Shown one piece after another: positions 1 to 64,000 of a DNA stretch of 64,000 bases. The translations under genes were made by a program, and so were the position numbers. The stretch is from positions 1,760,001 through 1,824,000 of the forward strand of contig CBDCDZ010000004.1 of the NCBI GenBank assembly GCA_965215565.1. Direction: 5' to 3'. The notes under the pieces are model-generated. The model was given only the letters and a program-made list of their open reading frames with translations, had not been told where the DNA came from and made no database searches. This DNA comes from Trueperaceae bacterium. GTDB taxonomy: Bacteria > Deinococcota > Deinococci > Deinococcales > Trueperaceae. How positions within the stretch are numbered: the stretch's first letter is position 1; each line of letters begins with the position of its first letter.

Positions 1-273
1 GCGCTCGCTGACCCCACGCGCCGCCATATCTTGAAGGAGCTTCGCAAGGGCGAGCGGAGCGCGGGTGAACTCGCGGCGCTCTTTCCGCTGAGCAAGAGCA
101 CCCTTTCGGGTCACTTCGCCGTGCTCAAAGCCGCCGACTTAGTCGAGACGGAGCGGCGCGGCACAACGATTCTCTATAGGCTCAACGCGACTGTGTTTCA
201 AGAGGTGTTGGAGGGGCTACTAGACCTCTTAGGCGTCGGCAAGGAGGAAGCGGATGACTTGGCCCAAACATAA
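1..273 (+). CDS. ArsR/SdpR-family transcriptional repressor (5' end outside window)
   Basis: Frame is open from base 1: ALADPTRRHIL...SAGELAALFPLSKSTLSGHFAVLKAADLV...RRGTTILYRLN, an ArsR winged HTH; overlaps the SdpI-like gene. Confidence 0.9.
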   Translation, partial: ALADPTRRHILKELRKGERSAGELAALFPLSKSTLSGHFAVLKAADLVETERRGTTILYRLNATVFQEVLEGLLDLLGVGKEEADDLAQT

Positions 274-904
274 CTGGCTCGTCGCTATGAGCTTTATAGC
301 GATGCTCACAGCATCGATTGTCGGCTGGCTCAATTTGGAGGGACCGCTCCCTGTCCATTGGGGGCTTGACGGTGAGCCTACTAGATACGGAACGAAGCTC
401 GAGGCGCTGGGGATACTCCCCTTTCTCGCGCTGGTGAGTTATGTGACGAAAGTCTTCTCATCAGCAGACGAGAAGTCTTCGAGAAATGCTCGAGTTCTTC
501 CCGCTATCGCTCAGGTTTTAGTTCTCGGTTTGACGATCATCCATGTCGGCACTGTGATGAACTATTTAGGCGTAGCCGTGTCCCTTTCTAATGTCGGTGC
601 GCTCGGCTTGGGTATCATTTTAGTAGGCGTCGGCAACCTTATGCCTAAACTCGCGCCGAACCATCTTGTAGGGGTGCGGTTGCCCTGGCTTTATAAGAGT
701 GAAAAGGCGTGGTACAAGACGCAGCGGGCGGGCGGTTGGGTTTTCGCAACAAGCGGCGTTGCTTTTATTCTAATTGGGCTTTTCGCAGAGGGCGAGGCTG
801 CTTTAATGTGGGGCACTGTAGGTCTACTCCTTGGTGCGGCGGGCGTCGTTGCATATAGTTATTGGGTTTGGCGTAACGACGACGCGCGGACCTCACTTGA
901 ATAG
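254..904 (+). CDS. SdpI-family membrane immunity protein (DUF1648 + SdpI)
   Basis: PLPVHWGLDGEPTRYG and GNLMPKLAPNHLVGVRLPW...W..TQR.GG motifs; about 6 TM segments; follows an SdpR-like gene. Confidence 0.85.
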   Translation: MTWPKHNWLVAMSFIAMLTASIVGWLNLEGPLPVHWGLDGEPTRYGTKLEALGILPFLALVSYVTKVFSSADEKSSRNARVLPAIAQVLVLGLTIIHVGTVMNYLGVAVSLSNVGALGLGIILVGVGNLMPKLAPNHLVGVRLPWLYKSEKAWYKTQRAGGWVFATSGVAFILIGLFAEGEAALMWGTVGLLLGAAGVVAYSYWVWRNDDARTSLE

Positions 905-963
905 AGCCTCATCTAGAAAGCCAGGACCTGCGCTGTTAGGCTGCTCGAGCCTAAAATTATGTT

Positions 964-993
964 ATCCTTACTTTACAGAAGTGAGGTAAGGAT
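964..993. promoter_or_regulatory. Inverted-repeat operator of the vapBC pair
   Basis: ATCCTTAC (964-971) ... GTAAGGAT (986-993), overlapping the antitoxin ATG. Confidence 0.55.
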
Positions 994-1225
994 GAAGAAC
1001 ACTGCCACCATAACGAGCAAAGGACAGATAACGATTCCTCAAGAGGTGCGCCAACGCCTCGGGCTCAAACAGGGCGATAAAGTTACCTTTGAGGTTGAGA
1101 ACGGTCTCACGGTGCTCAAACCTTACAGGGGCGAAGCAAATCCCTTTGCGGCCTATGCAGGTGCATTAGGCAGCCTTGAAACTGAAGAAGAGGTGGGCGC
1201 TTGGCTGAGCGACTTACGCGAGTAG
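992..1225 (+). CDS. AbrB/MazE/SpoVT-family antitoxin (VapB-like)
   Basis: ATITSKGQITIPQEVRQRLGLKQGDKVTF swapped-hairpin signature; upstream of a PIN toxin. Confidence 0.9.
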   Translation: MKNTATITSKGQITIPQEVRQRLGLKQGDKVTFEVENGLTVLKPYRGEANPFAAYAGALGSLETEEEVGAWLSDLRE

Positions 1226-1239
1226 GTGTCTAAGAACAG

Positions 1240-1665
1240 GTGCTTACAGCTATCGACACGAACATCATCAGCGCCCTCTGGTCACAAGAACCCGCCTCGG
1301 CAGGCGTCGCAGCGTCCCTCTTCGCTGCGCAGCAGCGAGGCGGACTCGTCATCTGCGCGGCTGTATACTGCGAACTCTTGGCATATCCGGGAGCGAGCAC
1401 GCCCTTCGTCCAGAAATTTTTAGACGACGCAGATATCCAAGTGCATTACGTTTTGAATGAGGCAGTATGGCGAGACGTAGGCGAGGCGTTTGCGGCGTAC
1501 GCGCAGCGCCGCAGAAGAGGTAAAGCCGGGCAGCCTAAACGTCTACTTGCAGATTTCATCGTTGGTGCTCACGCGCTTCACGCGGCAGACCGCTTACTTA
1601 CGTTGGACGTCAACCGCTATATCGCAAGCTTTCCAACCCTCGAGGTCATAGGACGAGAAACGTAA
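1240..1665 (+). CDS. PIN-domain toxin (VapC family)
   Basis: AIDTNII...VYCELL...LLADFIVGAHA...LLTLD acidic PIN motifs. Confidence 0.9.
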   Translation: MLTAIDTNIISALWSQEPASAGVAASLFAAQQRGGLVICAAVYCELLAYPGASTPFVQKFLDDADIQVHYVLNEAVWRDVGEAFAAYAQRRRRGKAGQPKRLLADFIVGAHALHAADRLLTLDVNRYIASFPTLEVIGRET

Positions 1666-1734
1666 ACCAAACGTAATCGCGGATGAAAAACTTCACGCCC
1701 CAACCTAGCACTGCAAGTGTTAGCATAAAAAACT

Positions 1735-2043
1735 GTGACGCTCCGCCTATTTTTCTTGACCATTTTAGTTCTCGCCTTGCCGCTCCCCGTACAACCTTGG
1801 AGCCTACCCAGCGGCGACGAGTCCTCGGGCATGAGCGCCCCCGTACCGATGGTGGCGGAACCTGCGCAGCGTCTCACGCTGCCAAGAGTCGGTAAAAGTA
1901 GCTTTCAGCTCTTACCCCCGCTTATCTCGAGCGTCACCGCCACAGTTTTCGCGGCTTATTTTATCTCTTCGACGTTCTGGGCGAGTACCGCGCAAAGGCG
2001 CACCTTTTTAGTGTTTGGGAAGCTGAGGCTCGAGGGGGGATAA
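1735..2043 (+). CDS. Signal-peptide-bearing uORF upstream of secDF; candidate translation-arrest leader
   Basis: Hydrophobic N-terminus (RLFFLTILVLALPLP), Pro/Ser-rich linker, C-terminus FGKLRLEGG-stop 83 nt before secDF; 3' codons complementary to the spacer. Confidence 0.65.
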   Translation: MTLRLFFLTILVLALPLPVQPWSLPSGDESSGMSAPVPMVAEPAQRLTLPRVGKSSFQLLPPLISSVTATVFAAYFISSTFWASTAQRRTFLVFGKLRLEGG

Positions 2044-2126
2044 AAGCTAAGACCTAACGGCTAATAGCCTATTCACCCAACCTCGAAACTCAAACCCTTT
2101 TAACCAAACAATTCAGGAGTAAGTAC

Positions 2127-4346
2127 ATGAATCAACGCTCATTCACGGGCATCCTCGTCCTTGGCGTGCTCTTAGCCGCCATTTTATACATGTGGCAGCC
2201 GTGGGCAGAGGACGCCTCGCTCAAGCTCGGCTTAGACTTGCAGGGCGGACTCCGCGTCGTGTTACAGTCCGACGACCCCAACCCCGTCCCCGAAGATTTG
2301 CAAGCCGCGCGGCGCGTGATTGAAAACCGCGTCAATGAATTCGGCGTGGCGGAGCCCGTCATCCAGACCTCAGGTGACAACCGCATCGTCGTGGAGCTTC
2401 CCGGCTTGACCGCCGAGGAGCAGAGCCGTGCGCAAGACCTCATCGGGCAGCAAGCGATTTTGGAGTTCCGCCTCGTCAGACCGGGCGCGAGCGAGCCTTT
2501 GACGCCCGATAAACTGCAACCGCCCGCCTTCACGGGTGAGGTGCTGCGCGGCGCGCAAGTCGCGTATGACCAGTTCGGACAGCCCATCGTGACCTTCCAA
2601 ATTCGCGGAGCTGACGCGCCTGCGTTCGGGCAATTTACGGGCAGCAACTTGGGTCAGCGCATGGCGGTTGTCTTGGACGGCAACGTCATCACCGCGCCGA
2701 ATATCAACGGGCGCATCGCAGAGAGTGGGCAGATCGAGGGGCAGTTCACGCTCGAGGAAGCCTCCGACTTAGCTCTCGTTCTCCGCTCAGGTAGCCTCCC
2801 CATCTCGCTCAACATCGAAGAGATTCGCGCCATCGGTCCAACACTGGGTCAAGACTCGGTTGCGGCGGGCACGACCGCCGCCATCATCGGCGGCATCGCG
2901 GTTGTCGCCGCTGTGATTCTCTACTACGGTCCGCTGTTCGGGGGCGTCTTGACCGTCGGTCTCATCTACGTGTTGCTGCTCATCTTCGGCATCTTGTCCG
3001 GTCTCGGCGCGGCGCTCACGCTGCCCGGTTTGGCGGGTCTCGTCCTGACCATCGGCGCGGCGGTAGACGGCAACGTCATCTCGTTCGAGCGCATCAAAGA
3101 GGAGCTGCGCGAAGGCAAGAGCTTGCGCCTCGCCATGCGGGGCGGCTTCGGCAACTCGCTCTCGGCGATCATCGACGCGAACGTCACGACGCTCTTGGCG
3201 GCGGCGGCGCTGTACCAGTATACCTCGGGTCCGGTGCGCGGCTTCGCCATCACGCTGGCGATCGGTATCGTCGCGGCGGTGTTTGTCAACACCGTCGTCG
3301 TGCCTTTTCTGCTCGACGTACTCACGGTGCGCTTCAAGAAGCCGTTTATGCCGAAAGGGTTCTACTTCGATAACCTCAAATTCGTTGGGCGTGCGCCTGT
3401 GGTGATGAGCATCTCGGGCGGGCTCGCGCTCTTAGCGCTCCTCATCGTGATTGTAAGCCCCTTAAATCTCTCGACGGACTTTACGGGCGGCACGAGTGCG
3501 CTCTACAGCGTCTCTGAAGAGACGACGATTGACGAGGTGCGCACCGCCATCAGCGAACTCGGCTTACCCGGCGTGGACGGCGGCTCGGCAACGGTGCAAG
3601 AGGTGCAAGACACGACAATCAGCACGGACGCCGCAGCAGCAGCGGGTACGGACAATGCTGAAGGAGAAGCGGCGGGCGCGAACAAGCTCCTCTCGGTGCG
3701 CATCGGTATCGGCGAGGACAGCGGCGCGAGAGGGGAGTTTCCTAACCTCTTAGCGGATCGGCTGAACGCGGAACTCTTACAAGCGGACTTCGTCGGACCC
3801 TCGGTAGGTGAAGACCTGCGCAACGGCGCGGTCTTGGCGGTGCTCGTCTCTTTAGGGCTGATTCTGCTCTACGTTGGGCTGCGCTTTTGGCCCAACTGGA
3901 TCGTCGCAGTCGCCGCGATTCTGGCGTCCATTCATGACGTCGGCATCGTGATGGGCTTTTTAGACCTCATCGGCGCGGAGTTCGGCGTGCCTGTTTTGGC
4001 GGCGCTCCTATTCGTCGTCGGTTACTCCTTGAACGACTCGATCATCATCGCGGACAGGATTCGCGAGAATTTGCGCAAGGTGCGCGGGCGTTCGTACAAT
4101 GACATCGTGGACCTCTCGGTGAGCCAGACGTTGTCGCGCACGGTGGTCACGTCCGGTACGACGCTCCTGCCCGTGTTGGCGCTCCTCTTCTTCGGCGGCA
4201 GCGTGCTGCGCGACTTTAGCATCACCCTCTTAGTGGGTATCGGCTTCGGGACGTACTCGAGCATCTTCATCCTCGCCCCGATGGTGGCGTGGTTCAAAAA
4301 GCGCCAGCGTAAACCTAAGGTGAACAGAAAGCCGAGCGCGGCGTAA
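2127..4346 (+). CDS. secDF: Fused protein translocase subunit SecDF
   Basis: LKLGLDLQGG, RIVVELPG, IGPTLG, GAAVDGNVISFERIKEE (SecD) plus DFTGG, VGPSVG, GYSLNDSIIIADRIRE (SecF); AGGAG RBS at 2115. Confidence 0.98.
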   Translation: MNQRSFTGILVLGVLLAAILYMWQPWAEDASLKLGLDLQGGLRVVLQSDDPNPVPEDLQAARRVIENRVNEFGVAEPVIQTSGDNRIVVELPGLTAEEQSRAQDLIGQQAILEFRLVRPGASEPLTPDKLQPPAFTGEVLRGAQVAYDQFGQPIVTFQIRGADAPAFGQFTGSNLGQRMAVVLDGNVITAPNINGRIAESGQIEGQFTLEEASDLALVLRSGSLPISLNIEEIRAIGPTLGQDSVAAGTTAAIIGGIAVVAAVILYYGPLFGGVLTVGLIYVLLLIFGILSGLGAALTLPGLAGLVLTIGAAVDGNVISFERIKEELREGKSLRLAMRGGFGNSLSAIIDANVTTLLAAAALYQYTSGPVRGFAITLAIGIVAAVFVNTVVVPFLLDVLTVRFKKPFMPKGFYFDNLKFVGRAPVVMSISGGLALLALLIVIVSPLNLSTDFTGGTSALYSVSEETTIDEVRTAISELGLPGVDGGSATVQEVQDTTISTDAAAAAGTDNAEGEAAGANKLLSVRIGIGEDSGARGEFPNLLADRLNAELLQADFVGPSVGEDLRNGAVLAVLVSLGLILLYVGLRFWPNWIVAVAAILASIHDVGIVMGFLDLIGAEFGVPVLAALLFVVGYSLNDSIIIADRIRENLRKVRGRSYNDIVDLSVSQTLSRTVVTSGTTLLPVLALLFFGGSVLRDFSITLLVGIGFGTYSSIFILAPMVAWFKKRQRKPKVNRKPSAA

Positions 4347-4348
4347 GC

Positions 4349-4432
4349 GAAGGGGGATTCATGAATCCCTCTACGGAACAGCGCTGTTTACAAACATAGA
4401 GGATGCAGGGGCGGGTTCGGAACCCGCCCCTG
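4349..4432. repeat. Pair of GTAG-type REP-like palindromes
   Basis: GAAGGGGGATTCATGAATCCCTCTAC and GCAGGGGCGGGTTCGGAACCCGCCCCTG between convergent genes; related copies at 8324, 24900, 41141, 41210. Confidence 0.75.
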
Positions 4433-4447
4433 TTTTATTCGATAGCC

Positions 4448-4831
4448 TCATTCAATTGTGGTGGCGAACTGCCGCACGATGCGCCCCTGAAAGGAGAGCA
4501 CCGCTCGCCACGTGCCGGGGCGAAGCGTCACGCGCTCGGGCGAGAAGAGCGTACCCGTACCCCTCTCGTATTCCGGCTCTATCCACACCGAGTCCGAGGC
4601 AACTTGATCGTTGTTCGGGGCGAACCACTGTACCGCCAACCAGTCCGCTCCAGGTACCTCGCCCACTACGAAATCCAATTTGAGCCTCTCCCCTTCCCTC
4701 GTCAGCCCTGTCGGGCTGCTGAGGTCAAAGACTTTCTCTCTAGTGCGCGCCTCGGGAACAGGCGGGATGTAGGTATAGGTACAAGCGCTGAGGAGCAGAA
4801 GTGCGAGTATCGGCAGGGTAAGTCGTTTCAT
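4448..4831 (-). CDS. Hypothetical lipoprotein
   Basis: MKRLTLPILALLLLSAC lipobox followed by a beta-rich domain. Confidence 0.8.
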   Translation of the reverse strand: MKRLTLPILALLLLSACTYTYIPPVPEARTREKVFDLSSPTGLTREGERLKLDFVVGEVPGADWLAVQWFAPNNDQVASDSVWIEPEYERGTGTLFSPERVTLRPGTWRAVLSFQGRIVRQFATTIE

Positions 4832-4931
4832 GTCGCCTCAATCATACGGGCTGAGTCTAAAGAGCGTGTGTGGCGTCTATGAAAGAGGTTGTTCTGTGAG
4901 GTTTTCAGCGAGGATGAAGAGGTTGTCCCCT

Positions 4932-5059
4932 TTCCGGTTAAGTGCGCTACTTTGTAGCGCATTTAATCCCGAGCAGAGCGAGTAGAAATAGCGACGGGTT
5001 CCGGTGAGTACGGAATCAACTCCACAGGAGTTTATGCAGTAATCAACCGGAATCCGTAT
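4932..5059. repeat. Deinococcus-type small non-coding repeat / MITE-like element
   Basis: TTCCGGTT...AACCGGAATCCGTAT ends, internal hairpin TGCGCTACTTTGTAGCGCA and GAGC..GCGAGTAG core; resembles (from memory) the ATACGGATTCCG-ended repeats of Deinococcus. Confidence 0.6.
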
Positions 5060-5775
5060 TATAGCGCCTCCGGGAGCAAGAGCGCAGCCGTGAGCGCAAT
5101 GGGCGCAGTTTCGGCGCGGAGAATGCGCGCGCCCAAGGTGACACCCTTAGCACCCTTTTCGATCAGAAATTCAACCTCGTGCTCGCTCAATCCCCCTTCG
5201 GGTCCGGTGATGAGCGTGACCTCTTCTGCATCCGAGCCTGCGTCTGACTTCAGGACCTCTTGCAGGGTTGCGGAGGCGAAAGGATGCGCGATGAGTGTGA
5301 GAGGTCCCAAGTCCAACTTGGACAACTTGCAAAGCGCCTCCACCTCCGGCACGACGCTCCGCCCCGACTGCTTGGCGGCCTCTTTCGCGACGCGGCGGTA
5401 GCGCGTCAGCTTGTTATCAGAAAGGACTTTGACGTCGCAGCGGGCAGTCAAAACGGGGATGAAGCGCACCGCGCCGAGTTCGGTGCCGCGCCGCACGACT
5501 TCGGAGAATTTGTCGCCTTTAAGGAGGGGTACGGCGAGGGTGAGCTTGAGGGCGGCTTCTACGTCGCTCGGTTTGGGTAATTCTAAGCGGAGTGTGACGC
5601 TCAGTTCGTCCACCTCTTGCACTTCGCCCGCAGCTTCTAACCCTAAACCGTCGAACGCTTTCACCTTCGCCCCTGGTTTAACCCGCAAAACTTGCGCGAG
5701 ATGATGCGCCTCCGCGCCCGAGAGCGTCCGCTCACCCGCCTCTAAATCCTTCAGAAAGACACGATAAATTCTCAT
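5059..5775 (-). CDS. rsmE: 16S rRNA m3U1498 methyltransferase
   Basis: HHLAQVLRVKPG, TELGA, EAAKQSGR, GPEGGLS, LGARILRAETA. Confidence 0.97.
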   Translation of the reverse strand: MRIYRVFLKDLEAGERTLSGAEAHHLAQVLRVKPGAKVKAFDGLGLEAAGEVQEVDELSVTLRLELPKPSDVEAALKLTLAVPLLKGDKFSEVVRRGTELGAVRFIPVLTARCDVKVLSDNKLTRYRRVAKEAAKQSGRSVVPEVEALCKLSKLDLGPLTLIAHPFASATLQEVLKSDAGSDAEEVTLITGPEGGLSEHEVEFLIEKGAKGVTLGARILRAETAPIALTAALLLPEAL

Positions 5776-5785
5776 TTGTGGACCC

Positions 5786-6568
5786 TCACGAGTCGCGCTC
5801 CCTCTGAGCCAAGATAAGCGCCCACTCCTCTTTATGTTCGACTGAATGAACCGTGAGGTGAGCCTCGAGCGCCCCTTTCGCCATTTCTAAGCGCTCATCC
5901 AGAATCCCCGTCGCCAAGAGCCAGCCGCCCGGACGCAAGGCGCGGCAGTACGCGCTAGCAAAGTCTACGTGCAGTTCGGCAAAGAGGTTCGCGGTGACAA
6001 TATCAAAGCCTTCAGATACGGTGTCGTCGAACGTACCGAGCCTAAAGGTCGCCTTCGAATGATTGAGGGCGCGGTTTTCTTCTGCCACGGGTAAGGTCAA
6101 GGGGTCAATGTCAATTCCGACGGCTTCGGCTGCGCCTAAGAGGTCAGCGGCAATCGTTAAAATGCCCGAGCCTGCGCCTACATCCAGAACTCGTTTATTT
6201 TTTAGTCGAAAGGTCTCGAGCGCAGCCAACGCAAGGTGCGTCGTCGCGTGGTGCCCCGTGCCGAACGCCATGCCGGGGTCGAGCCAGAGGACGCGGCGCG
6301 TTTCATCCGTTGGGATTTCACAGTGCGTCGGCGCGACGATGAGGTGCCCTAAATAAACAGGTTCAAGCTCTGCGTAATACGCCGCTAAGTAATCCGTCTC
6401 TTCAACCTCTTGCCAGGTGCCTTGTAGGGGCAGGGCGACCGCTTCAGCGAAGTACGCCACCACCTCATCACCCTCTTGAGCGATCCCGAGACAGCCCGCC
6501 TCCCACAAGAGAGAGGTCTCCACTTCTAAATTCTCCAACTCGCCCTGCATGTGGAATGAAACGCTCAT
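5786..6568 (-). CDS. prmA: 50S ribosomal protein L11 methyltransferase
   Basis: LDPGMAFGTGHHATT, VLDVGAGSGIL; start overlaps the upstream stop (ATGA). Confidence 0.95.
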   Translation of the reverse strand: MSVSFHMQGELENLEVETSLLWEAGCLGIAQEGDEVVAYFAEAVALPLQGTWQEVEETDYLAAYYAELEPVYLGHLIVAPTHCEIPTDETRRVLWLDPGMAFGTGHHATTHLALAALETFRLKNKRVLDVGAGSGILTIAADLLGAAEAVGIDIDPLTLPVAEENRALNHSKATFRLGTFDDTVSEGFDIVTANLFAELHVDFASAYCRALRPGGWLLATGILDERLEMAKGALEAHLTVHSVEHKEEWALILAQRERDS

Positions 6569-8250
6569 GCGAGTTCCTTGGGGTTGGCGACGCGCGCATC
6601 GCGGGTCACGATCTCGAAGCCGAGCCGCGCTCCCTCGTGCAGATAGAACTCGATATCGGCGCTCTTCGTCGCGCCACCTAACGACTTGCGGTGAAACGCC
6701 CGCGTCGCGCTCATGATCATCGTCTCTGCCATGCACGCGGGCACCATACCATCGCCAAAGTGCAAGTCGAGGTGGCTGCGCATCGCACCGGGCGGGCGCA
6801 CCACGCCGCCGGGGATGAGGTGGACGCCGGGAACCTCACGGACGCTCTCGTCCACGTCGGCAGGACGCCCGAGGTCGAAAATCCAAGCGCCGGGTTTGAC
6901 GTGGTGAGCGAACAGGACGGGCGCAGGATCAGAGGTCGCGGTGAAGATGAGGTCAGCCGTTTCGCACGCGGCAACGTCGGTGCTTATCTCAATCTGTGTA
7001 CCGGAGTATTTGCGGCGCAACGTTTTAGCACTGCGTTCTAAACGCGCTTCGTCTCGCCCGATGAGGATGAGACGCGCCACCTCTGGGGCGATGGTGCGGG
7101 CAACGCCAAAGGCGACGACGCCGTTTGCACCGATGATAGCGGCGCTCGAGCGCCCAAGCGCCCCCCCTTCCGCCTTGAAGCGCTTCAAGAGTCCCGGCAC
7201 CGCCGCCTTGACCGTCGCCGCCGTATACGCGCCGCCATTCGTGATGTGAATCTCCGGCACTGCCTCTTGCACTTTGAGCCCCTTCTCCCCTACCGTAGAC
7301 CAAAACGCGCCCAGCCCAAACGCCTCCGCGCCGAGTTCGTGCGCAAGCCGCGCCCCCTGAACCGCCAAGCGCGTCGCCTCTTCGGGATAGCGACGAATCT
7401 GCTCCGGGAACAAGGGACCGCTGAGGATCATCACGCGCAACTCGCGCCCGTCCGCCAATCGAATACCGCGCATCTCGTCCTGTTTTTGCGGACGCAAGAA
7501 GCGCAAAGCGCGGCGTATGAGGGAAAGCGGAATAACGCCGCGCTTTACCAGAAGACCGAGCCAACGCAAACTGCCTAGCTGCCAAACGTCGTCCATCGTC
7601 AGCGGGTGAATCATAAAGGCGGCGGTGACGACGTTCGGGTCTACGCCGCGCACGGGAGGCGGTTTGCCGAGCTTAGGCTCCGTCTGGTCCAAAATTCGCG
7701 CGAGCCCGACTTTGTGCCGCCACAGCCCTAAGATGAAGATGAGGCTTCCAACGAGCGTCAGCGGCGCAGGCTGAGAGACCCAAGCCAGGGTGAAAGCGAG
7801 CGTCAGAAGTCCCGCCACCGTCGCGAGCGTGATGTAACGACTCCAAGCGAGGAGAATAGCGTAGACCGCAAGTGGCGCGATTACGGTCCAAAGAGGGACG
7901 CCTGTGTAGACCCACAGCCCCACCAAAATCCCGAGGGTGACGCCGCTCCCTCTACCGCGCGGCACCTCGCCATAAGAAAGCCACGTCAGCGGGTAGAGAT
8001 GCCCCGCATATACTCCGAGCGCCACCCAGGGATTGCCCGCGAAAAGCGCCAGCACCGCGAAGCCTTTAAGCGCGTCTACGGCGAACGACGTGAGCACAGT
8101 GCCTACGCCGACGAAGCGCATCACGTTCTCGATGCCCAAGTTGTGCGCCGTCACCTCGCTCGGCTTGAGCCGCGTCGCCCAAACGACGAGGAAGCTACCC
8201 AAAGGTGACGAGCCGATGAGGTAGCTCGCTAAGAGGATGAGGGCGTCCAC
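6565..8250 (-). CDS. PlsY-like acyltransferase fused to an acyl-ACP-reductase-like Rossmann domain
   Basis: N-terminal YLIGSSPLG, DALKG, GHLYP, RH..LARI (PlsY-like); C-terminal AFMIHPL, GLGAFWS, TNGGAYT, GANGVVA, PACMAE (AAR-like). Confidence 0.85.
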   Translation of the reverse strand: MDALILLASYLIGSSPLGSFLVVWATRLKPSEVTAHNLGIENVMRFVGVGTVLTSFAVDALKGFAVLALFAGNPWVALGVYAGHLYPLTWLSYGEVPRGRGSGVTLGILVGLWVYTGVPLWTVIAPLAVYAILLAWSRYITLATVAGLLTLAFTLAWVSQPAPLTLVGSLIFILGLWRHKVGLARILDQTEPKLGKPPPVRGVDPNVVTAAFMIHPLTMDDVWQLGSLRWLGLLVKRGVIPLSLIRRALRFLRPQKQDEMRGIRLADGRELRVMILSGPLFPEQIRRYPEEATRLAVQGARLAHELGAEAFGLGAFWSTVGEKGLKVQEAVPEIHITNGGAYTAATVKAAVPGLLKRFKAEGGALGRSSAAIIGANGVVAFGVARTIAPEVARLILIGRDEARLERSAKTLRRKYSGTQIEISTDVAACETADLIFTATSDPAPVLFAHHVKPGAWIFDLGRPADVDESVREVPGVHLIPGGVVRPPGAMRSHLDLHFGDGMVPACMAETMIMSATRAFHRKSLGGATKSADIEFYLHEGARLGFEIVTRDARVANPKELA

Positions 8251-8323
8251 GTGTCTATCTTATAGGCTTACAGGTGAGTAAAGATGACGGGGGGAACTAC
8301 CTTCAGACGAGGGAGTGCGCGGC

Positions 8324-8351
8324 GTAGGGGTGATTCATGAATCACCCCTAC
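8324..8351. repeat. GTAG REP-like palindrome
   Basis: Perfect palindrome GTAGGGGTGATTCATGAATCACCCCTAC. Confidence 0.8.
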
Positions 8352-8377
8352 AACATTTGCCTTTTTCTGTGATTTTC

Positions 8378-8480
8378 TATAGCATTTCCACGTTTCATTG
8401 CTGTAGCAATGAAACGTGCGAGCGGATGCGAGAAGAAATAGACGCCCTCACTTAGTGCAGCGAAGCGTGGAACTGCTGTA
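8378..8480. repeat. ~103 bp MITE-like element
   Basis: Imperfect terminal inverted repeats TATAGCATTTCCACG / CGTGGAACTGCTGTA, internal hairpin CACGTTTCATTGCTGTAGCAATGAAACGTG, GAGCGGATGCGAG core. Confidence 0.6.
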
Positions 8481-8525
8481 GTATTGCTCTACCGATATGA
8501 ATAGGGATTTAAGGTATATCCAACC

Positions 8526-8870
8526 TCACGTCTCCACCTTTAGGTACACCTGCTCGTTTTCCTCCTTGACCTCATAGGTCTCGAGCCGATACTCCCCCCC
8601 AAAATGCTCGCCCGTGCGGAGCGAAAAGGTATTTTTATGGAGCGGACACGCCACTTTGGGCTCGCCCTGCGCGTCGCCCACCAGACCTCTCGATAAGACC
8701 ATTTGCTCACGGTGCGGACACCTATTTTGCACGGCGTACCACGCGCTGTCGACAAAGAAAATGGCGATTTGTTTATCACCTAATTTGACGCAGCCGCGCC
8801 CGGTAGCGGCGAAATCACTCGTTTTGGCGACGGGTGTCCAGGTGTTGGATTCGACTAAGGTTGATGGCAT
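8526..8870 (-). CDS. nirD: Nitrite reductase small subunit (Rieske-type)
   Basis: AVQNRCPH...VLSRGLVGD...KVACPLHKNTFSL. Confidence 0.95.
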   Translation of the reverse strand: MPSTLVESNTWTPVAKTSDFAATGRGCVKLGDKQIAIFFVDSAWYAVQNRCPHREQMVLSRGLVGDAQGEPKVACPLHKNTFSLRTGEHFGGEYRLETYEVKEENEQVYLKVET

Positions 8871-8985
8871 GGGTTGACCTCTTTTCGTGGAGCAATTGGC
8901 GATTGGGTATTAGCAAAAGCTTGGCTTTTAGCTAACGGCTAACAGCTCATCTCCACTGGGTTTGTGTCACGCGAATAGCATCTTT

Positions 8986-9096
8986 TAGCAGTTCCAAAAC
9001 ATACTGAGACAGATGAGCGCAGGCATCATCACCGAATGTGCGTGTTGAACGTCGCTTCGGACAGTAAGAGTGTTTCAAACCAGATGATACCTGCTT
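8986..9096 (+). repeat. 111 bp dispersed element, copy A
   Basis: TAGCAGTTCCAAAAC...GCAGGCATCATC...CCAGATGATACCTGCT; 4 differences from the copy at 27108. Confidence 0.9.
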
Positions 9097-9124
9097 CTCA
9101 TAACGTGAGTGTTCAAGCAACGCT

Positions 9125-11665
9125 CTACTCATTGAGGGCGTTTGTGACCAGATGCAGTCGCGTGGTCCCGCTCCCGCTAGACCTGCTGTACGGCTGAATT
9201 TGTCCCCGCACCTCTTCAAACTGAATACTCGAGTCCGGCTCATCCACGTTGAGAAAGGGGCGGAAGCGGGCGAGCTTTTCGGGGTCGTTCAAGGTCTTTT
9301 TCCACTCGCATTCGTAGGTGTTTACGACATGCTGCATTTCGCGCTCTAGCTCCTCGGCAATCCCTAGCGAATCGTGAACCACCACCTCTCGCACCTTCTC
9401 CAGACCACCCGGCAGTTTGTTCAGCCACGTCGCCGTGCGCTGCAACTTATCGGCGGTGCGCACGTAGTACATCAGAAAGCGGTCGATAGTCTTAAAGACC
9501 GTCTCGGTATCGATATCACTCACCAAAAGCTGCGCGTGCTGCGGCTTCATGCCGCCGTTGCCGCCGACGTAGAGGTTCCAGCCCTTGTCGGTTGCGATGA
9601 TGCCAACGTCTTTACCCTGCGCCTCGGCGCATTCGCGGGCGCAGCCGGAGACCGCCATCTTGACCTTGTGCGGGGTGCGCAGCCCTTTATAGCGGTTCTC
9701 GATATTGATGGCGAGCGTCGTCGAGTCCTGCACGCCGAAGCGACACCACGATTTACCGACGCAACTCTTCACCGTGCGGAGCGACTTGGCGTAGGCGTGA
9801 CCCGTCTCTAACCCTGCGTCCACCAGCCGCGCCCAGATGTCGGGCAAGTCCTCCAATCTCGCCCCGAAGAGGTCGATGCGCTGCCCGCCTGTGATTTTCG
9901 AGTAAAGCCCGTACGCTTTCGCTACGGAACCAATGGCGATGAGTTGGTCCGGCGTCAACTCGCCGCCTGGGACGCGCGGCACGACGGAATACGAACCGTT
10001 CTTCTGTATATTCGCCATAAAGACGTCGTTGGTGTCTTGGACGCCCTGGTGGTCCATGACGTGCTCGTTGTAGGTGCTCGCCAAGATAGAAGCGACGGCG
10101 GGTTTGCAGACCTCGCAGCCTAAGCCCGTGCCGTAGCGCCCTAAAAGTTCATCAAAGGTGTGAACCCTGCCGAGCTTGATGATTTCAACTAACTCCTGGC
10201 GGGTGTAGGCGAAGTGCTCACATAGAGACTTATCCACCGTAATGCCGGCTTTTTCCAGCTCGAGCCCCACCAAATCTTTGAGAAGCGGCACGCAACTTCC
10301 GCAACCTGAGCCCGCGCCGCACGATTTTTTGAGCCCCGCGACGTTCTGGTAGCCCGCCGCAATTTGCGCCGTAATCGTCCCCTTCGAGACGTTCTCGCAG
10401 CTACAAATCACCGCTTCGTCGGGAAGAGACTCGAGCCCCATCCCCTCCGGTTCAGCCGCCGCGACGAGCAGTCCTTCGGGCGCAGCAGGAAGAGGTGTCT
10501 TGCCCAAGTAAAGCTGCAAGAGCCGCCCGTAGCTTTCGGCGTCACCGACTAAAACAGCACCTCTTAGGGTGCCGTCACTTCTCGAGGTCACGAGCTTTTT
10601 GTAAACACCCGCTTGCGAGTTCGACACCACAGTTACGTCGCAATCGTCCTCTGCGGTACTGTCCCCGATGCTCGCCACGTCCACGCCCATCAGCTTGAGC
10701 TTGGTGGACATATCTGCCCCTGTAAACTCACCTTCTTTAGATAAGAGGTGCGCCGCCGCCGCCTCCGCCATGCGGTAGCCGGGGGCGACTAAACCGTAAA
10801 TCATCCCGCCGTAAAGCGCACATTCGCCCACCGCGTAGATGTCGGGGTCGGAGGTCTGCATCGTTTCGCTGACCCGGATGCCGCCGCGCTCGCCCACGTT
10901 CAAGCCAGAAGAACGCGCCAACTCGTCACGCGGACGGATGCCCGCCGAGACGACGATCATATCTACCTCGAGCTGAGATTCATCCGCAAACGCCATCCCC
11001 GTGACCTTGCCGTTGCCCAAGACCTGCTTCGTCGCTTTAGAGAGGTGGACGCCGACGCCTAGCGCTTCGATCTTGCGCTTTAAGAAGTCCGAGCCCGTCT
11101 GGTCCACCTGGCGCGGCATGAGGCGCGGCGCGAACTCGACGACGTGGGTTTGCAGCCCCATGTCTACGAGGGCTTTGGCAGCCTCGAGCCCTAAGAGCCC
11201 GCCGCCGATGACCGCCGCACTCTGGCAATACTCCCCATACGCCATCATCGCGTCCAAATCCTCGATCGTGCGGTAGACGAAGACACCCTCCTTGTCGGTA
11301 CCGGGGACAGGCGGTACAAAGGGGAACGAACCCGTCGCTAAAACGAGCTTGTCGTAAGGGACCTCTTCGCCTTTTTTGGAGATGACCTTTTTGCGCCCTC
11401 GGTCAAGCGCCGCCACCGCGTCCCCTAAACGGAGCGAGACGCCGCGCTCTTCGTACCACCCTAGCGGCGCGAGGCTCAGTTCATCCGCCGTTTTGCCAGA
11501 GAAGTATGCGCTCAGTTGCACGCGGTCATAGGCGGGGCGGACCTCTTCGCAGAAGGTGATGATGTCGTACGTACCGTCCGCGTCAGCTTTCGTGAGCTTG
11601 TCGATGAACTTATGCCCCACCATGCCGTTGCCGACGACGACGAGTTTTTGTTTGGGGTGCGTCAT
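9125..11665 (-). CDS. nirB: NAD(P)H nitrite reductase large subunit
   Basis: VVVGNGMVG, GGGLLGLEAA, CSCENVSKG, CGSC, VKSCVGKSWC, SGCAREC sirohaem/Fe-S motifs. Confidence 0.98.
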   Translation of the reverse strand: MTHPKQKLVVVGNGMVGHKFIDKLTKADADGTYDIITFCEEVRPAYDRVQLSAYFSGKTADELSLAPLGWYEERGVSLRLGDAVAALDRGRKKVISKKGEEVPYDKLVLATGSFPFVPPVPGTDKEGVFVYRTIEDLDAMMAYGEYCQSAAVIGGGLLGLEAAKALVDMGLQTHVVEFAPRLMPRQVDQTGSDFLKRKIEALGVGVHLSKATKQVLGNGKVTGMAFADESQLEVDMIVVSAGIRPRDELARSSGLNVGERGGIRVSETMQTSDPDIYAVGECALYGGMIYGLVAPGYRMAEAAAAHLLSKEGEFTGADMSTKLKLMGVDVASIGDSTAEDDCDVTVVSNSQAGVYKKLVTSRSDGTLRGAVLVGDAESYGRLLQLYLGKTPLPAAPEGLLVAAAEPEGMGLESLPDEAVICSCENVSKGTITAQIAAGYQNVAGLKKSCGAGSGCGSCVPLLKDLVGLELEKAGITVDKSLCEHFAYTRQELVEIIKLGRVHTFDELLGRYGTGLGCEVCKPAVASILASTYNEHVMDHQGVQDTNDVFMANIQKNGSYSVVPRVPGGELTPDQLIAIGSVAKAYGLYSKITGGQRIDLFGARLEDLPDIWARLVDAGLETGHAYAKSLRTVKSCVGKSWCRFGVQDSTTLAINIENRYKGLRTPHKVKMAVSGCARECAEAQGKDVGIIATDKGWNLYVGGNGGMKPQHAQLLVSDIDTETVFKTIDRFLMYYVRTADKLQRTATWLNKLPGGLEKVREVVVHDSLGIAEELEREMQHVVNTYECEWKKTLNDPEKLARFRPFLNVDEPDSSIQFEEVRGQIQPYSRSSGSGTTRLHLVTNALNE

Positions 11666-12454
11666 ACGCTGACCTCTTCTCTTTCGGAACACAGATAGGG
11701 CAAAGGCGTCTGCACATTCAACCCCTCTTCAATACGCGCTGCAATCACGTCCATCAGGAGCGAACCAAATCCCAGATGCTGCGTCAGGGTGATACTAATA
11801 TCCGGGTGACGCGCTTTCGCTGCGTCAACCGCTTCGGGCAAATCCTCCTGTACGTGTGCGCCGAGCTGTAAGAAGTAAGGCGTGGCGAGTACGCGCTTCG
11901 CGCCCGCTTCAACCACCTCGTCAACCGCGTCCGCAATCGTCGGTGCGTTGCACTCCATGTAGGCGACGGTGACACGCTTGTAGTCCCTTGCTCGCTGAAC
12001 GCGCTCCGCGACGCGCTCAATAAAGAGGTTTGCTTTAGGGCGCGGCGTACCGTGTGCCATGAGGACGACGGCGGTGTCTTCGGGGACCTCTTGATACACC
12101 TCGTCCAACCGCTTCATCACAAGTTTGGCCAAGGCGGGATGATCGCCGAAAGGTTCAGCCTTTCCGAATGTCACGTGTGGGCGCTTTGCCTGCTCCTCCT
12201 TGGTGAGCTTCGCGAGGGCGACGTTCACGTAATAGCCAGGAATGAGAAAATAAGGTTGCACAAGGATACTCGTCGCGCCTTTTTTAAGACAACGCTGGAT
12301 CGGCTTCAGCGAAGGTCGGGCGGCTGAAATTCAAGAAGCCCGCTGTGGCGATAGGGGCGAGACCCCGCTTGCGGACCTCGGCGGCGTGCCGAATCATCGC
12401 TGCGCCGGAAGCTTTTTTGAGGCTGCCGTGTCCAACCAAGACAACGGCTTGCAT
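11662..12454 (-). pseudogene. Two-domain sirohydrochlorin chelatase (CbiX/SirB) with a +1 frameshift near 12302
   Basis: MQAVVLVGHGSLKK...FLNFSRPTFAEA continues in a shifted frame as IQRCLKKGATSILVQPYFLIPG...MAHGT...GAHVQEDLP; span 793 nt = 3n+1. May be an assembly error. Confidence 0.85.
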
Positions 12455-13317
12455 CAGCTTTCTCCTTGTAGATACTGGACCTCTTGGACGGGCGCGTCTA
12501 GCTTGCTGTTAAGGTCTATATCGTGAACGAACCAGCGCAACTCGTCGCGCAGCCTCACCACCTCACCGATAACGATGGCGGCGGGTGCGGTGAGACCGGC
12601 GATGCGGATAGCTTGGGGAAGCATTTCTAAAGTTGCTACCACCGTCTCTTGCTCTCTCGTTGTCCCATAACGAATTGCAGCGGCGGGCGTGTCGGGGTTG
12701 CGTCCGTGGGTGATGAGTTCGTCCACGATGCTTTCAATATGTCCGACGCCCATCAAGATGACGAGCGTGTCTACCGCCGTTGCGAGGGCGGCGTAGTTGA
12801 GGCTCGAGCCCATCCCACCCTTGAATTTACATGGGTCTTCATGTCCCGCGACGACGGCAAACGAGGTCGCTACGCGCCGGTGCGTCACCGGAATTCCAGC
12901 ATAGGCAGGCGCAGCAATCGCGGACGAGATACCCGGCACGACTTCGAATGGCACGCCCGCCGCCTTGAGCACCAACGCTTCTTCGCCGCCGCGTCCAAAA
13001 ATGAAGGGGTCGCCTCCCTTGAGCCGCACAACCTTGTGACCCTCTAACCCTTTTTGAACAAGTAGCGCGTTAATCGACTCCTGCGTCCAAGAGGTGCGGC
13101 ACGCCCCGCGTCCATCGCCGTGCTTGCCGACGTAGATGAGTTCAGCGTCAGCGCGGCATTCTCTGAGAAGTTCGGGATTCACCAGCCGGTCATACGCGGT
13201 GACATCTGCCTCACGCAAGCGCCTTAGAGCTTTAACGGTAATCAACTCAGGGTCGCCGCAGCCCGCGCCGACGAGCGAGACGAAGCCTGTTGATTTTGAA
13301 CTGTTTGTATCGGTCAT
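12454..13317 (-). CDS. cobA: Uroporphyrinogen-III C-methyltransferase (SUMT)
   Basis: VSLVGAGCGDPELIT, VVRLKGGDPFIFGRGGEE, AGIPVTHR. Confidence 0.96.
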   Translation of the reverse strand: MTDTNSSKSTGFVSLVGAGCGDPELITVKALRRLREADVTAYDRLVNPELLRECRADAELIYVGKHGDGRGACRTSWTQESINALLVQKGLEGHKVVRLKGGDPFIFGRGGEEALVLKAAGVPFEVVPGISSAIAAPAYAGIPVTHRRVATSFAVVAGHEDPCKFKGGMGSSLNYAALATAVDTLVILMGVGHIESIVDELITHGRNPDTPAAAIRYGTTREQETVVATLEMLPQAIRIAGLTAPAAIVIGEVVRLRDELRWFVHDIDLNSKLDAPVQEVQYLQGES

Positions 13318-13396
13318 CGTGACCTCCTGATGGTTGTGGCTCGAGTCTTACCTCTTGGATGTTTCAAACTTTGCTGCACAACCACCTCACTACCTC

Positions 13397-14281
13397 TTAG
13401 CTTCTCTGCGCTTTCACATGTGCCGCATACGCCATTATCATCGCGCCCATGCGCTCTCTCTCGGGTGCGATGACCTCTTCGGTGCCCGCGTCTTTCAACG
13501 CTTTCGTCGTCATGTGCCCAACGGAGACGGCTTGAACGTCACCGTTAAACGCACCTCTTAGCTCAGCCCCTAGCCCTAACCGCTCAGCAATCCCGAAGAG
13601 GAAAAAGACCTGCGTGTTGCTCGTGAAGGCGGCGGCGTCTAGTTCGCCTGAGATGATCTCCCCTACAAAGGCACGCACCTCTTCTTCGGGCGGCTCTTGA
13701 TACTGATAGAGAGGAATTTCTAAGACGCTTGCGCCGCGCTCCATCAACCAAGTCGTCAACTCAGGCACCCTAGTTCCGTGAAGCTGGATAGCAATATGTT
13801 TCCCCGAAAAATCTACCGGCTCCAACTGCCGCCGCAAGCCTAGAAGCGTCCCGTCGTCATCTAGTACATCCGGCTTTAAGCTCATCTCTTTAAGCGCTTT
13901 GACCGTCTTGTAGCCGCGTACGGCGAGGTGGGTGTGCTCGAGCTTAGCGGTAAAGTCAGCTTCCACACCTAACGAAACCGCCACCTCGCGCATCGCCCGC
14001 ATTCCCATGCCTGTGGTTGCAACCAGCCAATCCGCACCTTCGTCTGCAAATCTCTTTACCGCTTCCGTAACGTTAGGTGAGTCTAAAGACTCGGTAACCA
14101 TCATCGGGCGGGACAAGGGAATCGCGCCGAGTTTCTCAATGAGAGCGCTCAGTTCAGCGCTCCGGCGTGCGCCGCAGAAGGCGATGCGTTTTTCAGCAAG
14201 AGGTTTGATAGCTTTTGGATTAGTCATAGCTCTTTTTGTAACCGAGTCAAACCCCGCCGGTTGCGGCGCACGTAACATCAT
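13397..14281 (-). CDS. Uroporphyrinogen-III synthase-like protein (HemD fold)
   Basis: RRSAELSALIEKLGA, TTGMG, RGYKT, IQLHG, AFTSNTQV, VGHMT; inside the nitrate/sirohaem operon. Confidence 0.85.
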   Translation of the reverse strand: MMLRAPQPAGFDSVTKRAMTNPKAIKPLAEKRIAFCGARRSAELSALIEKLGAIPLSRPMMVTESLDSPNVTEAVKRFADEGADWLVATTGMGMRAMREVAVSLGVEADFTAKLEHTHLAVRGYKTVKALKEMSLKPDVLDDDGTLLGLRRQLEPVDFSGKHIAIQLHGTRVPELTTWLMERGASVLEIPLYQYQEPPEEEVRAFVGEIISGELDAAAFTSNTQVFFLFGIAERLGLGAELRGAFNGDVQAVSVGHMTTKALKDAGTEEVIAPERERMGAMIMAYAAHVKAQRS

Positions 14282-14286
14282 CTCAC

Positions 14287-15615
14287 CTAGTCGCCCGCTC
14301 CAGCTAAACGCTCCAGCATCTCGTTTCTCGCCACCGCTTCTTGCTCCTCGCTAAAGCGCACCGCGAAAGCCAAGAACGAACAGCCTAAAACGAGCGCCCC
14401 AACGATGAGGTACGCCTGCTCGAAGGGCATCTGTCCCTTGAACAAAAAGCCCGCCATCACTGCGCCGAAGTTGCCGCCCGCCCCAACGATGCCCGCCACC
14501 GGACCGAGCGCTCGCTTGTTGATGTACGGAACGATAGAGTACGTCGCGCCCTCGCTCATCTGCACGAACAAGCTGAATACGATGAGAATCGGGATGGCGA
14601 ACGCCAGAGCGCCCAACTGCGAGAAGAACATCAGAGCGATGCCCTCTAAAAACAGACACGCGAAGAGAAACTGCACGCGCCCTTTGAGCCCTCTTTGCTG
14701 ATTGAGCTTGTCGCTAAAAATTCCGCCGAGCGAGCGTGCAAAAATATTCATCAGCCCGAACAAGCTCGCCACCAAACCCGCCGTCGCCACGTTCAACCCG
14801 AAGCGGTCGAAGAAGTACAAAGCTGCCGTGCCGTTGATGGTCAGCTCAACACCGAAGCACGCCGCGTAGATGAAAAAGAGTGCGACGACGCGGCGGTCTT
14901 TGAGCGCTTCCCAGAATGCGCCTTTATGGTGCTCGCGCGTGGGCATCTCGCCCTTGGCGCGCAGTTCATCGTAATTGCCGTCCGGCGCGTCCTGCGTGAA
15001 AAAGTAGTAGGCGATGCCCGTAAGAAAGAGCGCGACGCCCGGAATCACCATCGCGACGCGCCAGCCGAAAAGGGGCTCCGCGCCGAAAGTGAGCACCGCC
15101 GCCAGGATGAGGGGCATGACCGCCTGCGTCACGCCGCCACCCAGGTTGCCCCAGCCCGCCGTGGTCGCGTTCGCCGTGCCGACGATGTTGGGCGCGAACA
15201 TCACGCTGGTGTGGTACTGCGTGATGACAAAGCCCGCGCCGATGACGCCGATGAGCAGCCGGGCGATCAAAAAGTGCGTGTAGTTCTGCGACAGTCCGAT
15301 GAGCATGACGGGCAGCGAGCCTAAGATGAGCAACCACGTGTAGGTGATGCGCCCCCCGAAGCGGTCTAAAATCGCGCCGATGCCGAGCCGCGCGAAGATG
15401 GTGATGAAAACCGCTGCGATGACCGTGTTGCCGACTTGCGCGGGCGTCAGCCCGAGCGTGGCGATGACGCCGTTGTCACCCTTCATCAGCGGGACGATAC
15501 CGAACCAGCCGAAGAAGCACAGGAAGAAGGCGAACCAGGTGAGGTGAAAGGCGCGCATCTGCGGCGAGCCGAGGCTAAAGAGGTTGATGCGGGTGGCTTT
15601 GTTCTTGAAGTCCAT
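14287..15615 (-). CDS. NarK/NasA-family nitrate/nitrite MFS transporter
   Basis: GTANATTAGWGNLGGG and FARSLGG nitrate-porter signatures; AGGAG RBS. Confidence 0.96.
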   Translation of the reverse strand: MDFKNKATRINLFSLGSPQMRAFHLTWFAFFLCFFGWFGIVPLMKGDNGVIATLGLTPAQVGNTVIAAVFITIFARLGIGAILDRFGGRITYTWLLILGSLPVMLIGLSQNYTHFLIARLLIGVIGAGFVITQYHTSVMFAPNIVGTANATTAGWGNLGGGVTQAVMPLILAAVLTFGAEPLFGWRVAMVIPGVALFLTGIAYYFFTQDAPDGNYDELRAKGEMPTREHHKGAFWEALKDRRVVALFFIYAACFGVELTINGTAALYFFDRFGLNVATAGLVASLFGLMNIFARSLGGIFSDKLNQQRGLKGRVQFLFACLFLEGIALMFFSQLGALAFAIPILIVFSLFVQMSEGATYSIVPYINKRALGPVAGIVGAGGNFGAVMAGFLFKGQMPFEQAYLIVGALVLGCSFLAFAVRFSEEQEAVARNEMLERLAGAGD

Positions 15616-15724
15616 TTTTTCTCCTAAACTCATCTATAGTTTGAAATCACACAAAAATGAAATTTTATGCAAACATGGCTGCACAAGACTAGGGAGACAT
15701 TCGCAGAACCTCCTCGAGTAGGAC

Positions 15725-17923
15725 TCAGTCAGACGCGGTGAGATTGAGTATTGAGTCAGTATCGGTGTGGGTCAAATCGGTTTGGGGGACGGGCTCGAGC
15801 CGCGCCGCACACACCTTGAATTCGGGCATCTTGCAGTGGGGGTCTAGAACGGGATTCGTCAAACGGTTCGCCGCTTGCGCCCCTTCCCAGTGCATAGGGA
15901 TAAAGAGTACGCCAGGCTTGATCTTCTTGCTGATTTTGACCTTGAAGAGCGCGGCGGCGCGGCGCGTGCTGAGGCGGGCGTACTCGCCTTGGATGAGCTT
16001 GAGTTGCGCCGCCGTCACTGGGCTCACCTCCACCCAGGGCTCGGGGCGTTTGCTCGCTAAGAGGGGCGTGCGCCGCGTGTGGTTGCCGGTGAGGTAGTGA
16101 ACCAGTGTGCGCCCTGTCGTGAGTTGGAAGGGGTAGTCTCCGTCAGGGATTTCGTTCGGTTGTCGGTAGGGGATGACGTGGAAGGCGGCGCGTCCGTCCG
16201 CGTGGGCGAAGCGCTCGGTGAAGACGTTGGGCGTGCCGGGGTGCGAGAGGTCGGGGCAGGGCCAGAAGAGCCCGTCACCTTCGCGCAACCTCTCGTACGT
16301 GACGCCGTAATAGTCAGCGGGACCCCCTTTCGAGGCGCGCCTAAGCTCCTCGAAGATATCCTCTGGTTGAGCAGAGAGAAACTGCCGCGTATGCCCGAGC
16401 CGCTGCGCAACCTCCACGATGATGTCCAAGTCGCGCCGCGCTCCTTTGGGTGGCTCGCGCAAGGCTTCGCGCAGGACGACGCGCCCCTCTAAGTTCGTCG
16501 TCGTGCCCGTCTCTTCCGCCCACAGCGAGCCGGGCAGCACCACGTCCGCAAGCGAAGCGGTTTCTGATAAAAACGAGTCCACCACGACGAGGTGGTCCAT
16601 CTCTTTGACCCAGGCGCGCACCCTATCGGTGTCCGGGCTGCTCACCACGGGGTTCGAGCCGAGCACGAACAGCCCGCGCACCTCTTTGCGCCCAACCGCC
16701 TGCATCAGTTCAAACGCGGAGTAGCCGGGTCCGGGGAGGCTGTCTGCGTCTACGCCCCACACGCTCGCAACGTGTTCACGGGCTGCGTCATCCGCAATCG
16801 AACGGTAGCCCGGAAGCTGGTCCGCTTTCATGCCGTGTTCGCGTCCGCCTTGTCCGTTGGCTTGCCCCGTAAGCGTGCCGTAGTTCGCGCCCAACGCAAG
16901 CGAGAGGTTGATAAACGCGAGGGTGGTTTCGACACCGCGAGAGTTCTGGTCCGCTCCACGCCCCGTGAGAATCAGTGGATTCTTCGCCTCTGAGAGCAGT
17001 TTGGCAGCCTCAAAGACTTGCGGCTCCTCCAACCCGGACATCTGGATGAGGTGTTCTAGGGGAATACTTTGGAGATACTCAGCAACCTTCTCAAACCCGT
17101 TCGTCCGCGCGGAAATAAACGTCTCATCTTGCCAAGCGTTGTCCAAAACGACGCGCAAAAGCGCATTGGCGAGCGCCAAGTCGCCGCCTAAGTCCACGGG
17201 CAGATGGAGCGCGGCGAGGTTCGCCGTCGTCGTTTTGCGCGGGTCTACGACGATGAACTTTGCGCCTCTGTCCCTCGCCTCCAAAAGCGTATTCACCAAA
17301 ATCGGCAGCGTCTCCGCCGTGTTCGAGCCGATGATTAAAATCGCGTCGTGCTCGGGGATATCCGCCATCGGCATGTTGAGCCCCCGGTCCAACCCGAAAG
17401 CTTTGAGCGCACCGGACGCAGCCGCTGCCATGCAGTAGCGCCCGTTGTAGTCGATGTGCGGCGTATGAAGGGCGACTCGAGCAAACTTGCCCAAGAGGTA
17501 CGCCTTCTCCGTCGAGACCGACGCGCCCGAATAGACCGCGTTCGCCGCGTGACCGTATTTGAATTGCAAAAATTTGAAACCCGCCACGACGCGCTCCAAC
17601 GCTTCATCCCAAGGGGCAGGAACGAGTTCGCCGCCGCGACGCACTAAGGGCGTCGTCAACCTCTCGGCGTGGTCGAAAAGCTTGACGCTGTTTTGTCCCA
17701 AAACGCAGAGTTTGCCCCTGTTGATGGGGTGCTCTTGCGGCGCTACCTCAACCTCCTTCGCCCCATCCGTCAGCGTCATGCCGCACTGCACCGCGCAGTA
17801 GCAGCAGTGCGTCTTCACCGTTTGTGACGATGTTTTCGTACGCACATCTGTCTGATTGTCCTTGCGGATCGGCGCATCTGGCAAAGGGACACCAGACGCC
17901 GTCCTCGCTGCACTTTTGGGCAT
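15725..17923 (-). CDS. Assimilatory nitrate reductase catalytic subunit (Mo-bisPGD)
   Basis: HCCYCAVQCG...GKLC Fe-S motif, IDYNGRYCM, TGQANGQGGREHG, LTTGR, MPEFK. Confidence 0.96.
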   Translation of the reverse strand: MPKSAARTASGVPLPDAPIRKDNQTDVRTKTSSQTVKTHCCYCAVQCGMTLTDGAKEVEVAPQEHPINRGKLCVLGQNSVKLFDHAERLTTPLVRRGGELVPAPWDEALERVVAGFKFLQFKYGHAANAVYSGASVSTEKAYLLGKFARVALHTPHIDYNGRYCMAAAASGALKAFGLDRGLNMPMADIPEHDAILIIGSNTAETLPILVNTLLEARDRGAKFIVVDPRKTTTANLAALHLPVDLGGDLALANALLRVVLDNAWQDETFISARTNGFEKVAEYLQSIPLEHLIQMSGLEEPQVFEAAKLLSEAKNPLILTGRGADQNSRGVETTLAFINLSLALGANYGTLTGQANGQGGREHGMKADQLPGYRSIADDAAREHVASVWGVDADSLPGPGYSAFELMQAVGRKEVRGLFVLGSNPVVSSPDTDRVRAWVKEMDHLVVVDSFLSETASLADVVLPGSLWAEETGTTTNLEGRVVLREALREPPKGARRDLDIIVEVAQRLGHTRQFLSAQPEDIFEELRRASKGGPADYYGVTYERLREGDGLFWPCPDLSHPGTPNVFTERFAHADGRAAFHVIPYRQPNEIPDGDYPFQLTTGRTLVHYLTGNHTRRTPLLASKRPEPWVEVSPVTAAQLKLIQGEYARLSTRRAAALFKVKISKKIKPGVLFIPMHWEGAQAANRLTNPVLDPHCKMPEFKVCAARLEPVPQTDLTHTDTDSILNLTASD

Positions 17924-18289
17924 GGCGGTTGCTCCAGTACGAGGGGCTACACGACTTGGGAAGGGGACTCGTTTTTAGGGATGTGCTCGAGCGGGTCTCG
18001 AACTTGAAAAGTAGAATACGTAATATTTTGCAAGTTGTCAAGTGTCAATAGACGGGTTTTGACATTCTGTAGGACGTAGCTACTCTGACGGCTCAGTTTC
18101 TTGCGAACTGTCACAACCGATAAGACCGAGAGGCAAGATTCGCCCTGACGCCGGGCAGGAACACCCCTCTCTTAATATTGAGCGAGACGAACTTCTGGAC
18201 CCCCTTACAACGAGGTCACTACCGAATGAAACATCTAGAGAACCCAGCATTTCGAACAGTTGGGCAGGGTCCCCGGGTATGATGCCCCT

Positions 18290-19297
18290 ATGAAAGTACT
18301 CATCAGCGGCGGCGCGGGCTATATCGGCAGCACTATAGCGAACGCCTTGCGCGACACTGGGCACACCCCTGTCATCCTCGACTCGCTCGTTACAGGCGCA
18401 CGGACCTTTACGCGAGATCACCTCTTCTATAGGGGTGACATCAGCGACGGAGAGGTGCTCGCCCAAATATTCAGAGACCACCCGGACATTCACGTGACGG
18501 TTCACGCCGCTGCTCTAATCGTGGTGCCCGAATCGGTGGCGCAGCCTGGGGTCTATTACAGGGAAAACGTCTGCAAATCCTTGGCGTTTTTCGAGCACCT
18601 CAATGACCTCGGCTATCCCCGCGTCGTCTTCTCCTCGTCGGCGTCTATCTACGCGCCCGTGACGGGCGATGACTACGAGGTAAACGAGGACGCCCCGCTG
18701 CAACCGGGCAGTCCTTACGCCCGCACGAAGTACATGATGGAAATGGTGCTGCGTGACCTCTGCCACGCGACGCCGCTCCGGGGCGTCGCCCTGCGCTACT
18801 TCAACCCCATCGGCTCGGACCCGGAGCTGCGCACGGGCGTCCACGTGCGCGAGCCTTCACACGTTATCGGTAAACTCGTGGATACGGCGTTAGGCAAGTT
18901 GGAGACGTTTCCCATCACCGGCGTGAACTACCCCACGAAAGACGGTAGCGGTGTGCGCGACTACCTCCACGTCTGGGACTTGGCGCTCGCCCACGTCCGG
19001 GCGGCGGAGGCGTTTGGTAAGGTGATGGACGCCGAGGGACCTTATACGGTTGTCAACGTCGGCAGGGGCGAAGGCGTCACGGTCAAAGAACTCGTCGCCA
19101 CCTTTGAAGAGGTCTGGGGAAGCCCCATCAACAAACGCGAGACGCAGGCGCGTCCGGGCGACGTGGTGGGCGCGTATGCGAGCGCGGCGCGCGCCGAAGC
19201 ACTCTTAGGGTGGAAGGCGGAGCGAAGTTTACAAGAGGGCGTCGCGAGCGCGTTAGCGTGGGGTCAAAAGCGCGAAGAGGTCTTAGGGTATCCCTGA
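18290..19297 (+). CDS. galE: UDP-glucose 4-epimerase
   Basis: ISGGAGYIGS, FSSSASIY, YARTK, LRYFNPIG, RDYLHVWDLA. Confidence 0.95.
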   Translation: MKVLISGGAGYIGSTIANALRDTGHTPVILDSLVTGARTFTRDHLFYRGDISDGEVLAQIFRDHPDIHVTVHAAALIVVPESVAQPGVYYRENVCKSLAFFEHLNDLGYPRVVFSSSASIYAPVTGDDYEVNEDAPLQPGSPYARTKYMMEMVLRDLCHATPLRGVALRYFNPIGSDPELRTGVHVREPSHVIGKLVDTALGKLETFPITGVNYPTKDGSGVRDYLHVWDLALAHVRAAEAFGKVMDAEGPYTVVNVGRGEGVTVKELVATFEEVWGSPINKRETQARPGDVVGAYASAARAEALLGWKAERSLQEGVASALAWGQKREEVLGYP

Positions 19298-19333
19298 GCG
19301 TCAACGCCCCCCAGCACCTTTGGCGGGCACACA

Positions 19334-20011
19334 TTAGCGCAGAGCACTCCAGTGTCCTACGTAGGTACCGAGAAGGTCGACTTCGGCTAGGTCAGTTAGC
19401 TCGAGCACCCGCTCATCTGACGGCGCAAAAGGACGCAAAAAGAGCGGCGCGTCTCCGACTGGATACCTAAAGATGAGAAGCTGAGCCTCGCCCCGGAGCG
19501 TTCTCGTCCCGACGACGATGTCGCGCGGTTGCAGCGGGGCGTTTACACTTTCCCTCTTTATGATGTTGATAACGACGAGCGCGTCCGGGGACAGCGCGTA
19601 GCGCAGGCGGTCTGTGGCGAAGGTTCGCTCGGACAGCTCGAGCGCCCGTAAATCCTCCCGCTGGTATCCTCCGAATAGAGAGGCTGGCAGCGACACCGAA
19701 CCCAGCGCATTCAACTCAGCGCTGAGCGTCTTGACGGAGACCACCTCCCGCTCAGCGTCGCCAGGATCGTTCTCGCTCAAGACGCCGTAGAATACGGCGG
19801 GCTCCATGTCGAGTAGCGTCCGCAAGCTCTCCAGACGGTCGAAGCTGAGCTGCCCTACCCCGTAATCGTTCGACTCGATCTTCTGCACCATCGACGGGCT
19901 CACGCCCCACAGCTCCGCGAAGCGCTTTTGCGTCACGCCCAAGTAGGCGCGCCAGCGCTTGACCCAGAAGGGAAAGGTCTCGGTTTGGGAGGCGCGGTTG
20001 CCCAGAGCCAT
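19334..20011 (-). CDS. XRE-family HTH regulator with an uncharacterised C-terminal domain
   Basis: VKRWRAYLGVTQKRFAELWGVSPSMVQKIES HTH. Confidence 0.8.
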   Translation of the reverse strand: MALGNRASQTETFPFWVKRWRAYLGVTQKRFAELWGVSPSMVQKIESNDYGVGQLSFDRLESLRTLLDMEPAVFYGVLSENDPGDAEREVVSVKTLSAELNALGSVSLPASLFGGYQREDLRALELSERTFATDRLRYALSPDALVVINIIKRESVNAPLQPRDIVVGTRTLRGEAQLLIFRYPVGDAPLFLRPFAPSDERVLELTDLAEVDLLGTYVGHWSALR

Positions 20012-20379
20012 AAGAAAATACCACCGTCACGTTAAGACCGTTACGTCAAGAGATACCTTTACAGCGTAACGGCTTTTCGGGGGGAAGACAAGAGGTGCGG
20101 TAGGGCAAATGGCGCAGAACGCCCGCCATAAAACGCCTGTTGTAGAGCGTTGAGAGGGGGAAGAACAGAGAAGAGTCTTTTTTACTGCTCAACCTCTTCA
20201 CCACACGATCATCTGGCAAGGGTCCTAAGTCGAATGCCGCTGTGTGCTTCTTCTACCCATGTGACGTAACAAGGGGTTTCAACCCCTTGTTTTGACACCC
20301 GTGTCATTCCAGATAGAGCGACTACCTTCTATTCTTTTCACATGGTATCTTCGTCGGTCGACTTATGCGCCCAACACGT

Positions 20380-21309
20380 TCAGCTCATGAGGACGACGAC
20401 GGACGATACCCTGCCCTTAGTAAAGACGGGGATGCCGACGGCGGTTTCTAGACCCATGTTAGCGGCGAGACGGTAGTGTGGCAGCTTAGCGTCCGCTAAG
20501 TGATGAAGCACCGGAGAGCGCTCCGCGTAGACCTCGCCGGGAAGGTCTTGACTTTGGACTGACGCGCGACTCGAGCGCTCTAACGCACCATGCTCCCCGT
20601 AGTAGCCCGCGCTCAGGCTGAAGGCGCGTCCGTCGGGCTCCCAGATTTCGATCACTTGCGCTAGCGGGTTCGCGCGTGAGGTGAGGAGCAACACGGCGCT
20701 CTTAGCGGTGTCGCCCTCGAGCACCGGCAACCCTAAGCCCGCGCTCAGCCCCGCTTTCGCTGCCGCTTCAGCGCGCACAAAACCGCCGTCACGACTTAAA
20801 CCGTTAAACAGTACCGGACGCCGCGCGTCGAAGGCCTGCCCCGGCAACCCCTCCAAGACCGAGAAGCGCGTCTGCCAACTCAGCCGCTCGAACTCGCACA
20901 GACCGCCGTAGAAGCCCGCGCTCAGGGCAAGCTTGCCGACCGCGTCGGGAGACCAGATTTCGAAGACGCTAGAGCGCGTCTCCGAGGTTGCAAAGAGCAA
21001 GGTGACCACCGCCTCCACCTCGCCTCTCGGCATGATAGGCAGCCCGATGCCCGCCGTGAAGCCCGCCTCTTGCGCCGCCTCGGAGCGCACGAACCCGTCC
21101 GCCGCGCCCAGCTTCGTGAAAATCTGCGGCGCTCGGCTCGCCCAGACCTGACCGGGCAAGCCTTCAGAGGGTGCAAACGTCATACCGAGGCTCGCCCGCT
21201 CGAACGAGGCGTGAGGTCCGTACGCGCCGCGCTTTAGCGCTAGACACCCCGCCCCGTTCGGCGTCCAAATCTCAACCGCTTGCATGAGGCTTTTAAGCGC
21301 CGTTTTCAT
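20380..21309 (-). CDS. Stand-alone tandem GAF-domain protein
   Basis: Three repeats of EIW.P...L..G.YG...F...EGLPG.V....P...GIP; no output domain. Confidence 0.85.
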   Translation of the reverse strand: MKTALKSLMQAVEIWTPNGAGCLALKRGAYGPHASFERASLGMTFAPSEGLPGQVWASRAPQIFTKLGAADGFVRSEAAQEAGFTAGIGLPIMPRGEVEAVVTLLFATSETRSSVFEIWSPDAVGKLALSAGFYGGLCEFERLSWQTRFSVLEGLPGQAFDARRPVLFNGLSRDGGFVRAEAAAKAGLSAGLGLPVLEGDTAKSAVLLLTSRANPLAQVIEIWEPDGRAFSLSAGYYGEHGALERSSRASVQSQDLPGEVYAERSPVLHHLADAKLPHYRLAANMGLETAVGIPVFTKGRVSSVVVLMS

Positions 21310-21442
21310 CTCTAAACAATATAGGGAATAGACGCTAGCGTCAACGCGCAAGTTGCCGACAAGCCGTTTGCTGAAGAACGCTCAGCAAGTTTTTCAACAT
21401 TACGTTCAAAACGTTGCCCTCAATTTAGCAACTTACTAGCTT

Positions 21443-21895
21443 TTACTTTGACGCTACTCGAGGGCGCAGCCGAGCTGCAACATCGTTCATTGCCGCTTCG
21501 CTCACTCGTTCTTCTGCTGACCCCGAGTACCCAAACACTCCTGTCGCACGGTATTCGGCAGGCATGTCCGCCATGCGCGGGACTACGTGAAAATGCACGT
21601 GCGGATGCTCGGGGTGCTCGGCGAACTGAATCGCGTAGGTCTTCTCGCAACCGACGACCTCTTTGAGCGCGCGGGAGCTTCTGCGCAGCAAGGAGCCAAG
21701 CTCTATAGCCTCTTCTTCTGTGAATTCATCGATCGACGAGAGGTGGCGTCGCACCACCAGCACGAGCCAACCGAGTAGAGAGGTGTCGTAGTTGTGAACC
21801 ACATCCCAGAAAGGCGTGCGCAAAATTTCGTCCCACGGGGGCGCATCGCCGCTGTCTCTGCGCGCGATAAGCTCACAAGTTTTGCAGCCTTGCAT
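21443..21895 (-). CDS. HIT-family protein
   Basis: CKTC N-terminus and HPHVHFHVVPR histidine triad. Confidence 0.9.
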   Translation of the reverse strand: MQGCKTCELIARRDSGDAPPWDEILRTPFWDVVHNYDTSLLGWLVLVVRRHLSSIDEFTEEEAIELGSLLRRSSRALKEVVGCEKTYAIQFAEHPEHPHVHFHVVPRMADMPAEYRATGVFGYSGSAEERVSEAAMNDVAARLRPRVASK

Positions 21896-22008
21896 TCAAA
21901 CCTCCTGATGGCGCGAAAGGACGACGCCGGGTACGTGCTCTGTAGGGGCAATTCATACGGCAATGCACATGTACCCCCTACGCCGTGCCGCGAGCCTAGC
22001 CCGTTAGT

Positions 22009-23394
22009 TCAGCGCCCCACCATCTGCTCCGGCACCACCATCTCGTCGAACTGTTCTTCTGTAAGGATATCCAACTCCACTGCCGCCTCTTTCAAGGTCA
22101 ACCCCTGCGCGTGCGCCGTCTTAGCAATTTTGGCGGCTTTGTCGTAGCCGATGTGGTTGTTCAAAGCCGTCACGAGCATGAGCGAGTTGTTGAGGTGTGA
22201 CTCTATGCGCCCTTCATTCGGCTCGATGCCCACCGCGCAGTTGTCATTGAACGATTGACAGGCGTCTCCTAGAAGCTGCGCCGAGGTGAGCAGGTTATAG
22301 ATCATCACGGGCTTAAAGACGTTGAGCTGAAAGTGCCCCTGCATTCCGCCGACAGTAATCGCTGTGTCGTTGCCGATGACCTGCGCGCAGACCATCGTCA
22401 TCGCTTCGGCTTGGGTCGGGTTGACCTTGCCCGGCATGATAGACGAGCCGGGCTCGTTTTCGGGAATGAGGATTTCGCCAATACCGCAACGGGGACCGGA
22501 GGCTAAGAGGCGGACGTTGTTCGCAATCGTCATGAGGCTCGCCGCCAAGCGTTTGAGCGCCCCGGACGCTTCCACCACCGCGTCATGCGCGGAGAGCGCT
22601 TCGAACTTGTTCTCCGCCGTCACGAAAGGATACCCGGTCTCCTCGGCAATCTTCTCAGCAACCCGCTCCGCGAAGCCTTCTGGCGTATTGAGACCCGTGC
22701 CGACAGCGGTGCCGCCCAGCGCCAACTCGCGCAGGTGCTCTAAGCTGTTCTCCACCGCCTCCATCCCCTTGCGAAGCTGCGCGGCGTAGCCCGACAGCTC
22801 CTGACCGAGCGTTACGGGCGTCGCGTCCATGAGGTGCGTGCGCCCGATTTTGACCACGTCCATATACTGCTCGGACTTATCACGGAAGGTGCCCTCGAGC
22901 GTCAAGACTTTAGGCAGCATCCCCTCGACTAACGCGGTGTACGCCGCGATGTGCATGGCGGTAGGAAAGGTGTCGTTCGACGACTGCGACTTGTTCACGT
23001 CGTCGTTGGGGTGAACGGGCGTCTTGCTACCCAACTCGCCGCCCCTAATTTCAATAGCCCGGTTCGCGACGACTTCGTTTACGTTCATGTTCGACTGCGT
23101 GCCCGAGCCCGTCTGCCACACGACGAGCGGGAAATGTTCGTCGAGCTTGCCCGCCGAGGTTTCGTCGCAGACCTGCGCGATGAGGTCGGCTTTTTCTTGC
23201 GGAAAGTCGGTCAGTTCGGCGTTGGTTAAGGCGGCGGCTTTTTTCAGCACGGCGAAGGCGCGGATGACCTCTAAAGGCATCGTCTGTCCGCCGATTTTGA
23301 AGTTTTCTAAGGAGCGTTGGGTTTGTGCACCCCAATATTTATTACTCGGAACGTCAATCTCACCCATCGTGTCTTTTTCAGTTCGGTAGTCCAT
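22009..23394 (-). CDS. fumC: Class II fumarate hydratase
   Basis: [35 protein letters not shown]. Confidence 0.98.
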
Positions 23395-23509
23395 TGTTCC
23401 TCCGTGTTAGACCATATCTCAAAGTGTTGTATGGAACAGGTAGCTACGCTGATAGGTCATACTCAGAGAGGTTTGAGGAGCCTCAAGCTGACACCTCCCT
23501 GACCCTCAC

Positions 23510-23539
23510 TTGACATGCTAGAACGCAAGTTCATATGAT
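23510..23539 (+). promoter_or_regulatory. Sigma70-like promoter of the Ugp-like operon
   Basis: TTGACA-N18-TATGAT upstream of an AAGGAG RBS. Confidence 0.55.
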
Positions 23540-23572
23540 ATGTTCACAGTCCAATCAAAGGAGAATAATCTG

Positions 23573-24866
23573 ATGAAGCGTCCTTTAACCGTCGTGCTGG
23601 TATCTCTTCTTGCCGCGCTCAGCTTCGCGAGCGCTCAGACCACTATCGAATTCTGGCACGCCTTTGGCGACGAAGCGCGCAGCGGCTGGATCGAGCGAGC
23701 GCGCCGCCGAGTGGAGCGAGCAGAATCCCGAATTCAACGTCGTAGTCGAGAGCAAAGCCTCCTACCGCGAAACCTTGGACGGCGCAGTTTTAGCCGCGCG
23801 GCAGGGCGAGCCACCCCACGTCGTGCAAGTCTTCGAGGTCGGTAGCCAGATTGCGGTCGACTCCGGGCTGTTCGAGCCAGTCGGACAAATCGGTGACTTC
23901 AGCACCGACGATTACATTCAACCTGTGCTGAACTACTACACGATTGACGGCACGGTCAACTCGATTCCTTTCAACTCGTCGAACCCGATTCTCTACATGA
24001 ACGAAGACTTGATGAACGAGGCGGGGCTCGACCTAGAGAACCCGCCGCAGACGTACGGTGAAGTCTTGGAGGCGTGTCAAACGGCGGAAGAGGCGGGCGT
24101 CAGCGCGAACTGCATCGGCTTTAACCTTCACTCCTGGTTCTTCGAGCAGTGGATGGCGCAGCAAGGCGCACTTTTAGCGAACAACAACAACGGGCGCGAC
24201 GGGCGAGCCACCGAAGTTTTGCTGACGAGCGACGCGGCTAAAAACATCGCGAGTTGGATTAAAGAACTCAATGACAACGACTACTACACCTACACGGGCG
24301 TACTGGAAGATTGGTCGGGCAGCGACGCGATTTTCACCGAGGGCAACGCGATGTTTCACATCACCTCGACGGCGGATATCGGCAACATCGTGAGCGCGGC
24401 GGGCGATTCGTTCACCGTTGGCACGGGGCTCTTGCCTATCGCGGACGACGCGGAGCGCACGGGCGTCATCGTCGGCGGGGCAAGCGTGTGGATCATGCAA
24501 GACCACCCGGAAGAGGAACTCGAGGCTGCTAGAGACTTCGTGCTGTACATGACCAACACCGAAAACATGGAGAGCTGGCACAAGCTGACGGGCTACTTCC
24601 CGGTGCGCACCTCGTCGGTGGAGGCGTTAGAGTCCGAGAACTGGTTCGACGATAACCCGCGCTTCGAGGTGGCGTTTGACCAGCTCGAGAACACCGAGAC
24701 CGTTCCCGCCACGGCGGGCGCACTCATGGGACCCTTCCCCGAAATCCGCACCATCATCGAAGAAGCGATTCAGAAGGTCTTAAACGGTCAAGAGGTGGAC
24801 GCGGCGTTAGAAGAGGCGAAGCGTCTAGCGGATAATGCTCTGGAGCAGTACAACAGCAATTTCTGA
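23573..24866 (+). pseudogene. UgpB-like ABC solute-binding protein with a +1 frameshift near 23696
   Basis: Signal peptide + IEFWHAFG in one frame, ERAAEWSEQNPEF...PFNSSNPILY...VGGASVW...TGYFPV in the next; removing one base restores GWIEERAAEW. May be an assembly error. Confidence 0.85.
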
Positions 24867-24899
24867 GTAGCGAGCCACTACAAAATGATGCAGCGCTGT

Positions 24900-24928
24900 G
24901 TAGGGGTGGGTTTGAAATCCACCCCTAC
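24900..24928. repeat. GTAG REP-like palindrome
   Basis: GTAGGGGTGGGTTTGAAATCCACCCCTAC after the solute-binding gene. Confidence 0.8.
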
Positions 24929-25140
24929 GCCGCCGTAAAGCGTATCTTAACGGTCATTACAGCCCAACCGTGTTGAGGTTGGACTATTCAAGTTGCACCT
25001 CGAGACAACGTTCATATTTTTTGGCTTTTGGTGAAGGCACGCTCTAATCTAATGTCTGCAGGAATCATCGCTTTAGAACGTCCAAATTGGCGCTTTCTAC
25101 ACGGAGGGCTACAACTAGATGATACCTGTTTGGAGGTTTC

Positions 25141-26070
25141 ATGCAGGAAAATCCTGTGTTCAAAAGCTCGAGGACAGCTTGGCTGCTCCTCGCACCGTCG
25201 CTCGTCATCCTGACGCTTTTCCTCTACTACCCTGCGCTCCAGTCGTTTGTGATTAGCCTCTATAGAAGCAACCTGATTTTGGGCACGCGCCGTTTCATCG
25301 GTCTGGAGAACTTTCAGGCGCTCTTTGCGGGTCCGCTCGCGCCGATGTACCGCCAAGTGATCGTTCAGAGCCTCCTCTTTAGCGTCGCGGTAGTAGGGCT
25401 CGGTCTCAGTGTAAGCCTTGCATTGTCGGTTCTCGCGAATCAAAACGTGAGTGGCGCTCGCGTGTACCGCCTGCTCCTTATCTGGCCCTTCGCGCTCTCC
25501 CCTGCTGTCGCAGGCACTATTTTCTCGTTTCTTTTCAACCCCGAAGTGGGCGCGGTCAATCAGCTTTTAGACGCGACATTAGGCATCAAACCGCGCTGGC
25601 TCGACACGCCCGTGTTGGCGTTCGGTCTGGTCGTGCTCGCTTCGATCTGGAAGAACATCGGTTATAACATCGTCTTCTATCTGGCGGCGCTGCAAAACAT
25701 CCCCGGCAGCCTCACTGAAGCCGCCGAAATCGACGGCGCGAACGCTTGGCAGCGCTTCTGGTCCATCACCTTCCCGCTCTTGAGCCCGATGACCTTCTTT
25801 CTGGTCTTTACGAACCTCACCTATAGTTTTTTCGAAACGTTCGGACTCATCGATATTTTGACGCGGGGCGGTCCCGTCGGACCCGAACCTTTAGACAACG
25901 CGGGGCTCACCACGACGATGATCTACAGGCTCTACCAGGACGGTTTCGGCGGCAACGGCAACTTGGGCTTCGCGGCGGCGCAAGGGGTGGTGCTTCTGAT
26001 GACGGTGGCAGCCGTCACCGTTTTGCAGTTCCGCTACGGCAGCCGCAACGTGCAGTACGGCGGCAACTAA
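25141..26070 (+). CDS. Carbohydrate ABC permease (UgpA-like)
   Basis: EAAEIDGANAWQRFWSITFPLLSP EAA loop; RTAWLLLAPS. Confidence 0.92.
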   Translation: MQENPVFKSSRTAWLLLAPSLVILTLFLYYPALQSFVISLYRSNLILGTRRFIGLENFQALFAGPLAPMYRQVIVQSLLFSVAVVGLGLSVSLALSVLANQNVSGARVYRLLLIWPFALSPAVAGTIFSFLFNPEVGAVNQLLDATLGIKPRWLDTPVLAFGLVVLASIWKNIGYNIVFYLAALQNIPGSLTEAAEIDGANAWQRFWSITFPLLSPMTFFLVFTNLTYSFFETFGLIDILTRGGPVGPEPLDNAGLTTTMIYRLYQDGFGGNGNLGFAAAQGVVLLMTVAAVTVLQFRYGSRNVQYGGN

Positions 26071-26083
26071 TGGGAGGTAACTG

Positions 26084-26980
26084 ATGAGAAGTAACAAACC
26101 CCGCCCCCTCATCCACATCCTGCTCATCATAAGCTGCTTCATCATCTGCGCGCCGATCCTCTTTGCGCTTATCAAAGCGACGCAGGCGAGGGGGGAGGTG
26201 GTCTCGCCGAGCCTCGTTCCGGGCGGCGAACTCTGGAGCAACATCCGCGCGGTGTGGCAAGGGGCGAACTTGGGCGTGTTCATGCGCAACTCGCTCATCA
26301 TCGCGTTCACGGTCACGGTGGGTAAGACCATCCTCTCGCTCATGGCGGGGATGGCGCTCGTCTTTTTCCGCATCCCGTTTAAGCCGTTCGTCTTCTCCTT
26401 CATCCTTTTCACCCTGATGATGCCCACTGAGGTCCTCATCGTCGGACTCTTTGACCTCGTGTCGCAGCAGCCACCTGATTCGTGGGAAGCGTGGTGGGAC
26501 TGGCTCAGCGATCCGCTGGCGATCCTCACGCGCCCCACCGAATACGGCTTCGGCTGGTCGAACACGTACTGGGCGATCATCGTGCCTTTTCTAGCCTCCG
26601 CGACGGGGACGTTCTTGTTCCGGCAGCACTTCATGTCCATCCCGACGAGTTTAGCTGACGCCGCCAAGATGGACGGCGCGAGCCCCTTGCGCTTCCTCTG
26701 GAGCATCCTCATCCCGATGAGTTGGAATACCATCGGGGCATTGGCGGTCATCCAGTTCGTCTACGTGTGGGACCAGTATCTGTGGCCCTTGGTCATCATC
26801 CGGCGCGAGAGCAAGCAGGTGATTCAGGTCGGGCTCAACCTCATCATCAGCACGGGCGAGGGGACGCAGTGGGGCTACGTGATGGCGGGGGCGCTGCTGG
26901 CGCTCATTCCGCCCCTCATTATCTTCGTAATTTTACAAGAGCAGTTTATGCGAGGTTTTGCGCTCTCGTCGGAGAAGTGA
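26084..26980 (+). CDS. Carbohydrate ABC permease (UgpE-like)
   Basis: SATGTFLFRQHF, DAAKMDGASPLRF, WDQYLWPL. Confidence 0.92.
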   Translation: MRSNKPRPLIHILLIISCFIICAPILFALIKATQARGEVVSPSLVPGGELWSNIRAVWQGANLGVFMRNSLIIAFTVTVGKTILSLMAGMALVFFRIPFKPFVFSFILFTLMMPTEVLIVGLFDLVSQQPPDSWEAWWDWLSDPLAILTRPTEYGFGWSNTYWAIIVPFLASATGTFLFRQHFMSIPTSLADAAKMDGASPLRFLWSILIPMSWNTIGALAVIQFVYVWDQYLWPLVIIRRESKQVIQVGLNLIISTGEGTQWGYVMAGALLALIPPLIIFVILQEQFMRGFALSSEK

Positions 26981-27003
26981 ACAACAGGTCTCAGCCGTGA
27001 GGC

Positions 27004-27062
27004 TAGCGGGATGTCATCTGGTCATTAACGCTCTCTCGAGATGATGATCAAGTGGTACCTGC
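27004..27062 (-). repeat. Truncated copy (F) of the 111 bp element
   Basis: TAGCGGGATGTCATCTGGTCA...TACCTGC matches the reverse complement of the element's right end. Confidence 0.55.
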
Positions 27063-27107
27063 GCCTACTCAAGTGCGTTGCGAAGCTACCTCATCCTCTC
27101 TTAGTAT

Positions 27108-27218
27108 TAGCAGTTCCAAAACATACTGAGACAGATGAGCGCAGGCATCATCACCAAATGTACGTGTTAAACGTCGCTTCGGACAGTAAGAGTGTTTCAA
27201 ACCAGATGATACCTGCTA
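27108..27218 (+). repeat. 111 bp dispersed element, copy B
   Basis: TAGCAG...CTGCTA termini; near-identical to 8986-9096. Confidence 0.9.
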
Positions 27219-27349
27219 CATAACTCGCAAGATTCTCGGTTCGTGCGTTGCCGATAGAAACATCCGCCCCGGGAGGGAGTGGTAGGCTGTCAGGAAGTTC
27301 AGCCACGTAGGGAGTCTATGGACGTATCTAAAGACAGCGCAAAAGAAAC

Positions 27350-28315
27350 GTGACGAAAACCGAAAGTGCCACCTTTACCGATTTCGCCAAGAGGTTCAGC
27401 GAGCTTAGGCGCACCATCGGGCGGGTCATCTTGGGGCAAGAGGGCATCGTCGAAGATTTGCTCATCGTCGTTTTGGCGGGGGGTCACGCGCTCATCGAGG
27501 GCGCGCCGGGGCTCGGCAAGACGCGGCTGGTGCGCGCCTTTTCCGAGGCGACGCAGCTCTCTTTTGGGCGCGTGCAGTTCACCCCTGACCTCATGCCCGC
27601 CGACGTGACGGGAACGACGATTTTACTCGAGCAAGAGGGCGCGTCCCGCTTCGAGTTTCAGCCCGGCCCGGTCTTTACCAACGTGCTTTTGGCCGACGAG
27701 ATCAACCGCGCCACCCCCAAAACACAGTCGTCTTTGCTCGAGGCGATGCAAGAGCGCTCCGTGACGGTCTCGGGCACCGTCCACGCGCTGCCGCGCCCCT
27801 TTATCGCGCTCGCTACGCAAAACCCCCTGGAGATGGAGGGGACCTACCCGCTGCCCGAGGCGCAGCTCGACCGCTTCTTGTTCAAGCTCCTCATCGAGCG
27901 CCCTGACGCGGAGACCTTGCGCCGCATCTTAGAGGCGACGACGGGCGGCGAAGAGGTGACGCTCGAGCCGATCTTCAGCCAAGCCGACCTCTTGAACTTG
28001 CAGCGGATGCTCCGCGCGGTGCCGGTGGCGAGCCGCGCGCTGGAGTACGTCGTCGCGCTCGTCGAGGCGACGCACGCGCACCCGCTCGTGCGCTTAGGCT
28101 CTTCGCCGAGAGGCGCGCAGGCGATGGTCTTAGCGGCGAAGGGCTACGCGCTCGCCGCCGGACGCCCCAACGTCGAGCTAGAGGACATCCGCCGCGCCGC
28201 CCTGCCCGCGCTGCGCCACCGCATCCTCCTGAGCTTCGAGGCGGAAGTCGAGGGGGCTGATACCGACAGCGTGATAGGCGAGGTGCTTAGAGAGACCGGA
28301 AAGGGAAAAAGATAA
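27350..28315 (+). CDS. MoxR-family AAA+ ATPase
   Basis: GAPGLGKT, RVQFTPDLMPAD, LADEINRA, ATQNPLEMEGTYPLPEAQLDRF. Confidence 0.97.
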   Translation: MTKTESATFTDFAKRFSELRRTIGRVILGQEGIVEDLLIVVLAGGHALIEGAPGLGKTRLVRAFSEATQLSFGRVQFTPDLMPADVTGTTILLEQEGASRFEFQPGPVFTNVLLADEINRATPKTQSSLLEAMQERSVTVSGTVHALPRPFIALATQNPLEMEGTYPLPEAQLDRFLFKLLIERPDAETLRRILEATTGGEEVTLEPIFSQADLLNLQRMLRAVPVASRALEYVVALVEATHAHPLVRLGSSPRGAQAMVLAAKGYALAAGRPNVELEDIRRAALPALRHRILLSFEAEVEGADTDSVIGEVLRETGKGKR

Positions 28316-28349
28316 CGGTATTTACGTCTGACCCATTTTAGGCTCTCTT

Positions 28350-28844
28350 ATGGAAACGAACTACCTGCCCCAAAATACAGACGCTTTCTACCGTCACACC
28401 CAACGTGCCCCGGCGCTGAGCTGGCTCTTTCTCCTGCTCACCGGTAGCGTCTTCATCTTAATGTTAGCGTATCCAAGTTTGCCCTTCGAGCCCCTGCTCC
28501 TCTTGCTGACACTCATCGGCGGGCTGCTCTACACCTTTTCCACCGTCACCGTCGAAGTGGCGCGGGAGCGCGTGATCGTGTGGTTCGGGCTGCCGATTGA
28601 CCGGGTGGCGATTCCGGTGGAGAACATCATAGAGCACCGAGAGGTCGCGATACCCGCGTGGCGCAAAACGGGGCTGCGCTTTTCCACTGACGCTTCTCGC
28701 TGGCTCTTCGGCTTGCTGAGCCCGGCAGGAGTCGAGCTTCAACTGGCGGACGGGCGCTCCGTCACCATCGGCACGGATAAGCCCGAGGAGCTTCACGCCG
28801 CCATCTCCAAAGCGACGCTACACAAGGCGTTTGAACGCGCCTAG
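28350..28844 (+). CDS. Membrane protein with a bacterial PH-like domain
   Basis: Two TM helices, then IPVENI...GVELQLADGRSVTIGTDKPEEL. Confidence 0.7.
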   Translation: METNYLPQNTDAFYRHTQRAPALSWLFLLLTGSVFILMLAYPSLPFEPLLLLLTLIGGLLYTFSTVTVEVARERVIVWFGLPIDRVAIPVENIIEHREVAIPAWRKTGLRFSTDASRWLFGLLSPAGVELQLADGRSVTIGTDKPEELHAAISKATLHKAFERA

Positions 28845-28935
28845 TTATACGGAATTGCATGACTTACTTGTTCTTACTGAGGGCGTTAGAGCTTACCATC
28901 ACAGATGGGCATAACTTTGTTTTGCAAACAAAGTT

Positions 28936-29826
28936 ATGCAACCTCGTATTATGATTTCGCCTCGCTCCCGCGCCCTCTTAGAGCGCTACACGTTGGCCTC
29001 GCGCGCGCTCAGCCGCACCTCCGGGGAGCGCTTGGCGAGCGAGGCGGGGCAAAGCGTCGAGTTTCACGACTTCCGCCCGTACGGTCCGGGCGACGAACTG
29101 CGCTACGTGGACTGGAAGGTCTACGGGCGTACGGGCAGGCTATACACGCGGCTCTACCAGGCGGAGCGCAACATCGCGGTGCATATTTTGCTAGACTCGA
29201 GCCCCAGCATGGCGCTCGGCAACAAACTCGCTTACGCCCGCATCGTCGCGCAACTTTTGGCTTACGCCGCGCAGGGCTCCGCCGCCCAGATTCACCTCTT
29301 TAACGGCGAGGCGAGCAGGCCGCTCACGGGCAAGCAGCAGGTCCCGGCGGCGTGGTCGTTTATCGACGACGCGCCTGCGCTGAGCGGCGAGTTGCCACCC
29401 AGCACCGCCATCAAAAACTTCGCCTTGCGCTCGCGTTTCGAGGCAGGCACAGGTCTAGCGCTCATCATCTCCGACCTCTTCGACGAGGAGCCCTTACAAA
29501 AGGCGCTCGTCGCGCTGCGAGCGCGCAAGCTCGACGCGAGCTTTTTGCAGCTCATGTCGGTGGGCGACTTGGAACCAGGTGAGGGACGCTTGGAGGTGGT
29601 AGACGCCGAGAGCGGCGCGCGTCTCACCGTTGGACCCGATGAGGTGCGGGCGTACCGGCAAGCCGTCGCTGGTTTCATCGAGCGCACCCGCAAGACCGTC
29701 TTACAGGCAGGCTTTCGCCACACGCTCCTTAGAGTCGGCAGCGAAGACCCGGAACGAGAACAAGAGGTCTTGGAGCGGAGCGCCTTCGCCGCGCTCCTAA
29801 AAGCGGGGATTTTAATTCGGCGTTAG
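28936..29826 (+). CDS. DUF58 domain protein (MoxR partner)
   Basis: GQSVEFHDFRPYGPGDELRYVDWKVYGRT, LDSSPSM. Confidence 0.95.
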   Translation: MQPRIMISPRSRALLERYTLASRALSRTSGERLASEAGQSVEFHDFRPYGPGDELRYVDWKVYGRTGRLYTRLYQAERNIAVHILLDSSPSMALGNKLAYARIVAQLLAYAAQGSAAQIHLFNGEASRPLTGKQQVPAAWSFIDDAPALSGELPPSTAIKNFALRSRFEAGTGLALIISDLFDEEPLQKALVALRARKLDASFLQLMSVGDLEPGEGRLEVVDAESGARLTVGPDEVRAYRQAVAGFIERTRKTVLQAGFRHTLLRVGSEDPEREQEVLERSAFAALLKAGILIRR

Positions 29827-29852
29827 CGCTCTCTGCGGTAAACTAGGCTCAC

Positions 29853-30623
29853 ATGAAGGTCATCGGCGCAAACGTCGGGGGGGACTTCCGGGTTGTGCGT
29901 CAGCTCGCGAGGGGCACACTTGCCCGAATTTACCTCGTGAGCGACGGTAGAAGCGTCAAAGTGCTCAAACTGTTTCCACCTAATTTCGCTGCCAGAGCCG
30001 AGCGCGAACTGCGTATAGGTTGCAGCTTGGACCATCCCCGCCTCAACCCTGTGGAAGCGGGGCTCGAGCTGAGCGGCTACCCCTGCGTCATCATGCCCTT
30101 CGTCCGCGGCGTGCAGCTCAGTGAATGGCTCGTCTATGCGGACCTGGCGCGTTTCATAGCCCTTTTGGGTCAAGTGTTGGAGGGGCTCGAGTACCTCCAC
30201 GCCCAGGGCATCGTCCACCGCGACATCAAGCCGGAGAATATCCTGGTGGACGCGCAAGACGCGCCGCACCTCATCGACTTCGACTTAGCCGTTCACGTCA
30301 ACGAGCCACCTCATAGGGGCGCGGGCACCGTGGCGTATCTCAGCCCCGAGCAAGCGCGAGGGGAGCGGACGACGCCCGCCTCGGACCTCTACGCGGTAGG
30401 CGTCTTGCTCTACCGCGTCTTGACGGGCGAAGTCCCTTTTAGCGGCAGCGTGAATGAGGTCATCACCATGCACCGCGAAGTGACGCCGCTCGCGCCCTCG
30501 AGCTTTAACCCCTCGCTGCAGCCCTTTGATGCGCTGTGCCTCGAGCTACTAGCGAAAGACGCCGAGGCGAGACCGTCAGCAGCGCAGACAATAGCGAAGC
30601 TTCAGGATTTACGCAACATCTGA
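29853..30623 (+). CDS. Hanks-type Ser/Thr protein kinase
   Basis: HRDIKPENIL, LIDFD, GTVAYLSPEQ, SDLYAVG. Confidence 0.93.
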   Translation: MKVIGANVGGDFRVVRQLARGTLARIYLVSDGRSVKVLKLFPPNFAARAERELRIGCSLDHPRLNPVEAGLELSGYPCVIMPFVRGVQLSEWLVYADLARFIALLGQVLEGLEYLHAQGIVHRDIKPENILVDAQDAPHLIDFDLAVHVNEPPHRGAGTVAYLSPEQARGERTTPASDLYAVGVLLYRVLTGEVPFSGSVNEVITMHREVTPLAPSSFNPSLQPFDALCLELLAKDAEARPSAAQTIAKLQDLRNI

Positions 30624-30701
30624 CGCGCTTCACTGCGCCCTAGCTCCACGAACTTAGATGAACTCGGGTAGCGCCTCCATTTACCGAGTTACAATACCTC
30701 C

Positions 30702-32945
30702 ATGAACGAACGCCTCGCGCTCAGCGCCCTCGCGGTCCTTACCCTTCTCAGCCTCTTCTTCGCGCCTTGGGCAACTTTGGAGCGCGAAATCGGAGCGCGC
30801 AGCTCGCTCCTCTTGCTGCCGAGCCGCACCGTGGACTTCACCGGACGCGCCGCGCCCACCGAAGTGCCGGGGCAGAGCATTGTGCTCGCGGTGAGCGCCC
30901 TCTCGCTCGCGGCGGTTGCGGGGGGCGCGTTCTTGAAAGGGCGCAGGCGCTACGCGGTGTGGCTCGCCTCGGGTCTTATCCTTATCGCGACGACGGCGAC
31001 TGGGCTCGCCAACTTAAATGGTGCGCTGAACGACGCCCGTACCGGCGTGATTGTGAGGAGCGCAGAGCGGACCTTGGAGCGCGGGCGCGGACGCTTCGAC
31101 GAGGACGCGCTGCGCGCCGCGATTGCGGACGCCGAAGACGCCTCCTTCAACGAGACCTTGACCGCCATCCGCGACGCTGGTGTGCGTGTGCGCCGCCTGC
31201 CCTTCTCGGGCTCTGGGATGAACTTAGCTGCGTTCTTGTCTGTCGCCGTCGGCGGCTTGGCGCTCCTCTTAGGACTGCGCGTCTCGCCGCGTCTGAGCCG
31301 AGCGCTAGACCGCGCCTTCGCTACTATCGCCGTGCCCGCCGTCTCCATCGCCCTCGCGCTCGTCGCGGCGGCGGTTGTCGTACTCGGCTTGCAGCCCACG
31401 GCGGTAGGGCAAGGCGTCGAAGTTGAAGGGGCGCTGATGTACCTAACGGGTAGGCTCGACACGCTCTACTTTTCCTACCAAACGCTCTTCTCGGATTCGC
31501 TCGGCACGCTCGGCGGTTTTATGGAGTCCTTGAAGTTCGCTACACCTCTTATCTTTACGGGTTTAGCGGTGGCGTTCGGCTTTCGGGCGGGACTTTTCAA
31601 CATCGGTGCGCCGGGGCAGATGGTTTTAGGCGCAATCTTCGCGGGGCTCGTCGGCATCTACATGCCGGGGCCGCGCTTTATCGTCCTACCTCTTGCGGTC
31701 TTCTCGGCAGCGCTCGGCGGCGGGCTGTGGGGCGCATTACCTGGCTGGCTCAAGGCGCGGTTCGGAGCGAACGAGGTCATCAATACAATTCTCTTGAATT
31801 ACATCGCGGCATCTTTGCTGCTCTTTATCCTCTCGAGTCGTCAAGTCTTCGCCGCGTCGGTACTCTACATGATCTATACCATCGCCGTTTTCGCCCTTAT
31901 CGGTATCGTACTGAGTCTCATTCCACCTGTAAGGAAGTTTTTCGCGAAAGCGCCCAGATTTTCCTTTGCAGGCTTCGGCGTGGTTCTTCTCGTCGCCGTC
32001 ATCGTCGTCGGTTCGTTGTACGCTGGTGACCCTCCGGTCAACTTAGGTTTGCCCTTCAAAGCCCCCGGCTCCGAGCCCAAGTCTTACCCTCTCTCCGAAG
32101 CCGCGCGGCTCTCGCAAGTGCCCGCGCTCGTCGGGGTGGAACGCGGCGCAGTTGGAGTGAACGCCGTGCCAATTAACTACGCGCTGCCGCTCGCGGTGAT
32201 TGCTGCACTTCTGGCACTGGCGTATGTGCCTAAAGTCAGTAAGAGGTTGAGCGGATGGGGAGCCAGAGCAGGCGCAGCCGCCCTTACAGGAGGCGTCGTC
32301 TACGGCGTCGCCGCGCTCGCTGGGCTCACTTCTGTAGAAACCGACATTCCCCCAACCAAGCTCAATACCTCGTTCGTCCTCGCCGTCCTCTCCGCTGTGT
32401 TTATGTACGTCCTCATGTGGCGCACCAAATGGGGCTACGAACTCCGCGCGGTGGGCTTAGCGCCCAAAGCGGCGGAGTATGGGGGGGCGAGTATTTCGCG
32501 CAACATCATTCTGGCGATGGGCATCAGCGGCGCGTTCGCGGGGCTGACGGCGTGCCACTACGTGTTGGGGGGAGCCCTGGAGGACTACTCCCTGCGTCAA
32601 TCGCTGCCCACCAACGACGGCTTCGACGGTATCGCGGTCGCGCTTTTAGGCGGCAACACACCGCTCGGCGTTGTCTTGTCCGCTTTCTTATTCGGCGTTC
32701 TAAAAAACGGCGGTTCGATTCTGAACATCACCTTCAGTGACCTTACACGAGATGTCGTCAACATGATTCTCGCTTTAGTCGTTCTCTTCATTGCCGCCAA
32801 AGGTTTCCTCCCAGACCGCCTCACCAACCCCGTGCGCCGCCAAGCCGAAACCGAACAGGGCATAGACCCCGAGGAGAGCCAACCGCTTGACCCGCCTGGC
32901 AAACCTGTTCGAAGCGCAAGTGATACAGCGGAGAGTCAAGCATGA
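30702..32945 (+). CDS. Nucleoside/simple-sugar ABC permease (BPD_transp_2) with N-terminal extension
   Basis: ATPLIFTGLAVAFGFRAGLFNIGAPGQ, NEVINTILLN, GYELRAVG, GFDGIAVALLG. Confidence 0.88.
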   Translation: MNERLALSALAVLTLLSLFFAPWATLEREIGARSSLLLLPSRTVDFTGRAAPTEVPGQSIVLAVSALSLAAVAGGAFLKGRRRYAVWLASGLILIATTATGLANLNGALNDARTGVIVRSAERTLERGRGRFDEDALRAAIADAEDASFNETLTAIRDAGVRVRRLPFSGSGMNLAAFLSVAVGGLALLLGLRVSPRLSRALDRAFATIAVPAVSIALALVAAAVVVLGLQPTAVGQGVEVEGALMYLTGRLDTLYFSYQTLFSDSLGTLGGFMESLKFATPLIFTGLAVAFGFRAGLFNIGAPGQMVLGAIFAGLVGIYMPGPRFIVLPLAVFSAALGGGLWGALPGWLKARFGANEVINTILLNYIAASLLLFILSSRQVFAASVLYMIYTIAVFALIGIVLSLIPPVRKFFAKAPRFSFAGFGVVLLVAVIVVGSLYAGDPPVNLGLPFKAPGSEPKSYPLSEAARLSQVPALVGVERGAVGVNAVPINYALPLAVIAALLALAYVPKVSKRLSGWGARAGAAALTGGVVYGVAALAGLTSVETDIPPTKLNTSFVLAVLSAVFMYVLMWRTKWGYELRAVGLAPKAAEYGGASISRNIILAMGISGAFAGLTACHYVLGGALEDYSLRQSLPTNDGFDGIAVALLGGNTPLGVVLSAFLFGVLKNGGSILNITFSDLTRDVVNMILALVVLFIAAKGFLPDRLTNPVRRQAETEQGIDPEESQPLDPPGKPVRSASDTAESQA

Positions 32946-33874
32946 TTGAGACCGCGCTGCTCCTCACCCTTATCGGCTCGACTTTACGCGCCACCACGCC
33001 GCTGCTCTTTGCCGCGCTGGGCGGGCTCTTCAGCGAACGCGCGGGCGTTGTCAATATCGCTTTAGAAGGCATCATCCTCTTCGGCGCGTTCGCCGCCGCT
33101 GTAACAACGCAGCTCATCGAAGCGCCCTATCTCGCGGAAAACCCCCGCGCCTACGTCCCCTTCGCCCCCTGGCTCGGCGTCCTCGCGGCGATGATTGTCG
33201 GCGGCTTCGTCGGCTGGATTCACGCGGTCATCTCGATTCGCTATAAGGCGGACCAGATCATCTCCGGGACCGCCATTAACCTTATGGCAATAGGGCTGCC
33301 CTCCGTGCTCCTCGTCGCGCTCTACGGCAACAACGCCACGAGCGAGCCCATACGCAACCGCCTACCCGAAATCGGCAGCGGCGCGTTTCAGTTTAGCCCC
33401 TTGGTCTACCTCGCCTTCGCGCTCGTCCCCGTCGTCTACTACGTCGTCTTCCGCACGCCCTTCGGCTTGCGCCTGCGCTCGGTTGGCGAGCATCCCGAAG
33501 CGGCGGACAGCGTCGGCATCGGCGTAAGGCGGATGCGCTACTACGGCGTCGTCCTCTCGGGCGTATTGGCAGGGCTCGGCGGCGCGTACCTTAGTATCGG
33601 CAACCTCAACCAGTTCATCGCGGAGATGTCCGGTGGACGCGGCTTCATCGCGTTAGCGGCGCTCATCTTCGGCAAGTGGCACCCCCTAGGCGTCCTCGGC
33701 GCGACGTTGCTGTTTGGCGCGTTCGAGGCGGCGGCGACGCTTTTGGGCGGCGGTCAACTGATGCCTTCCTCCGTGGTGCAGAGCATCCCCTTTATTCTGA
33801 CGATGCTCGTGCTGGCGGGCTTTATCGGGCGGGCAGTGCCGCCTAAGGCGATTGGGAAGCCGTATGAGAAGTGA
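32942..33874 (+). CDS. Nucleoside/simple-sugar ABC permease
   Basis: SERAGVVNIALEG, GLRLRSVGEHPEAA, GRGFIALAALIFGKW. Confidence 0.93.
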   Translation: MIETALLLTLIGSTLRATTPLLFAALGGLFSERAGVVNIALEGIILFGAFAAAVTTQLIEAPYLAENPRAYVPFAPWLGVLAAMIVGGFVGWIHAVISIRYKADQIISGTAINLMAIGLPSVLLVALYGNNATSEPIRNRLPEIGSGAFQFSPLVYLAFALVPVVYYVVFRTPFGLRLRSVGEHPEAADSVGIGVRRMRYYGVVLSGVLAGLGGAYLSIGNLNQFIAEMSGGRGFIALAALIFGKWHPLGVLGATLLFGAFEAAATLLGGGQLMPSSVVQSIPFILTMLVLAGFIGRAVPPKAIGKPYEK

Positions 33875-33925
33875 GGTTTGTAGTTTGAAGTTCGTAGTTT
33901 TTTTAGGCATCAAAAGAGGTTCAGT

Positions 33926-34315
33926 ATGGATGAAATACTGAGATACATTTCTCTACTTACTCTCGTTGGCACAGCTATTTCTTTTGTTATCGGTTTGTTT
34001 CAATGGATAGATCAGAGGAACCGTGAGCAAAAGCAGAAAGAGTACGAAGCGTTTCATAGAATGGTTTGCCTCGCTTCTGGCGTTGGTGAGTCAGGCGAAA
34101 GTATAAGAATGGTGCAGCAGATAGCAGCCATCTATCAACTTCAAGCATATAAGCAGTATGCTTTTGCTTCTGTTCCAGTTTTGGAGCTAATGCAATTCGA
34201 ATGGGAGCAAATTCACGACAAAGATGTACGATCTGATCATATGGACAAGGCAGTAAGCGAGACAATTTCGGTATTGTCAGAACACTCGAGCAAGAACCCT
34301 CTTCCCCGTACATGA
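33926..34315 (+). CDS. Hypothetical low-GC membrane-anchored protein
   Basis: AGAGG RBS, N-terminal TM helix; AT-richer than the flanks. Confidence 0.65.
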   Translation: MDEILRYISLLTLVGTAISFVIGLFQWIDQRNREQKQKEYEAFHRMVCLASGVGESGESIRMVQQIAAIYQLQAYKQYAFASVPVLELMQFEWEQIHDKDVRSDHMDKAVSETISVLSEHSSKNPLPRT

Positions 34316-34325
34316 AAGGGAACCC

Positions 34326-34493
34326 GTGAGCGAAAATAAAACCTCTATTTCAAAGGCGACTTCTTACGAAGAAGCTGGGGAATATTGGGACGAGCACGAC
34401 CTCAGTGAAGTTTGGGAGCAGACACAAGAGGTCGAATTTGAGGTTGATATTCAAAGCTCTACTACTCACCCAGGGCTGTCGAGTAAGCGCTAA
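34326..34493 (+). pseudogene. Truncated CopG-like antitoxin fragment
   Basis: SYEEAGEYWDEHDLSEVWEQTQEVEFEVDI motif; lacks the C-terminal RHH region and has no toxin partner. Confidence 0.55.
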
Positions 34494-34505
34494 GTAAACC
34501 TCTAT

Positions 34506-34929
34506 ATGCTCGTCCTCGAGTCAAACACTTACCTCAAAGACCCGCCAGATATATCCCTAGAAGCGTGGTGGCAGGTACTCGTCAACATTGAGGCAGACTT
34601 TACCGCTTATGTTGACGGCGATGTTCTCGTTCAAGACTCTCACTGGTGCGCTGTTGAATGTGCGCAGCAACTGAAAAGCTGGCTGAAAGACTCGAGCCAA
34701 GCCTTCTCCTACACCTCAATGGACACCGGACGAGACCTTGCTTTGGTTCAAACCCGTTGCAGATGGAACATGGCGCGTTGGGTCAGCTTGGCAGACGAAA
34801 AGTTTTGATGTTCCGCTCAGGCTCGAGCAAATTGAGCTTGCTTGTCAAACCTACATCGAGTCGGTTGAAAAAGCAGTCGCGGATACTTTTGGTATTGACC
34901 TTACAGATTTTCCCGAATATACGACCTAA
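34506..34929 (+). pseudogene. Hypothetical protein with a +1 frameshift near 34726
   Basis: FSYTSMDT joins DETLLWFKPVADG...IDLTDFPEYTT if one base is removed; span 424 = 3n+1. Confidence 0.6.
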
Positions 34930-35033
34930 CTATAGAGAACCTTCGACCTCTTCCTCTTCCGCGTCTGGCAGCCCATTCACCAAATCAGTGAGCTTGACAT
35001 GAATCCTCGAGCCGATAAACGCGCAAAATAGGC

Positions 35034-35957
35034 TCAGCCAAATAGAGGCTTTGACTGAGGCGACCATATCTTCTGTTCTTGCCCTGAACGTAACCAATCG
35101 ATTGCCGTCTCGAGGTCATCCGTCCACACATCATTGGGTTCTGGTGACACGGGTTGAAAGTAGTTCACACGCTCAGGATATTTTGGATGAGGCAGTAACC
35201 ACCTTCCAAGCGTGAAGTGAAAGCGTGTCCAATCCTCTGTGGCGGGATATAAACACACCGCGAGAATGTCGAATTCGCCATACTCGTAAAGCCTAAACGG
35301 TATCTTCGTGCGCGTCTTTTGAGGCTCAACGATGTAGTAACCGGGCTCGAATTTATAGCCGCCCGTTTTACTACCGTCCGTTACGATAGGCCTCTCTTCA
35401 ACCTCGCTCCGCCTTTGCAACTTAGCTTGAATTTTTACCTCGCCCTGAGCATCTTTGATGAGGTAGTCGTACGGATAGTCGCCGATAGGTGTAACGTCTT
35501 CCCAGCCGTCCAAAAGTTCAATAACGTTCGTTCCTAGCGACGCTTCTGCGACGATGCCTTTCAAATTTCGCTTAGTGATGTCGGACGAACGGATAATGGC
35601 CTCCATCAACGTTTCTGCGTCTGTGTGCCACTCACTTTCTAAGGGGTGGGGAACGACTTCGCTCCGTAGCTTGTTGTGTAGCAAGCGCTTTTCCACTTCT
35701 GAAAGGTTTGAGACCATGTCGTAGATTGTTTCGAGGTCACTCATCTTTTTAGGTCTTCCTGGTGGCAAGGGTTCGTATGATTCAATGTCTTCACGACTTA
35801 CTAGGGTGTTGCCGCCTATCTCGAGCGTTCTGATACGCCCGTTTTTCACCAGCTTATTGATAGCTTGCCTAGACACGCCCCTGATACGTGCTGCCTCCGC
35901 TTGTGATACCCAGTTGGCAAAGTCAACGCGCTGCTTAAAATGGGTTGACATTGTCAA
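35034..35957 (-). CDS. Putative restriction endonuclease with an N-terminal HTH domain
   Basis: WVSQAEAARIRGVSRQAINKLVKNGRI HTH; E...PYD-x10-IQAK PD-(D/E)xK-like motif; divergent from a methylase. Start may be the ATG at 35951. Confidence 0.75.
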   Translation of the reverse strand: MTMSTHFKQRVDFANWVSQAEAARIRGVSRQAINKLVKNGRIRTLEIGGNTLVSREDIESYEPLPPGRPKKMSDLETIYDMVSNLSEVEKRLLHNKLRSEVVPHPLESEWHTDAETLMEAIIRSSDITKRNLKGIVAEASLGTNVIELLDGWEDVTPIGDYPYDYLIKDAQGEVKIQAKLQRRSEVEERPIVTDGSKTGGYKFEPGYYIVEPQKTRTKIPFRLYEYGEFDILAVCLYPATEDWTRFHFTLGRWLLPHPKYPERVNYFQPVSPEPNDVWTDDLETAIDWLRSGQEQKIWSPQSKPLFG

Positions 35958-36038
35958 CCCATTTATAATATGATTGACCTGGTATAGTTCTGTCAGCTAG
36001 CGCCATGTGAATAACTATAGCGTATTGAAGGGGTTCCT

Positions 36039-37034
36039 TTGAGCACTACCGCTGAGCAGCCGAAAATTCTTTTTAACAAAGAGATAAATCCTAAGAGGCT
36101 TCTGCCTGACCTCGATCCTCTATATCAAACCAACTACGGTAGCGCTTATGTCCGAGATTCGTTAGAGCTTTTGAAGCAACTGCCTGAGAATTCAGTTAAT
36201 GCTATCGTCACATCGCCGCCCTACGCACTACACTTTCAAAAAGAGTATAAAAAAGCTGAGGACAAGCACAATTGGACGAAAGATGCATACATAGACTGGT
36301 TTCTTCCCTTTGCGCGTGAGATTCACCGCGTCCTGACTGATGACGGAAGTTTTGTCTTAAATATTGGTGGAAGCTACAATAAGGGTAGCCCAACACGTTC
36401 GCTCTACCACTTCAAACTATTGATCGCATTAGTAGAAGAAGTCGGCTTTCATCTGGCGCAGGAGTGCTTCTGGTTCAATCCAGCTAAGATGCCCGTTCCT
36501 GCTGAATGGGTAACGGTTCGCCGCATTCGCGTCCGCGACTCCGTTGAATACGTATGGTGGCTGGGTAAGACAGAATGGCCTAAGAGCAATAACCGAAATG
36601 TCTTACGTCCTTACAGTGAGGATATGAAGCGACTCAACAAAAAAGGGCTTACGCAGCAGAAGCGTTCAAGCGGATACGAAATTAAGCCTAGCTTTAGCAG
36701 AGTTTCCGCGGGTGGCTCAATCCCGCCTAATGTTTTGGAAGAGCCTAACGAAATAGCCTTTGACATGCTCAAATTTGGTAATAACGCTGCTAATGATTCT
36801 TATATTAAAGGGTGTAAAGGAAGCGGTATCAAACCACATCCTGCACGTTTTCCTACCGCGCTGCCAGATTTCTTTATCAAACTGGTAACAGATGAAGGAG
36901 ACCTTGTACTTGACCCGTTTGCTGGCTCGAATACGACGGGCGCTGTGGCGGAAGGCTTGCAAAGGTATTGGCTTGCGTCAGATAGGGTGACGGAATATCT
37001 CGAGGCGAGCAAGTTTCGTTTCCAAGATCGGTGA
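36039..37034 (+). CDS. Beta-class N4-cytosine DNA methyltransferase (M.PvuII-like)
   Basis: TSPPY before HPARFP...[20 protein letters not shown] and [11 protein letters not shown] closely resemble M.PvuII. Confidence 0.93.
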
Positions 37035-37126
37035 GGTTTACCTGAATCCCCCTACCCACAAACATGATAGGGTCTTTCATAATTTAAGCAGAGGGGGCGC
37101 GTCCTCCCTCTTGGAGGATTCACAAC

Positions 37127-38668
37127 ATGGCATTCGAACGAGCATCCGGTATCTTGCTACACCCCACCTCTCTCCCCGGCGGGCACGGCGTCGGCGACTT
37201 GGGGCAGGGCGCATTTTCGTGGCTGGACTTTTTGGAGCGCTCAGGGCAGCGGCTCTGGCAGGTCTTACCGCTCGGTCCGACGGGTTTTGGCGACTCACCT
37301 TATCAGTGCTTCAGCGCTTTTGCTGGCAACCCGTACCTCATCAGTTTGGACAAGCTGGTAGAGGAGGAACTCTTAGAGCGTGAGGCTTTAGAGAATAGCC
37401 CTGACTTCTCTGAAGATGAGGTGGAGTACGGTGAAGTCATCCCCTTTAAGCTGGGCGTGCTGAATCAGTCCTACGAAGTTTTCAAAGAACGCGCCACGGA
37501 GCAGCAGAAAGAGTCGTTCAACACGTTTTGTGACCAGCAGGCGTATTGGCTCGAGGACTACGCTTTATTCATGTCCTGCAAAGAAGCCAACGAAGGACGC
37601 GCCTGGAATGAGTGGGACGAGGGCCTGCGCAAGCGTAAAAAACGCGCTCTGAACGCACACAAGAAGGAACACGCCGAGACCATCCAGCGCTGGCGCTACT
37701 GGCAGTGGCTTTTCTACACGCAGTGGTTGGAGGTCAAACGCTACGCCAACGAGCGCGACATCAAAGTCATCGGCGACATCCCCATCTTCATCGCCTACGA
37801 CTCCGCCGACGCTTGGGCGAACCCCAACCTCTTCTACTTCGACAAGGAGGGCAACCCGACCGTCGTGGCAGGAGTCCCGCCCGACTACTTCAGCGAGACG
37901 GGGCAGCGCTGGGGCAACCCGCTCTACCGCTGGGACAAGATGGCGAAAGACGGTTACGCCTGGTGGATTTCACGTTTTCAGTCTACTTTAGACTTCTTCG
38001 ACCTCATCCGCGTGGACCACTTTCGCGGTTTCGAAGCGTACTGGGAGATTCCCGCTGACGAGCCGACTGCGATTAAAGGGCGTTGGGTGGAGGGACCGGG
38101 ACAAAAGTTCTTTGACGCGCTAAGGGGGGCGTTAGGCGAGCTTCCCATCATCGCGGAAGACCTGGGCATCATCACACCTCCAGTCGAGGCGCTGCGCGAC
38201 GATAACGAGCTTCCCGGCATGAAAGTCTTGCAGTTCGCCTTTGCGGACGGCGGCGACGATATGTACTTGCCGCACAACTACACGCCCAACTTTGTGGTCT
38301 ACACAGGCACACACGACAACGACACGACGCTCGGCTGGTACAACCATGCACCTGAAAAAGAGCAGGACTTCGTGCGGCGCTACTTGGCGCGGGACGAACA
38401 GAACATCGTCTGGGACTTGATTCGCTTGGCGTTTGCGTCAGTGGCGGACTTAGCGGTTGTGCCGCTTCAAGATGTGCTGCGCTTAGGGACAGAGGCGCGG
38501 ATGAATCTACCGGGGCGTGCCGGGGGGAACTGGAGTTGGCGCTACCGCCCGGAGCAGTTGGAGGATTGGCTCGAGCCCGCGTTCAAAGATATGGCAGAGA
38601 GCTACGCGCGGGTGAGCGCGAAAGAGCCGGAGGACACACCGTATCGGCAATCGAAGGTGGAGAGATGA
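37127..38668 (+). CDS. malQ: 4-alpha-glucanotransferase (amylomaltase, GH77)
   Basis: SGILLHPTSLPG, GVPPDYFSETGQRWGNP, RVDHFRGF, IAEDLG, YTGTHDNDT. Confidence 0.98.
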   Translation: MAFERASGILLHPTSLPGGHGVGDLGQGAFSWLDFLERSGQRLWQVLPLGPTGFGDSPYQCFSAFAGNPYLISLDKLVEEELLEREALENSPDFSEDEVEYGEVIPFKLGVLNQSYEVFKERATEQQKESFNTFCDQQAYWLEDYALFMSCKEANEGRAWNEWDEGLRKRKKRALNAHKKEHAETIQRWRYWQWLFYTQWLEVKRYANERDIKVIGDIPIFIAYDSADAWANPNLFYFDKEGNPTVVAGVPPDYFSETGQRWGNPLYRWDKMAKDGYAWWISRFQSTLDFFDLIRVDHFRGFEAYWEIPADEPTAIKGRWVEGPGQKFFDALRGALGELPIIAEDLGIITPPVEALRDDNELPGMKVLQFAFADGGDDMYLPHNYTPNFVVYTGTHDNDTTLGWYNHAPEKEQDFVRRYLARDEQNIVWDLIRLAFASVADLAVVPLQDVLRLGTEARMNLPGRAGGNWSWRYRPEQLEDWLEPAFKDMAESYARVSAKEPEDTPYRQSKVER

Positions 38669-38691
38669 ACTATATCGAGTAAACTAAAGCT

Positions 38692-38931
38692 ATGAACTCA
38701 AATACCGACCTCTTAGAGCGCATCACCATCAATCCAGAAGTGCGAAGCGGTAAACCCTGCATCAAGGATACGCGGATTACTGTTTACGACGTGCTCGAGT
38801 ACCTCGCAGGCGGCATGAGTGAGGACGAAATCCTGGAGGATTTTCCGAGTTTGCAGCGTGAAGATATAAGAGCGGTTCTGACGTTTGCCGCGGTTCGTGA
38901 GCGCAGGCTGGCGGGCTCAGCGGCTGCGTGA
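38692..38931 (+). CDS. DUF433 antitoxin
   Basis: ITINPEVRSGKPCIKDTRITVYDVL...EILEDFPSL. Confidence 0.93.
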   Translation: MNSNTDLLERITINPEVRSGKPCIKDTRITVYDVLEYLAGGMSEDEILEDFPSLQREDIRAVLTFAAVRERRLAGSAAA

Positions 38932-39254
38932 AGCTCCTCTTCGATGAGAATTTGAGTCCGAAGCTGGTGAGGCTACTTGAAGATATCTTTCCAGGCAGCG
39001 CTCAAATCGAGCTTTTGGGAATGCGTGGAGAAACCGACCTTGCCATCTGGGAGTTCGCAAAACGTGAAGGTTTCACTATCGTCTCAAAGGACAATGATTT
39101 TCGTCAGCGCTCTTTCCTCTTAGGAGCGCCGCCCAAAGTCATCTGGTTGTCGGTAGGAAATTTGGGAACTTCTACTATTGCTGCTATTCTCGAGCAAAAC
39201 GCTTCGCGGATAGCAGCATTTTTAGAGCAGGACGAAGGGCTTTTGATTCTCTAG
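38928..39254 (+). CDS. DUF5615 PIN-like toxin (VapC45-like)
   Basis: KLLFDENLS, DLAIWEFAK, IVSKDNDF, PPKVIWL; GTGA overlap with the antitoxin. Confidence 0.92.
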   Translation: MKLLFDENLSPKLVRLLEDIFPGSAQIELLGMRGETDLAIWEFAKREGFTIVSKDNDFRQRSFLLGAPPKVIWLSVGNLGTSTIAAILEQNASRIAAFLEQDEGLLIL

Positions 39255-39263
39255 TGTTGAGCT

Positions 39264-39369
39264 GCTTACAACATCCTCAAGACCCTAGCAAGCGGCATAA
39301 GCAAAAATCGAAATCCTCGAGGATTTCCCAAGTCTCGAGCGTGAAGATATTTGGGCGGTGCTCGAGTTC
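39264..39369 (+). pseudogene. Degenerate DUF433 fragment
   Basis: AYNILKTLASGISKN/EILEDFPSLEREDIWAVLEF aligns with VYDVLEYLAGGMSEDEILEDFPSLQREDIRAVLTF of 38692-38931. Confidence 0.75.
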
Positions 39370-39407
39370 CGATTGCTTTTGTATAACGTTTGCTTTACAA
39401 TTATCGT

Positions 39408-39674
39408 ATGTCAACGCAGAAAACAGAACAGGTCAACGTCCGTATGCGTCCTGAGGTCAAGGCAGCGGCTGAGGATGTCTTCGACACATTAGGATTAACC
39501 CCGACCCAAGCGATTACGCTCTTTTACCGACAGGTGGGGTTACAGCGGGGTCTGCCCTTCGAGCTTAAAGTGCCGAATGAGGAGACGTTGCAAGCGGTAG
39601 AAGATACAAGAGCGGGGCGAGACACGACGCGCTACGCTGATGTGTCGGAGATGCGTGAGAAGTTAGGGCTCTGA
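39408..39674 (+). CDS. RelB/DinJ-family antitoxin
   Basis: VNVRMRPEVKAAAEDVF..LGLTPTQAITLF...GLPFELKVPNEET. Confidence 0.93.
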   Translation: MSTQKTEQVNVRMRPEVKAAAEDVFDTLGLTPTQAITLFYRQVGLQRGLPFELKVPNEETLQAVEDTRAGRDTTRYADVSEMREKLGL

Positions 39675-39675
39675 G

Positions 39676-39945
39676 TTGCGCAGTATCGTCACCGCGAAGC
39701 GGTTCGAGCGAGACTTAAAGAGGGCGAAAAAGCGCGGGAAAAACTTAGACAAGCTGTTCGGGCTCGTAGACAAACTTTGCGCAGATAAAGTGATTGAGGT
39801 GCGTCACCGCCCTCACGCCCTTACGGGTAACTGGCGACCTTTCTGGGAACTTCACATCGAACCTGACTGGCTTTTAGTCTACGAAGTGACCGGAGATGAA
39901 GTCTATCTCTACCGCACGGGAACCCACACAGACCTGTTTGAATGA
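39676..39945 (+). CDS. YafQ-family mRNA interferase toxin
   Basis: FERDLKR, HALTGNW, ELHIEPDWLLVY, RTGTHTDLF. Confidence 0.93.
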   Translation: MRSIVTAKRFERDLKRAKKRGKNLDKLFGLVDKLCADKVIEVRHRPHALTGNWRPFWELHIEPDWLLVYEVTGDEVYLYRTGTHTDLFE

Positions 39946-39991
39946 CCTTACAACGCTTCTTTCAAGCTTAAAATGTGTCAAACTCAGGGCT

Positions 39992-40960
39992 ATGAACGCC
40001 ATCCAGATCACCGAAAACGGCAACGCGGACGTGCTCCAACTCAGAGAGGTCGATACGCCTCAACCCGGTAAGGGCGAAGTCCTCATCAAAGTCGAAGCGG
40101 CAGGCTTAAACTTCATCGACATCTACCGCCGCGAAGGGCTCTACCCGGTCTCGCTGCCGCACATCCCCGGTAGCGAGGCGGCGGGCGTGGTGGAAGCGGT
40201 GGGCGAAGAGGTCACGGAAGTTCAAGTGGGAGACCGCGTCGCGAGCATCGGTTTTAGCGGCGCGTACGCCGAGTACGCTCTTGCGCCAGCTCAAACGCTC
40301 GTCAACGTACCAAAAGGCGTCAGCGGTGAGCAAGCGGGGGCGGTCATGCTCCAGGGAATGACGGCGCACTACCTCTCGCATACGACGTATCCACTTCAAG
40401 AGGACGACACCTGCTTGATTCACGCGGCGTCGGGTGGGACGGGTTTGCTGCTCGTGCAAATGGCGAAAAAGCGTGGAGCGCGGATCATTGGCACGGTCTC
40501 CACGGAAGAGAAGGAGCGCTTAGCGAGAGAGGCGGGCGCAGATGAAATCATACGCTACACCGAGCAAGATTTTGAGGAAGAGGTGGAGCGGCTTACAGAA
40601 GGCGAAGGCGTGCAAGTCGTCTACGATTCGGTTGGGAAGACGACGTTCGCCAAAGGTCTGGACTGCCTCGCCATGCGCGGGATGATGGTGCTCTTCGGGC
40701 AGTCGAGCGGGACGGTGGAGCCGTTTGAATTGCAGACGCTCAACGCGAAAGGGTCACTCTTTATAACGCGCCCCTCATTATTTCATTACGTTGCGAAACG
40801 CGACGAGCTTGTCGAGCGGGCGAAGGATGTGCTCGGATGGGTGGCGGCGGGTGAGCTTAGTGTGCGGATTGATTCGAAGTTGCCTCTTGCTGAAGCGGGT
40901 GAGGCGCATCGGCGGTTGGAGGGGCGTAAGACAGCCGGGAAGGTGCTGCTCGAGCCATGA
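39992..40960 (+). CDS. qor: NADPH:quinone oxidoreductase (zeta-crystallin type)
   Basis: GLNFIDIYRREGLY, HAASGGTG, YDSVGKTTF, GSLFITRPSL. Confidence 0.93.
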   Translation: MNAIQITENGNADVLQLREVDTPQPGKGEVLIKVEAAGLNFIDIYRREGLYPVSLPHIPGSEAAGVVEAVGEEVTEVQVGDRVASIGFSGAYAEYALAPAQTLVNVPKGVSGEQAGAVMLQGMTAHYLSHTTYPLQEDDTCLIHAASGGTGLLLVQMAKKRGARIIGTVSTEEKERLAREAGADEIIRYTEQDFEEEVERLTEGEGVQVVYDSVGKTTFAKGLDCLAMRGMMVLFGQSSGTVEPFELQTLNAKGSLFITRPSLFHYVAKRDELVERAKDVLGWVAAGELSVRIDSKLPLAEAGEAHRRLEGRKTAGKVLLEP

Positions 40961-41017
40961 CAGCAGGTCTAGCGGCTAGCGGGAACGCGCCACGCGTGAG
41001 GGCGGGACCACGCGACT

Positions 41018-41115
41018 TCATCTGGTCACAAACGCTCACAGTCTAAACAGTATCAGTAAGCATGTACATCGTAGGATGATACCTGCGTGACTCAAGCTCA
41101 GCGTTTTTGACAAGC
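41018..41115 (-). repeat. Diverged copy (G) of the 111 bp element
   Basis: TCATCTGGTCACAAACGCTC...GATGATACCTGCG...CTCAG matches the reverse complement of the copy at 45827. Confidence 0.6.
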
Positions 41116-41140
41116 AAGGTTGTTTCGGCAGTCAATCTGC

Positions 41141-41237
41141 GTAGGGGCGGGTTTGAAACCCGCCCCTACATAGCGTCGCATACGTTTGTAGTTTAGATAA
41201 CGTTACCCCGTAGGGACGATTCATGAATCATCCCTAC
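41141..41237. repeat. Pair of GTAG REP-like palindromes
   Basis: GTAGGGGCGGGTTTGAAACCCGCCCCTAC and GTAGGGACGATTCATGAATCATCCCTAC between convergent genes. Confidence 0.85.
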
Positions 41238-41250
41238 TACACCCAACTCA

Positions 41251-42471
41251 TCAGGTTCTAAAAATAACCTCTTCACGCTTAAAACTCCTCAACGCAAAGT
41301 CCAAGAGCAGCACGGTGTAGGCGAGGCTCGAGCCGTACGTCAGCAGCAGCGGCAAGGCTTCTGCGCTCCCTTTCACCAAGTCATCCATCACGATGAGCGT
41401 ATTCAGCACGGGGATGAGGTAGAGGATGGGGTTCGAGCCGAAGAAGTCCGCGAATTGCAAGCCAACCGCAGGCAAGATGAGCACAAACGAGAGCGGCGCG
41501 ACGTAGCTCTGCGCCTCTTTGAAGGAGCGAGCGAACATCGCAATGCTGATCAAGAGGGCGGCGATGAGCGCGGCGAGCAAGAGGGCGCTGACAATGAGCA
41601 TCACCACGCCAAACACACTCACGTTGAGCGCCCCACCCATCACGCTCACGATGTCTTGCGCCTCTTCCCCTTGAAGTCTGAAGAACTGACGGAGCACCGT
41701 CCCACCCAGCACATACCCTAAAATCGCCATGAGCGCGGCGGAGAGCCCGAACGTCATGGTGGCTAAAAACTTGCCCACCACCACTTCAGCGCGGCGCACC
41801 GGAGCAACTAAAAGGGACTCTAAAGTTCCCCGCTCCTTCTCCCCGGCAGTCGCGTCAATCGCGGTCATCTGCCCTCCGGCGAGCGTCCACACCGCGATGA
41901 AGAAGGGGATGAGCCAGGCGAGTTGACCGCTCGAGCGCTCCGCTTGAGAACTCGCGTCCTCACTCCTTACGGTGATGGGTTCTAAAACGCTCGGTTCCAA
42001 CCCCGCACCGCGCAACCTCTCAGCGACGAGCGTTTGCTGGTAGGTGCTGATAGCGTCCTCTAGTTTGCCCGCGCTCAGTTCGCTCCGCAAGTTGCCCGTC
42101 TTGCTGTACACGGTGAGTGCACTCTGTCCCTCTTGCAGTGAACGTTCAAACCCTTCTGGTACAGCTAGAGAGACCGCGAAGCCGCCCGCTCTCACTGCCG
42201 CTTCGGGGTTGTCTACAGGCGTAAAGACGATGCTCTGCGCTTCGATCTCACTGCGGAGGTCTTTTGGGAGGTTGCCTAAGCCTTGCACAGCTACTTCCGT
42301 GACGGTGGTCTGCTCGCGCTCGAAGAGCCCGCCGATGAGAAGCGGAAGTCCGAGCATCACCAGCGGTAAGACGAGCAAAGGGATGAGCAGGCTCGAGACG
42401 ATCGCCCGCCTGTCTCGCAAAGTCGAAAGAATCTCTTTTTGAGCGATGCGTAGAACGATTGTGGGTCTCAC
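41251..42471 (-). CDS. NatB-like ABC-2 exporter permease
   Basis: KEILSTLRDRR, AIDATAGEKERGTLESLL, ARSFKEAQSY. Confidence 0.92.
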   Translation of the reverse strand: MRPTIVLRIAQKEILSTLRDRRAIVSSLLIPLLVLPLVMLGLPLLIGGLFEREQTTVTEVAVQGLGNLPKDLRSEIEAQSIVFTPVDNPEAAVRAGGFAVSLAVPEGFERSLQEGQSALTVYSKTGNLRSELSAGKLEDAISTYQQTLVAERLRGAGLEPSVLEPITVRSEDASSQAERSSGQLAWLIPFFIAVWTLAGGQMTAIDATAGEKERGTLESLLVAPVRRAEVVVGKFLATMTFGLSAALMAILGYVLGGTVLRQFFRLQGEEAQDIVSVMGGALNVSVFGVVMLIVSALLLAALIAALLISIAMFARSFKEAQSYVAPLSFVLILPAVGLQFADFFGSNPILYLIPVLNTLIVMDDLVKGSAEALPLLLTYGSSLAYTVLLLDFALRSFKREEVIFRT

Positions 42472-43217
42472 GCGCTCACCTCTTGTTTTTCTGGGATTTG
42501 CGAACGCTCGATGAGGGTGAAGAAGGCGTCCTCGAGGTTCTTCGTCCCCGCTGTTTCTATAAGCTCGGGTACACTCCCCTTCGCAATCAACCTACCTCCG
42601 TAGATAATCGCCACACGGTCACACAGCTCTTCGACTTCGCTCATCACGTGCGTCGAATAGATGACCGCCCTGTCCTCGCTTGGATAGCGCTTCACGAAGT
42701 TCAGCACGGTGCGCCGCGCCATCACGTCCAGCCCGGAAGTGGCCTCGTCGAAGAAGATGATGGGCGGATCGTGAAGCACGGCTCTCGCGATGACGATCTT
42801 CTGCTTCATTCCAGTGGAAAAGTCGCCTGTGCACCGCGTCAAGGTAGAACCTAAGTCCAAAAGCTCATCTAAGACCGCCACGCGCGCCGCGATCTGCGCC
42901 CGGCTCATTCCATAGAGCCGTCCAAAGTAGCGCAGCACCTCTAAGCCCGTGAGCCGGTCGTAGAGCCCCATGCCGCCGTTGACAACACCGATTTCAGCGC
43001 GGACTCGTTCAGCGTCTTTTTTTACATCGTGACCGTTTACGGTGGCGCTACCCGCATCTGCTTGTAAGAGGGTCGCGAGAATGCGCAGCGTCGTGGTCTT
43101 GCCTGCGCCGTTCGGCCCCAAAAGACCGAAGACCTCGCCCGCAGGAACCGAAAAGCTCAGGTCACCTACCGCTTTGACCTCTCCGAATGTTTTGCTCAAG
43201 TTCGAGACGTGAATCAT
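42468..43217 (-). CDS. NatA-like ABC ATPase
   Basis: GPNGAGKTT, FSTGMKQK, FFDEATSGLD, YSTH. Confidence 0.93.
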   Translation of the reverse strand: MIHVSNLSKTFGEVKAVGDLSFSVPAGEVFGLLGPNGAGKTTTLRILATLLQADAGSATVNGHDVKKDAERVRAEIGVVNGGMGLYDRLTGLEVLRYFGRLYGMSRAQIAARVAVLDELLDLGSTLTRCTGDFSTGMKQKIVIARAVLHDPPIIFFDEATSGLDVMARRTVLNFVKRYPSEDRAVIYSTHVMSEVEELCDRVAIIYGGRLIAKGSVPELIETAGTKNLEDAFFTLIERSQIPEKQEVSA

Positions 43218-43270
43218 GACCTCATTGTAGAGGGTGCGTGCGTGAGAGGGAGAGAAGCGCGTCTCAGTAG

Positions 43271-44734
43271 TTACGCCGCCCGGTGCGCCTGTTCGGCAGG
43301 CTGATCCGAGAGGGGCAACATCACGGTGAAGACGGTCCCCTCGCCCAGCCCCGAATCGACTGTGACCTCGCCCTCGTGCTGCTTGACGATCCACTTGACG
43401 ATGGCTAGACCCAAGCCGCTGCCGTTGCCCCTGGTGGAGCGCGCGCCGTCCACGCGGTAGAAGCGGTCGAAGAGGTTGGGAATCGCCTCTTGCGGGATGC
43501 CGGGGCCGTCGTCTAAAACCTCTAAGCGCGCGCGCCCTTGCTCCTCGGAGAGCGAGATGGTGATGTGTTTGGAGCCTGCGTTGAGCGCGTTTTGCACCAA
43601 GTTCAGCACGACTTGTTTAAGCCGCGCCGCGTCCCCGGCGACTTCGATGAGGGGTTGGGGCGAGGTTACGGAAACCTCCGCGCCCTTCGCGACGGGGGCG
43701 ACTTCGCGGTGGACGGTCTCTACGACTTCGACGAGGTTCAAGGGCTCGCGCTCGACCTTAAAACCTGCGTCCGCTCGCGCGAGTTCCAAGAGGTCGTTGA
43801 CGAGCTTGCTCATCCGCGCCGCTTCATTGCGCACCGTCGCGAGTGACTCGGTCTGCTCCGGGCTCGGACTCGTGCGCCGCAGGAGGTAGTTGACGTGCCC
43901 GGCGATGACGGTCACGGGCGTGCGCAGTTCGTGGCTGGCGTCGGCGGTGAAGCGGCGCTGGGTGTCGAAGGACTCCTGGAGCCTATCGAGCATCCGGTTG
44001 AGCGTCACCGACAGCTCGCCCACCTCATCGCGGCTTTTAGGCACGGGCACGCGCTGCGAGAGGTCTTGAGAGCTGACCCTAGACGCCGCCGTCGTCACCC
44101 TTTTAAGCGGCAACAGGACACGCGAAGAGAGCAGATAAACCCCGAGCGCGAAGATAACAAAGGCGATGAGCACCGTATAGACCAAGTTGCGGCGGAGTTG
44201 CGCCAAGGTGTCTGTGGGTACGGGCAAGCCCACCGTGAGAAGCGTCGGCGCGTTGAGTGTGGCGACGCCCAACTGGAAGGTGCTCCTGCCCGCGCGCACC
44301 AAGAGTTCATCGCCGTCCTCCATGCTGATGCGTGTCACGAGCGAGCCGGTCTCGAGCAGGGTTTGGAAGTCGGTACTGCTCAGCCGGTCCAGAATGGTGT
44401 TGGTGGCGTTTGTCGCCACAAAGGTGTTGTAACCGCGCGGCCGCACGTACTGAAAGAGCGGCTGGAAATTCTCTTCACTCGTCGGCTGCAAGGCGAAATA
44501 GGTCACGTAGTAGATGCCGTCGCTGGACAACCCCTGCGCCCAACCGCTTAAAAAGCGCGGATTGGCGTTTTCCTGAACGTTCGAGAAGAGGTCGCGGTAG
44601 GTCTGGTTCGCTCTCGTCTCTACCGACTCCAAAATGGAGCGCTGCGTAAAGCCGTAAACGACGGCGGCGGCGACGGTTAAAACAAAGGCCAGAAAAAGCG
44701 TGAAAAAGAGGGTGAGGCGAATTCTCAGGGACAT
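43271..44734 (-). CDS. HAMP-domain sensor histidine kinase
   Basis: Two TMs, HAMP, FTADASHELRTP, NLVQNA, DDGPGI, FDRFYR, GSGLGL. Confidence 0.96.
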   Translation of the reverse strand: MSLRIRLTLFFTLFLAFVLTVAAAVVYGFTQRSILESVETRANQTYRDLFSNVQENANPRFLSGWAQGLSSDGIYYVTYFALQPTSEENFQPLFQYVRPRGYNTFVATNATNTILDRLSSTDFQTLLETGSLVTRISMEDGDELLVRAGRSTFQLGVATLNAPTLLTVGLPVPTDTLAQLRRNLVYTVLIAFVIFALGVYLLSSRVLLPLKRVTTAASRVSSQDLSQRVPVPKSRDEVGELSVTLNRMLDRLQESFDTQRRFTADASHELRTPVTVIAGHVNYLLRRTSPSPEQTESLATVRNEAARMSKLVNDLLELARADAGFKVEREPLNLVEVVETVHREVAPVAKGAEVSVTSPQPLIEVAGDAARLKQVVLNLVQNALNAGSKHITISLSEEQGRARLEVLDDGPGIPQEAIPNLFDRFYRVDGARSTRGNGSGLGLAIVKWIVKQHEGEVTVDSGLGEGTVFTVMLPLSDQPAEQAHRAA

Positions 44735-45017
44735 GCGGGAGTTCTCCAGGTCCCCACTTTTACTCGCAGTGTTGTGCGCACGTGACGCCCGAGAGCGTAC
44801 ACGACGCCCGATATTGATTGATGCCATAATTTTCTCGCGGGTTGACTCACTTTGACCTAAAGATGAAATGTTTGCAGTGCTCGTTACGGCGTTAAAGGCA
44901 GTCTATCGCCTCAGTATGAGAATAGAAAGTAATGGGCGCAGTGCGGCGACGGTGTGGCAATTTTCACCCCACCCGTGACGCCTTGTCCGCACGCCTCATC
45001 GCCGCGCTTGTGCGAGG

Positions 45018-45695
45018 TTACTCTTCTCTCAGTACGTACCCCACGCCGCGCACGGTGTGGATGAGGCGGCGCTCGCCCTCGCCCTCCAGCTTACGGCGCA
45101 AGTAGCCGACGTACACGTCCACGACGTTGCTGCCACCCGTGTACTCGGGCCAGACCTTCTCCTCGATTTCGAAGCGGTTAAAGACCTTACCGGGGTTGCG
45201 GGCGAAAAGCTCTAAAAGTTCGAACTCTTTGGCGGACAGCTCGATGCGGCGGCCGTCGCGGAAGACCTCGCGCCCGTCCAAGTTCATGACCAGATCAGCG
45301 ACGCGCACCTCACCTGTGACGGCAGGATTGACGCGGCGCAGGTGCGCACGCACGCGGGCTAGAAGCTCCTCGATGGAGAAGGGTTTGACCAGGTAGTCGT
45401 CCGCGCCCGAGTCGAGCCCCATGACCTTGTCGTCCACGCTGTCTTTGGCGGTCAGGATGATGATGGGGGTGTTGCTCGTTTTGCGGATGCGGCGCGCCAC
45501 CTCGAGCCCGTCCAAAACGGGCAACATAAGGTCCAACACGACGAGATCAGGGTTGAGTTCGCGGAACTTGGACAAGCCCGTGACTCCGTCATAGGTGACG
45601 TTGGTCTCGTAAGACTCGGCTTGCAGCTCCAGGTCGATAAATTTTGCGATGTCTTTTTCGTCCTCTACGATAAGGACGAGCGGTTTACGGTCCAT
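45018..45695 (-). CDS. OmpR-family response regulator
   Basis: VEDE, LDLMLP, LTAKD, KPFS, TVRGVGY. Confidence 0.97.
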
Positions 45696-45826
45696 AAGGT
45701 GATTATAGTCACCTCCACTATGAGAGACTTAATGAGAAAGTGAGAGGAAACTCAGACTTCCTCTCACTTTACACTCACACATAGTGCGTTAGCTCGGTCT
45801 TTACGTATTATGTTTAGGGTAAAGAT

Positions 45827-45904
45827 CGCAGTTATCATCTCAGAACGTGTATGTTGCGCAATATTTTTATAGTGAGAGCGTTTGTGACCAGATGATACCT
45901 GCTA
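45827..45904 (+). repeat. Partial copy (E) of the 111 bp element
   Basis: CGCAGTTATCATCTCAGAA...CCAGATGATACCTGCTA ending 3 nt from the luxS stop. Confidence 0.75.
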
Positions 45905-45907
45905 TTG

Positions 45908-46387
45908 CTAGCTCAGCGGAACCGTGGGCTGCACGATGATATCTCGTTTGAGAATATCCTCCGCCCACGCCTTTGCGCCTAAGAGAGAATGGTCGCGGTA
46001 GTTGCCGCATTCCAACTCGCTGCAACCCGGAATCGGTCCGTCGTGAAGGGTAATCGCCTTAAGCGCGTGACCGAGCGCCTCCCTAACCTCTTCTTCGTTC
46101 GGTTCTCCTAACGCAGTGAGGTAGAAGCCCGTGCGACACCCCATCGGGCTCGCGTCAACGATATTGTCGCCGAGTTCGTCGCGCAAGTAGCCCGCCATGA
46201 GGTGCTCGATGGTGTGCAGCGCGGCGGTAGGCACTTCGGCTTGGTTGGGTTGCACGAGGCGCAAATCGAATTTGCGCACCTCGTCCCCCTTGGGTCCGGT
46301 GTAGCGCCCCGCCAAGCGGACGTAAGGGGCGCGAACTTTGGTATGGTCTAGGTTAAAGGATTCGACAGCCGTTTTAGGTTGAGCCAT
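45908..46387 (-). CDS. luxS: S-ribosylhomocysteine lyase
   Basis: VESFNLDHTKV, LHTIEHL, SPMGCRTGFY, CGNYRDHSL. Confidence 0.98.
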   Translation of the reverse strand: MAQPKTAVESFNLDHTKVRAPYVRLAGRYTGPKGDEVRKFDLRLVQPNQAEVPTAALHTIEHLMAGYLRDELGDNIVDASPMGCRTGFYLTALGEPNEEEVREALGHALKAITLHDGPIPGCSELECGNYRDHSLLGAKAWAEDILKRDIIVQPTVPLS

Positions 46388-46462
46388 GAGGTGAGTATAG
46401 CGGGCTCGCGCGGCTGTGTGTAGCCTAGGGCCTACGAAACCGAATGCGAACTGCGTGTTTTA

Positions 46463-46573
46463 TGGCAGTTCCACAACACGTTGAGACAAAGTCGCGCAGG
46501 CATCATCTCAGAATGTGCGTACTGGACACTACCTCTTTCAGTGAGGGTGTAGCTGACCAGATGATACCTGCTA
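46463..46573 (+). repeat. 111 bp dispersed element, copy C
   Basis: TGGCAGTTCCACAAC...GCAGGCATCATC...CCAGATGATACCTGCTA; same length as copies A and B; abuts the stop codon at 46574. Confidence 0.85.
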
Positions 46574-46792
46574 CTACATGCCGAGCCCGGTGTCTGAGTA
46601 GCGCCCTAATATCCCGAACATAAAGAGAAGGCTCCCCATCGCGAAAAAGGCGAAACCCAACATTACGAAAATGCCCGCGCCGCCCCCGCCAATCATCGCT
46701 TTGCCCGGTTTGTTGGTTCTAAGCGCGTAAACAAGCGAAGCCACACCTAGAACGACGAGAAGAATACCCAAAATAAGATTAAACGTGATCAT
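46574..46792 (-). CDS. Small two-TM hypothetical protein
   Basis: AGGGGG RBS; two hydrophobic helices. Confidence 0.7.
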   Translation of the reverse strand: MITFNLILGILLVVLGVASLVYALRTNKPGKAMIGGGGAGIFVMLGFAFFAMGSLLFMFGILGRYSDTGLGM

Positions 46793-46857
46793 GCTTTTCC
46801 CCCTAAAGCTCGTATGTCCTTAAAGTGTAGAGGGTGACGCCGAGAAAGGCAAGGGGA

Positions 46858-46898
46858 AAAAAGAAGAGCGCTACGCTTATAGGTCAAGCGTAGCGCTT
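46858..46898 (-). terminator. Intrinsic terminator after the tRNA
   Basis: AGCGCTACGCTT...AAGCGTAGCGCT hairpin followed by a U-rich tract on the minus strand. Confidence 0.75.
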
Positions 46899-46903
46899 TA
46901 TAA

Positions 46904-46974
46904 CTGCCCCACGAGGATTCGAACCTCGATCAACGGAACCAAAATCCGGTGTCCTGCCGTTAGACGATGGGGCA
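46904..46974 (-). tRNA. tRNA-Gln (TTG)
   Basis: Cloverleaf TGCCCCA...GTCTAACGGCAGGAC...CGGA-TTTTGGT-TCCG...CGAGGTTCGAATCCTCG-TGGGGCAG; CCA not encoded. Confidence 0.95.
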
Positions 46975-47162
46975 ATGTGGAGATCACCTCTCTGGACAGT
47001 TCCGTGCGCGAAGCGCGCAAACATAATTTTATAAAGTCAGGGGGTGCTGTGTCAAGTCTCGAGGCCCACAAGGTGGGGGGCAGGAGGGGGAGTGGCAAGT
47101 CATTCCTCTGCCTCCTCTATTCTGCGTTCCCCTCTACGCTAACGCTATTTCGCCCTTCTGTG

Positions 47163-48248
47163 TCAGCGTGCCTCCAACCTCACCCCTGGCACGTCGCCGA
47201 GCAGTTTGATAGCTCCGTCCACTTGCCCCAACATGTGACGCTGCAAAAAGCCGAGCGCCGCGTGTTTGACGAGGTCGCCGACGCGCTCTTTGTCCCATAC
47301 AGCGTCGCTCACGTGCGCCCACGCCGCCTCATTCAGCCGCGACTCGGGTAAGCCCGGATTCGTGAAGAGGTTGTGTCCGCCGCGCTCAAAGACCATCAGG
47401 TGGACCTCTTCCGATGAAACGTGCTCGAAGATGCGCCTCGAGTCCCGCTCTAGCGGCGCGACGTCGTCGTATTCGCCCACCGCGATAAAAAGCGGCAACG
47501 AGACCTGCGCAAGCTCTAAAATCGGCGCGTTCCAAGGAGCCATCACGAAAGCCGCCTTGAGCCGCGCGTCGCCCTGCCAACCCTTTTGCTTGCCTCTAGC
47601 GGGCTCCAACCTCTCCCGGAAGCCGAGCGCGTAGCCGATGTTGTCTTCGCGGCTCGAGTTCGCTTTAAGCTGCTCGAAGTCGAAGCCCGCGCCGCAACTC
47701 GCCAGCGCCGTGTAGCCGCCGAACGAGTAGCCGACGACGGCGGCGCGTTCCGTATTCGCCACGCCTCCAAAGCTTTTCTCGAGTTTGTCCAGCACAAACG
47801 AGACGTCGAGAGGTCGGTCTATGAGCCCGGAGATGTAGGCTTGCTCGTCGAAGTCTCCGTAGGTCGTGGCGGTAAAGTCGATTGCGCAGACAAAAAAGCC
47901 GTGCGAAGCGAGGTGTTCGCACAAGTAGGTGGCTTGGAGCCTCGAGCCCGGCGCGCCGTGCGCGTAGATGACCGTCGGCGCACCTTGGACGTTGGGTTCT
48001 CTGTTCCTGAGCGCCCGCCCCGCGAAACTCACCTGCTCGCTGAGTCCGTGCCAGGAGACGGGGCCGTATTCCGTCGCTTCTTGTGTGCCCTCCGGCACCT
48101 CGGCAGGATACCAACATTCAACCGTAAGAGGTCTGTTGCGGGATTCATCAAAGAAGGCCTCTGTAGTGACGCCGACGCCGCGTGGTCCGCGTTGAGCGAG
48201 GGGAAGGGCGTCAGGGCGCAGGGGTAACAAAGCTTTAGAGCGGTCCAT
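47163..48248 (-). CDS. Alpha/beta hydrolase (dienelactone hydrolase / PAF-AH-like)
   Basis: YAHGAPGSR, HLASHGF, DRPLDVSF, GYSFGG nucleophile elbow, D and H triad residues. Confidence 0.88.
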   Translation of the reverse strand: MDRSKALLPLRPDALPLAQRGPRGVGVTTEAFFDESRNRPLTVECWYPAEVPEGTQEATEYGPVSWHGLSEQVSFAGRALRNREPNVQGAPTVIYAHGAPGSRLQATYLCEHLASHGFFVCAIDFTATTYGDFDEQAYISGLIDRPLDVSFVLDKLEKSFGGVANTERAAVVGYSFGGYTALASCGAGFDFEQLKANSSREDNIGYALGFRERLEPARGKQKGWQGDARLKAAFVMAPWNAPILELAQVSLPLFIAVGEYDDVAPLERDSRRIFEHVSSEEVHLMVFERGGHNLFTNPGLPESRLNEAAWAHVSDAVWDKERVGDLVKHAALGFLQRHMLGQVDGAIKLLGDVPGVRLEAR

Positions 48249-48287
48249 AGCACCTCATGTGTTCACGCGGAATATGTTCGTGCGGAC

Positions 48288-48749
48288 TTACCTGAAAGCG
48301 AGTTCCGCTAAAGCGAGCGCCGTCCACTGCCGAATCTCTTCGGTCAGCTCGAGCTTGTCCAAGTCCGCCTGAGCATACCAGCCCAAGCTGGGGTCGGTCT
48401 CGAGCAGCGCACCCTCATACCCGTCAGTAGGTCGCGCGAAGTAGATAAGGTCGATGTGTTCGTGGTCAGGAGAGATGGTCTCTAGCTGTATCCCCCTCGG
48501 TCTCACGAGTTGCTTGGGCTCGTGAACGTTCAAGGTTCTTTCGCCCACAAGCTCAACCGCTACGCCCGACTCCTCCAACACTTCGCGCACCGCCGCCTCA
48601 TCGGGTAGTTCATCCTTTTCGATATGACCGCCACAAGGAAACCACGCCTGTGACTTTTTGTGCCAGTGGAGCAAGACACAGCCGCGCCACACGACAAAGG
48701 TGGTGGCGGTGAAGTCTCGAGAGGTAGTTGCGTTATTGGTTTGATTCAT
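48288..48749 (-). CDS. NUDIX hydrolase
   Basis: GGHIEKDELPDEAAVREVLEESG Nudix box. Confidence 0.93.
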   Translation of the reverse strand: MNQTNNATTSRDFTATTFVVWRGCVLLHWHKKSQAWFPCGGHIEKDELPDEAAVREVLEESGVAVELVGERTLNVHEPKQLVRPRGIQLETISPDHEHIDLIYFARPTDGYEGALLETDPSLGWYAQADLDKLELTEEIRQWTALALAELAFR

Positions 48750-48838
48750 GAGGTAGTTGGCTTGCGCCGCTCTACAGGGGCTCCTAGCCATTAGCTGTTA
48801 GCCTTTAGCTAAAACCTAAAAGCTAACGGCTAACAGCT

Positions 48839-50173
48839 TCATCCCGCCATCATCAGTGGGACGGTCTCGACTCGGTGACCTCTCGCCGTGCCGTAGAGCG
48901 TATGCGGCGTCGCCGTGTCGATATTGACGGTGTAAAGCCCCATCTCTTTCACTTGATCTCGCGGTACTAAAGCCGTGTGGTTTTGGTCCGAGTGACCTAC
49001 GACGTAATCGCCGTCGGTAGCAGGCTCACGGATGAGCACCTGCAACTCGCGCCCTACCCACCGCTGATTTTTGATATAGGACCAGTGCTTCTGTCGCTCA
49101 ATGAGGCGTTGCAACCGCTCCGTCTTCGCCTTGCGCGGCATGTCGTCAAAGTATTTATACGAGGGCGTGCCGGGGCGCGCGGAATACATGAACATGTACG
49201 CGCTGTCGTACTGGACCTCTTCGTACAGCGACAAGGTCTGTTCAAAATCCTCTTCCGTTTCGCCGGGGAAGCCCACGATGATGTCTGTAGAAATCACCAC
49301 GTCCTCAACCTTGTCCTTAATCTCACGGATGATATCCAGGTAGCGCTCGCGGCGGTACTCCCGCGCCATGCGCCGCAAGACCTTATCGCTGCCCGACTGC
49401 ACGGGCAGGTGAATGTAGTTGCAGACGTTAGGCGTCTCCGCCATCGCGTCAATGACATCCGATGTGAAATTCATCGGGTGCGAGGTGGTGAACTTGACGC
49501 GGGGGATGCCGGTGCTCGAGACGAGTCGCAACAGTTCTGCGAAAGAGGGCAAATCATCCCGCCCGAGCCCGTACGAGTTGACGTTTTGCCCTAGGAGGTA
49601 AATCTCCTGAACGCCCGCCGCTTTCATAGCAAACGCTTCGGTCATGATCGACTCCACCGAGCGGCTCACTTCAGGACCTCTCGTTTGCGGCACGATGCAG
49701 TAGGTACAGTGGTGGTTGCAGCCGCGCATGATGGTCAAGAAGCCCGTAAGCGTGTGCGGCGCGGGCGTGATGACCTCGTGGAGCGCGTCGCTAAACTCCA
49801 ACGAGCGAAAGCGCTCCTGTCCCTTTTCGATGGCGTCAATTGCCGGAATCACGTCTGTGATTGCGCCGGGACCAATAAGGATATCCACACCAAACTTCTC
49901 GGCGATCTCTTGACCCTCGTCTAACTGCGCCAAGCAGCCCATCAAGCCTACCGTCAAGTCGCGCCCTGCCCGCTTCTCTTTACGTAATTCGCCCAAGAGC
50001 GTCACAACTTTCTCGACGGGCTTGCCGCGCACGGCGCAGGTATTCAGGATAATGAGGTTGGCGTCTTGTGGGCTGTCCACGAGCTGATGTCCACCCGCCA
50101 CGAGTTCGGAGGTGATGGTGTGGGTGTCGTATTCGTTCATCTGGCAGCCGTAGGTGATGACATTCGCCCTCAT
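48839..50173 (-). CDS. miaB: tRNA-2-methylthio-N6-isopentenyladenosine synthase
   Basis: [38 protein letters not shown]-terminal TRAM. Confidence 0.97.
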
Positions 50174-50300
50174 ACGGCTCGCCTCATTGTTTGTTGAAGA
50201 GGTAAAGCGTCATTCATCGTTCCAGTAGTGTAACAGGACGAACTATGAAAAGGTGTTTCTTCTGCTGCGGAAGGTTCCCGCAGTGGGAAAGCGCAACTCG

Positions 50301-50673
50301 CTAAGTCTCACTTACAAGCTCGTCCTGCTCTAACCTTTTAAGCGCCTCTTCCCACGGAATGAGTTTAGCTTCACCGCGCTCGAGCCTCGCAAGACGCTCT
50401 TTAATGTCGGGATGGTCAGCGAGAATGGCTCTGGTTTCGGCTGAACTGCGCTCGAGTAAGATCATCAAAGGTTACGCTCTCCCCGGTAAGCTCTTCCAAA
50501 GCGTCCATAACGGCGCTCAGCGTACCTAAGTCGAGCCGTTTGACCTCACCTCTTGCAAGCGCGTAGATGCTACCACGCGCCACTTGACCTTCTGTTTTCT
50601 GCGCTAGCTTATAGGCGGTGAGGTCGTGCTCTTCTAAATATTCGTCCAAGGTGAGATATATAGAATCATTCAT
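50301..50673 (-). pseudogene. XRE-HTH antitoxin with an addiction-module tail; +1 frameshift near 50458
   Basis: HTH LDEYLEEHDLTAYKLA...LGTLSAVMDALE.LTG..VTFDDL continues in a shifted frame as LERSSAETRAILAD...GEAKLIPWEEALKRLEQDELVSET*; span 373 = 3n+1. May be an assembly error. Confidence 0.7.
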
Positions 50674-50775
50674 GGTGTGGGGCTCCTATCTACTTCCATT
50701 CAGCAGTAGTGTTTACAACTGTTCACTATTATACGGAATGTCTCATATTTTGTCAAAATGTAATAGTTCGTTTAT

Positions 50776-50804
50776 TTGACAATATTTTTACTAAAAAGTA
50801 TTAT
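50776..50804 (+). promoter_or_regulatory. Sigma70 promoter of relE (probably leaderless)
   Basis: TTGACA-N17-TATTAT, with the ATG 5 nt downstream. Confidence 0.7.
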
Positions 50805-50809
50805 TCGTC

Positions 50810-51115
50810 ATGTCTAAAAGGTTTCAAATCACCGTTACCGAAGAGGCACTAACTGACCTCTCCAGGATTAAAGATAGAAGCATTAGGGAGAGTATTCAGG
50901 CGAAGATAGGAGAACTTTTTACAGAACCTCATGAGCGGGGCAAACCTCTAACCGATGATCTCGCGGGCTACTACCGCGTCAAAGCGCGTGGTCGTTACCG
51001 CGTCATCTATCAAGTTGCCATGCTCGAGGAACTCGTCATCGTTGTAGTTGTCGGTATTCGTAAAGAAGGTGATAAGCGCGACGCTTACAGAGTGGCGAAA
51101 AAACGTCTACTGTAG
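50810..51115 (+). CDS. RelE/ParE-family toxin
   Basis: EALTDLSRI...GKPLTDDLAGYYRVKARGRYRVIY...VVVGIR. Confidence 0.92.
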   Translation: MSKRFQITVTEEALTDLSRIKDRSIRESIQAKIGELFTEPHERGKPLTDDLAGYYRVKARGRYRVIYQVAMLEELVIVVVVGIRKEGDKRDAYRVAKKRLL

Positions 51116-51209
51116 TTTATTTGCTCAAGTTCACAGGTGTTCCGTCAGAGAAATTTTTCCCCACCTCGAGAGGTGGGGACACGACAGTTTCAAGGTGTAA
51201 CGAAGAGAA

Positions 51210-51749
51210 TCAGTCCGCCGCCACCGCCCCCGGCGTCGCCTCACCTCTCGCCGGATAATCCTTCTCACATATAAAGTCAATGGCTTTAAGCATCTCATCA
51301 AGGTCAGGTCTGCCGAAGGGCATACTGTTCACCGCTGCGTAGTAAAGCTCTCCATTCGGGCGCACTAAAAAGAGCCCCGGCTCGCTGAACAGCTCGGGCT
51401 CGGGGTCTTTGATACCTTGACTGAAGTAGAGCCCCCAGTCCTGAGCTTGCGAGGCGCTAAGCCCGTAGCCGACGTTCAGATCACTCAGTTCCCACTCGTC
51501 CACGGTCTTCTTTGCGCGTTCTTCGTCGTCCATGCTGAGTGCGACGACTTCGACGCCGCGCTCGGCGTAATCACCGAGCAAATTCTGCGCCTTCTGTGAG
51601 TAGCCTTTGCAGACCGGGCAGTGCAAGCCTCGGTAGAAGATGACCATCGTAAAGGTTTCGGGCGACTGGTCTTTTAGGTTCCAAGTTTCACCGCTGATAA
51701 GGTTGAATGAGAGATTGGGCGCGTCCTGACGTGGCGTTGGCTGGTTCAT
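51210..51749 (-). CDS. Peroxiredoxin-like AhpC/TSA protein
   Basis: FYRGLHCPVC, FSEPGLFLVRP, MPFGRP. Confidence 0.9.
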   Translation of the reverse strand: MNQPTPRQDAPNLSFNLISGETWNLKDQSPETFTMVIFYRGLHCPVCKGYSQKAQNLLGDYAERGVEVVALSMDDEERAKKTVDEWELSDLNVGYGLSASQAQDWGLYFSQGIKDPEPELFSEPGLFLVRPNGELYYAAVNSMPFGRPDLDEMLKAIDFICEKDYPARGEATPGAVAAD

Positions 51750-51856
51750 CTTTTCCCCCTGACTCGAGCTTGTAACGTTTCGCTGACCTCTCTAGCGTAG
51801 TCGGCAGCGTGACAAAAGACCTTGCCTCATCCGACAATATCGGGGTGAAAGGGTTT

Positions 51857-52036
51857 TCAAAGCGCGAAGAGCGCCGACACGCCGACAATCACGAAGCTCA
51901 AAATAGCGAGCAAAAAGCCGTGCAGGATAATTTTGGGGTAGCGCTCGCGCACGCCCTCGAAGATGGCAAGCGTAACCATCAAGACACCGACTAAAAAGAC
52001 AAGGGAACTGATAAAGAGGACGCGCTCGGGAATCAT
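51857..52036 (-). CDS. 59-aa two-TM membrane protein (absent from the ORF track)
   Basis: MIPERVLFISSLVFLVGVLMVTLAIFEGVRERYPKIILHGFLLAILSFVIVGVSALFAL; ATG 1 nt after the upstream stop. Confidence 0.65.
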   Translation of the reverse strand: MIPERVLFISSLVFLVGVLMVTLAIFEGVRERYPKIILHGFLLAILSFVIVGVSALFAL

Positions 52037-52037
52037 C

Positions 52038-52289
52038 TTAGGTGAAAGGTGAGTTTAGCTCGAGGCTAGAATTGGGTGTTTGACTGTCCGGCACGGGCTC
52101 GGAGTTTTGAGCGGGTACCACGAGCGCGACTCCGACAAGGAGGATGAGAATGCCCACCATCAAGGTGCCGAAGCGTCCGAGAAAGCCTTTTTGTTGGTCC
52201 GCGCCCTCGTGCGTACTGCGGCGAATGCCGAGGAAGAGAAAGTAGCCGCCGACGAGAAGAACGGCGACGCCTATGAGTGTTTGTATCAT
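52038..52289 (-). CDS. Small two-TM membrane protein
   Basis: GGAGG upstream of MIQTLIG; two hydrophobic helices. Confidence 0.6.
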   Translation of the reverse strand: MIQTLIGVAVLLVGGYFLFLGIRRSTHEGADQQKGFLGRFGTLMVGILILLVGVALVVPAQNSEPVPDSQTPNSSLELNSPFT

Positions 52290-52477
52290 CGTGCCCTCCA
52301 CCTCCATTATGACGTGCACGCCAAGGATGAAAATGCGTGGTGTAGCGCGTTCTTGCAAGTCGAACACTTGCGATTTTTACTCATCGCTCGTTCCTCATCA
52401 CTCGTTGCTTCTTTTGAGCGCTACGAAAAATATGTCGAGATTGAGTGGCAGAAGGCTCGAGCGGTTAAACTAAAGAG

Positions 52478-52795
52478 GTGCAAAGTCAAGCGAGCTTCCG
52501 CGAACGTGTGATTGCGCTCGTGTGCGCCGTGCCAGCGGGCAAGGTAGCAACGTACGGTCAGATTGCGCTTTTAGCGGGCAACCCGAGGGCGGCGCGGCAA
52601 GTTGGCGGCGTGCTCCACGGTTTACGTGAAAGCGAAGTGCCCTGGCAGCGCATCATCAACGCGCAGGGGGGTATCTCGACGTATAAGGTCGGCGCGGGCG
52701 AGTTGCAGCGGGCGCTTTTGGAGTCGGAGGGCGTCACCTTTGACGGAGAAGGGCGTTGCGACTTGGAGCGCTACCGCTGGTCAGAACCGAGTTGA
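52478..52795 (+). CDS. Alkyltransferase-like protein (ATL, MGMT family)
   Basis: VPAGKVATYGQIA...ARQVG...VPWQRIIN, with Trp in place of the acceptor Cys. Confidence 0.92.
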   Translation: MQSQASFRERVIALVCAVPAGKVATYGQIALLAGNPRAARQVGGVLHGLRESEVPWQRIINAQGGISTYKVGAGELQRALLESEGVTFDGEGRCDLERYRWSEPS

Positions 52796-52801
52796 GCCGC
52801 C

Positions 52802-53770
52802 TTAGTCCGCCGCTTGGCGAACCGCCTCGTCAGCGCCCGTCCTGGGCTCGTAATAGTCAGGCACGAGTACCTTGACGCCGTTCGGCACCACCTCGACTTC
52901 CAGAGGCGTCTGCCCGAGTGGATCGCCGTCGATCTGGGTGGGCAGCGGCGTTTCGGCGCTGATACGTATCTTACGCCCCTTGTAGTAGCGCAAATCGCGG
53001 TAGTTGGAGAAGTCGCCGCGCAGCACGCGCCAGGTGAGCCGCAAGATGTCGCGCAGCCCTACTGAAGCGACGACGACCACGTCGAGTGTTCCGTCGTGAT
53101 GCCAGATGTCTGGACCCAACATGACATTGGCGTCGTCGATGCGCCCGACGTTCGCCACCATCGCCGTGTGCGCTTGCACCTTTTTGACTTCGCCGTCGAT
53201 CTCTAAGGTGATGTTCGTCTTGCGCAAGCTGAAAAGCTGCTTGACGCCGACGAGCACGTAAGCGATGAAGCCGAGCCGCCGCTTGAGGCTGCGCGGCGAG
53301 TCCTCGATGATGTGCGCGTCGTAGCCTGCGCCGATGATGAGCGCGAAGTAGCGGTTGTGTTGGGGCAAGTAGCCGACATCTAGGTCAACCGTCTTGCTCT
53401 GACCGCCGAAGATGACCTCGACAGCTTTGTCCAAGTTACGCGAGATGCTGAGCGCCTGCGCGATGAGGCTCGCCGTACCGGTAGGAAGCTGCGCGAGCGG
53501 GATGCTGCTTTCACCCTGAATAAGCCCCGTGATCGCCTCAACGATGGTGCCGTCGCCGCCCGAGGCAAGTACCAAATCAAAGCCTTCGCGCTCGGCTCCT
53601 TTAGCCCACTTCAGGGCGTCGCCGTCGCCTTGGGTACGGCGGACCTCAATGTCGACGCCAGCCTCCCGTGCTCGCTCCTGGAGCATCGCTTCGGTGTCGT
53701 TGGGGTCTTGAAGTCCAGACACCGGGTTGATAATCGCCAGGATGCGCCGATAAGACGTGTGCTTAGCCAT
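52802..53770 (-). CDS. YegS/diacylglycerol kinase-family lipid kinase
   Basis: INPVSG, SGGDGT, PTGTA, QIDGD. Confidence 0.92.
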   Translation of the reverse strand: MAKHTSYRRILAIINPVSGLQDPNDTEAMLQERAREAGVDIEVRRTQGDGDALKWAKGAEREGFDLVLASGGDGTIVEAITGLIQGESSIPLAQLPTGTASLIAQALSISRNLDKAVEVIFGGQSKTVDLDVGYLPQHNRYFALIIGAGYDAHIIEDSPRSLKRRLGFIAYVLVGVKQLFSLRKTNITLEIDGEVKKVQAHTAMVANVGRIDDANVMLGPDIWHHDGTLDVVVVASVGLRDILRLTWRVLRGDFSNYRDLRYYKGRKIRISAETPLPTQIDGDPLGQTPLEVEVVPNGVKVLVPDYYEPRTGADEAVRQAAD

Positions 53771-53836
53771 GACCTCACTATGACACATTGATATGTTGAG
53801 ACCTTGAAAGTTGGTTGAAGACACGAAAGTACAGTA

Positions 53837-54710
53837 GACCTCTTGCAAAAGTAGACATATAGCTGCAAAGTAAGGCTATGCGATACGAAGAGATTAGAGG
53901 ACTAGCGCCAGAAGGGTTCAGACGTTTGACAGGCGTCAAGCCTGGTGTGTTCAAACAGATGCTCGACGTTCTAGGAGAAGCTGAACGGCAGAAGAAGAAG
54001 GCGGGACGCACAAGCAAACTCAGCTTGGAGGACAAACTGCTCTTAGCGCTGTCGTACTGGCGCGAATACAGGACGCAGTTTCATATTGCGGCGAGTTACG
54101 GACTGCACGAGTCCACAGCGAACCGGATCATCACACGGATTGAAGACGTACTCATCGCTTCAGGCAAGTTCAGCTTACCTAAAAGGCGCGAGGTGGAAGA
54201 GATTGAGTGGACTGTCGTCTTGATTGATGTCACCGAGACGCCTATTGAGAAGCCCAAAAAAAGGAGCGACGTTACTTTAGCGGAAAAAAGCAGCGCCACA
54301 CGCTGAAGAGTCAAGTGCTGGTAGACGCAAGTGACACGAGGATTCTTTCAACAGCCCACGCCAAAGGTCCCAAGCACGACTACAAGCTGTTCAAAGAAAC
54401 AGCCCCTAGGTGTAAACCTGAAGTCTGGTACGTCGCTGATAGCGGCTATCAAGGCTTAGCAACGCGTCATCCACAGACCTGCTTGCCCGTCAAAAAGCCT
54501 AAGGGCGGTGAGCTTAGTGATGAAGCCAAACAACACAACCGCGCTCTAGGACGCTTCCGCATCGCGGTAGAACATGTGATTCGTTCGCTCAAGATCTGGC
54601 GTATCCTCAAAGAAACTTACCGTAATAGGCGCAAGCGCTTCTCCTTACGCTTCAACCTCATCGCCGGGCTCATCAACGCCAACCTCGATTCATGACTTTT
54701 GCAAGAGGTC
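53837..54710 (+). mobile_element. IS5-family (ISL2/IS702-like) insertion sequence, 874 bp
   Basis: 16-bp TIRs GACCTCTTGCAAAAGT / ACTTTTGCAAGAGGTC flanked by TA; encloses the transposase ORFs. Confidence 0.93.
53878..54695 (+). CDS. DDE transposase made by -1 frameshift at A7 (54256-54262)
   Basis: orfA FRRLTGVK...YWREYRT...IDVTETPIEKPKK; -1 frame ERRYFSGKK.RHTLK...ADSGYQG...RIAVEHVIR. Confidence 0.9.
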
Positions 54711-54884
54711 TAGTAGTCGGCGGTCAGAATTCAGCAGTCAGTAGCCCTCTCTATGCTGACTACTGAATCCCGACGACTGACTACGCCAGCCCATCCTTTG
54801 CTGGTGTACTTAACCGACTTTCCGTTCAATCTCCACTACCTCGTTCCGGGAGCTAGCGCGAGAGTTTTCTCGTATGATGGGCTT

Positions 54885-56033
54885 ATGACGACATCAAGCG
54901 CTGAACTCCAGTTGGCACAAAAACTCGTCCAGGCGGCGAGTCCTTCAGGCAAAGAGTCGCCCGCCGCGCAGGTACTCATAGAAGCGTTCGAGGAACTAGG
55001 CTTCGACGAGGCGTATATCGACAACGCGGGCAACGCCGTCGGCACGCTTCTACGCGGCGACGGTCCTACGGTCATGCTGAACGGTCACATCGACACCGTA
55101 CCCTTAGGCGACGAGGAATTATGGCCGCATCCGCCCCTGTCGGGCGACATTGTAGACGGGCGCATGTGGGGACGCGGCGCGTGCGATATGAAGTCCGCAC
55201 TGGCGTGTATGGTCTACGCGGCGAAAGATGTCGCGGACGAGATTCAGGGCACGCTGATGGTCACGGGCGTCGTGCAAGAAGAGGTCGGCGGTTTAGGCGC
55301 ACGCTTTCTAGGCGAGACGGTGCAAACCGACGTGGTGATTTTAGGCGAGCCGAGCAAGATGCGGCTCATGCTAGGACATCGCGGGCGCGTCGAGGTCGAG
55401 GTCAAGTTGCCCGGCAAGATCGCGCACGCGGCGAAAAATGAACTCGGCGACAACGCGCTCTACCACGCCTCGCACCTCTTGTCGCGCTTAGAGGGGCTCG
55501 AGCTACCCTCCGGTGGTCCGCTAGGCTCCTCCACCCTCACGCCCACCTTCCTCACCTCTTACCCGCAAGACGGTAAAAACGTCGTGCCGGGTCACGCCGA
55601 GCTGACCATCGACTACCGCAACCTCCCCGATGACGAGCCTGAAGCGGTCTTGAAACGCCTGCAAGCCTTGGAGCCCAACGCAAGCTTCCACATCCCCACC
55701 GAAAACGCTGTGAGCGAAAGCGAAGAGGTCCACTACGAGTTCCCGCGCATCATCCCGCCCTACCTCGCGCCAGGCGAAAACGCGCACGTCAACACGGCGC
55801 GGCAGGTTTTGAAAGAGGTCTTGAAGGGGGAGGAGATCGAATACGCCGAATCAACCTGGTGGTTCGGCACGGACGCGCCGCACCTAGCCAAGATGGGCGC
55901 GGTCGTCGTCGGCTTTGGTCCCGGCGAAGAAGAACTCGCGCACACGACGCAAGAGAGCATCCCGCTGGAGCACCTTCGTGTTGCCCGAAAAGGATACGCC
56001 GCGCTCGTTCGCGCGTATATGGGTCGCCGATGA
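54885..56033 (+). CDS. M20 metallopeptidase/deacylase (ArgE/DapE family)
   Basis: NGHIDTV, GRGACDMK, QEEVGG, GEPS, GPGEEELAH. Confidence 0.92.
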   Translation: MTTSSAELQLAQKLVQAASPSGKESPAAQVLIEAFEELGFDEAYIDNAGNAVGTLLRGDGPTVMLNGHIDTVPLGDEELWPHPPLSGDIVDGRMWGRGACDMKSALACMVYAAKDVADEIQGTLMVTGVVQEEVGGLGARFLGETVQTDVVILGEPSKMRLMLGHRGRVEVEVKLPGKIAHAAKNELGDNALYHASHLLSRLEGLELPSGGPLGSSTLTPTFLTSYPQDGKNVVPGHAELTIDYRNLPDDEPEAVLKRLQALEPNASFHIPTENAVSESEEVHYEFPRIIPPYLAPGENAHVNTARQVLKEVLKGEEIEYAESTWWFGTDAPHLAKMGAVVVGFGPGEEELAHTTQESIPLEHLRVARKGYAALVRAYMGRR

Positions 56034-56386
56034 AGGGGGAAACTACACTCATTAACGGAGACACCTGGACTGTCGTAGACGTTGCGCCCGCCGAACCGCT
56101 TGCGGAGATGGTGGCGGCGATTTTAGAGGAAGAGGGCTTTGTGACGATAGTGCGCGGTGCGGGAGGGGTAGCGGCGGATATGCTGTCGTCCTTAGGTGCT
56201 TACACAACGGAGACCACGCTCGTGCTCGTACCCGAAGCGCAGGCGCAAGCCGCGCTAGACCTCATCGCGGAGACGGTGACGGACTATGAGGGGGAGGAGT
56301 TAGATGTGCTTTTGGAGGAGATGGCGAGTCTGGAGGGGGACACGGGAGAATTTGAAGAGGTTGAGGAGGGTCCGAGCGAGCGCTAG
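56030..56386 (+). CDS. DUF2007-like hypothetical protein
   Basis: AEMVAAILEEEGF...VLVPEAQAQAA; ATGA overlap with the upstream gene. Confidence 0.7.
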   Translation: MKGETTLINGDTWTVVDVAPAEPLAEMVAAILEEEGFVTIVRGAGGVAADMLSSLGAYTTETTLVLVPEAQAQAALDLIAETVTDYEGEELDVLLEEMASLEGDTGEFEEVEEGPSER

Positions 56387-56434
56387 TTGAGCGAAACTTC
56401 TTCCAACTTCGCACCTAGGCGTTATAATACTGTT

Positions 56435-56710
56435 GTGGAATTCGATTGGGACGACGGTAAAGCAACATCCAATCAAGCTAAACACGATTTCAGTTTTGAA
56501 GAAGCTAAGTCTGTCTTTTCCAATCCTCTAGCTGTTATTTTTGGCGACGAAGCGCACTCGGACGAGGAAAACCGCGAAATTATCATCGGTCATTCTCAGA
56601 AAGGCCGTTTGCTACTCGTTAGCTTCACTGAACGCTTAGAGCGAATCCATATTATCAGCGTAAGGAAAGCCACGCGAAACGAGAGAAAGGATTATGAACA
56701 TGCCTTCTGA
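56435..56710 (+). CDS. BrnT-family toxin
   Basis: EFDWDDGKATSNQAKHDFSFEEA...IISVRKATRNERKDY. Confidence 0.93.
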   Translation: MEFDWDDGKATSNQAKHDFSFEEAKSVFSNPLAVIFGDEAHSDEENREIIIGHSQKGRLLLVSFTERLERIHIISVRKATRNERKDYEHAF

Positions 56711-56900
56711 CAAAGATGACCTTTTACCCGAATACGAGTTCGATTACAGCAACGCCAAACCCAACCGTTTCGCCGTGGGTGAACGCACCGTGGTTGTGCT
56801 CGACGAAGACTTGTCGGAAGTGTTCAAAACGTCCGAATCGGTCAACAAAGCCCTGCGAGCCCTGCTCGAGGCTATGCCGCCCGATTCCACCGCCGCTTAA
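56694..56900 (+). CDS. BrnA-like antitoxin
   Basis: DDLLPEYEFDYSNAKPNRF...LDEDL..VF.TSESVNKALRAL; overlaps brnT. Confidence 0.85.
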   Translation: MNMPSDKDDLLPEYEFDYSNAKPNRFAVGERTVVVLDEDLSEVFKTSESVNKALRALLEAMPPDSTAA

Positions 56901-56938
56901 CTCGGTATTACCGAGCCCCACATTACTAAATTAAACTG

Positions 56939-57520
56939 ATGACCCAGTTCGACTTCATCGGTACTCAACCTGACTTAGCCAACCTCTCTATCGACGGTGA
57001 GCGCATCCGCTTAGTCAGCATCTCGAGAGCTTACGAGCAAGACATCTTCGAGGAATTCACGAGCGACGTCGCGACATATATGATTCCTAAAGCTGCCGAA
57101 ACCATCGAAGAGACGCGGGCGTTTATCGACTCGAGCCTCGAGGGGTTTACCAGAGCAGACAACCTCGTCTTCGTCATCTTGGATAAGCAGACGGACGAGT
57201 TTTTGGGCTGCTGCGGCTTGCACGGGCGCGGCGACGTGAAAAACCCCGAGTTCGGCATCTGGCTCAAGAGGTTGGCGCACGGCAGAGGGTTGGGGCGGGA
57301 GGTGATTCGCACCCTCGCGCTGTGGGCGCAGGAGCATATTAAGCTCGAGTCGTTCATTTATCCGGTGGATAAGCGCAACATGTCGAGCCGAAAGATTCCT
57401 GAATCTCTGGGCGGTGTTATCTTTGCAGAAGGAATTGATGAGGGGATGGCGGGTAATGTGCTGGAAGAGGTCGTGTATAGGATTGCTGTGCCGGTGAGCT
57501 TGAGTGCCAAACTTAATTAA
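56939..57520 (+). CDS. GNAT N-acetyltransferase (RimJ/RimL-like)
   Basis: FLGCCGLH, EFGIWL, HGRGLGRE, NMSSRKIPESLG. Confidence 0.88.
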   Translation: MTQFDFIGTQPDLANLSIDGERIRLVSISRAYEQDIFEEFTSDVATYMIPKAAETIEETRAFIDSSLEGFTRADNLVFVILDKQTDEFLGCCGLHGRGDVKNPEFGIWLKRLAHGRGLGREVIRTLALWAQEHIKLESFIYPVDKRNMSSRKIPESLGGVIFAEGIDEGMAGNVLEEVVYRIAVPVSLSAKLN

Positions 57521-57542
57521 GTTCTTCTGCTAAAATTATTCG

Positions 57543-58121
57543 GTGTTTCGTCTTGACTTTCCGATTTACACAGAACGACTTCTTTTGCGACCATTCAAAG
57601 GAAACGATTTTGATGATGTTTTTGCCTACTACTCGCAATCTGATGTTGCGAAGTACCTTTACTGGAACGCTCGAGACGAGGACGAAACGAAAGAAGCCTT
57701 GAAACAAAGAATGCGAGATGTCGAATTTGTACGTGAAGGTGACGCGCTATGCCTAGCTGTCGTTCTTGAAACTATTCAGAAAGTTATCGGTGAAGTCACG
57801 CTGTTCTGGCGCAGCGAAAAGCATCGGCAGGGCGAAATTGGCTTTATCTTCAACCCTCAGTTCAGTGGGTACGGTTATGCCACGGAAGCAAGCAAGGTTC
57901 TACTCGAAATTGGTTTTGAGAAGATGAAATTACACCGCATGTACGGCAGATGCGATGCTCGAAACGTAGCATCTTACAAACTGATGGAAAGGCTCAATAT
58001 GCGGCGCGAAGCACACCTAATTCATAACGAGCGGTTCAAGGGTGAGTGGGGCGACGAGCTGATTTACGCTTTGTTACAAACAGAGTGGGAAAGTCGTGAT
58101 GCGTCTATTTGCGGGTCTTGA
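57543..58121 (+). CDS. GNAT N-acetyltransferase (RimJ/RimL-like)
   Basis: TERLLLRPF, GEIGF, GYGYATEA, RNVASYKLMERL. Confidence 0.92.
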   Translation: MFRLDFPIYTERLLLRPFKGNDFDDVFAYYSQSDVAKYLYWNARDEDETKEALKQRMRDVEFVREGDALCLAVVLETIQKVIGEVTLFWRSEKHRQGEIGFIFNPQFSGYGYATEASKVLLEIGFEKMKLHRMYGRCDARNVASYKLMERLNMRREAHLIHNERFKGEWGDELIYALLQTEWESRDASICGS

Positions 58122-58202
58122 TTAGACGCTGTAACAGGCGTTGAACCGATTTATGGAGGTCGAAAGTTCAGCCTACTTTCACGCCTTTAGGCTAATTTCG
58201 CT

Positions 58203-59264
58203 TCAATTATCCTCTTGCATCCGCGCAAAAATCATCCGCCCCATGTTGGTCTGCAAATTACTCGTCACGACAGTCTGCACCGTATTTCCGACAAGATGCG
58301 CTGAATCTTCCACCACGACCATCGTGCCGTCTTCTAAGTAGGCGAGCCCCTGCCCCGGCTCACGTCCCGCCCGGACGATGTGCAAGGCGAGCAGTTCGCC
58401 CGGCAGATAACTCGCTTTAACGGCGTTGGCGAGTTGATTGACGTTCAAGACCTTGACGCCTTGTAGCGCGGCGACACGGTTGAGGTTGAAGTCCGTGGTG
58501 ATGAGGTCCGCGTTTCTCTCTAAGCAGAGCTTGACGAGCTTGGCGTCCACTTCAGGAACGTCTGCGAAGTCGTCCGAGACAACCTCCGCGCTGACGCTGC
58601 GCCCCTGCACGAGCCTATCGAGCATGTCCAGACCTCTTCGTCCGCGTTTGCGGCGTAAGGGGTCGTCGGAGTCGGCGATGTGTTGCAGTTCGCCCAGCAC
58701 GAAATGAGGAATGAGCAGGCGGCTGTCGATGAAGTTGGCTTCGGCGACGTCGACGATGCGTCCGTCGATAATGGCGGAGGTGTCCACGACTTTGGCGAAG
58801 GTGTTGGCAAATGGTTGTGTGGGCGCGGAAGAGGTGGCGGAGGTAGAAGGCTCGAGCAGCCGCTGCCCCGCAAAAAGCTGCCGGTTCACTACGAAAAACC
58901 ATGAGGACGCCGTGACGAGCACGAGCGCGATCAGGAGCGAGAAGTACCAGGTAAAGCCGGGGATAGATTCTAAAACGCTGTTGAGCAACACGGTGATGAG
59001 GAGCGCCACCGTCGCACCGACGCCCGCCGCGAGAATGGCGTCCGGTGGAATACGTTTGACGCGCCCCGACAAACGCTGCCAGACCACGACCCAACGCCGC
59101 GCAATAGGCGGGCTGACGAGGTAGCCGATGAGTAGGCCCGCTAGCGTGAGGTAGACGAGGTTGATAGGACCGCTCAGCACCTCTCTATCCGCGAGCCACT
59201 GCGCGAGCACAAGCCCCGCCACCGCGCCCAAGAGACTGAGAAGACCTCTAGCTAGAAGATACAT
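58203..59264 (-). CDS. PIN/TRAM membrane protein (YacL-like)
   Basis: 4 TMs, VDTSAIIDGRI, ELQHIADS.D..RRKRGRRGLD, AYLEDGTMVVVE; downstream of radA. Confidence 0.95.
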   Translation of the reverse strand: MYLLARGLLSLLGAVAGLVLAQWLADREVLSGPINLVYLTLAGLLIGYLVSPPIARRWVVVWQRLSGRVKRIPPDAILAAGVGATVALLITVLLNSVLESIPGFTWYFSLLIALVLVTASSWFFVVNRQLFAGQRLLEPSTSATSSAPTQPFANTFAKVVDTSAIIDGRIVDVAEANFIDSRLLIPHFVLGELQHIADSDDPLRRKRGRRGLDMLDRLVQGRSVSAEVVSDDFADVPEVDAKLVKLCLERNADLITTDFNLNRVAALQGVKVLNVNQLANAVKASYLPGELLALHIVRAGREPGQGLAYLEDGTMVVVEDSAHLVGNTVQTVVTSNLQTNMGRMIFARMQEDN

Positions 59265-59322
59265 CGCCCACTACCATACAGGATAGGACCCTGGAAACGG
59301 TGCAAAAAGAGTACACCTGTCT

Positions 59323-60675
59323 TTACGCCTCCCACGCCGCTTTGAGCGCCGCCGCGAGCGAATCTACGCCGACGACGCCGCTTCGTTTATCCACGCCGAC
59401 ATCGTACGAGGGCGGACCGATAAAGCGCGGGAAGCTCGCTTTGGACGCCTCGGAAACGCGCCGCACGAGCTGCGAGACGCTCCGCAGTTCGCCCGCCAAG
59501 CCGACTTCGCCCACGACGGCGGTACCTTCGGGGACGGTGCGGTTGGTCACGGCGGAGTAGACCGCTAAAGCCACGGCGAGGTCGGTGCCGGGATCGGTGA
59601 GGCGCAAGCCGCCCGCGACGTTGACGTAGATGTCTAGTCCTGCTAGGGGAAGCTCGAGCCTCCTTTCCAATACCGCCAACACCACATCCACGCGCCGCTG
59701 ATCGAGCCCCTGCACGATGCGCCGGGGCGAGGCGTACGGTGACTTCGCGGCGAGGGCTTGCACCTCTAAAAGAAGGGGGCGCTGTCCCTCTAACGCTGCG
59801 ACGACGGCGGAGCCGGGCACGCCGAGCGGTCTTTCGGCTAAAAAGGCTTCGGACGGGTTGGCGACAGGCGTCATCCCGTCGTGTGTCATCTCGAAGACGC
59901 CCATCTCACCCGCGGGTCCGAAGCGGTTTTTGAGCGCCCGCAAGACGCGAAAGCCCGACGCGCTCTCTAACGCGAGGGTGGTGTCCACCATGTGCTCGAT
60001 AACTTTAGGTCCAGCGATGCTGCCCTGCTTGGTGACGTGACCGATCAAAACGAGCGTAGCATCCGCCTCTTTCGCCGCTTGGGTCAGAAGAGCGGTGGCG
60101 TCGCGTACCTGGCTCAGGCTACCCGGTGTGCCGCTGTCGTCCGCTAAGAGAGTCTGGATAGAATCGACAATCACGAGGCGTGGTCTAGCCGTGCGCAGAT
60201 GCTCAGCGAGGACGCGAGCGTCCGTCTCGCGGGTGAGTTGCAAAGAGGTATCCACCCCCAAACGCTCGGCTCGCAGCTTGACCTGTGCGAGCGACTCCTC
60301 GCCTGCCACGTAGAGCGTCTCTCTCGCTCGCCGCACCGAAGCGTGCGAAAGCTGTAAAAGCAGTGTGGACTTGCCGATGCCCGGCTCGCCCGCGAGGAGG
60401 AGCACCGCGCCCGCCACCCAGCCGCCGCCCAAGACGCGGTCGACCTCATCTAAACCGGAGGTCGAGCGGAGCGCGTCCGTGCTTTTCACGTCGGCGAGGC
60501 TCTGTACGGTGGCGCTGTAGAGGGCGCTACGCGCCTTGCCTGCTGAGGTTGGGGTGGGGCGCTCGAGCTTAGGCTCCATGCTGCCCCACGCGCCGCAGCG
60601 CGGACACTTGCCCATCTGTACGGGCGACTGGGTGCCGCACTCGCTACATACATAGGTTGTGGTGACCTTAGCCAC
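59323..60675 (-). CDS. radA: DNA repair protein RadA/Sms
   Basis: CSECG...GKCPRC zinc finger, GEPGIGKST, KNRFG, Lon-like C-terminus. Confidence 0.98.
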   Translation of the reverse strand: MAKVTTTYVCSECGTQSPVQMGKCPRCGAWGSMEPKLERPTPTSAGKARSALYSATVQSLADVKSTDALRSTSGLDEVDRVLGGGWVAGAVLLLAGEPGIGKSTLLLQLSHASVRRARETLYVAGEESLAQVKLRAERLGVDTSLQLTRETDARVLAEHLRTARPRLVIVDSIQTLLADDSGTPGSLSQVRDATALLTQAAKEADATLVLIGHVTKQGSIAGPKVIEHMVDTTLALESASGFRVLRALKNRFGPAGEMGVFEMTHDGMTPVANPSEAFLAERPLGVPGSAVVAALEGQRPLLLEVQALAAKSPYASPRRIVQGLDQRRVDVVLAVLERRLELPLAGLDIYVNVAGGLRLTDPGTDLAVALAVYSAVTNRTVPEGTAVVGEVGLAGELRSVSQLVRRVSEASKASFPRFIGPPSYDVGVDKRSGVVGVDSLAAALKAAWEA

Positions 60676-61385
60676 AGTCAGCCACCGCTACGTTCACATG
60701 TCGTTCGTGTAGTTCGCGTCATCGGGATATATCATACCTTTGCCGGGAGACGCAGCCCGCATTGGAGGGTACGCCCTTACGGTCCCGAAACGCTTCGCTC
60801 TATGAAGAATGCCACATCTACGCTCGACTGCTCCGCAGTGAAGAGGACCCTATTGCCCTCAATAGTTACGGTATTTGCCCCCTAGTTTATACGCGCTAAG
60901 ATTGAAGCGAAAACTCCATTTTAATCGTGCTGCAGAGTACTTTCAGCTATTTCCTAGCTGATAAGAATCGAACAGTTTAGCTCCAGGCCTGGTACAAACG
61001 CACCAGCCGATCTTCACCCAAAAGATAGCAATAAACCTGCATAGCTATAGGTATAACGCTGAAAGTTGGGTACTGAAATCTAAGCTAATAGAGCTAAATG
61101 TACCTATACACGTTGTGAAATCCTTCGTATACTTCAGTTCAGGCTCATACAGAAGTCGGGTATCAAAAAAGCGTAATTTGGTGGACGTGACAGCTTACCG
61201 TGAACGAGTGACCGACGATGCGCTAAGGTGCACGCTGAGACGGGTGGAGCGACGAACGAGTAAGGGGGAGCAGTGAGCGAAACGTGTAGCGGTTCGACAT
61301 ACCTCGCGGCGCACAGTGTGAGCGCCGCGCGTGTAGATAAGGGCAGGTTCAACCTAAGCCACTCGAGCGGAAGGGACAAACACAT

Positions 61386-62024
61386 ATGAATCAGATTCTG
61401 AACGAAGTAAGCGCCATGAACGTCAACTTGGAGGCTCCCAGCCAGACCTTGAAGTTCCAGCGCAAGCAGACGCTCTACCATAACGGTGACCCTGCACAGT
61501 CCGTTTTCCGCGTCAAAGATGGTCTTATCCGCATCACCCGCATGACGCCTGAAGGTCGCATTCTCACGGTGCGCCACGTGATGCCCGGTGACTTTTTCGG
61601 CGAAGAAGCGTTTATGGATTCTAAGCGTGAAGAGATTGCAGAAGCGCTCACCAACGCGCAGATTGAGGCGATTGACCCCCAGATGATCAACCACAGCGAC
61701 CTTATGACTATCACCCAGTCCTTATCACGCCAGATGCAGCGCCTGATGGACTACGAGTACCATCTGCAGACGGGCGACTTGCGGCAGCGCGTCGCACGCT
61801 ATTTGATCAAACTCTCCGAGACCCCGCTAGCCTCAGAAAACGACGAGGGGCGCATCGTCGTCTCCGCGACGCACGAACTCATCGCTGAGGGAACTGCGAG
61901 CACGCGCGAGAGCGTATCGAAGATCATCACCGAGCTTAGAAGCGAAGGGCTCATCGAGTCGGGCTACCGCTCCATCGTGCTCTTAGCGCCAAGTGAGCTA
62001 GACGAGATCGCGCAGGGATTGTAG
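61386..62024 (+). CDS. CRP/FNR-family regulator, LdrP (TTHB099)-like
   Basis: RHVMPGDFFGEEA, QMQRLMDYEYHLQTGDLRQRVARYL, HELIAEGTASTRESVSK; resembles Thermus LdrP from memory. Confidence 0.9.
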   Translation: MNQILNEVSAMNVNLEAPSQTLKFQRKQTLYHNGDPAQSVFRVKDGLIRITRMTPEGRILTVRHVMPGDFFGEEAFMDSKREEIAEALTNAQIEAIDPQMINHSDLMTITQSLSRQMQRLMDYEYHLQTGDLRQRVARYLIKLSETPLASENDEGRIVVSATHELIAEGTASTRESVSKIITELRSEGLIESGYRSIVLLAPSELDEIAQGL

Positions 62025-62042
62025 CTGAACGGGTGAGATGAA

Positions 62043-62136
62043 TTTAAGTCCAAAAGCCTAAATTTTCCAGGCTTTTGGACTTAAAGTTTGGTGAAGTTTG
62101 TAAAGAGGTGCTGACGAAAGTTGGCACCTCTTCTTT
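62043..62136 (+). terminator. Two hairpins after the CRP gene
   Basis: TTTAAGTCCAAAAGCC...GGCTTTTGGACTTAAA and AGAGGTGC...GCACCTCT followed by TCTTT. Confidence 0.65.
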
Positions 62137-62167
62137 GTACGTTTGTGACGGGCATCCCTCTATGTCA

Positions 62168-62277
62168 TAGCAGTATCATCTGGTCTGAGACACTCCCACT
62201 TTTGAGAACATCGTTTAGCACGCACATTCTGAGATGATATCTGCGCCCCTTTGTCTCAGTATGTTTTGGAAGTGCTA
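62168..62277 (-). repeat. 111 bp dispersed element, copy D (110 bp, inverted)
   Basis: Reverse complement reads TAGCACTTCCAAAACATACTGAGACA...CCAGATGATACTGCTA; abuts the murA stop. Confidence 0.85.
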
Positions 62278-63573
62278 TCAATTGAGTGGCGTTCTCGGGA
62301 TGAGTTCGGGCGCTTGCCCCCGCCTCACGCGGGCTCCCAAAGCGCGCAGCCGCGCCTCTAACCCCTCGTAGCCCCGCTCGATATAACGCACACCGGTGAT
62401 CGCCGATTCGCCCTCCGCGGCGAGCGCCGCGATGACGAGCGCGCCGCCCGCGCGGATATCCGCGGCGTGCATCTGGGTGCCCGTAAGGGTGCCGCCCTGC
62501 ACGATGAGCGTGCGGTCGCGCAGCTCAAGTTGCGCCCCCGCGCGCGTCAGTTCGCCGACGTGGGTAAAGCGGTCCGGGTAGACGCGATCTTGGAGCGTGC
62601 TAAAGCCCGGCACTGTCGCTAGGAACGCGCCGAAGGGCGCTTGCAAGTCGGTAGGAAGACCGGGGTACTCGCTCGCGACGACGTCTATGGGTCTAAGTGG
62701 ACCTGCTGCGTCAACGTGTAAAGTATGCGCGTCCAACTGCGTAACAGCGACGCCGCTCTCGCCGAGCTTGTGCGTGACGGCGCACAGATGCTCGGGGTTG
62801 ACGTTGCGCAGTGTGACTTGGCCGCGCGTCGCCGCCGCCGCGAGCATAAAGGTACCCGCCTCGATACGGTCAGGCACGGGGCGGTACGTAACGCCGCGCA
62901 GCGAGGCGACGCCTTCGATGTGAACCGTAGAGGTGCCCGCGCCGCGAATACGCGCGCCCATGGCGTTGAGCATCTGAGCGAGGTCCGCGATTTCGGGTTC
63001 CAACGCGGCGTTCTCAATCGTGACGTGACCTTCGCCCAAGGCGCTCGCTAAGATGATGTTCTGCGTACCGCCGACAGTAGGCACCTCAAAGACCGCTCTC
63101 CCCGCCAAGGCACCCGAACGCCGCACCTGAAAGTCGCCGCCCGCTTCGCCTATCTCCGCGCCTATTTGCCGAAAGGCCTTGATGTGCCGGTCCACGGGGC
63201 GCGGACCGAAGGCGCAGCCACCCGGCATGGAGATGTTCGCTTCGCCGCAGCGCCCTAAAAGCGCGCCCATCGCTACGAAGCTCGCCCGCAGTTGGCTGAC
63301 CAGCGCGTAGGGCGCGTCGCAGGTGAAAATTTCAGACGCTTCGATATGGAGGTCACGCCCGTGCCAGCGCGCTACCGCGCCGAAGTGCTCCAACATCTCG
63401 CACAAGATAAGGATGTCGCTCAGCTTAGGGATATTCTCTAACACGACTTTCTCACGGGTGAGGAGTGAACCCATCATCAAGTAGAGAACGGAGTTTTTGG
63501 CGGCGTGAATGTGCACTTCGCCGCGTAAAGGCGTGCCGCCAGCGATGTAGAGCGCGTCGTGATGAAGTTCCAT
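62278..63573 (-). CDS. murA: UDP-N-acetylglucosamine 1-carboxyvinyltransferase
   Basis: AKNS, LRASF, PGGCAFGPRPVDRH, DRIEAGT, YPGLPTDLQ, DIRAG. Confidence 0.97.
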   Translation of the reverse strand: MELHHDALYIAGGTPLRGEVHIHAAKNSVLYLMMGSLLTREKVVLENIPKLSDILILCEMLEHFGAVARWHGRDLHIEASEIFTCDAPYALVSQLRASFVAMGALLGRCGEANISMPGGCAFGPRPVDRHIKAFRQIGAEIGEAGGDFQVRRSGALAGRAVFEVPTVGGTQNIILASALGEGHVTIENAALEPEIADLAQMLNAMGARIRGAGTSTVHIEGVASLRGVTYRPVPDRIEAGTFMLAAAATRGQVTLRNVNPEHLCAVTHKLGESGVAVTQLDAHTLHVDAAGPLRPIDVVASEYPGLPTDLQAPFGAFLATVPGFSTLQDRVYPDRFTHVGELTRAGAQLELRDRTLIVQGGTLTGTQMHAADIRAGGALVIAALAAEGESAITGVRYIERGYEGLEARLRALGARVRRGQAPELIPRTPLN

Positions 63574-63747
63574 AGTCGTATTCCTTGCCCCTATCTCTAT
63601 TCTCGAGCCGTAGCCCGCTTGTCAGCCTAACCTAAAATCACCCCTGAGGGGCTTATACGTCCAGGCTAACAGATTCGCCCTACTCTACAAGCGAATTACG
63701 TCACTTACACATGATACACATAAATATTCTAGGAGAAATTTTCCACA

Positions 63748-63776
63748 TTGTCAAGTTGTGTAAGGTAGTGTATAGT
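63748..63776 (+). promoter_or_regulatory. Sigma70-like promoter
   Basis: TTGTCA-N17-TATAGT upstream of the 63873 gene. Confidence 0.55.
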
Positions 63777-63872
63777 AGCGTATATTGAAGCAGTTGCAAA
63801 GGACTGATGTTGGTCATTTTTCCTCTAGCGAATCCGGGGTGGCGCGGCGCGCTATCCGCATACGGGAGACCC

Positions 63873-64000
63873 ATGCCTAAACGCGAAAAGAGTAAACGAC
63901 TTCAGGTCGTGATCACTGAAAAACAAGACTCGCTCCTAACGAAAACCGCCTATCAGCTCTCCAATCCCGAGCGCCTCATCTCTAAGTCCGAAGTGGTGCG
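63873..64000 (+). CDS. Small RHH-like regulator typical of Deinococcus-Thermus (3' end outside window)
   Basis: GGGAG RBS; MPKREKSKRLQVVITEKQDSLLTKTAYQLSNPERLISKSEVV. Confidence 0.8.
   Translation, partial: MPKREKSKRLQVVITEKQDSLLTKTAYQLSNPERLISKSEVV

Follow-up and report, generated by a model that had tools for sequence, protein, structure and literature searches.

A secDF-linked small open reading frame of Deinococcales ending in [ED]GG-stop is a candidate Sec-monitoring leader peptide

We describe a small upstream open reading frame (uORF) that lies just before the fused secDF gene of a Trueperaceae bacterium (genome G000), in a window of 64,000 nucleotides (positions 1,760,001 to 1,824,000 of contig CBDCDZ010000004.1), which is the whole stretch of DNA analysed here. 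It is a real open reading frame, selected at the level of its peptide and composed of a signal, a variable linker and a conserved C-terminus placed at the stop codon; it is tied to secDF throughout the order Deinococcales, and in the window it is associated with a hairpin. We infer that the ribosome stalls on it, that export releases the stall and that both are coupled to secDF: judging from its sequence, the uORF probably encodes a leader peptide which senses Sec-dependent export and, through a stall of the ribosome that translates it, adjusts secDF expression, and the family has the appearance of a so far undescribed class of secretion sensors that act by ribosome stalling.

The features of the locus are as follows.

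1721..1729, + strand: possible −10 promoter element TAGCATAAA, with TGT before it, 5-8 nt 5' of the GTG
1735..2043, + strand: uORF, 102 codons plus TAA, GTG start at 1735, candidate Sec-monitoring leader/arrest peptide
1747..1791, + strand: hydrophobic core, residues 5-19 LFFLTILVLALPLPV, following Arg4, predicted Sec signal peptide or membrane anchor
1828..1848, + strand: second conserved block G-M-S-A-P-V-P, residues 32-38 (alignments A1 and A2)
2005..2040, + strand: conserved C-terminal 12 residues FLVFGKLRLEGG, candidate arrest element
2012..2035, + strand: hairpin 5' arm, inside the last uORF codons, found in the MFE and centroid structures of 2000-2135
2041..2043, + strand: uORF TAA stop directly after Gly-Gly, proposed A-site codon of the putatively stalled ribosome
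2081..2110, + strand: hairpin 3' arm, in the C-rich, G-poor spacer, ending 4 nt before the Shine-Dalgarno sequence
2115..2119, + strand: Shine-Dalgarno (SD) sequence AGGAG of secDF, read from the sequence
2127..4346, + strand: fused secDF, 739 aa, ATG at 2127, assigned by Pfam matches, presumed regulated gene

The secDF product matches the Pfam families SecD_SecF_C (2.6e-74), SecDF_P1_head, SecD_1st and Sec_GG, and it is the sole strong SecDF match in G000. Its ATG is separated from the uORF stop by 83 nt. The layout given by the sequence-only reading, that is, the uORF coordinates, its 102 residues and ending, the AGGAG and the gap before secDF, matches the sequence in every point. The N-terminal signal or transmembrane segment that it had proposed was also recovered by a hydropathy heuristic. 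Upstream of the uORF, the block CAAGTGTTA[GC]CATAA[AT] is kept in three genomes of the same genus, and no SD-like sequence precedes the GTG codon. Over positions 1400-2400, a consensus scan for promoters and terminators gave no site and an Rfam search at a permissive threshold gave no match. If the sequence at 1721..1729 acts as a −10 element, the uORF mRNA would possibly be leaderless or nearly so.

No Pfam or NCBIfam family matched the uORF product, which the sources name "hypothetical protein" only. Its AF2 model (pTM 0.27) contains two helices only, one of them at residues 2-14, and the product is thus predicted by this model to be devoid of a folded domain. When the whole G000 genome was scanned, 30 of the 61,709 ORFs (stop to stop, 40 aa or longer) ended in [DE]GG, and the strict motif [RKQ][LRWYM]x[LSTQM][DE]GG was carried by one ORF out of the 61,709, the uORF itself. 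With a single strict-motif ORF in G000 and the same ending before secDF in relatives, the uORF lies far beyond chance. A spurious ORF was ruled out by the codon variety, the uniqueness of the strict motif in G000 and the dN/dS values given below.

Looking at the order Deinococcales, we found uORF homologues ending in [DE]GG-stop just upstream of secDF at 26 of 39 loci; the other 13 comprise 8 variant endings, 4 loci without a uORF and 1 uninformative locus. A set of 38 loci gathered by similarity to the SecDF N-terminus, overlapping the previous one in genomes, contained 29 such uORFs before secDF, compared with 1 of 41 control loci from other phyla. At the family level, 11 of the 12 loci of f2 have the [DE]GG ending and the remaining one ends in LEG-stop. 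The uORF-family profiles matched at least 110 of 363 Deinococcales genomes, essentially in single copy. This number is a lower bound, since the A2 profile, made mainly of f1-type sequences, found 1 of the 125 f2 genomes and an f2-specific profile matched 103 of them, again essentially in single copy. The linkage between uORF and secDF thus appears, from these sequences, to be tight and exclusive across five Deinococcales families. The uORF is nevertheless dispensable, since in four genera infB abuts secDF and the uORF is absent. The expectation that uORFs collected before secDF across Deinococcota would share a conserved C-terminus behind a variable linker was strongly borne out.

The C-terminal consensus, established from the codon table of 27 loci and the logo of 41 representatives, is hydrophobic-L-x-hydrophobic-G-[RK]-L-[QRL]-L-[ED]-G-G. 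In alignment A1, columns L99, G101 and G102 are invariant and position 100 is E or D. The [DE]GG ending is present in 41 of 42 profile matches, and the motif adjoins the stop codon at all 26 canonical loci. The 27 tabulated loci, namely the canonical ones and the LEG-stop variant L064, use all three stops (TAA 9, TGA 11, TAG 7); GGA, GGC, GGG and GGT each occur at both Gly positions, and the acidic residue is encoded by GAG or GAA (Glu) and by GAC or GAT (Asp). Within the genus, the dN/dS of the uORF is 0.09-0.20. The use of four Gly codons and three stops, together with these dN/dS values, indicates that it is the peptide that is selected. In comparisons within the genus, the last 17 codons contain 5-10 synonymous differences against 1-4 nonsynonymous ones, while nonsynonymous differences amount to 20-26 over about 86 sites in the linker and to 5-15 over about 99 sites in the N-terminal 45 codons.

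Conservation is highest in the last 9-13 residues and ends precisely at the stop codon. The linker differs between members both in length and in sequence (mean column identity 21-28%). An R or K stands ahead of a hydrophobic 12-mer in 39 of 42 representatives (median Kyte-Doolittle value 2.58, heuristic). The spacer from this signal to the C-terminus has a median of 88 residues in the same 42 representatives (minimum 45, maximum 124) and is of about 83 residues in the window. The G-M-S-A-P-V-P block, with ..E..R behind it, is found about 14-19 residues past the hydrophobic core; a match to G-hydrophobic-x-[AST]-[PGAST] is present in 23 of the 42. We considered the Met of G-M-S-A-P as the true start and rejected it, because several members have L or F in its place and, upstream of it, the hydrophobic segment remains in frame and conserved. 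Variant endings also exist: RLQL-stop (L009), QWRL-stop (L029), RFGGG-stop (L022), GRLLL in P0033, and SRW[NL]E-stop at 4 of 4 loci of family f5. Given these members without EGG, Gly-Gly may be non-essential.

Four in-silico criteria for substrates monitoring Sec or YidC are set out by Fujiwara et al. 2024, Nat Commun (PMC10987492), and for each of them we found the corresponding trait: a small uORF without annotated function directly upstream of secDF, an N-terminal hydrophobic signal (by the hydropathy heuristic), a conserved C-terminus, and a spacer longer than 30 residues, the shortest being of 45. The classes described there, N-A-P, N-S-P and D-G-M-K, come from Bacteroidota and Clostridia and arrest when the stop codon, which is required, occupies the A site. 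They share with the uORF the position before secDF, the N-terminal signal, the long variable spacer and the C-terminal motif followed by the stop, and the uORF may by analogy work in the same manner. They differ from it in the motif, which in the uORF family is ...G-R-L-Q-L-[ED]-G-G with no Pro in the last 12 residues, and in the taxon, the uORF family belonging to Deinococcales. The [ED]-G-G end, with no Pro, Met or Lys at the last positions, places the uORF outside these three classes. The domain-wide survey of PMC10987492 has Deinococcota among its genomes and none among the arrest-peptide entries listed in the accessible part, and a literature and supplement search found no Deinococcota Sec-monitoring arrest peptide in the accessible texts. 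Elements in the spacer are mentioned in the discussion of PMC10987492.

For Vibrio, PMC11470409 describes VemP-secDF2: the leader is a secreted peptide, its arrest is cancelled by export, and the secDF that follows is induced by the arrest. The early mature part of VemP is reported to hold a regulatory element. VemP is arrested while still elongating, a few codons upstream of its stop, and the secDF under its control is an alternative, second paralogue; in contrast, the uORF motif adjoins the stop and secDF is present once in G000. SecM-secA, the RQH family, ApdA and ApdP have the same layout of signal, spacer, C-terminal motif and stem sequestering the ribosome binding site (RBS), which the stalled ribosome opens. 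SecM, ApcA, ApdA, ApdP and the RQH family carry a RAPP/RAGP-type motif that the uORF family lacks: as the sequence-only reading had expected, no tabulated member has R/Q/H-A/G-P-P/G within its last 14 residues. In peptides of the RAPP/RAGP type the block precedes formation of the peptide bond, Pro-tRNA being in the A site (PMC10951299 and PMC10951233), whereas the arrest of the uORF is proposed at termination.

In that respect the proposed stall of the uORF resembles that of TnaC, the leader of the tryptophanase operon, which halts the ribosome at its stop codon by blocking release-factor action and is likewise followed by an untranslated spacer. TnaC differs in that it lacks an export signal, responds to free tryptophan and works via Rho-dependent termination. 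Action of the uORF at termination, which the sequence-only reading had put forward as a candidate, fits with the motif adjoining the stop in all canonical members and with the use of three stops.

The monitoring leader could operate in the following way. During translation of the uORF, the N-terminal signal would emerge and engage the Sec translocon with about 80-90 residues still to be made. Once the ribosome is at the stop, ...G-[RK]-L-x-L-[ED]-G-G would occupy the exit tunnel with peptidyl-tRNA(Gly) in the P site, and the nascent chain would hinder hydrolysis catalysed by the release factor, so that translation would arrest at termination whichever of RF1 and RF2 acts. An active export machinery would pull the chain and quickly end the arrest; if export or SecDF is limiting, the ribosome would remain at the stop. 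In the window, such a parked ribosome would cover the 5' arm 2012-2035, so that the RBS may open more easily and secDF translation may increase.

The pairs TGTTTGG 2012-2018/CCAAACA 2104-2110, TGAG 2024-2027/CTCA 2089-2092 and TCGAGG 2030-2035/CCTCGA 2081-2086 form the arms of the hairpin, and folding of 2000-2135 gave an MFE of −36.1 kcal/mol. From the nested pairing first proposed, these three helices stood in both MFE and centroid; the additional contact between CCU (2003-2005) and the AGG of the SD sequence appeared in the MFE only. With a z-score of −2.10 and 7 of 200 dinucleotide shuffles folding as well or better, the hairpin of the window is real and only moderately better than chance. 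The LEGG codons determine its 5' arm, close sequences number only three, and its 3' arm is partly conserved within the genus. In G001, of the same genus, about 250 nt are inserted between the hairpin and the secDF RBS while the uORF is intact.

When a ribosome was modelled at the stop, the RBS opening energy of the window fell from 7.6 to 4.1 kcal/mol. The same model applied to 26 loci changed the mean from 8.5 to 7.9 kcal/mol, with a drop of at least 2 kcal/mol at 4 loci and a rise of at least 1 kcal/mol at 5, and the mean unpaired probability of the SD sequence across loci was 0.44 both in the free and in the stalled model. The proposed RBS-masking hairpin is thus supported for the window and is not general across the 26 loci; on average, neither opening energy nor SD accessibility supports a generic RBS-masking model for the whole family.

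These data have to be weighed against other functions of the uORF. Its place before secDF is that of yajC, which in many bacteria lies upstream of secD, in yajC-secD-secF operons, and like the single-pass YajC its product is small with an N-terminal hydrophobic segment. It might therefore be a small exported or membrane-anchored accessory subunit of SecDF standing in for YajC, with the C-terminus and G-M-S-A-P-x-P as contact sites, a possibility that we consider unlikely. PF02699 (YajC) did not pass the cut-off in any of 41 Deinococcales genomes, G000 included, while 7 of 14 control genomes were positive; this absence leaves room for an accessory subunit and in that sense speaks against a monitor. 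The purifying selection that also bears on the N-terminal 45 codons and the conserved position of the mid-peptide motif would suit a partner protein as well. Such a protein is less easily reconciled with a product that resembles neither YajC nor any Pfam or NCBIfam family, has no predicted fold, is conserved in short motifs only on either side of a variable linker, and always has its conservation peak stopping exactly at the stop codon; moreover, the uORF is also absent from several genera without YajC. Identity with YajC itself was rejected, the product having no Pfam match and PF02699 not being found in G000.

The failure of RBS masking at most loci, and the survival of the G001 uORF despite the insertion between hairpin and RBS, would be compatible with a coupling at the level of transcription and not through an RBS hairpin, the ribosome parked at the stop beside an untranslated spacer as in tnaC and preventing Rho from loading there, so that premature termination before secDF is averted. 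The window spacer 2044-2126 is indeed rich in C and poor in G (24 against 10; the skew is 0.41 and reaches 0.67 over the 58 nt that precede the SD sequence), and no intrinsic terminator was found in 1400-2400. Taken as the signature of a Rho site, the C-over-G skew is, however, weak across 27 loci (mean 0.09, 20 of 27 positive, against 0.05-0.07 and 19-21 of 27 positive in flanking coding sequence), and the shortest spacers, of 52-65 nt, leave little space for Rho loading; we regard this mechanism as improbable. It is more improbable still that the uORF is a translated and conserved leader without secretion sensing, or with an unrelated function, for instance a constitutive leader that keeps the message open, or a secreted peptide of small size; the C-terminal motif would then have another role, such as a processing or degradation tag. 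Variant endings without Gly-Gly and a superficial likeness to the Gly-Gly C-termini of other contexts would agree with this, but no other ORF of G000 carries the strict motif, and the exclusive secDF linkage in five families, the export signal and the spacer of at least 45 aa are predicted by the monitoring model and not otherwise required.

The monitoring leader is favoured by the association with secDF, the selection on the peptide and the four in-silico traits, as well as by the absence of a folded domain in the predicted structure and by the window hairpin with its drop in RBS opening energy. Several observations count against it: RBS unmasking is not general and G001 carries its insertion, some members lack EGG and some genera lack the uORF, and G-M-S-A-P-x-P lies outside the tunnel-proximal region and could mean a function of the released peptide. 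The sequence-only reading of a secretion monitor is supported in part, by the conserved uORF family and, for the window, by the hairpin. As secDF is the only one in the genome and the position-conserved periplasmic block G-hydrophobic-x-A-P-x-P..E..R comes shortly behind the signal peptide, the uORF might be read specifically by SecDF and might in that case reflect how active SecDF is, not the overall Sec flux. A bolder proposal, which we hold only tentatively from the motif and its distribution, is that of an ancient termination-stage arrest peptide with Gly-Gly in the P site, common to all five sampled Deinococcales families and based on a new arrest chemistry; the use of TAA, TGA and TAG would then mean arrest with either release factor. 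The chemistry in this proposal would be distinct from the Pro-dependent and RAPP classes, and native to Thermus and Meiothermus.

The phyla with known export-monitoring arrest peptides form a patchy set. Small and often unannotated uORFs such as this one can be found from raw sequence where annotation-based screens may miss them. If the uORF product is instead a partner protein of SecDF, it would fill the YajC gap of the Deinococcales genomes. If the stalling is true, a whole phylum, Deinococcota, and a new motif, ...RLQL[ED]GG-stop, would join the repertoire; this would be a second, proline-free block of termination, working at all three stop codons, and would bear on how nascent chains interfere with release factors. 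It would also provide a natural stalling sequence in organisms of the Thermus group, and since Thermus ribosomes are much used for structural work, a structural study of such a stall would be direct.

Re-reading of the sequence and its ORFs placed the uORF, the Shine-Dalgarno (SD) sequence and secDF exactly where the sequence-only reading had put them. The features of the locus are:

959-1225, + strand: AbrB/MazE-type antitoxin (Pfam), 5' of the uORF
1240-1665, + strand: PIN-domain protein (Pfam), 5' of the uORF
1735-2043, + strand: uORF of 102 codons, GTG at 1735 to TAA at 2041-2043, encoding MTLRLFFLTILVLALPLPVQPW...FLVFGKLRLEGG
2115-2119, + strand: AGGAG, SD of secDF (sequence)
2127 (start), + strand: fused secDF, 739 aa (Pfam), 83 nt 3' of the uORF

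The 739-aa ORF is a fused SecDF (Pfam SecD_SecF_C, 2.6e-74, plus SecDF_P1_head, SecD_1st and Sec_GG). The uORF product matched no family in Pfam or NCBIfam, and the uORF region none in Rfam. The usual synteny in relatives, infB-uORF-secDF, is broken in the window's genus: a VapBC-like pair of MazE/AbrB-type antitoxin and PIN toxin (959-1665, +) sits between the uORF and the position that infB occupies in most relatives. Further upstream, the gene for an ArsR-family HTH regulator (1-273, +), truncated at the window edge, runs into the 5' end of one for an SdpI/DUF1648 membrane protein (254-904, +), and the two form an SdpR/SdpI-like immunity pair. A small ORF convergent with secDF (4448-4831, −) encodes a signal of lipoprotein type (MKRLTLPILALLLLSAC...) and matches no Pfam family. 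In a 561-aa ORF (6565-8250, −), a PlsY-type glycerol-3-phosphate acyltransferase domain at the N-terminus is followed by a Shikimate_DH/ornithine-cyclodeaminase-like NAD(P)-binding domain, an unusual fusion.

We scanned stop-to-stop frames ending at most 450 nt 5' of secDF in 39 loci, 30 from 40 relatives and 9 from the order's remaining families. An ORF of about 95-150 codons ending in [DE]-G-G directly before the stop was present in 26 of them, and the uORFs combined a conserved C-terminus with a variable linker, as expected if the sequence-only reading was right. Eight loci had a homologous ORF with another ending: LEG-stop (L064), RLQL-stop (L009), QWRL-stop (L029), RFGGG-stop (L022), and SRWNE-stop or SRWLE-stop in all four loci of one family, f5. 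The uORF was absent from four loci (L017, L018, L020 and L021), where infB adjoins secDF, and the contig of L008 (genome G009) was too short to judge its presence. At that contig end, within the 226 nt that precede secDF, lie five tandem copies of a unit of about 16 nt (TGATGGGGCGCTTGCC-like). A second sample, collected by SecDF similarity in public contigs and not independent since it shares genomes with the first, gave a [DE]GG-stop uORF in 29/38 loci. The same search in other phyla gave such an ending in 1/41 loci, in a G-rich frame without any other feature of the family. The window's own genome contains 61,709 stop-to-stop ORFs of 40 aa or more, of which 30 end in [DE]GG; the uORF was the sole match to a stricter C-terminal pattern.

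A profile from one peptide alignment (A1) retrieved 42 representatives at E <= 0.001 among 1.84 billion, 41 of them with the [DE]GG end. A profile from a second alignment (A2), skewed to f1-type sequences, matched 110/363 genomes of the order (f1, 68/127; f2, 1/125; f3, 16/23; f4, 23/68; f5, 1/19), one of which (G329) is marked unpublished. When four f2 uORFs were used to build the profile instead, 103/125 f2 genomes were matched, in single copy each except for one split match; all 12 f2 loci fetched had the uORF 5' of secDF, ending in DGG-stop (11) or LEG-stop (1). Members, where named, are annotated 'hypothetical protein' (Oceanithermus profundus, Thermus composti, Thermus igniterrae, Meiothermus ruber, M. 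luteus and others). These searches confirm the uORF as a conserved single-copy leader ORF linked to secDF in all five Deinococcales families sampled, and extend the original observation of a LEGG-stop uORF before secDF.

Both alignments and the 42 profile matches define four parts of the peptide:

Part 1: short basic N-terminus and hydrophobic core, often ...LLPLPL..., with R/K before the core in 39/42 representatives
Part 2: block G-(M/L/F)-x-A-P-x-P ... E ... R, about 14-19 residues after the hydrophobic core
Part 3: linker, variable in both length and sequence
Part 4: C-terminus, a basic/aromatic stretch leading to hydrophobic-L-x-hydrophobic-G-[RK]-L-[QRL]-L-[ED]-G-G-stop

In the 42 representatives, at least 45 residues (median 88) separate the hydrophobic core and the C-terminus. 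Because endings without the usual Gly-Gly motif exist (RLQL-stop, QWRL-stop, RFGGG-stop, GRLLL-stop and the f5-type LARFSRWNE-stop), the family's role, whatever it is, can do without the usual final three residues; L-[GA]-R-[LF], at positions −9 to −6, is a possible common core. The f5 uORFs (L026, L027, L028 and L030) end about 300-440 nt 5' of secDF, have a signal peptide ...LLARLLAVFLALQPWAFGAFAAP... and terminate without Gly-Gly, in LARFSRWNE-stop (three loci) or LAWYSRWLE-stop (one); the f5 SecDF has an N-terminal extension, MSMKNRS.... This ending may be a second arrest-motif variant within the family. A second hydrophobic stretch, LLPPLISSVTATVFAAYFISSTFWAS (1912-1990, uORF residues ~60-85), lies in the linker of the window's genus and is absent from most other members; it is part of a long helix in the AlphaFold2 model and would still be within the exit tunnel once the ribosome is at the stop.

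Selection is on the peptide and not on the RNA. Over 27 loci all four Gly codons are used at both glycines, the acidic position is encoded by GAG/GAA (Glu) or GAC/GAT (Asp), and the stop is TAA (9), TGA (11) or TAG (7). Within the window's genus (three genomes), the uORF had a dN/dS of 0.09-0.20, versus 0.06-0.07 for secDF. The last 17 codons showed 5-10 synonymous differences on ~13.5 sites and 1-4 nonsynonymous ones on ~37.5 sites; the linker had 20-26 nonsynonymous differences on ~86 sites. Since YajC was not found in the window's genome or in any of 40 relatives, the uORF product could instead be a small SecDF accessory protein, a role that would suit its conserved periplasmic block and the selection seen in its N-terminal part. 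However, no fold was predicted (AlphaFold2, 40-sequence alignment, pTM 0.27; helices at residues 2-14 and 63-99 only), the linker is variable, conservation is highest at the residues adjoining the stop, and several genera without YajC have lost the uORF as well.

The family matches all four of the in-silico criteria for Sec/YidC monitoring substrates set out by Fujiwara et al. 2024 (PMC10987492); in silico, every mark of an arrest peptide that monitors secretion is present. The nearest precedent is that paper's arrest classes with the stop codon in the A site of the stalled ribosome; their defining residues are all missing from the uORF motif. So are those of RAPP/RAGP-type peptides, a difference already pointed out from the sequence. 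The main text of PMC10987492 nowhere uses the terms 'Deinococc', 'Thermus' or 'LEGG'; among the supplementary rows listed, Deinococcota appear in the genome list and not in the arrest-peptide tables. No Deinococcota, Thermus or LEGG term occurs in the main text of Sakiyama et al. 2021 (PMC7897499) or in a 2025 EMBO J paper (PMC12992588). The open literature, judged by title or abstract, gave no relevant report of an arrest peptide or monitoring substrate for secDF in Deinococcota/Thermus and no mention of the motif strings, and we could not find a description of the ...RLQL[ED]GG-stop motif in the literature searched.

We considered how a stall might reach secDF. The region 2000-2135 folds at −36.1 kcal/mol (z −2.10; 7/200 shuffles fold equally well), and the MFE and centroid structures alike contain the three nested helices proposed between the last uORF codons and the spacer. 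The additional CCU:AGG pairing with the SD appears in the MFE but not in the centroid; the SD lies outside the helix, whose 3' arm stops 4 nt before it. In the window, forcing open the stretch covered by a ribosome whose P site holds the last Gly codon reduced the opening cost of the RBS (−18 to +6) from 7.6 kcal/mol to 4.1, in agreement with the proposed unmasking, but the effect is not general in the family. Over 26 loci the mean cost hardly moved (8.5 to 7.9); the cost of individual loci fell by at least 2 kcal/mol in four and at least 1 in eight, and rose by at least 1 in five. The SD unpaired probability was 0.44 free, 0.44 stalled and 0.47 with a control footprint 30 nt upstream. In G001, a genome of the same genus, about 250 nt are inserted between hairpin and RBS. 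This insertion (locus L002, columns ~505-760 of the nucleotide alignment of L001-L003) has similar short sequences, AACAG.GCA.CTCAG, on either side, displaces the secDF RBS from the hairpin and is possibly a small mobile element at the RBS. RBS unmasking is a plausible route from a stall to secDF in the window; Rho might alternatively be blocked, as in tnaC. The window's spacer is rich in C (24) and poor in G (10), a bias that is only weak on average over the loci.

Upstream of the uORF (1690-1737), the alignment of L001-L003 shows no SD before the GTG; a CAAGTGTTA[GC]CATAA[AT] block (columns 60-85) is kept 5-8 nt 5' of it and resembles the (extended) −10 box expected for a transcript with little or no leader. 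TATGCT or TAGACT boxes lie 8 nt 5' of candidate TTG starts in f2. For the uORF family as a whole, we infer with moderate confidence that the ribosome would stall at the termination stage and that the uORF would thereby regulate secDF.

What the first reader, a model, noticed from the sequence alone, without database searches (positions are those of the whole stretch)
6565..8250. PlsY-like acyltransferase fused to an acyl-ACP-reductase-like domain: candidate enzyme for Deinococcota alkylamine/diol lipids
Seen: about 195 aa of PlsY fold with altered motifs (TAHNLGIEN for GSGNxGATN, RGRGSG for GGKG, RHKVG for RHxxN), then about 350 aa with AFMIHPL, GLGAF, TNGGAYT, a Rossmann Gly motif and PACMAE. 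Established: cyanobacterial acyl-ACP reductase has its catalytic Cys in FACFAE and makes fatty aldehydes; Deinococcus-Thermus membranes contain N-glyceroyl-alkylamine phosphoglycolipids and, in some, long-chain 1,2-diols. Inference: the fusion couples acyl reduction to acyl transfer onto an acceptor other than glycerol-3-phosphate.
Basis: partly seen in the sequence, partly recalled or inferred. Interest (0 to 1): 0.72.

Follow-up and report, generated by a model that had tools for sequence, protein, structure and literature searches.

The report
Membrane fatty-amine reductase of Deinococcus-Thermus
This gene encodes a membrane-anchored enzyme that probably starts the conversion of fatty acids into the fatty amines of the signature membrane lipid of Deinococcus and Thermus, and two unlinked partner genes found here make that long-missing pathway testable.

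Summary
The 561-aa ORF joins a PlsY fold (Z 20) to an acyl-ACP-reductase fold (Z 31); Cys506 aligns with the AAR catalytic Cys. It is present in 244 of 251 Deinococcota genomes, nearly always beside a canonical plsY.

Two unlinked partners emerged. One is a PigE-like class-III transaminase (TA); the other is a Cys-less AAR-fold protein X (COG5322). Both are near-universal in the phylum, and elsewhere they form TA-START-reductase-X operons or fusions. Four genomes in three lineages lack the fusion. All four also lack the TA orthologue, keep X, and carry another reductase+transaminase set (TamH-type in three). The reductase is therefore most likely half of a split TamH/PigE system making the alkylamine of N-glyceroyl-alkylamine phosphoglycolipids (about 0.7; no biochemical proof).

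The PlsY-like domain has lost G3P-binding residues but keeps the phosphate pocket, and it persists in MAGs lacking PlsX. Whether it forms the glyceroyl amide (about 0.3) or only anchors the enzyme is open. Nothing specifically supports diols.

This scan noted the same fusion, and the TA/X operons, before on other DNA.

The parts
6565..8250 (-). Fusion gene, 561 aa: remodelled PlsY-fold membrane domain plus AAR/TamH-type thioester reductase
7663..8250 (-). PlsY-like domain (aa 1-196). Keeps N37, H84 (=H92 of Aquifex PlsY), R100 (=K104), R185 (=R183) and E191 (=E189). Changed: A35 (S35), E41 (T41), R98 (G102), G182 (N180)
6586..7632 (-). Acyl-thioester reductase domain (aa 207-555), AAR/PigE/TamH-TR fold with a Rossmann subdomain
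6733..6735 (-). Cys506 codon, putative catalytic nucleophile (= Cys294 of S. elongatus AAR)
   Evidence: alignment; Cys in 213 of 214 aligned fusions, one gap
7105..7131 (-). NAD(P)H-binding glycine loop GANGVVAFG (aa 374-382)
8257..8262 (-). TAAGAT (TANNNT) hexamer 6 nt upstream of the GTG start; probable -10 element of a leaderless transcript (inferred)
   Evidence: sequence; leaderless -10 pattern from the search listing of PMC12340547; not found by the sigma-70 scan
5786..6568 (-). prmA (L11 methyltransferase); its ATG overlaps the fusion's TGA (ATGA). Housekeeping neighbour, used as synteny marker
   Evidence: adjacent to the fusion in 29 of 30 family-f1 loci
5059..5775 (-). rsmE (16S rRNA m3U1498 methyltransferase), downstream in the same run of genes

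Best explanation
The C-terminal domain is the thioester-reductase half of a split TamH/PigE-type fatty-amine system that supplies the alkylamine chain of Deinococcota N-glyceroyl-alkylamine phosphoglycolipids. Step 1 (fold and residues shown, activity inferred): acyl-ACP or acyl-CoA acylates Cys506 and NAD(P)H releases a fatty aldehyde of unchanged chain length. Step 2 (inferred from co-occurrence and co-loss): an unlinked PigE-like class-III transaminase (G000 C4:912722-914179, +) converts the aldehyde to the alkylamine. Step 3 (partnership shown genomically, role unknown): X, a Cys-less AAR-fold protein (COG5322; G000 C4:3888189-3889088, -, upstream of efp-accB-accC), acts in the same pathway. 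The N-terminal PlsY-like domain holds the reductase at the membrane and is no longer the G3P acyltransferase in Deinococcota. It most likely either transfers an activated D-glyceroyl group to the amine or only anchors the enzyme and channels the lipid (see rivals).
For: Fold and Cys. Precedent: the TamH TR+TA makes a C12 amine from acyl-ACP (PMC9594044, passages), and PigE is TR+TA (PMC8341465, whole text). Lipid fit: the T. thermophilus alkylamine is iso-C17 like its fatty acids (PMC3398001), and the enzymes for this third chain are stated to be unidentified (PMC9636437). Core-gene behaviour: fusion in 244 of 251, X in 247 of 251, TA orthologue at E<1e-116 in 63 of 69 f1, 101 of 103 f2 and 5 of 5 f5 genomes, and a related TA in 73 of 73 f3/f4 genomes. 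X neighbourhoods: of 80 metagenome loci, 37 hold an AAR-like gene and 16 a class-III TA, 13 of them as TA-START-AAR-X or X-TA-START-AAR operons and one as X plus a TA-TR fusion. X is fused to the reductase in 16 of 150 representatives and adjacent in 25 of 30 Bacillota-type loci. The Deinococcota TAs fall in a 35-row clade (SH-aLRT 99) with X-operon TAs and TA-TR fusions, apart from LysJ/RocD/GabT/HemL. Co-loss: G167, G182, G201 and G246 lack the fusion at its prmA site and lack the TA orthologue, while their congeners G169, G194 and G234 keep both. The TamH-type TA-TR occurs in only 3 of 251 genomes (G182, G201, G246); G167 has a stand-alone reductase plus a TA-START pair; all four keep X. 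The losses lie in three separate lineages. X homologues are named from Moorella sp., Thermosediminibacter and Thermoanaerobacter, and M. thermoacetica has N-glyceroyl alkylamines (PMC13274423 table).
Against: There is no biochemical or genetic evidence, and the product lipid is inferred from phylum-wide distribution. Closed genome G237 has only a C-terminal remnant of the fusion and no other reductase was found, yet it keeps TA and X, so the fusion is dispensable there. G182 and G246 are fragmented (550-620 contigs), and the lipoprotein-TA synteny cannot prove TA loss because it is also broken in fusion-bearing congeners. The f3/f4 TA is a separate branch from the f1/f2 TA, and the f1/f2 branch is long (1.62) in a quick tree without bootstrap. 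The TA was not found in G133 and is ambiguous in G004; X was not found in G079, G091, G188 or G235 (G004, G079, G091 and G133 have withheld bases). AAR-fold domains need not reduce: TAD has the same fold and Cys (Z 29) and is proposed to amidate (bioRxiv 2024.10.28.620694). No lipid operon surrounds the fusion. The lipids of the four replacement genomes are unknown, and the Moorella link is at genus level only.
Confidence: 0.7

Rival explanations
1. Sub-model A for the N-terminal domain: a reversed-polarity PlsY. The alkylamine sits in the acyl groove and a soluble acyl-phosphate (1,3-bisphospho-D-glycerate or another activated glycerate) sits in the phosphate pocket, forming the N-(phospho)glyceroyl amide.
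For: Phosphate-hole His (H84) and E191 are present in 214 of 214 fusions, and R185 in 210 of 214. A new Arg at the G102 position is present in 195 of 196 clade-A rows, with Glu at T41 in 168 of 169 Deinococcota rows, so the site is under selection but remodelled. The remodelled fusion persists in 9 of 14 Armatimonadota-labelled or syntenic unnamed MAGs where neither PlsX nor a canonical-scoring PlsY was found, so there it does not depend on fatty acyl-phosphate. The lipid's glycerate is D (PMC3398001).
Against: No PlsY-like gene occurs near 80 X loci. Genomes that lost the fusion gained no extra PlsY (PF02660 counts 2, 2, 1, 2 against a usual 3). The H177 equivalent varies (H/Q/F/Y). No donor was tested.
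Confidence: 0.3
2. Sub-model B for the N-terminal domain: a non-transferase membrane anchor and lipid channel, standing in for the START/SRPBCC protein of other operons. The amide is then made by X or another enzyme.
For: START proteins accompany the reductase/TA/X operons, and START domains are fused to AAR-like domains. Several PlsY residues are replaced by ones that cripple Aquifex PlsY (S35A 4.8%, H177F 0.3%, H177Y 0.03%; PMC5700162 Table 2). X is kept when the fusion is replaced and has many invariant polar residues.
Against: Invariant His, Arg and Glu around the old active site across three phyla are more than an anchor needs.
Confidence: 0.4
3. Sub-model C: the PlsY-like domain captures PlsX-made fatty acyl-phosphate and hands the acyl group to Cys506, making the enzyme an acyl-phosphate reductase.
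For: The acyl-phosphate pocket is kept while G3P residues are lost. PlsX is present in G000. An AMP-forming acyl-activating enzyme accompanies the TA-TR in G182 and G246.
Against: PlsX was not found in 9 of 14 MAGs that keep the remodelled fusion. T41, which binds the acyl-phosphate carbonyl, is replaced. G201's TA-TR has no adjacent ligase.
Confidence: 0.15
4. The reductase feeds a non-amine lipid (long-chain 1,2-diol, fatty alcohol, wax ester, ether) or a non-lipid amine metabolite.
For: A fatty aldehyde is a common precursor (established chemistry). Diol glycolipids are reported in Thermus (title of Wait et al. 1997 in the reference list of PMC3398001). X clusters are common in Chloroflexota, where diol lipids occur (recalled). 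AAR-like domains are also fused to PlsC-type acyltransferases.
Against: Co-loss with, and replacement by, transaminase-bearing systems points to an amine. The gene is universal in Deinococcus, for which I recall no diol lipids.
Confidence: 0.18
5. TAD-like chemistry: Cys506 carries an acyl or glyceroyl thioester that is released by an amine, so the domain makes the amide instead of reducing.
For: The carmabin TAD is the next-best structural match (9e50_B Z 29.0, rmsd 4.4, 334 aligned) and is proposed to amidate through the same Cys.
Against: The domain is closer to AAR (Z 31.4, 22% identity) and matches the PigE reductase model. It is replaced by TamH-type TA-TR in three genomes. TAD activity itself has not been reconstituted.
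Confidence: 0.07
6. An ordinary G3P acyltransferase that happens to be fused to a dehydrogenase.
For: In three Armatimonadota-type MAGs (G253, G255, G569) a fusion with near-canonical motifs (GSHNIGATN, RGKA, HKEN) is the only PlsY found and PlsX is present. Clade-B fusions (one labelled Patescibacteria) keep canonical motifs. This is probably the ancestral state.
Against: In Deinococcota Ser35 is kept in 0 of 169 rows and Thr41 in 0 of 169; a canonical plsY exists in G000; the TIGR00023 cut-off is not met.
Confidence: 0.05

Closest known systems
TamH (tambjamine) and PigE (prodigiosin) thioester reductase-transaminase fusions
   Same: AAR-type reductase with catalytic Cys and a class-III transaminase of the PigE type, giving acyl thioester to aldehyde to amine
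   Different: Here the reductase is fused to a membrane PlsY-fold domain, the transaminase is a separate unlinked gene, a third protein X co-occurs, and the genes are phylum-wide core genes outside any natural-product cluster
Cyanobacterial acyl-ACP reductase (AAR; PDB 6jzy; TIGR04058)
   Same: Whole fold (Z 31.4, 324 residues), Cys294 equivalent, Rossmann loop
   Different: 22% identity, membrane-anchored, no aldehyde-deformylating oxygenase gene nearby, and the inferred partner is a transaminase
PlsY acyl-phosphate:G3P acyltransferase (Aquifex aeolicus, PDB 5xj5-5xj9; PF02660)
   Same: Membrane fold (Z 20.3), N37, H92, K104 (as Arg), R183, E189
   Different: S35, T41 and G102 are replaced throughout Deinococcota, H177 or N180 by family; fused to a reductase; a canonical paralogue is present
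TAD terminal amidation domain (carmabin CarI; PDB 9e50)
   Same: AAR-like fold, invariant Cys, nucleotide site (Z 29.0)
   Different: TAD terminates NRPS modules; there is no carrier or NRPS context here

Membership tests
PlsY (PF02660 / TIGR00023) | PlsY membrane fold and Pfam gathering score | tested here: met
   81 bits vs 24.1; Z 20.3, rmsd 2.5, 181 aligned to 5xj7
PlsY (PF02660 / TIGR00023) | Equivalog score for functional PlsY | tested here: not met
   TIGR00023 59.6 vs 137.2
PlsY (PF02660 / TIGR00023) | Acyl-phosphate pocket and Pi exit (H92, N37, 104-107 loop, R183, E189) | tested here: met
   H84 214/214, E191 214/214, R185 210/214, N37 in most rows, K104 as Arg; but T41 is Glu
PlsY (PF02660 / TIGR00023) | G3P-binding residues S35, R45, H177, N180 with the G102-G103-K104 turn | tested here: not met
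   Ser35 in 0 of 169 Deinococcota rows; G102 is Arg; H177 is F/Y in named Deinococcus and Thermaceae; N180 is S/G/A in 114 of 120 nearest homologues; R45 variable
PlsY (PF02660 / TIGR00023) | LPA formation from acyl-phosphate and G3P | not testable with these tools
   needs an enzyme assay
Cyanobacterial AAR (TIGR04058) | Two-subdomain AAR fold with catalytic Cys | tested here: met
   Cys 213/214
Cyanobacterial AAR (TIGR04058) | Equivalog score | tested here: inconclusive
   TIGR04058 is not among the 25 of 33 families shown for this protein; a Bacillota-type relative scores 124 vs cut-off 449.7
Cyanobacterial AAR (TIGR04058) | Adjacent aldehyde-deformylating oxygenase gene | tested here: not met
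   neighbours are prmA, rsmE and a nitrite-reductase cluster; the rest of the genome was not searched for ADO
TamH/PigE TR-TA | AAR-type thioester reductase domain | tested here: met
   NF053554 partial match E 3.7e-24; 4ppm E 5.4e-9
TamH/PigE TR-TA | Class-III transaminase in the same polypeptide | tested here: not met
   no PF00202 domain in the ORF; a separate PigE-like TA lies elsewhere in the genome
TamH/PigE TR-TA | Acyl thioester to amine activity | not testable with these tools
   inferred from co-occurrence and co-loss
TAD (terminal amidation domain) | Located at the end of an NRPS module with a carrier protein | tested here: not met
   domain content and neighbourhoods

The most novel reading that the evidence does not exclude
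The fusion, the PigE-like transaminase and X are the missing biosynthetic core of N-glyceroyl-alkylamine phosphoglycolipids. The reductase and transaminase make the fatty amine, and a PlsY fold run in reverse (lipid as acceptor, a glycolytic acyl-phosphate as donor) forms the glyceroyl amide. That would be a new amide-forming activity for the PlsY family, and a lipid pathway shared by Deinococcota, thermophilic Bacillota and Armatimonadota, including lineages that appear to lack PlsX/PlsY glycerolipid synthesis.
Probability: 0.27. Interest if true: 0.9.

Novelty: new variant of a known kind. Interest (0 to 1): 0.78.

Why it matters
The alkylamine phosphoglycolipid of Deinococcus and Thermus has been known structurally since the 1980s (references in PMC10881803), and a 2022 paper states that the enzymes forming its third chain are unidentified (PMC9636437). 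This work names three concrete genes in genetically tractable model organisms. It would move TamH/PigE chemistry from natural products into core membrane biogenesis, give a function to the widespread mis-annotated 'quinate/shikimate dehydrogenase' COG5322 genes, and provide gene markers for predicting which bacteria make these lipids. A long-chain acyl-ACP-to-amine system, including from thermophiles, is also of biocatalytic interest.

Tried and rejected
Complex prediction of the reductase domain with X: no verdict (score 0.00, controls not folded); not used as evidence either way.

Neighbourhood clustering of 80 named fusion loci found only housekeeping genes and no lipid operon.

My first idea, that X is the aminating enzyme lost together with the fusion, was rejected: X is kept in the fusion-less genomes. 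A profile comparison of X with the fusion gave only probability 2%, E 0.024; the kinship rests on structure (6jzq Z 13.4, rmsd 4.5, 246 aligned; TAD Z 12.2; glutamate dehydrogenase Z 10.5), while Foldseek ranked sugar-binding proteins first.

Using the upstream lipoprotein gene to show clean TA deletion failed, because the synteny is also broken in fusion-bearing congeners. G209's apparent TA loss was a contig end. G075, G240 and G133 carry the fusion split at contig ends. G141 lacks prmA too and is probably an assembly gap. G188 lacks the fusion, X, TA and the lipoprotein, and is unresolved.

CDP-alcohol phosphotransferase counts were uninformative. The T. thermophilus Tn-seq rows are all 'Intermediate' and the authors say the screen does not discriminate essential genes. 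The plasmid search gave only distant aminotransferase fusions.

Paper searches that found no description of this fusion or of the pathway enzymes. The library lacks most subscription papers, and Bale et al. 2025 (Syst Appl Microbiol 48:126609) could not be read; it may discuss genes. The hypergeometric values printed are not relied on, because the genomes are not independent.
Full report
**Observation.** A TANNNT hexamer 6 nt before the GTG suggests a leaderless start (pattern from the search listing of PMC12340547), and the stop overlaps the prmA start. Residues 9-186 match PF02660 above cut-off but not the PlsY equivalog TIGR00023 (59.6 vs 137.2); residues 263-526 match the PigE model. A 10-sequence profile finds Aquifex PlsY (E 1.6e-14), S. 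elongatus AAR (2e-9) and PigE (5.4e-9), and aligns PACMAE with FACFAE. The AF2 model superposes on AAR 6jzy (Z 31.4, rmsd 3.7, 324 residues), carmabin TAD 9e50 (Z 29.0) and PlsY 5xj7 (Z 20.3, rmsd 2.5, 181 residues).

**Distribution.** Full-length matches at E<1e-100 occur in 242 of 251 phylum genomes; two more are split at contig ends. Named homologues show the phylum is Deinococcota; my reading of f1 as Trueperaceae, f2 as Deinococcaceae and f3 as Thermaceae is inferred. The window's genome has two further PlsY-family genes, one canonical (GSGNIGATN, GGKG, RHKEN), and PlsX. PF02660 matches are typically 3 per genome in f1/f2 and 4 in f3/f4. The same fusion occurs in Armatimonadota-labelled and Bacillota-labelled MAGs, and a second clade with near-canonical PlsY motifs includes a Patescibacteria-labelled protein. 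Neighbours are housekeeping genes; in f1 the gene precedes prmA in 29 of 30 loci.

**The PlsY-like domain.** I mapped the mutational table of Aquifex PlsY (PMC5700162, passages with Table 2) onto 214 aligned fusions. ORFs under 480 aa were dropped, and groups were set by record title or by source call. H92 and E189 equivalents are invariant, R183 is kept in 210, and N37 is mostly kept. In the 169 Deinococcota rows Ser35 is never present, Thr41 is Glu in 168, and K104 is Arg. G102 is Arg in 195 of 196 clade-A rows. H177 is Phe or Tyr in most named Deinococcus (37 of 39) and Thermaceae (10 of 10) rows, and N180 is S/G/A in 114 of the 120 nearest homologues. The acyl-phosphate pocket is thus kept and the G3P site remodelled. 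Against a need for fatty acyl-phosphate: in 9 of 14 Armatimonadota-labelled or syntenic unnamed MAGs with the remodelled fusion, neither PlsX nor a canonical-scoring PlsY was found, while 4 of the 5 with PlsX have one (completeness not given). In G253, G255 and G569 a near-canonical fusion is the only PlsY found and PlsX is present, which is probably the ancestral arrangement.

**Partner X.** Stand-alone relatives of the reductase occur in 198 of 301 genomes of a Bacillota-type phylum. In 25 of the 30 loci examined they follow a 300-aa gene with no Pfam or NCBIfam match, labelled 'quinate 5-dehydrogenase' in databases. X is fused to the reductase in 16 of 150 cluster representatives. G000 has one unlinked copy (48% identity) at the head of X-efp-accB-accC. 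X is found in 247 of 251 Deinococcota genomes and in 5 of 5 fusion-bearing genomes tested outside the phylum. Its model (pLDDT 91.8) best matches AAR (Z 13.4) and TAD (Z 12.2), and its alignment has no conserved cysteine.

**Partner transaminase.** Two earlier notes of this scan reported X in operons with a class-III aminotransferase, so I tested this. Among the best 80 of 581 metagenome X loci, my own HMMs found an AAR-like gene in 37, a TA in 16 and PlsY in none. Thirteen are TA-START-AAR-X or X-TA-START-AAR operons, one is X plus an 884-aa TA-TR fusion, one is X followed by a 534-aa TA-matching ORF, and one TA is on the opposite strand and probably unrelated. Of G000's eight class-III transaminases, one (C4:912722-914179) has the PigE model as best NCBIfam match. 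Its orthologue scores E<1e-116 in 63 of 69 f1, 101 of 103 f2 and 5 of 5 f5 genomes, and all 73 f3/f4 genomes hold a relative at 1e-65 to 1e-76. In a quick ML tree of 55 sequences (SH-aLRT only) these group with X-operon TAs and TA-TR fusions and apart from LysJ, RocD, GabT and HemL. The f1/f2 branch is long and the f3/f4 branch separate.

**Natural knock-outs.** G182 and G246 have dnaB and prmA side by side without the fusion, which their congener G234 keeps between those genes. G167 and G201 also lack it upstream of prmA, and no orthologue was found genome-wide. All four lack the TA orthologue and keep X. A 935-955-aa TA-TR in TamH order occurs in only 3 of 251 genomes, G182, G201 and G246, preceded by an AMP-forming ligase in two. 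G167 has a stand-alone reductase and a TA-START pair resembling the Bacillota type. It also has a ligase-TA-TR gene in a PKS cluster, but fusion-bearing G169 has this too, so it is not diagnostic. A prmA+lipoprotein tree of 26 f1 genomes puts these losses in three lineages (G182+G246; G167 nested among fusion-bearing congeners, 81/93; G201), with G237 a fourth. G237, a closed genome, keeps only a remnant of the fusion with no replacement found, yet retains TA and X, which counts against strict necessity. Two of the four genomes are highly fragmented, and the synteny check for TA loss was void.

**Mechanism.** Shown: folds, conserved residues, co-occurrence, fusions, operons, co-loss and replacement. 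Established elsewhere: AAR-type domains transfer acyl to Cys and release an aldehyde; TamH makes a C12 amine from acyl-ACP (PMC9594044, passages); PigE couples thioester reduction to transamination (PMC8341465, whole text). The T. thermophilus phosphoglycolipid carries an iso-C17 amine amide-linked to D-glycerate (PMC3398001, passages), and the enzymes for that chain are unidentified (PMC9636437, parts 1-2 of 3). Inferred: acyl-ACP is reduced to the aldehyde by this domain and aminated by the TA, with X in the pathway, giving the lipid's alkylamine (0.7). The amide step is open: PlsY-like domain with activated glycerate about 0.3, anchor or channel with X or another enzyme about 0.4, acyl-phosphate hand-off about 0.15. 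M. thermoacetica has such lipids (PMC13274423, table passage) and X homologues are named from Moorella sp. and related thermophiles; this is a genus-level hint only. TAD shows that this fold can be non-reductive (bioRxiv 2024.10.28.620694, abstract and sections 7-8).

**Known versus new.** It works like a split TamH/PigE but is not a member (the transaminase is separate); it has the PlsY fold but fails the G3P-site test. I found no paper describing the fusion or assigning these genes (open-access library only; Bale et al. 2025 seen only as a title, and bioRxiv supplements were closed). Earlier notes of this scan reported the same fusion in two other genomes, one with the alkylamine idea; these are not independent support. 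Verdict: a real, conserved, uncharacterised enzyme; new variant of a known kind; interest 0.78.

Noticed in passing
G000:C4:1064562-1065107 (L002) and phylum-wide: A second conserved PlsY paralogue (GSGNVGAMN, GGKG, KHAPS) faces a UDP-GlcNAc 2-epimerase gene. f3/f4 genomes carry a fourth PlsY-family gene that f1/f2 usually lack; T. thermophilus has four COG0344 genes. One could be the N-acyltransferase for the amide-linked acyl chain on glucosamine of Thermus glycolipids (speculation).
   Followed up: partly
L044, L046, L047, L051, L052, L061, L071, L042, L093 (G556, G557, G254, G559, G560, G562, G563, G566, G567): In nine Armatimonadota-labelled or syntenic MAGs (several Ca. Fervidifonticultor) no PlsX and no canonical-scoring PlsY were found, and G254 gave no CDP-alcohol phosphotransferase hit, yet they keep the fusion and a related transaminase. 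They may build membranes largely without standard glycerophospholipids.
   Followed up: partly
P0143-P0244, e.g. P0153: A second clade of PlsY-AAR fusions with canonical-type PlsY motifs and PACLAQ, one labelled Patescibacteria; surprising for a group thought to lack lipid synthesis (recalled).
   Followed up: partly
L179-L208: A conserved ~180-aa HTH protein heads the HTH-X-reductase operon in Bacillota-type genomes, usually next to greA-lysS; no homologue was found in G000.
   Followed up: partly
L337-L356: About 900-aa transaminase-reductase fusions occur in several Bacillota-type genomes that seem to lack the stand-alone reductase; exclusivity was not counted.
   Followed up: partly
L160:7039-19995 (G167) and G169: A PKS plus a 1472-aa ligase-transaminase-reductase gene, DUF3419 and a GNAT: an uncharacterised lipo-amine natural-product cluster.
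   Followed up: no
P0182, P0249, P0176, P0184, P0190, P0229, P0260: AAR-like domains also fuse to PlsC-type acyltransferases and to START or PilZ domains, suggesting c-di-GMP control in some lineages.
   Followed up: no
window 8526-17923: An assimilatory nitrate/nitrite cluster upstream on the same strand (genes resembling nirD, nirB, cbiX/sirB, cysG, hemD, narK and nasA by translation; not scanned); unrelated to the fusion.
   Followed up: no
window 31-1665: ArsR-like regulator with an SdpI-like membrane protein, followed by an AbrB-like/PIN-domain pair that looks like a toxin-antitoxin module (from translations).
   Followed up: no
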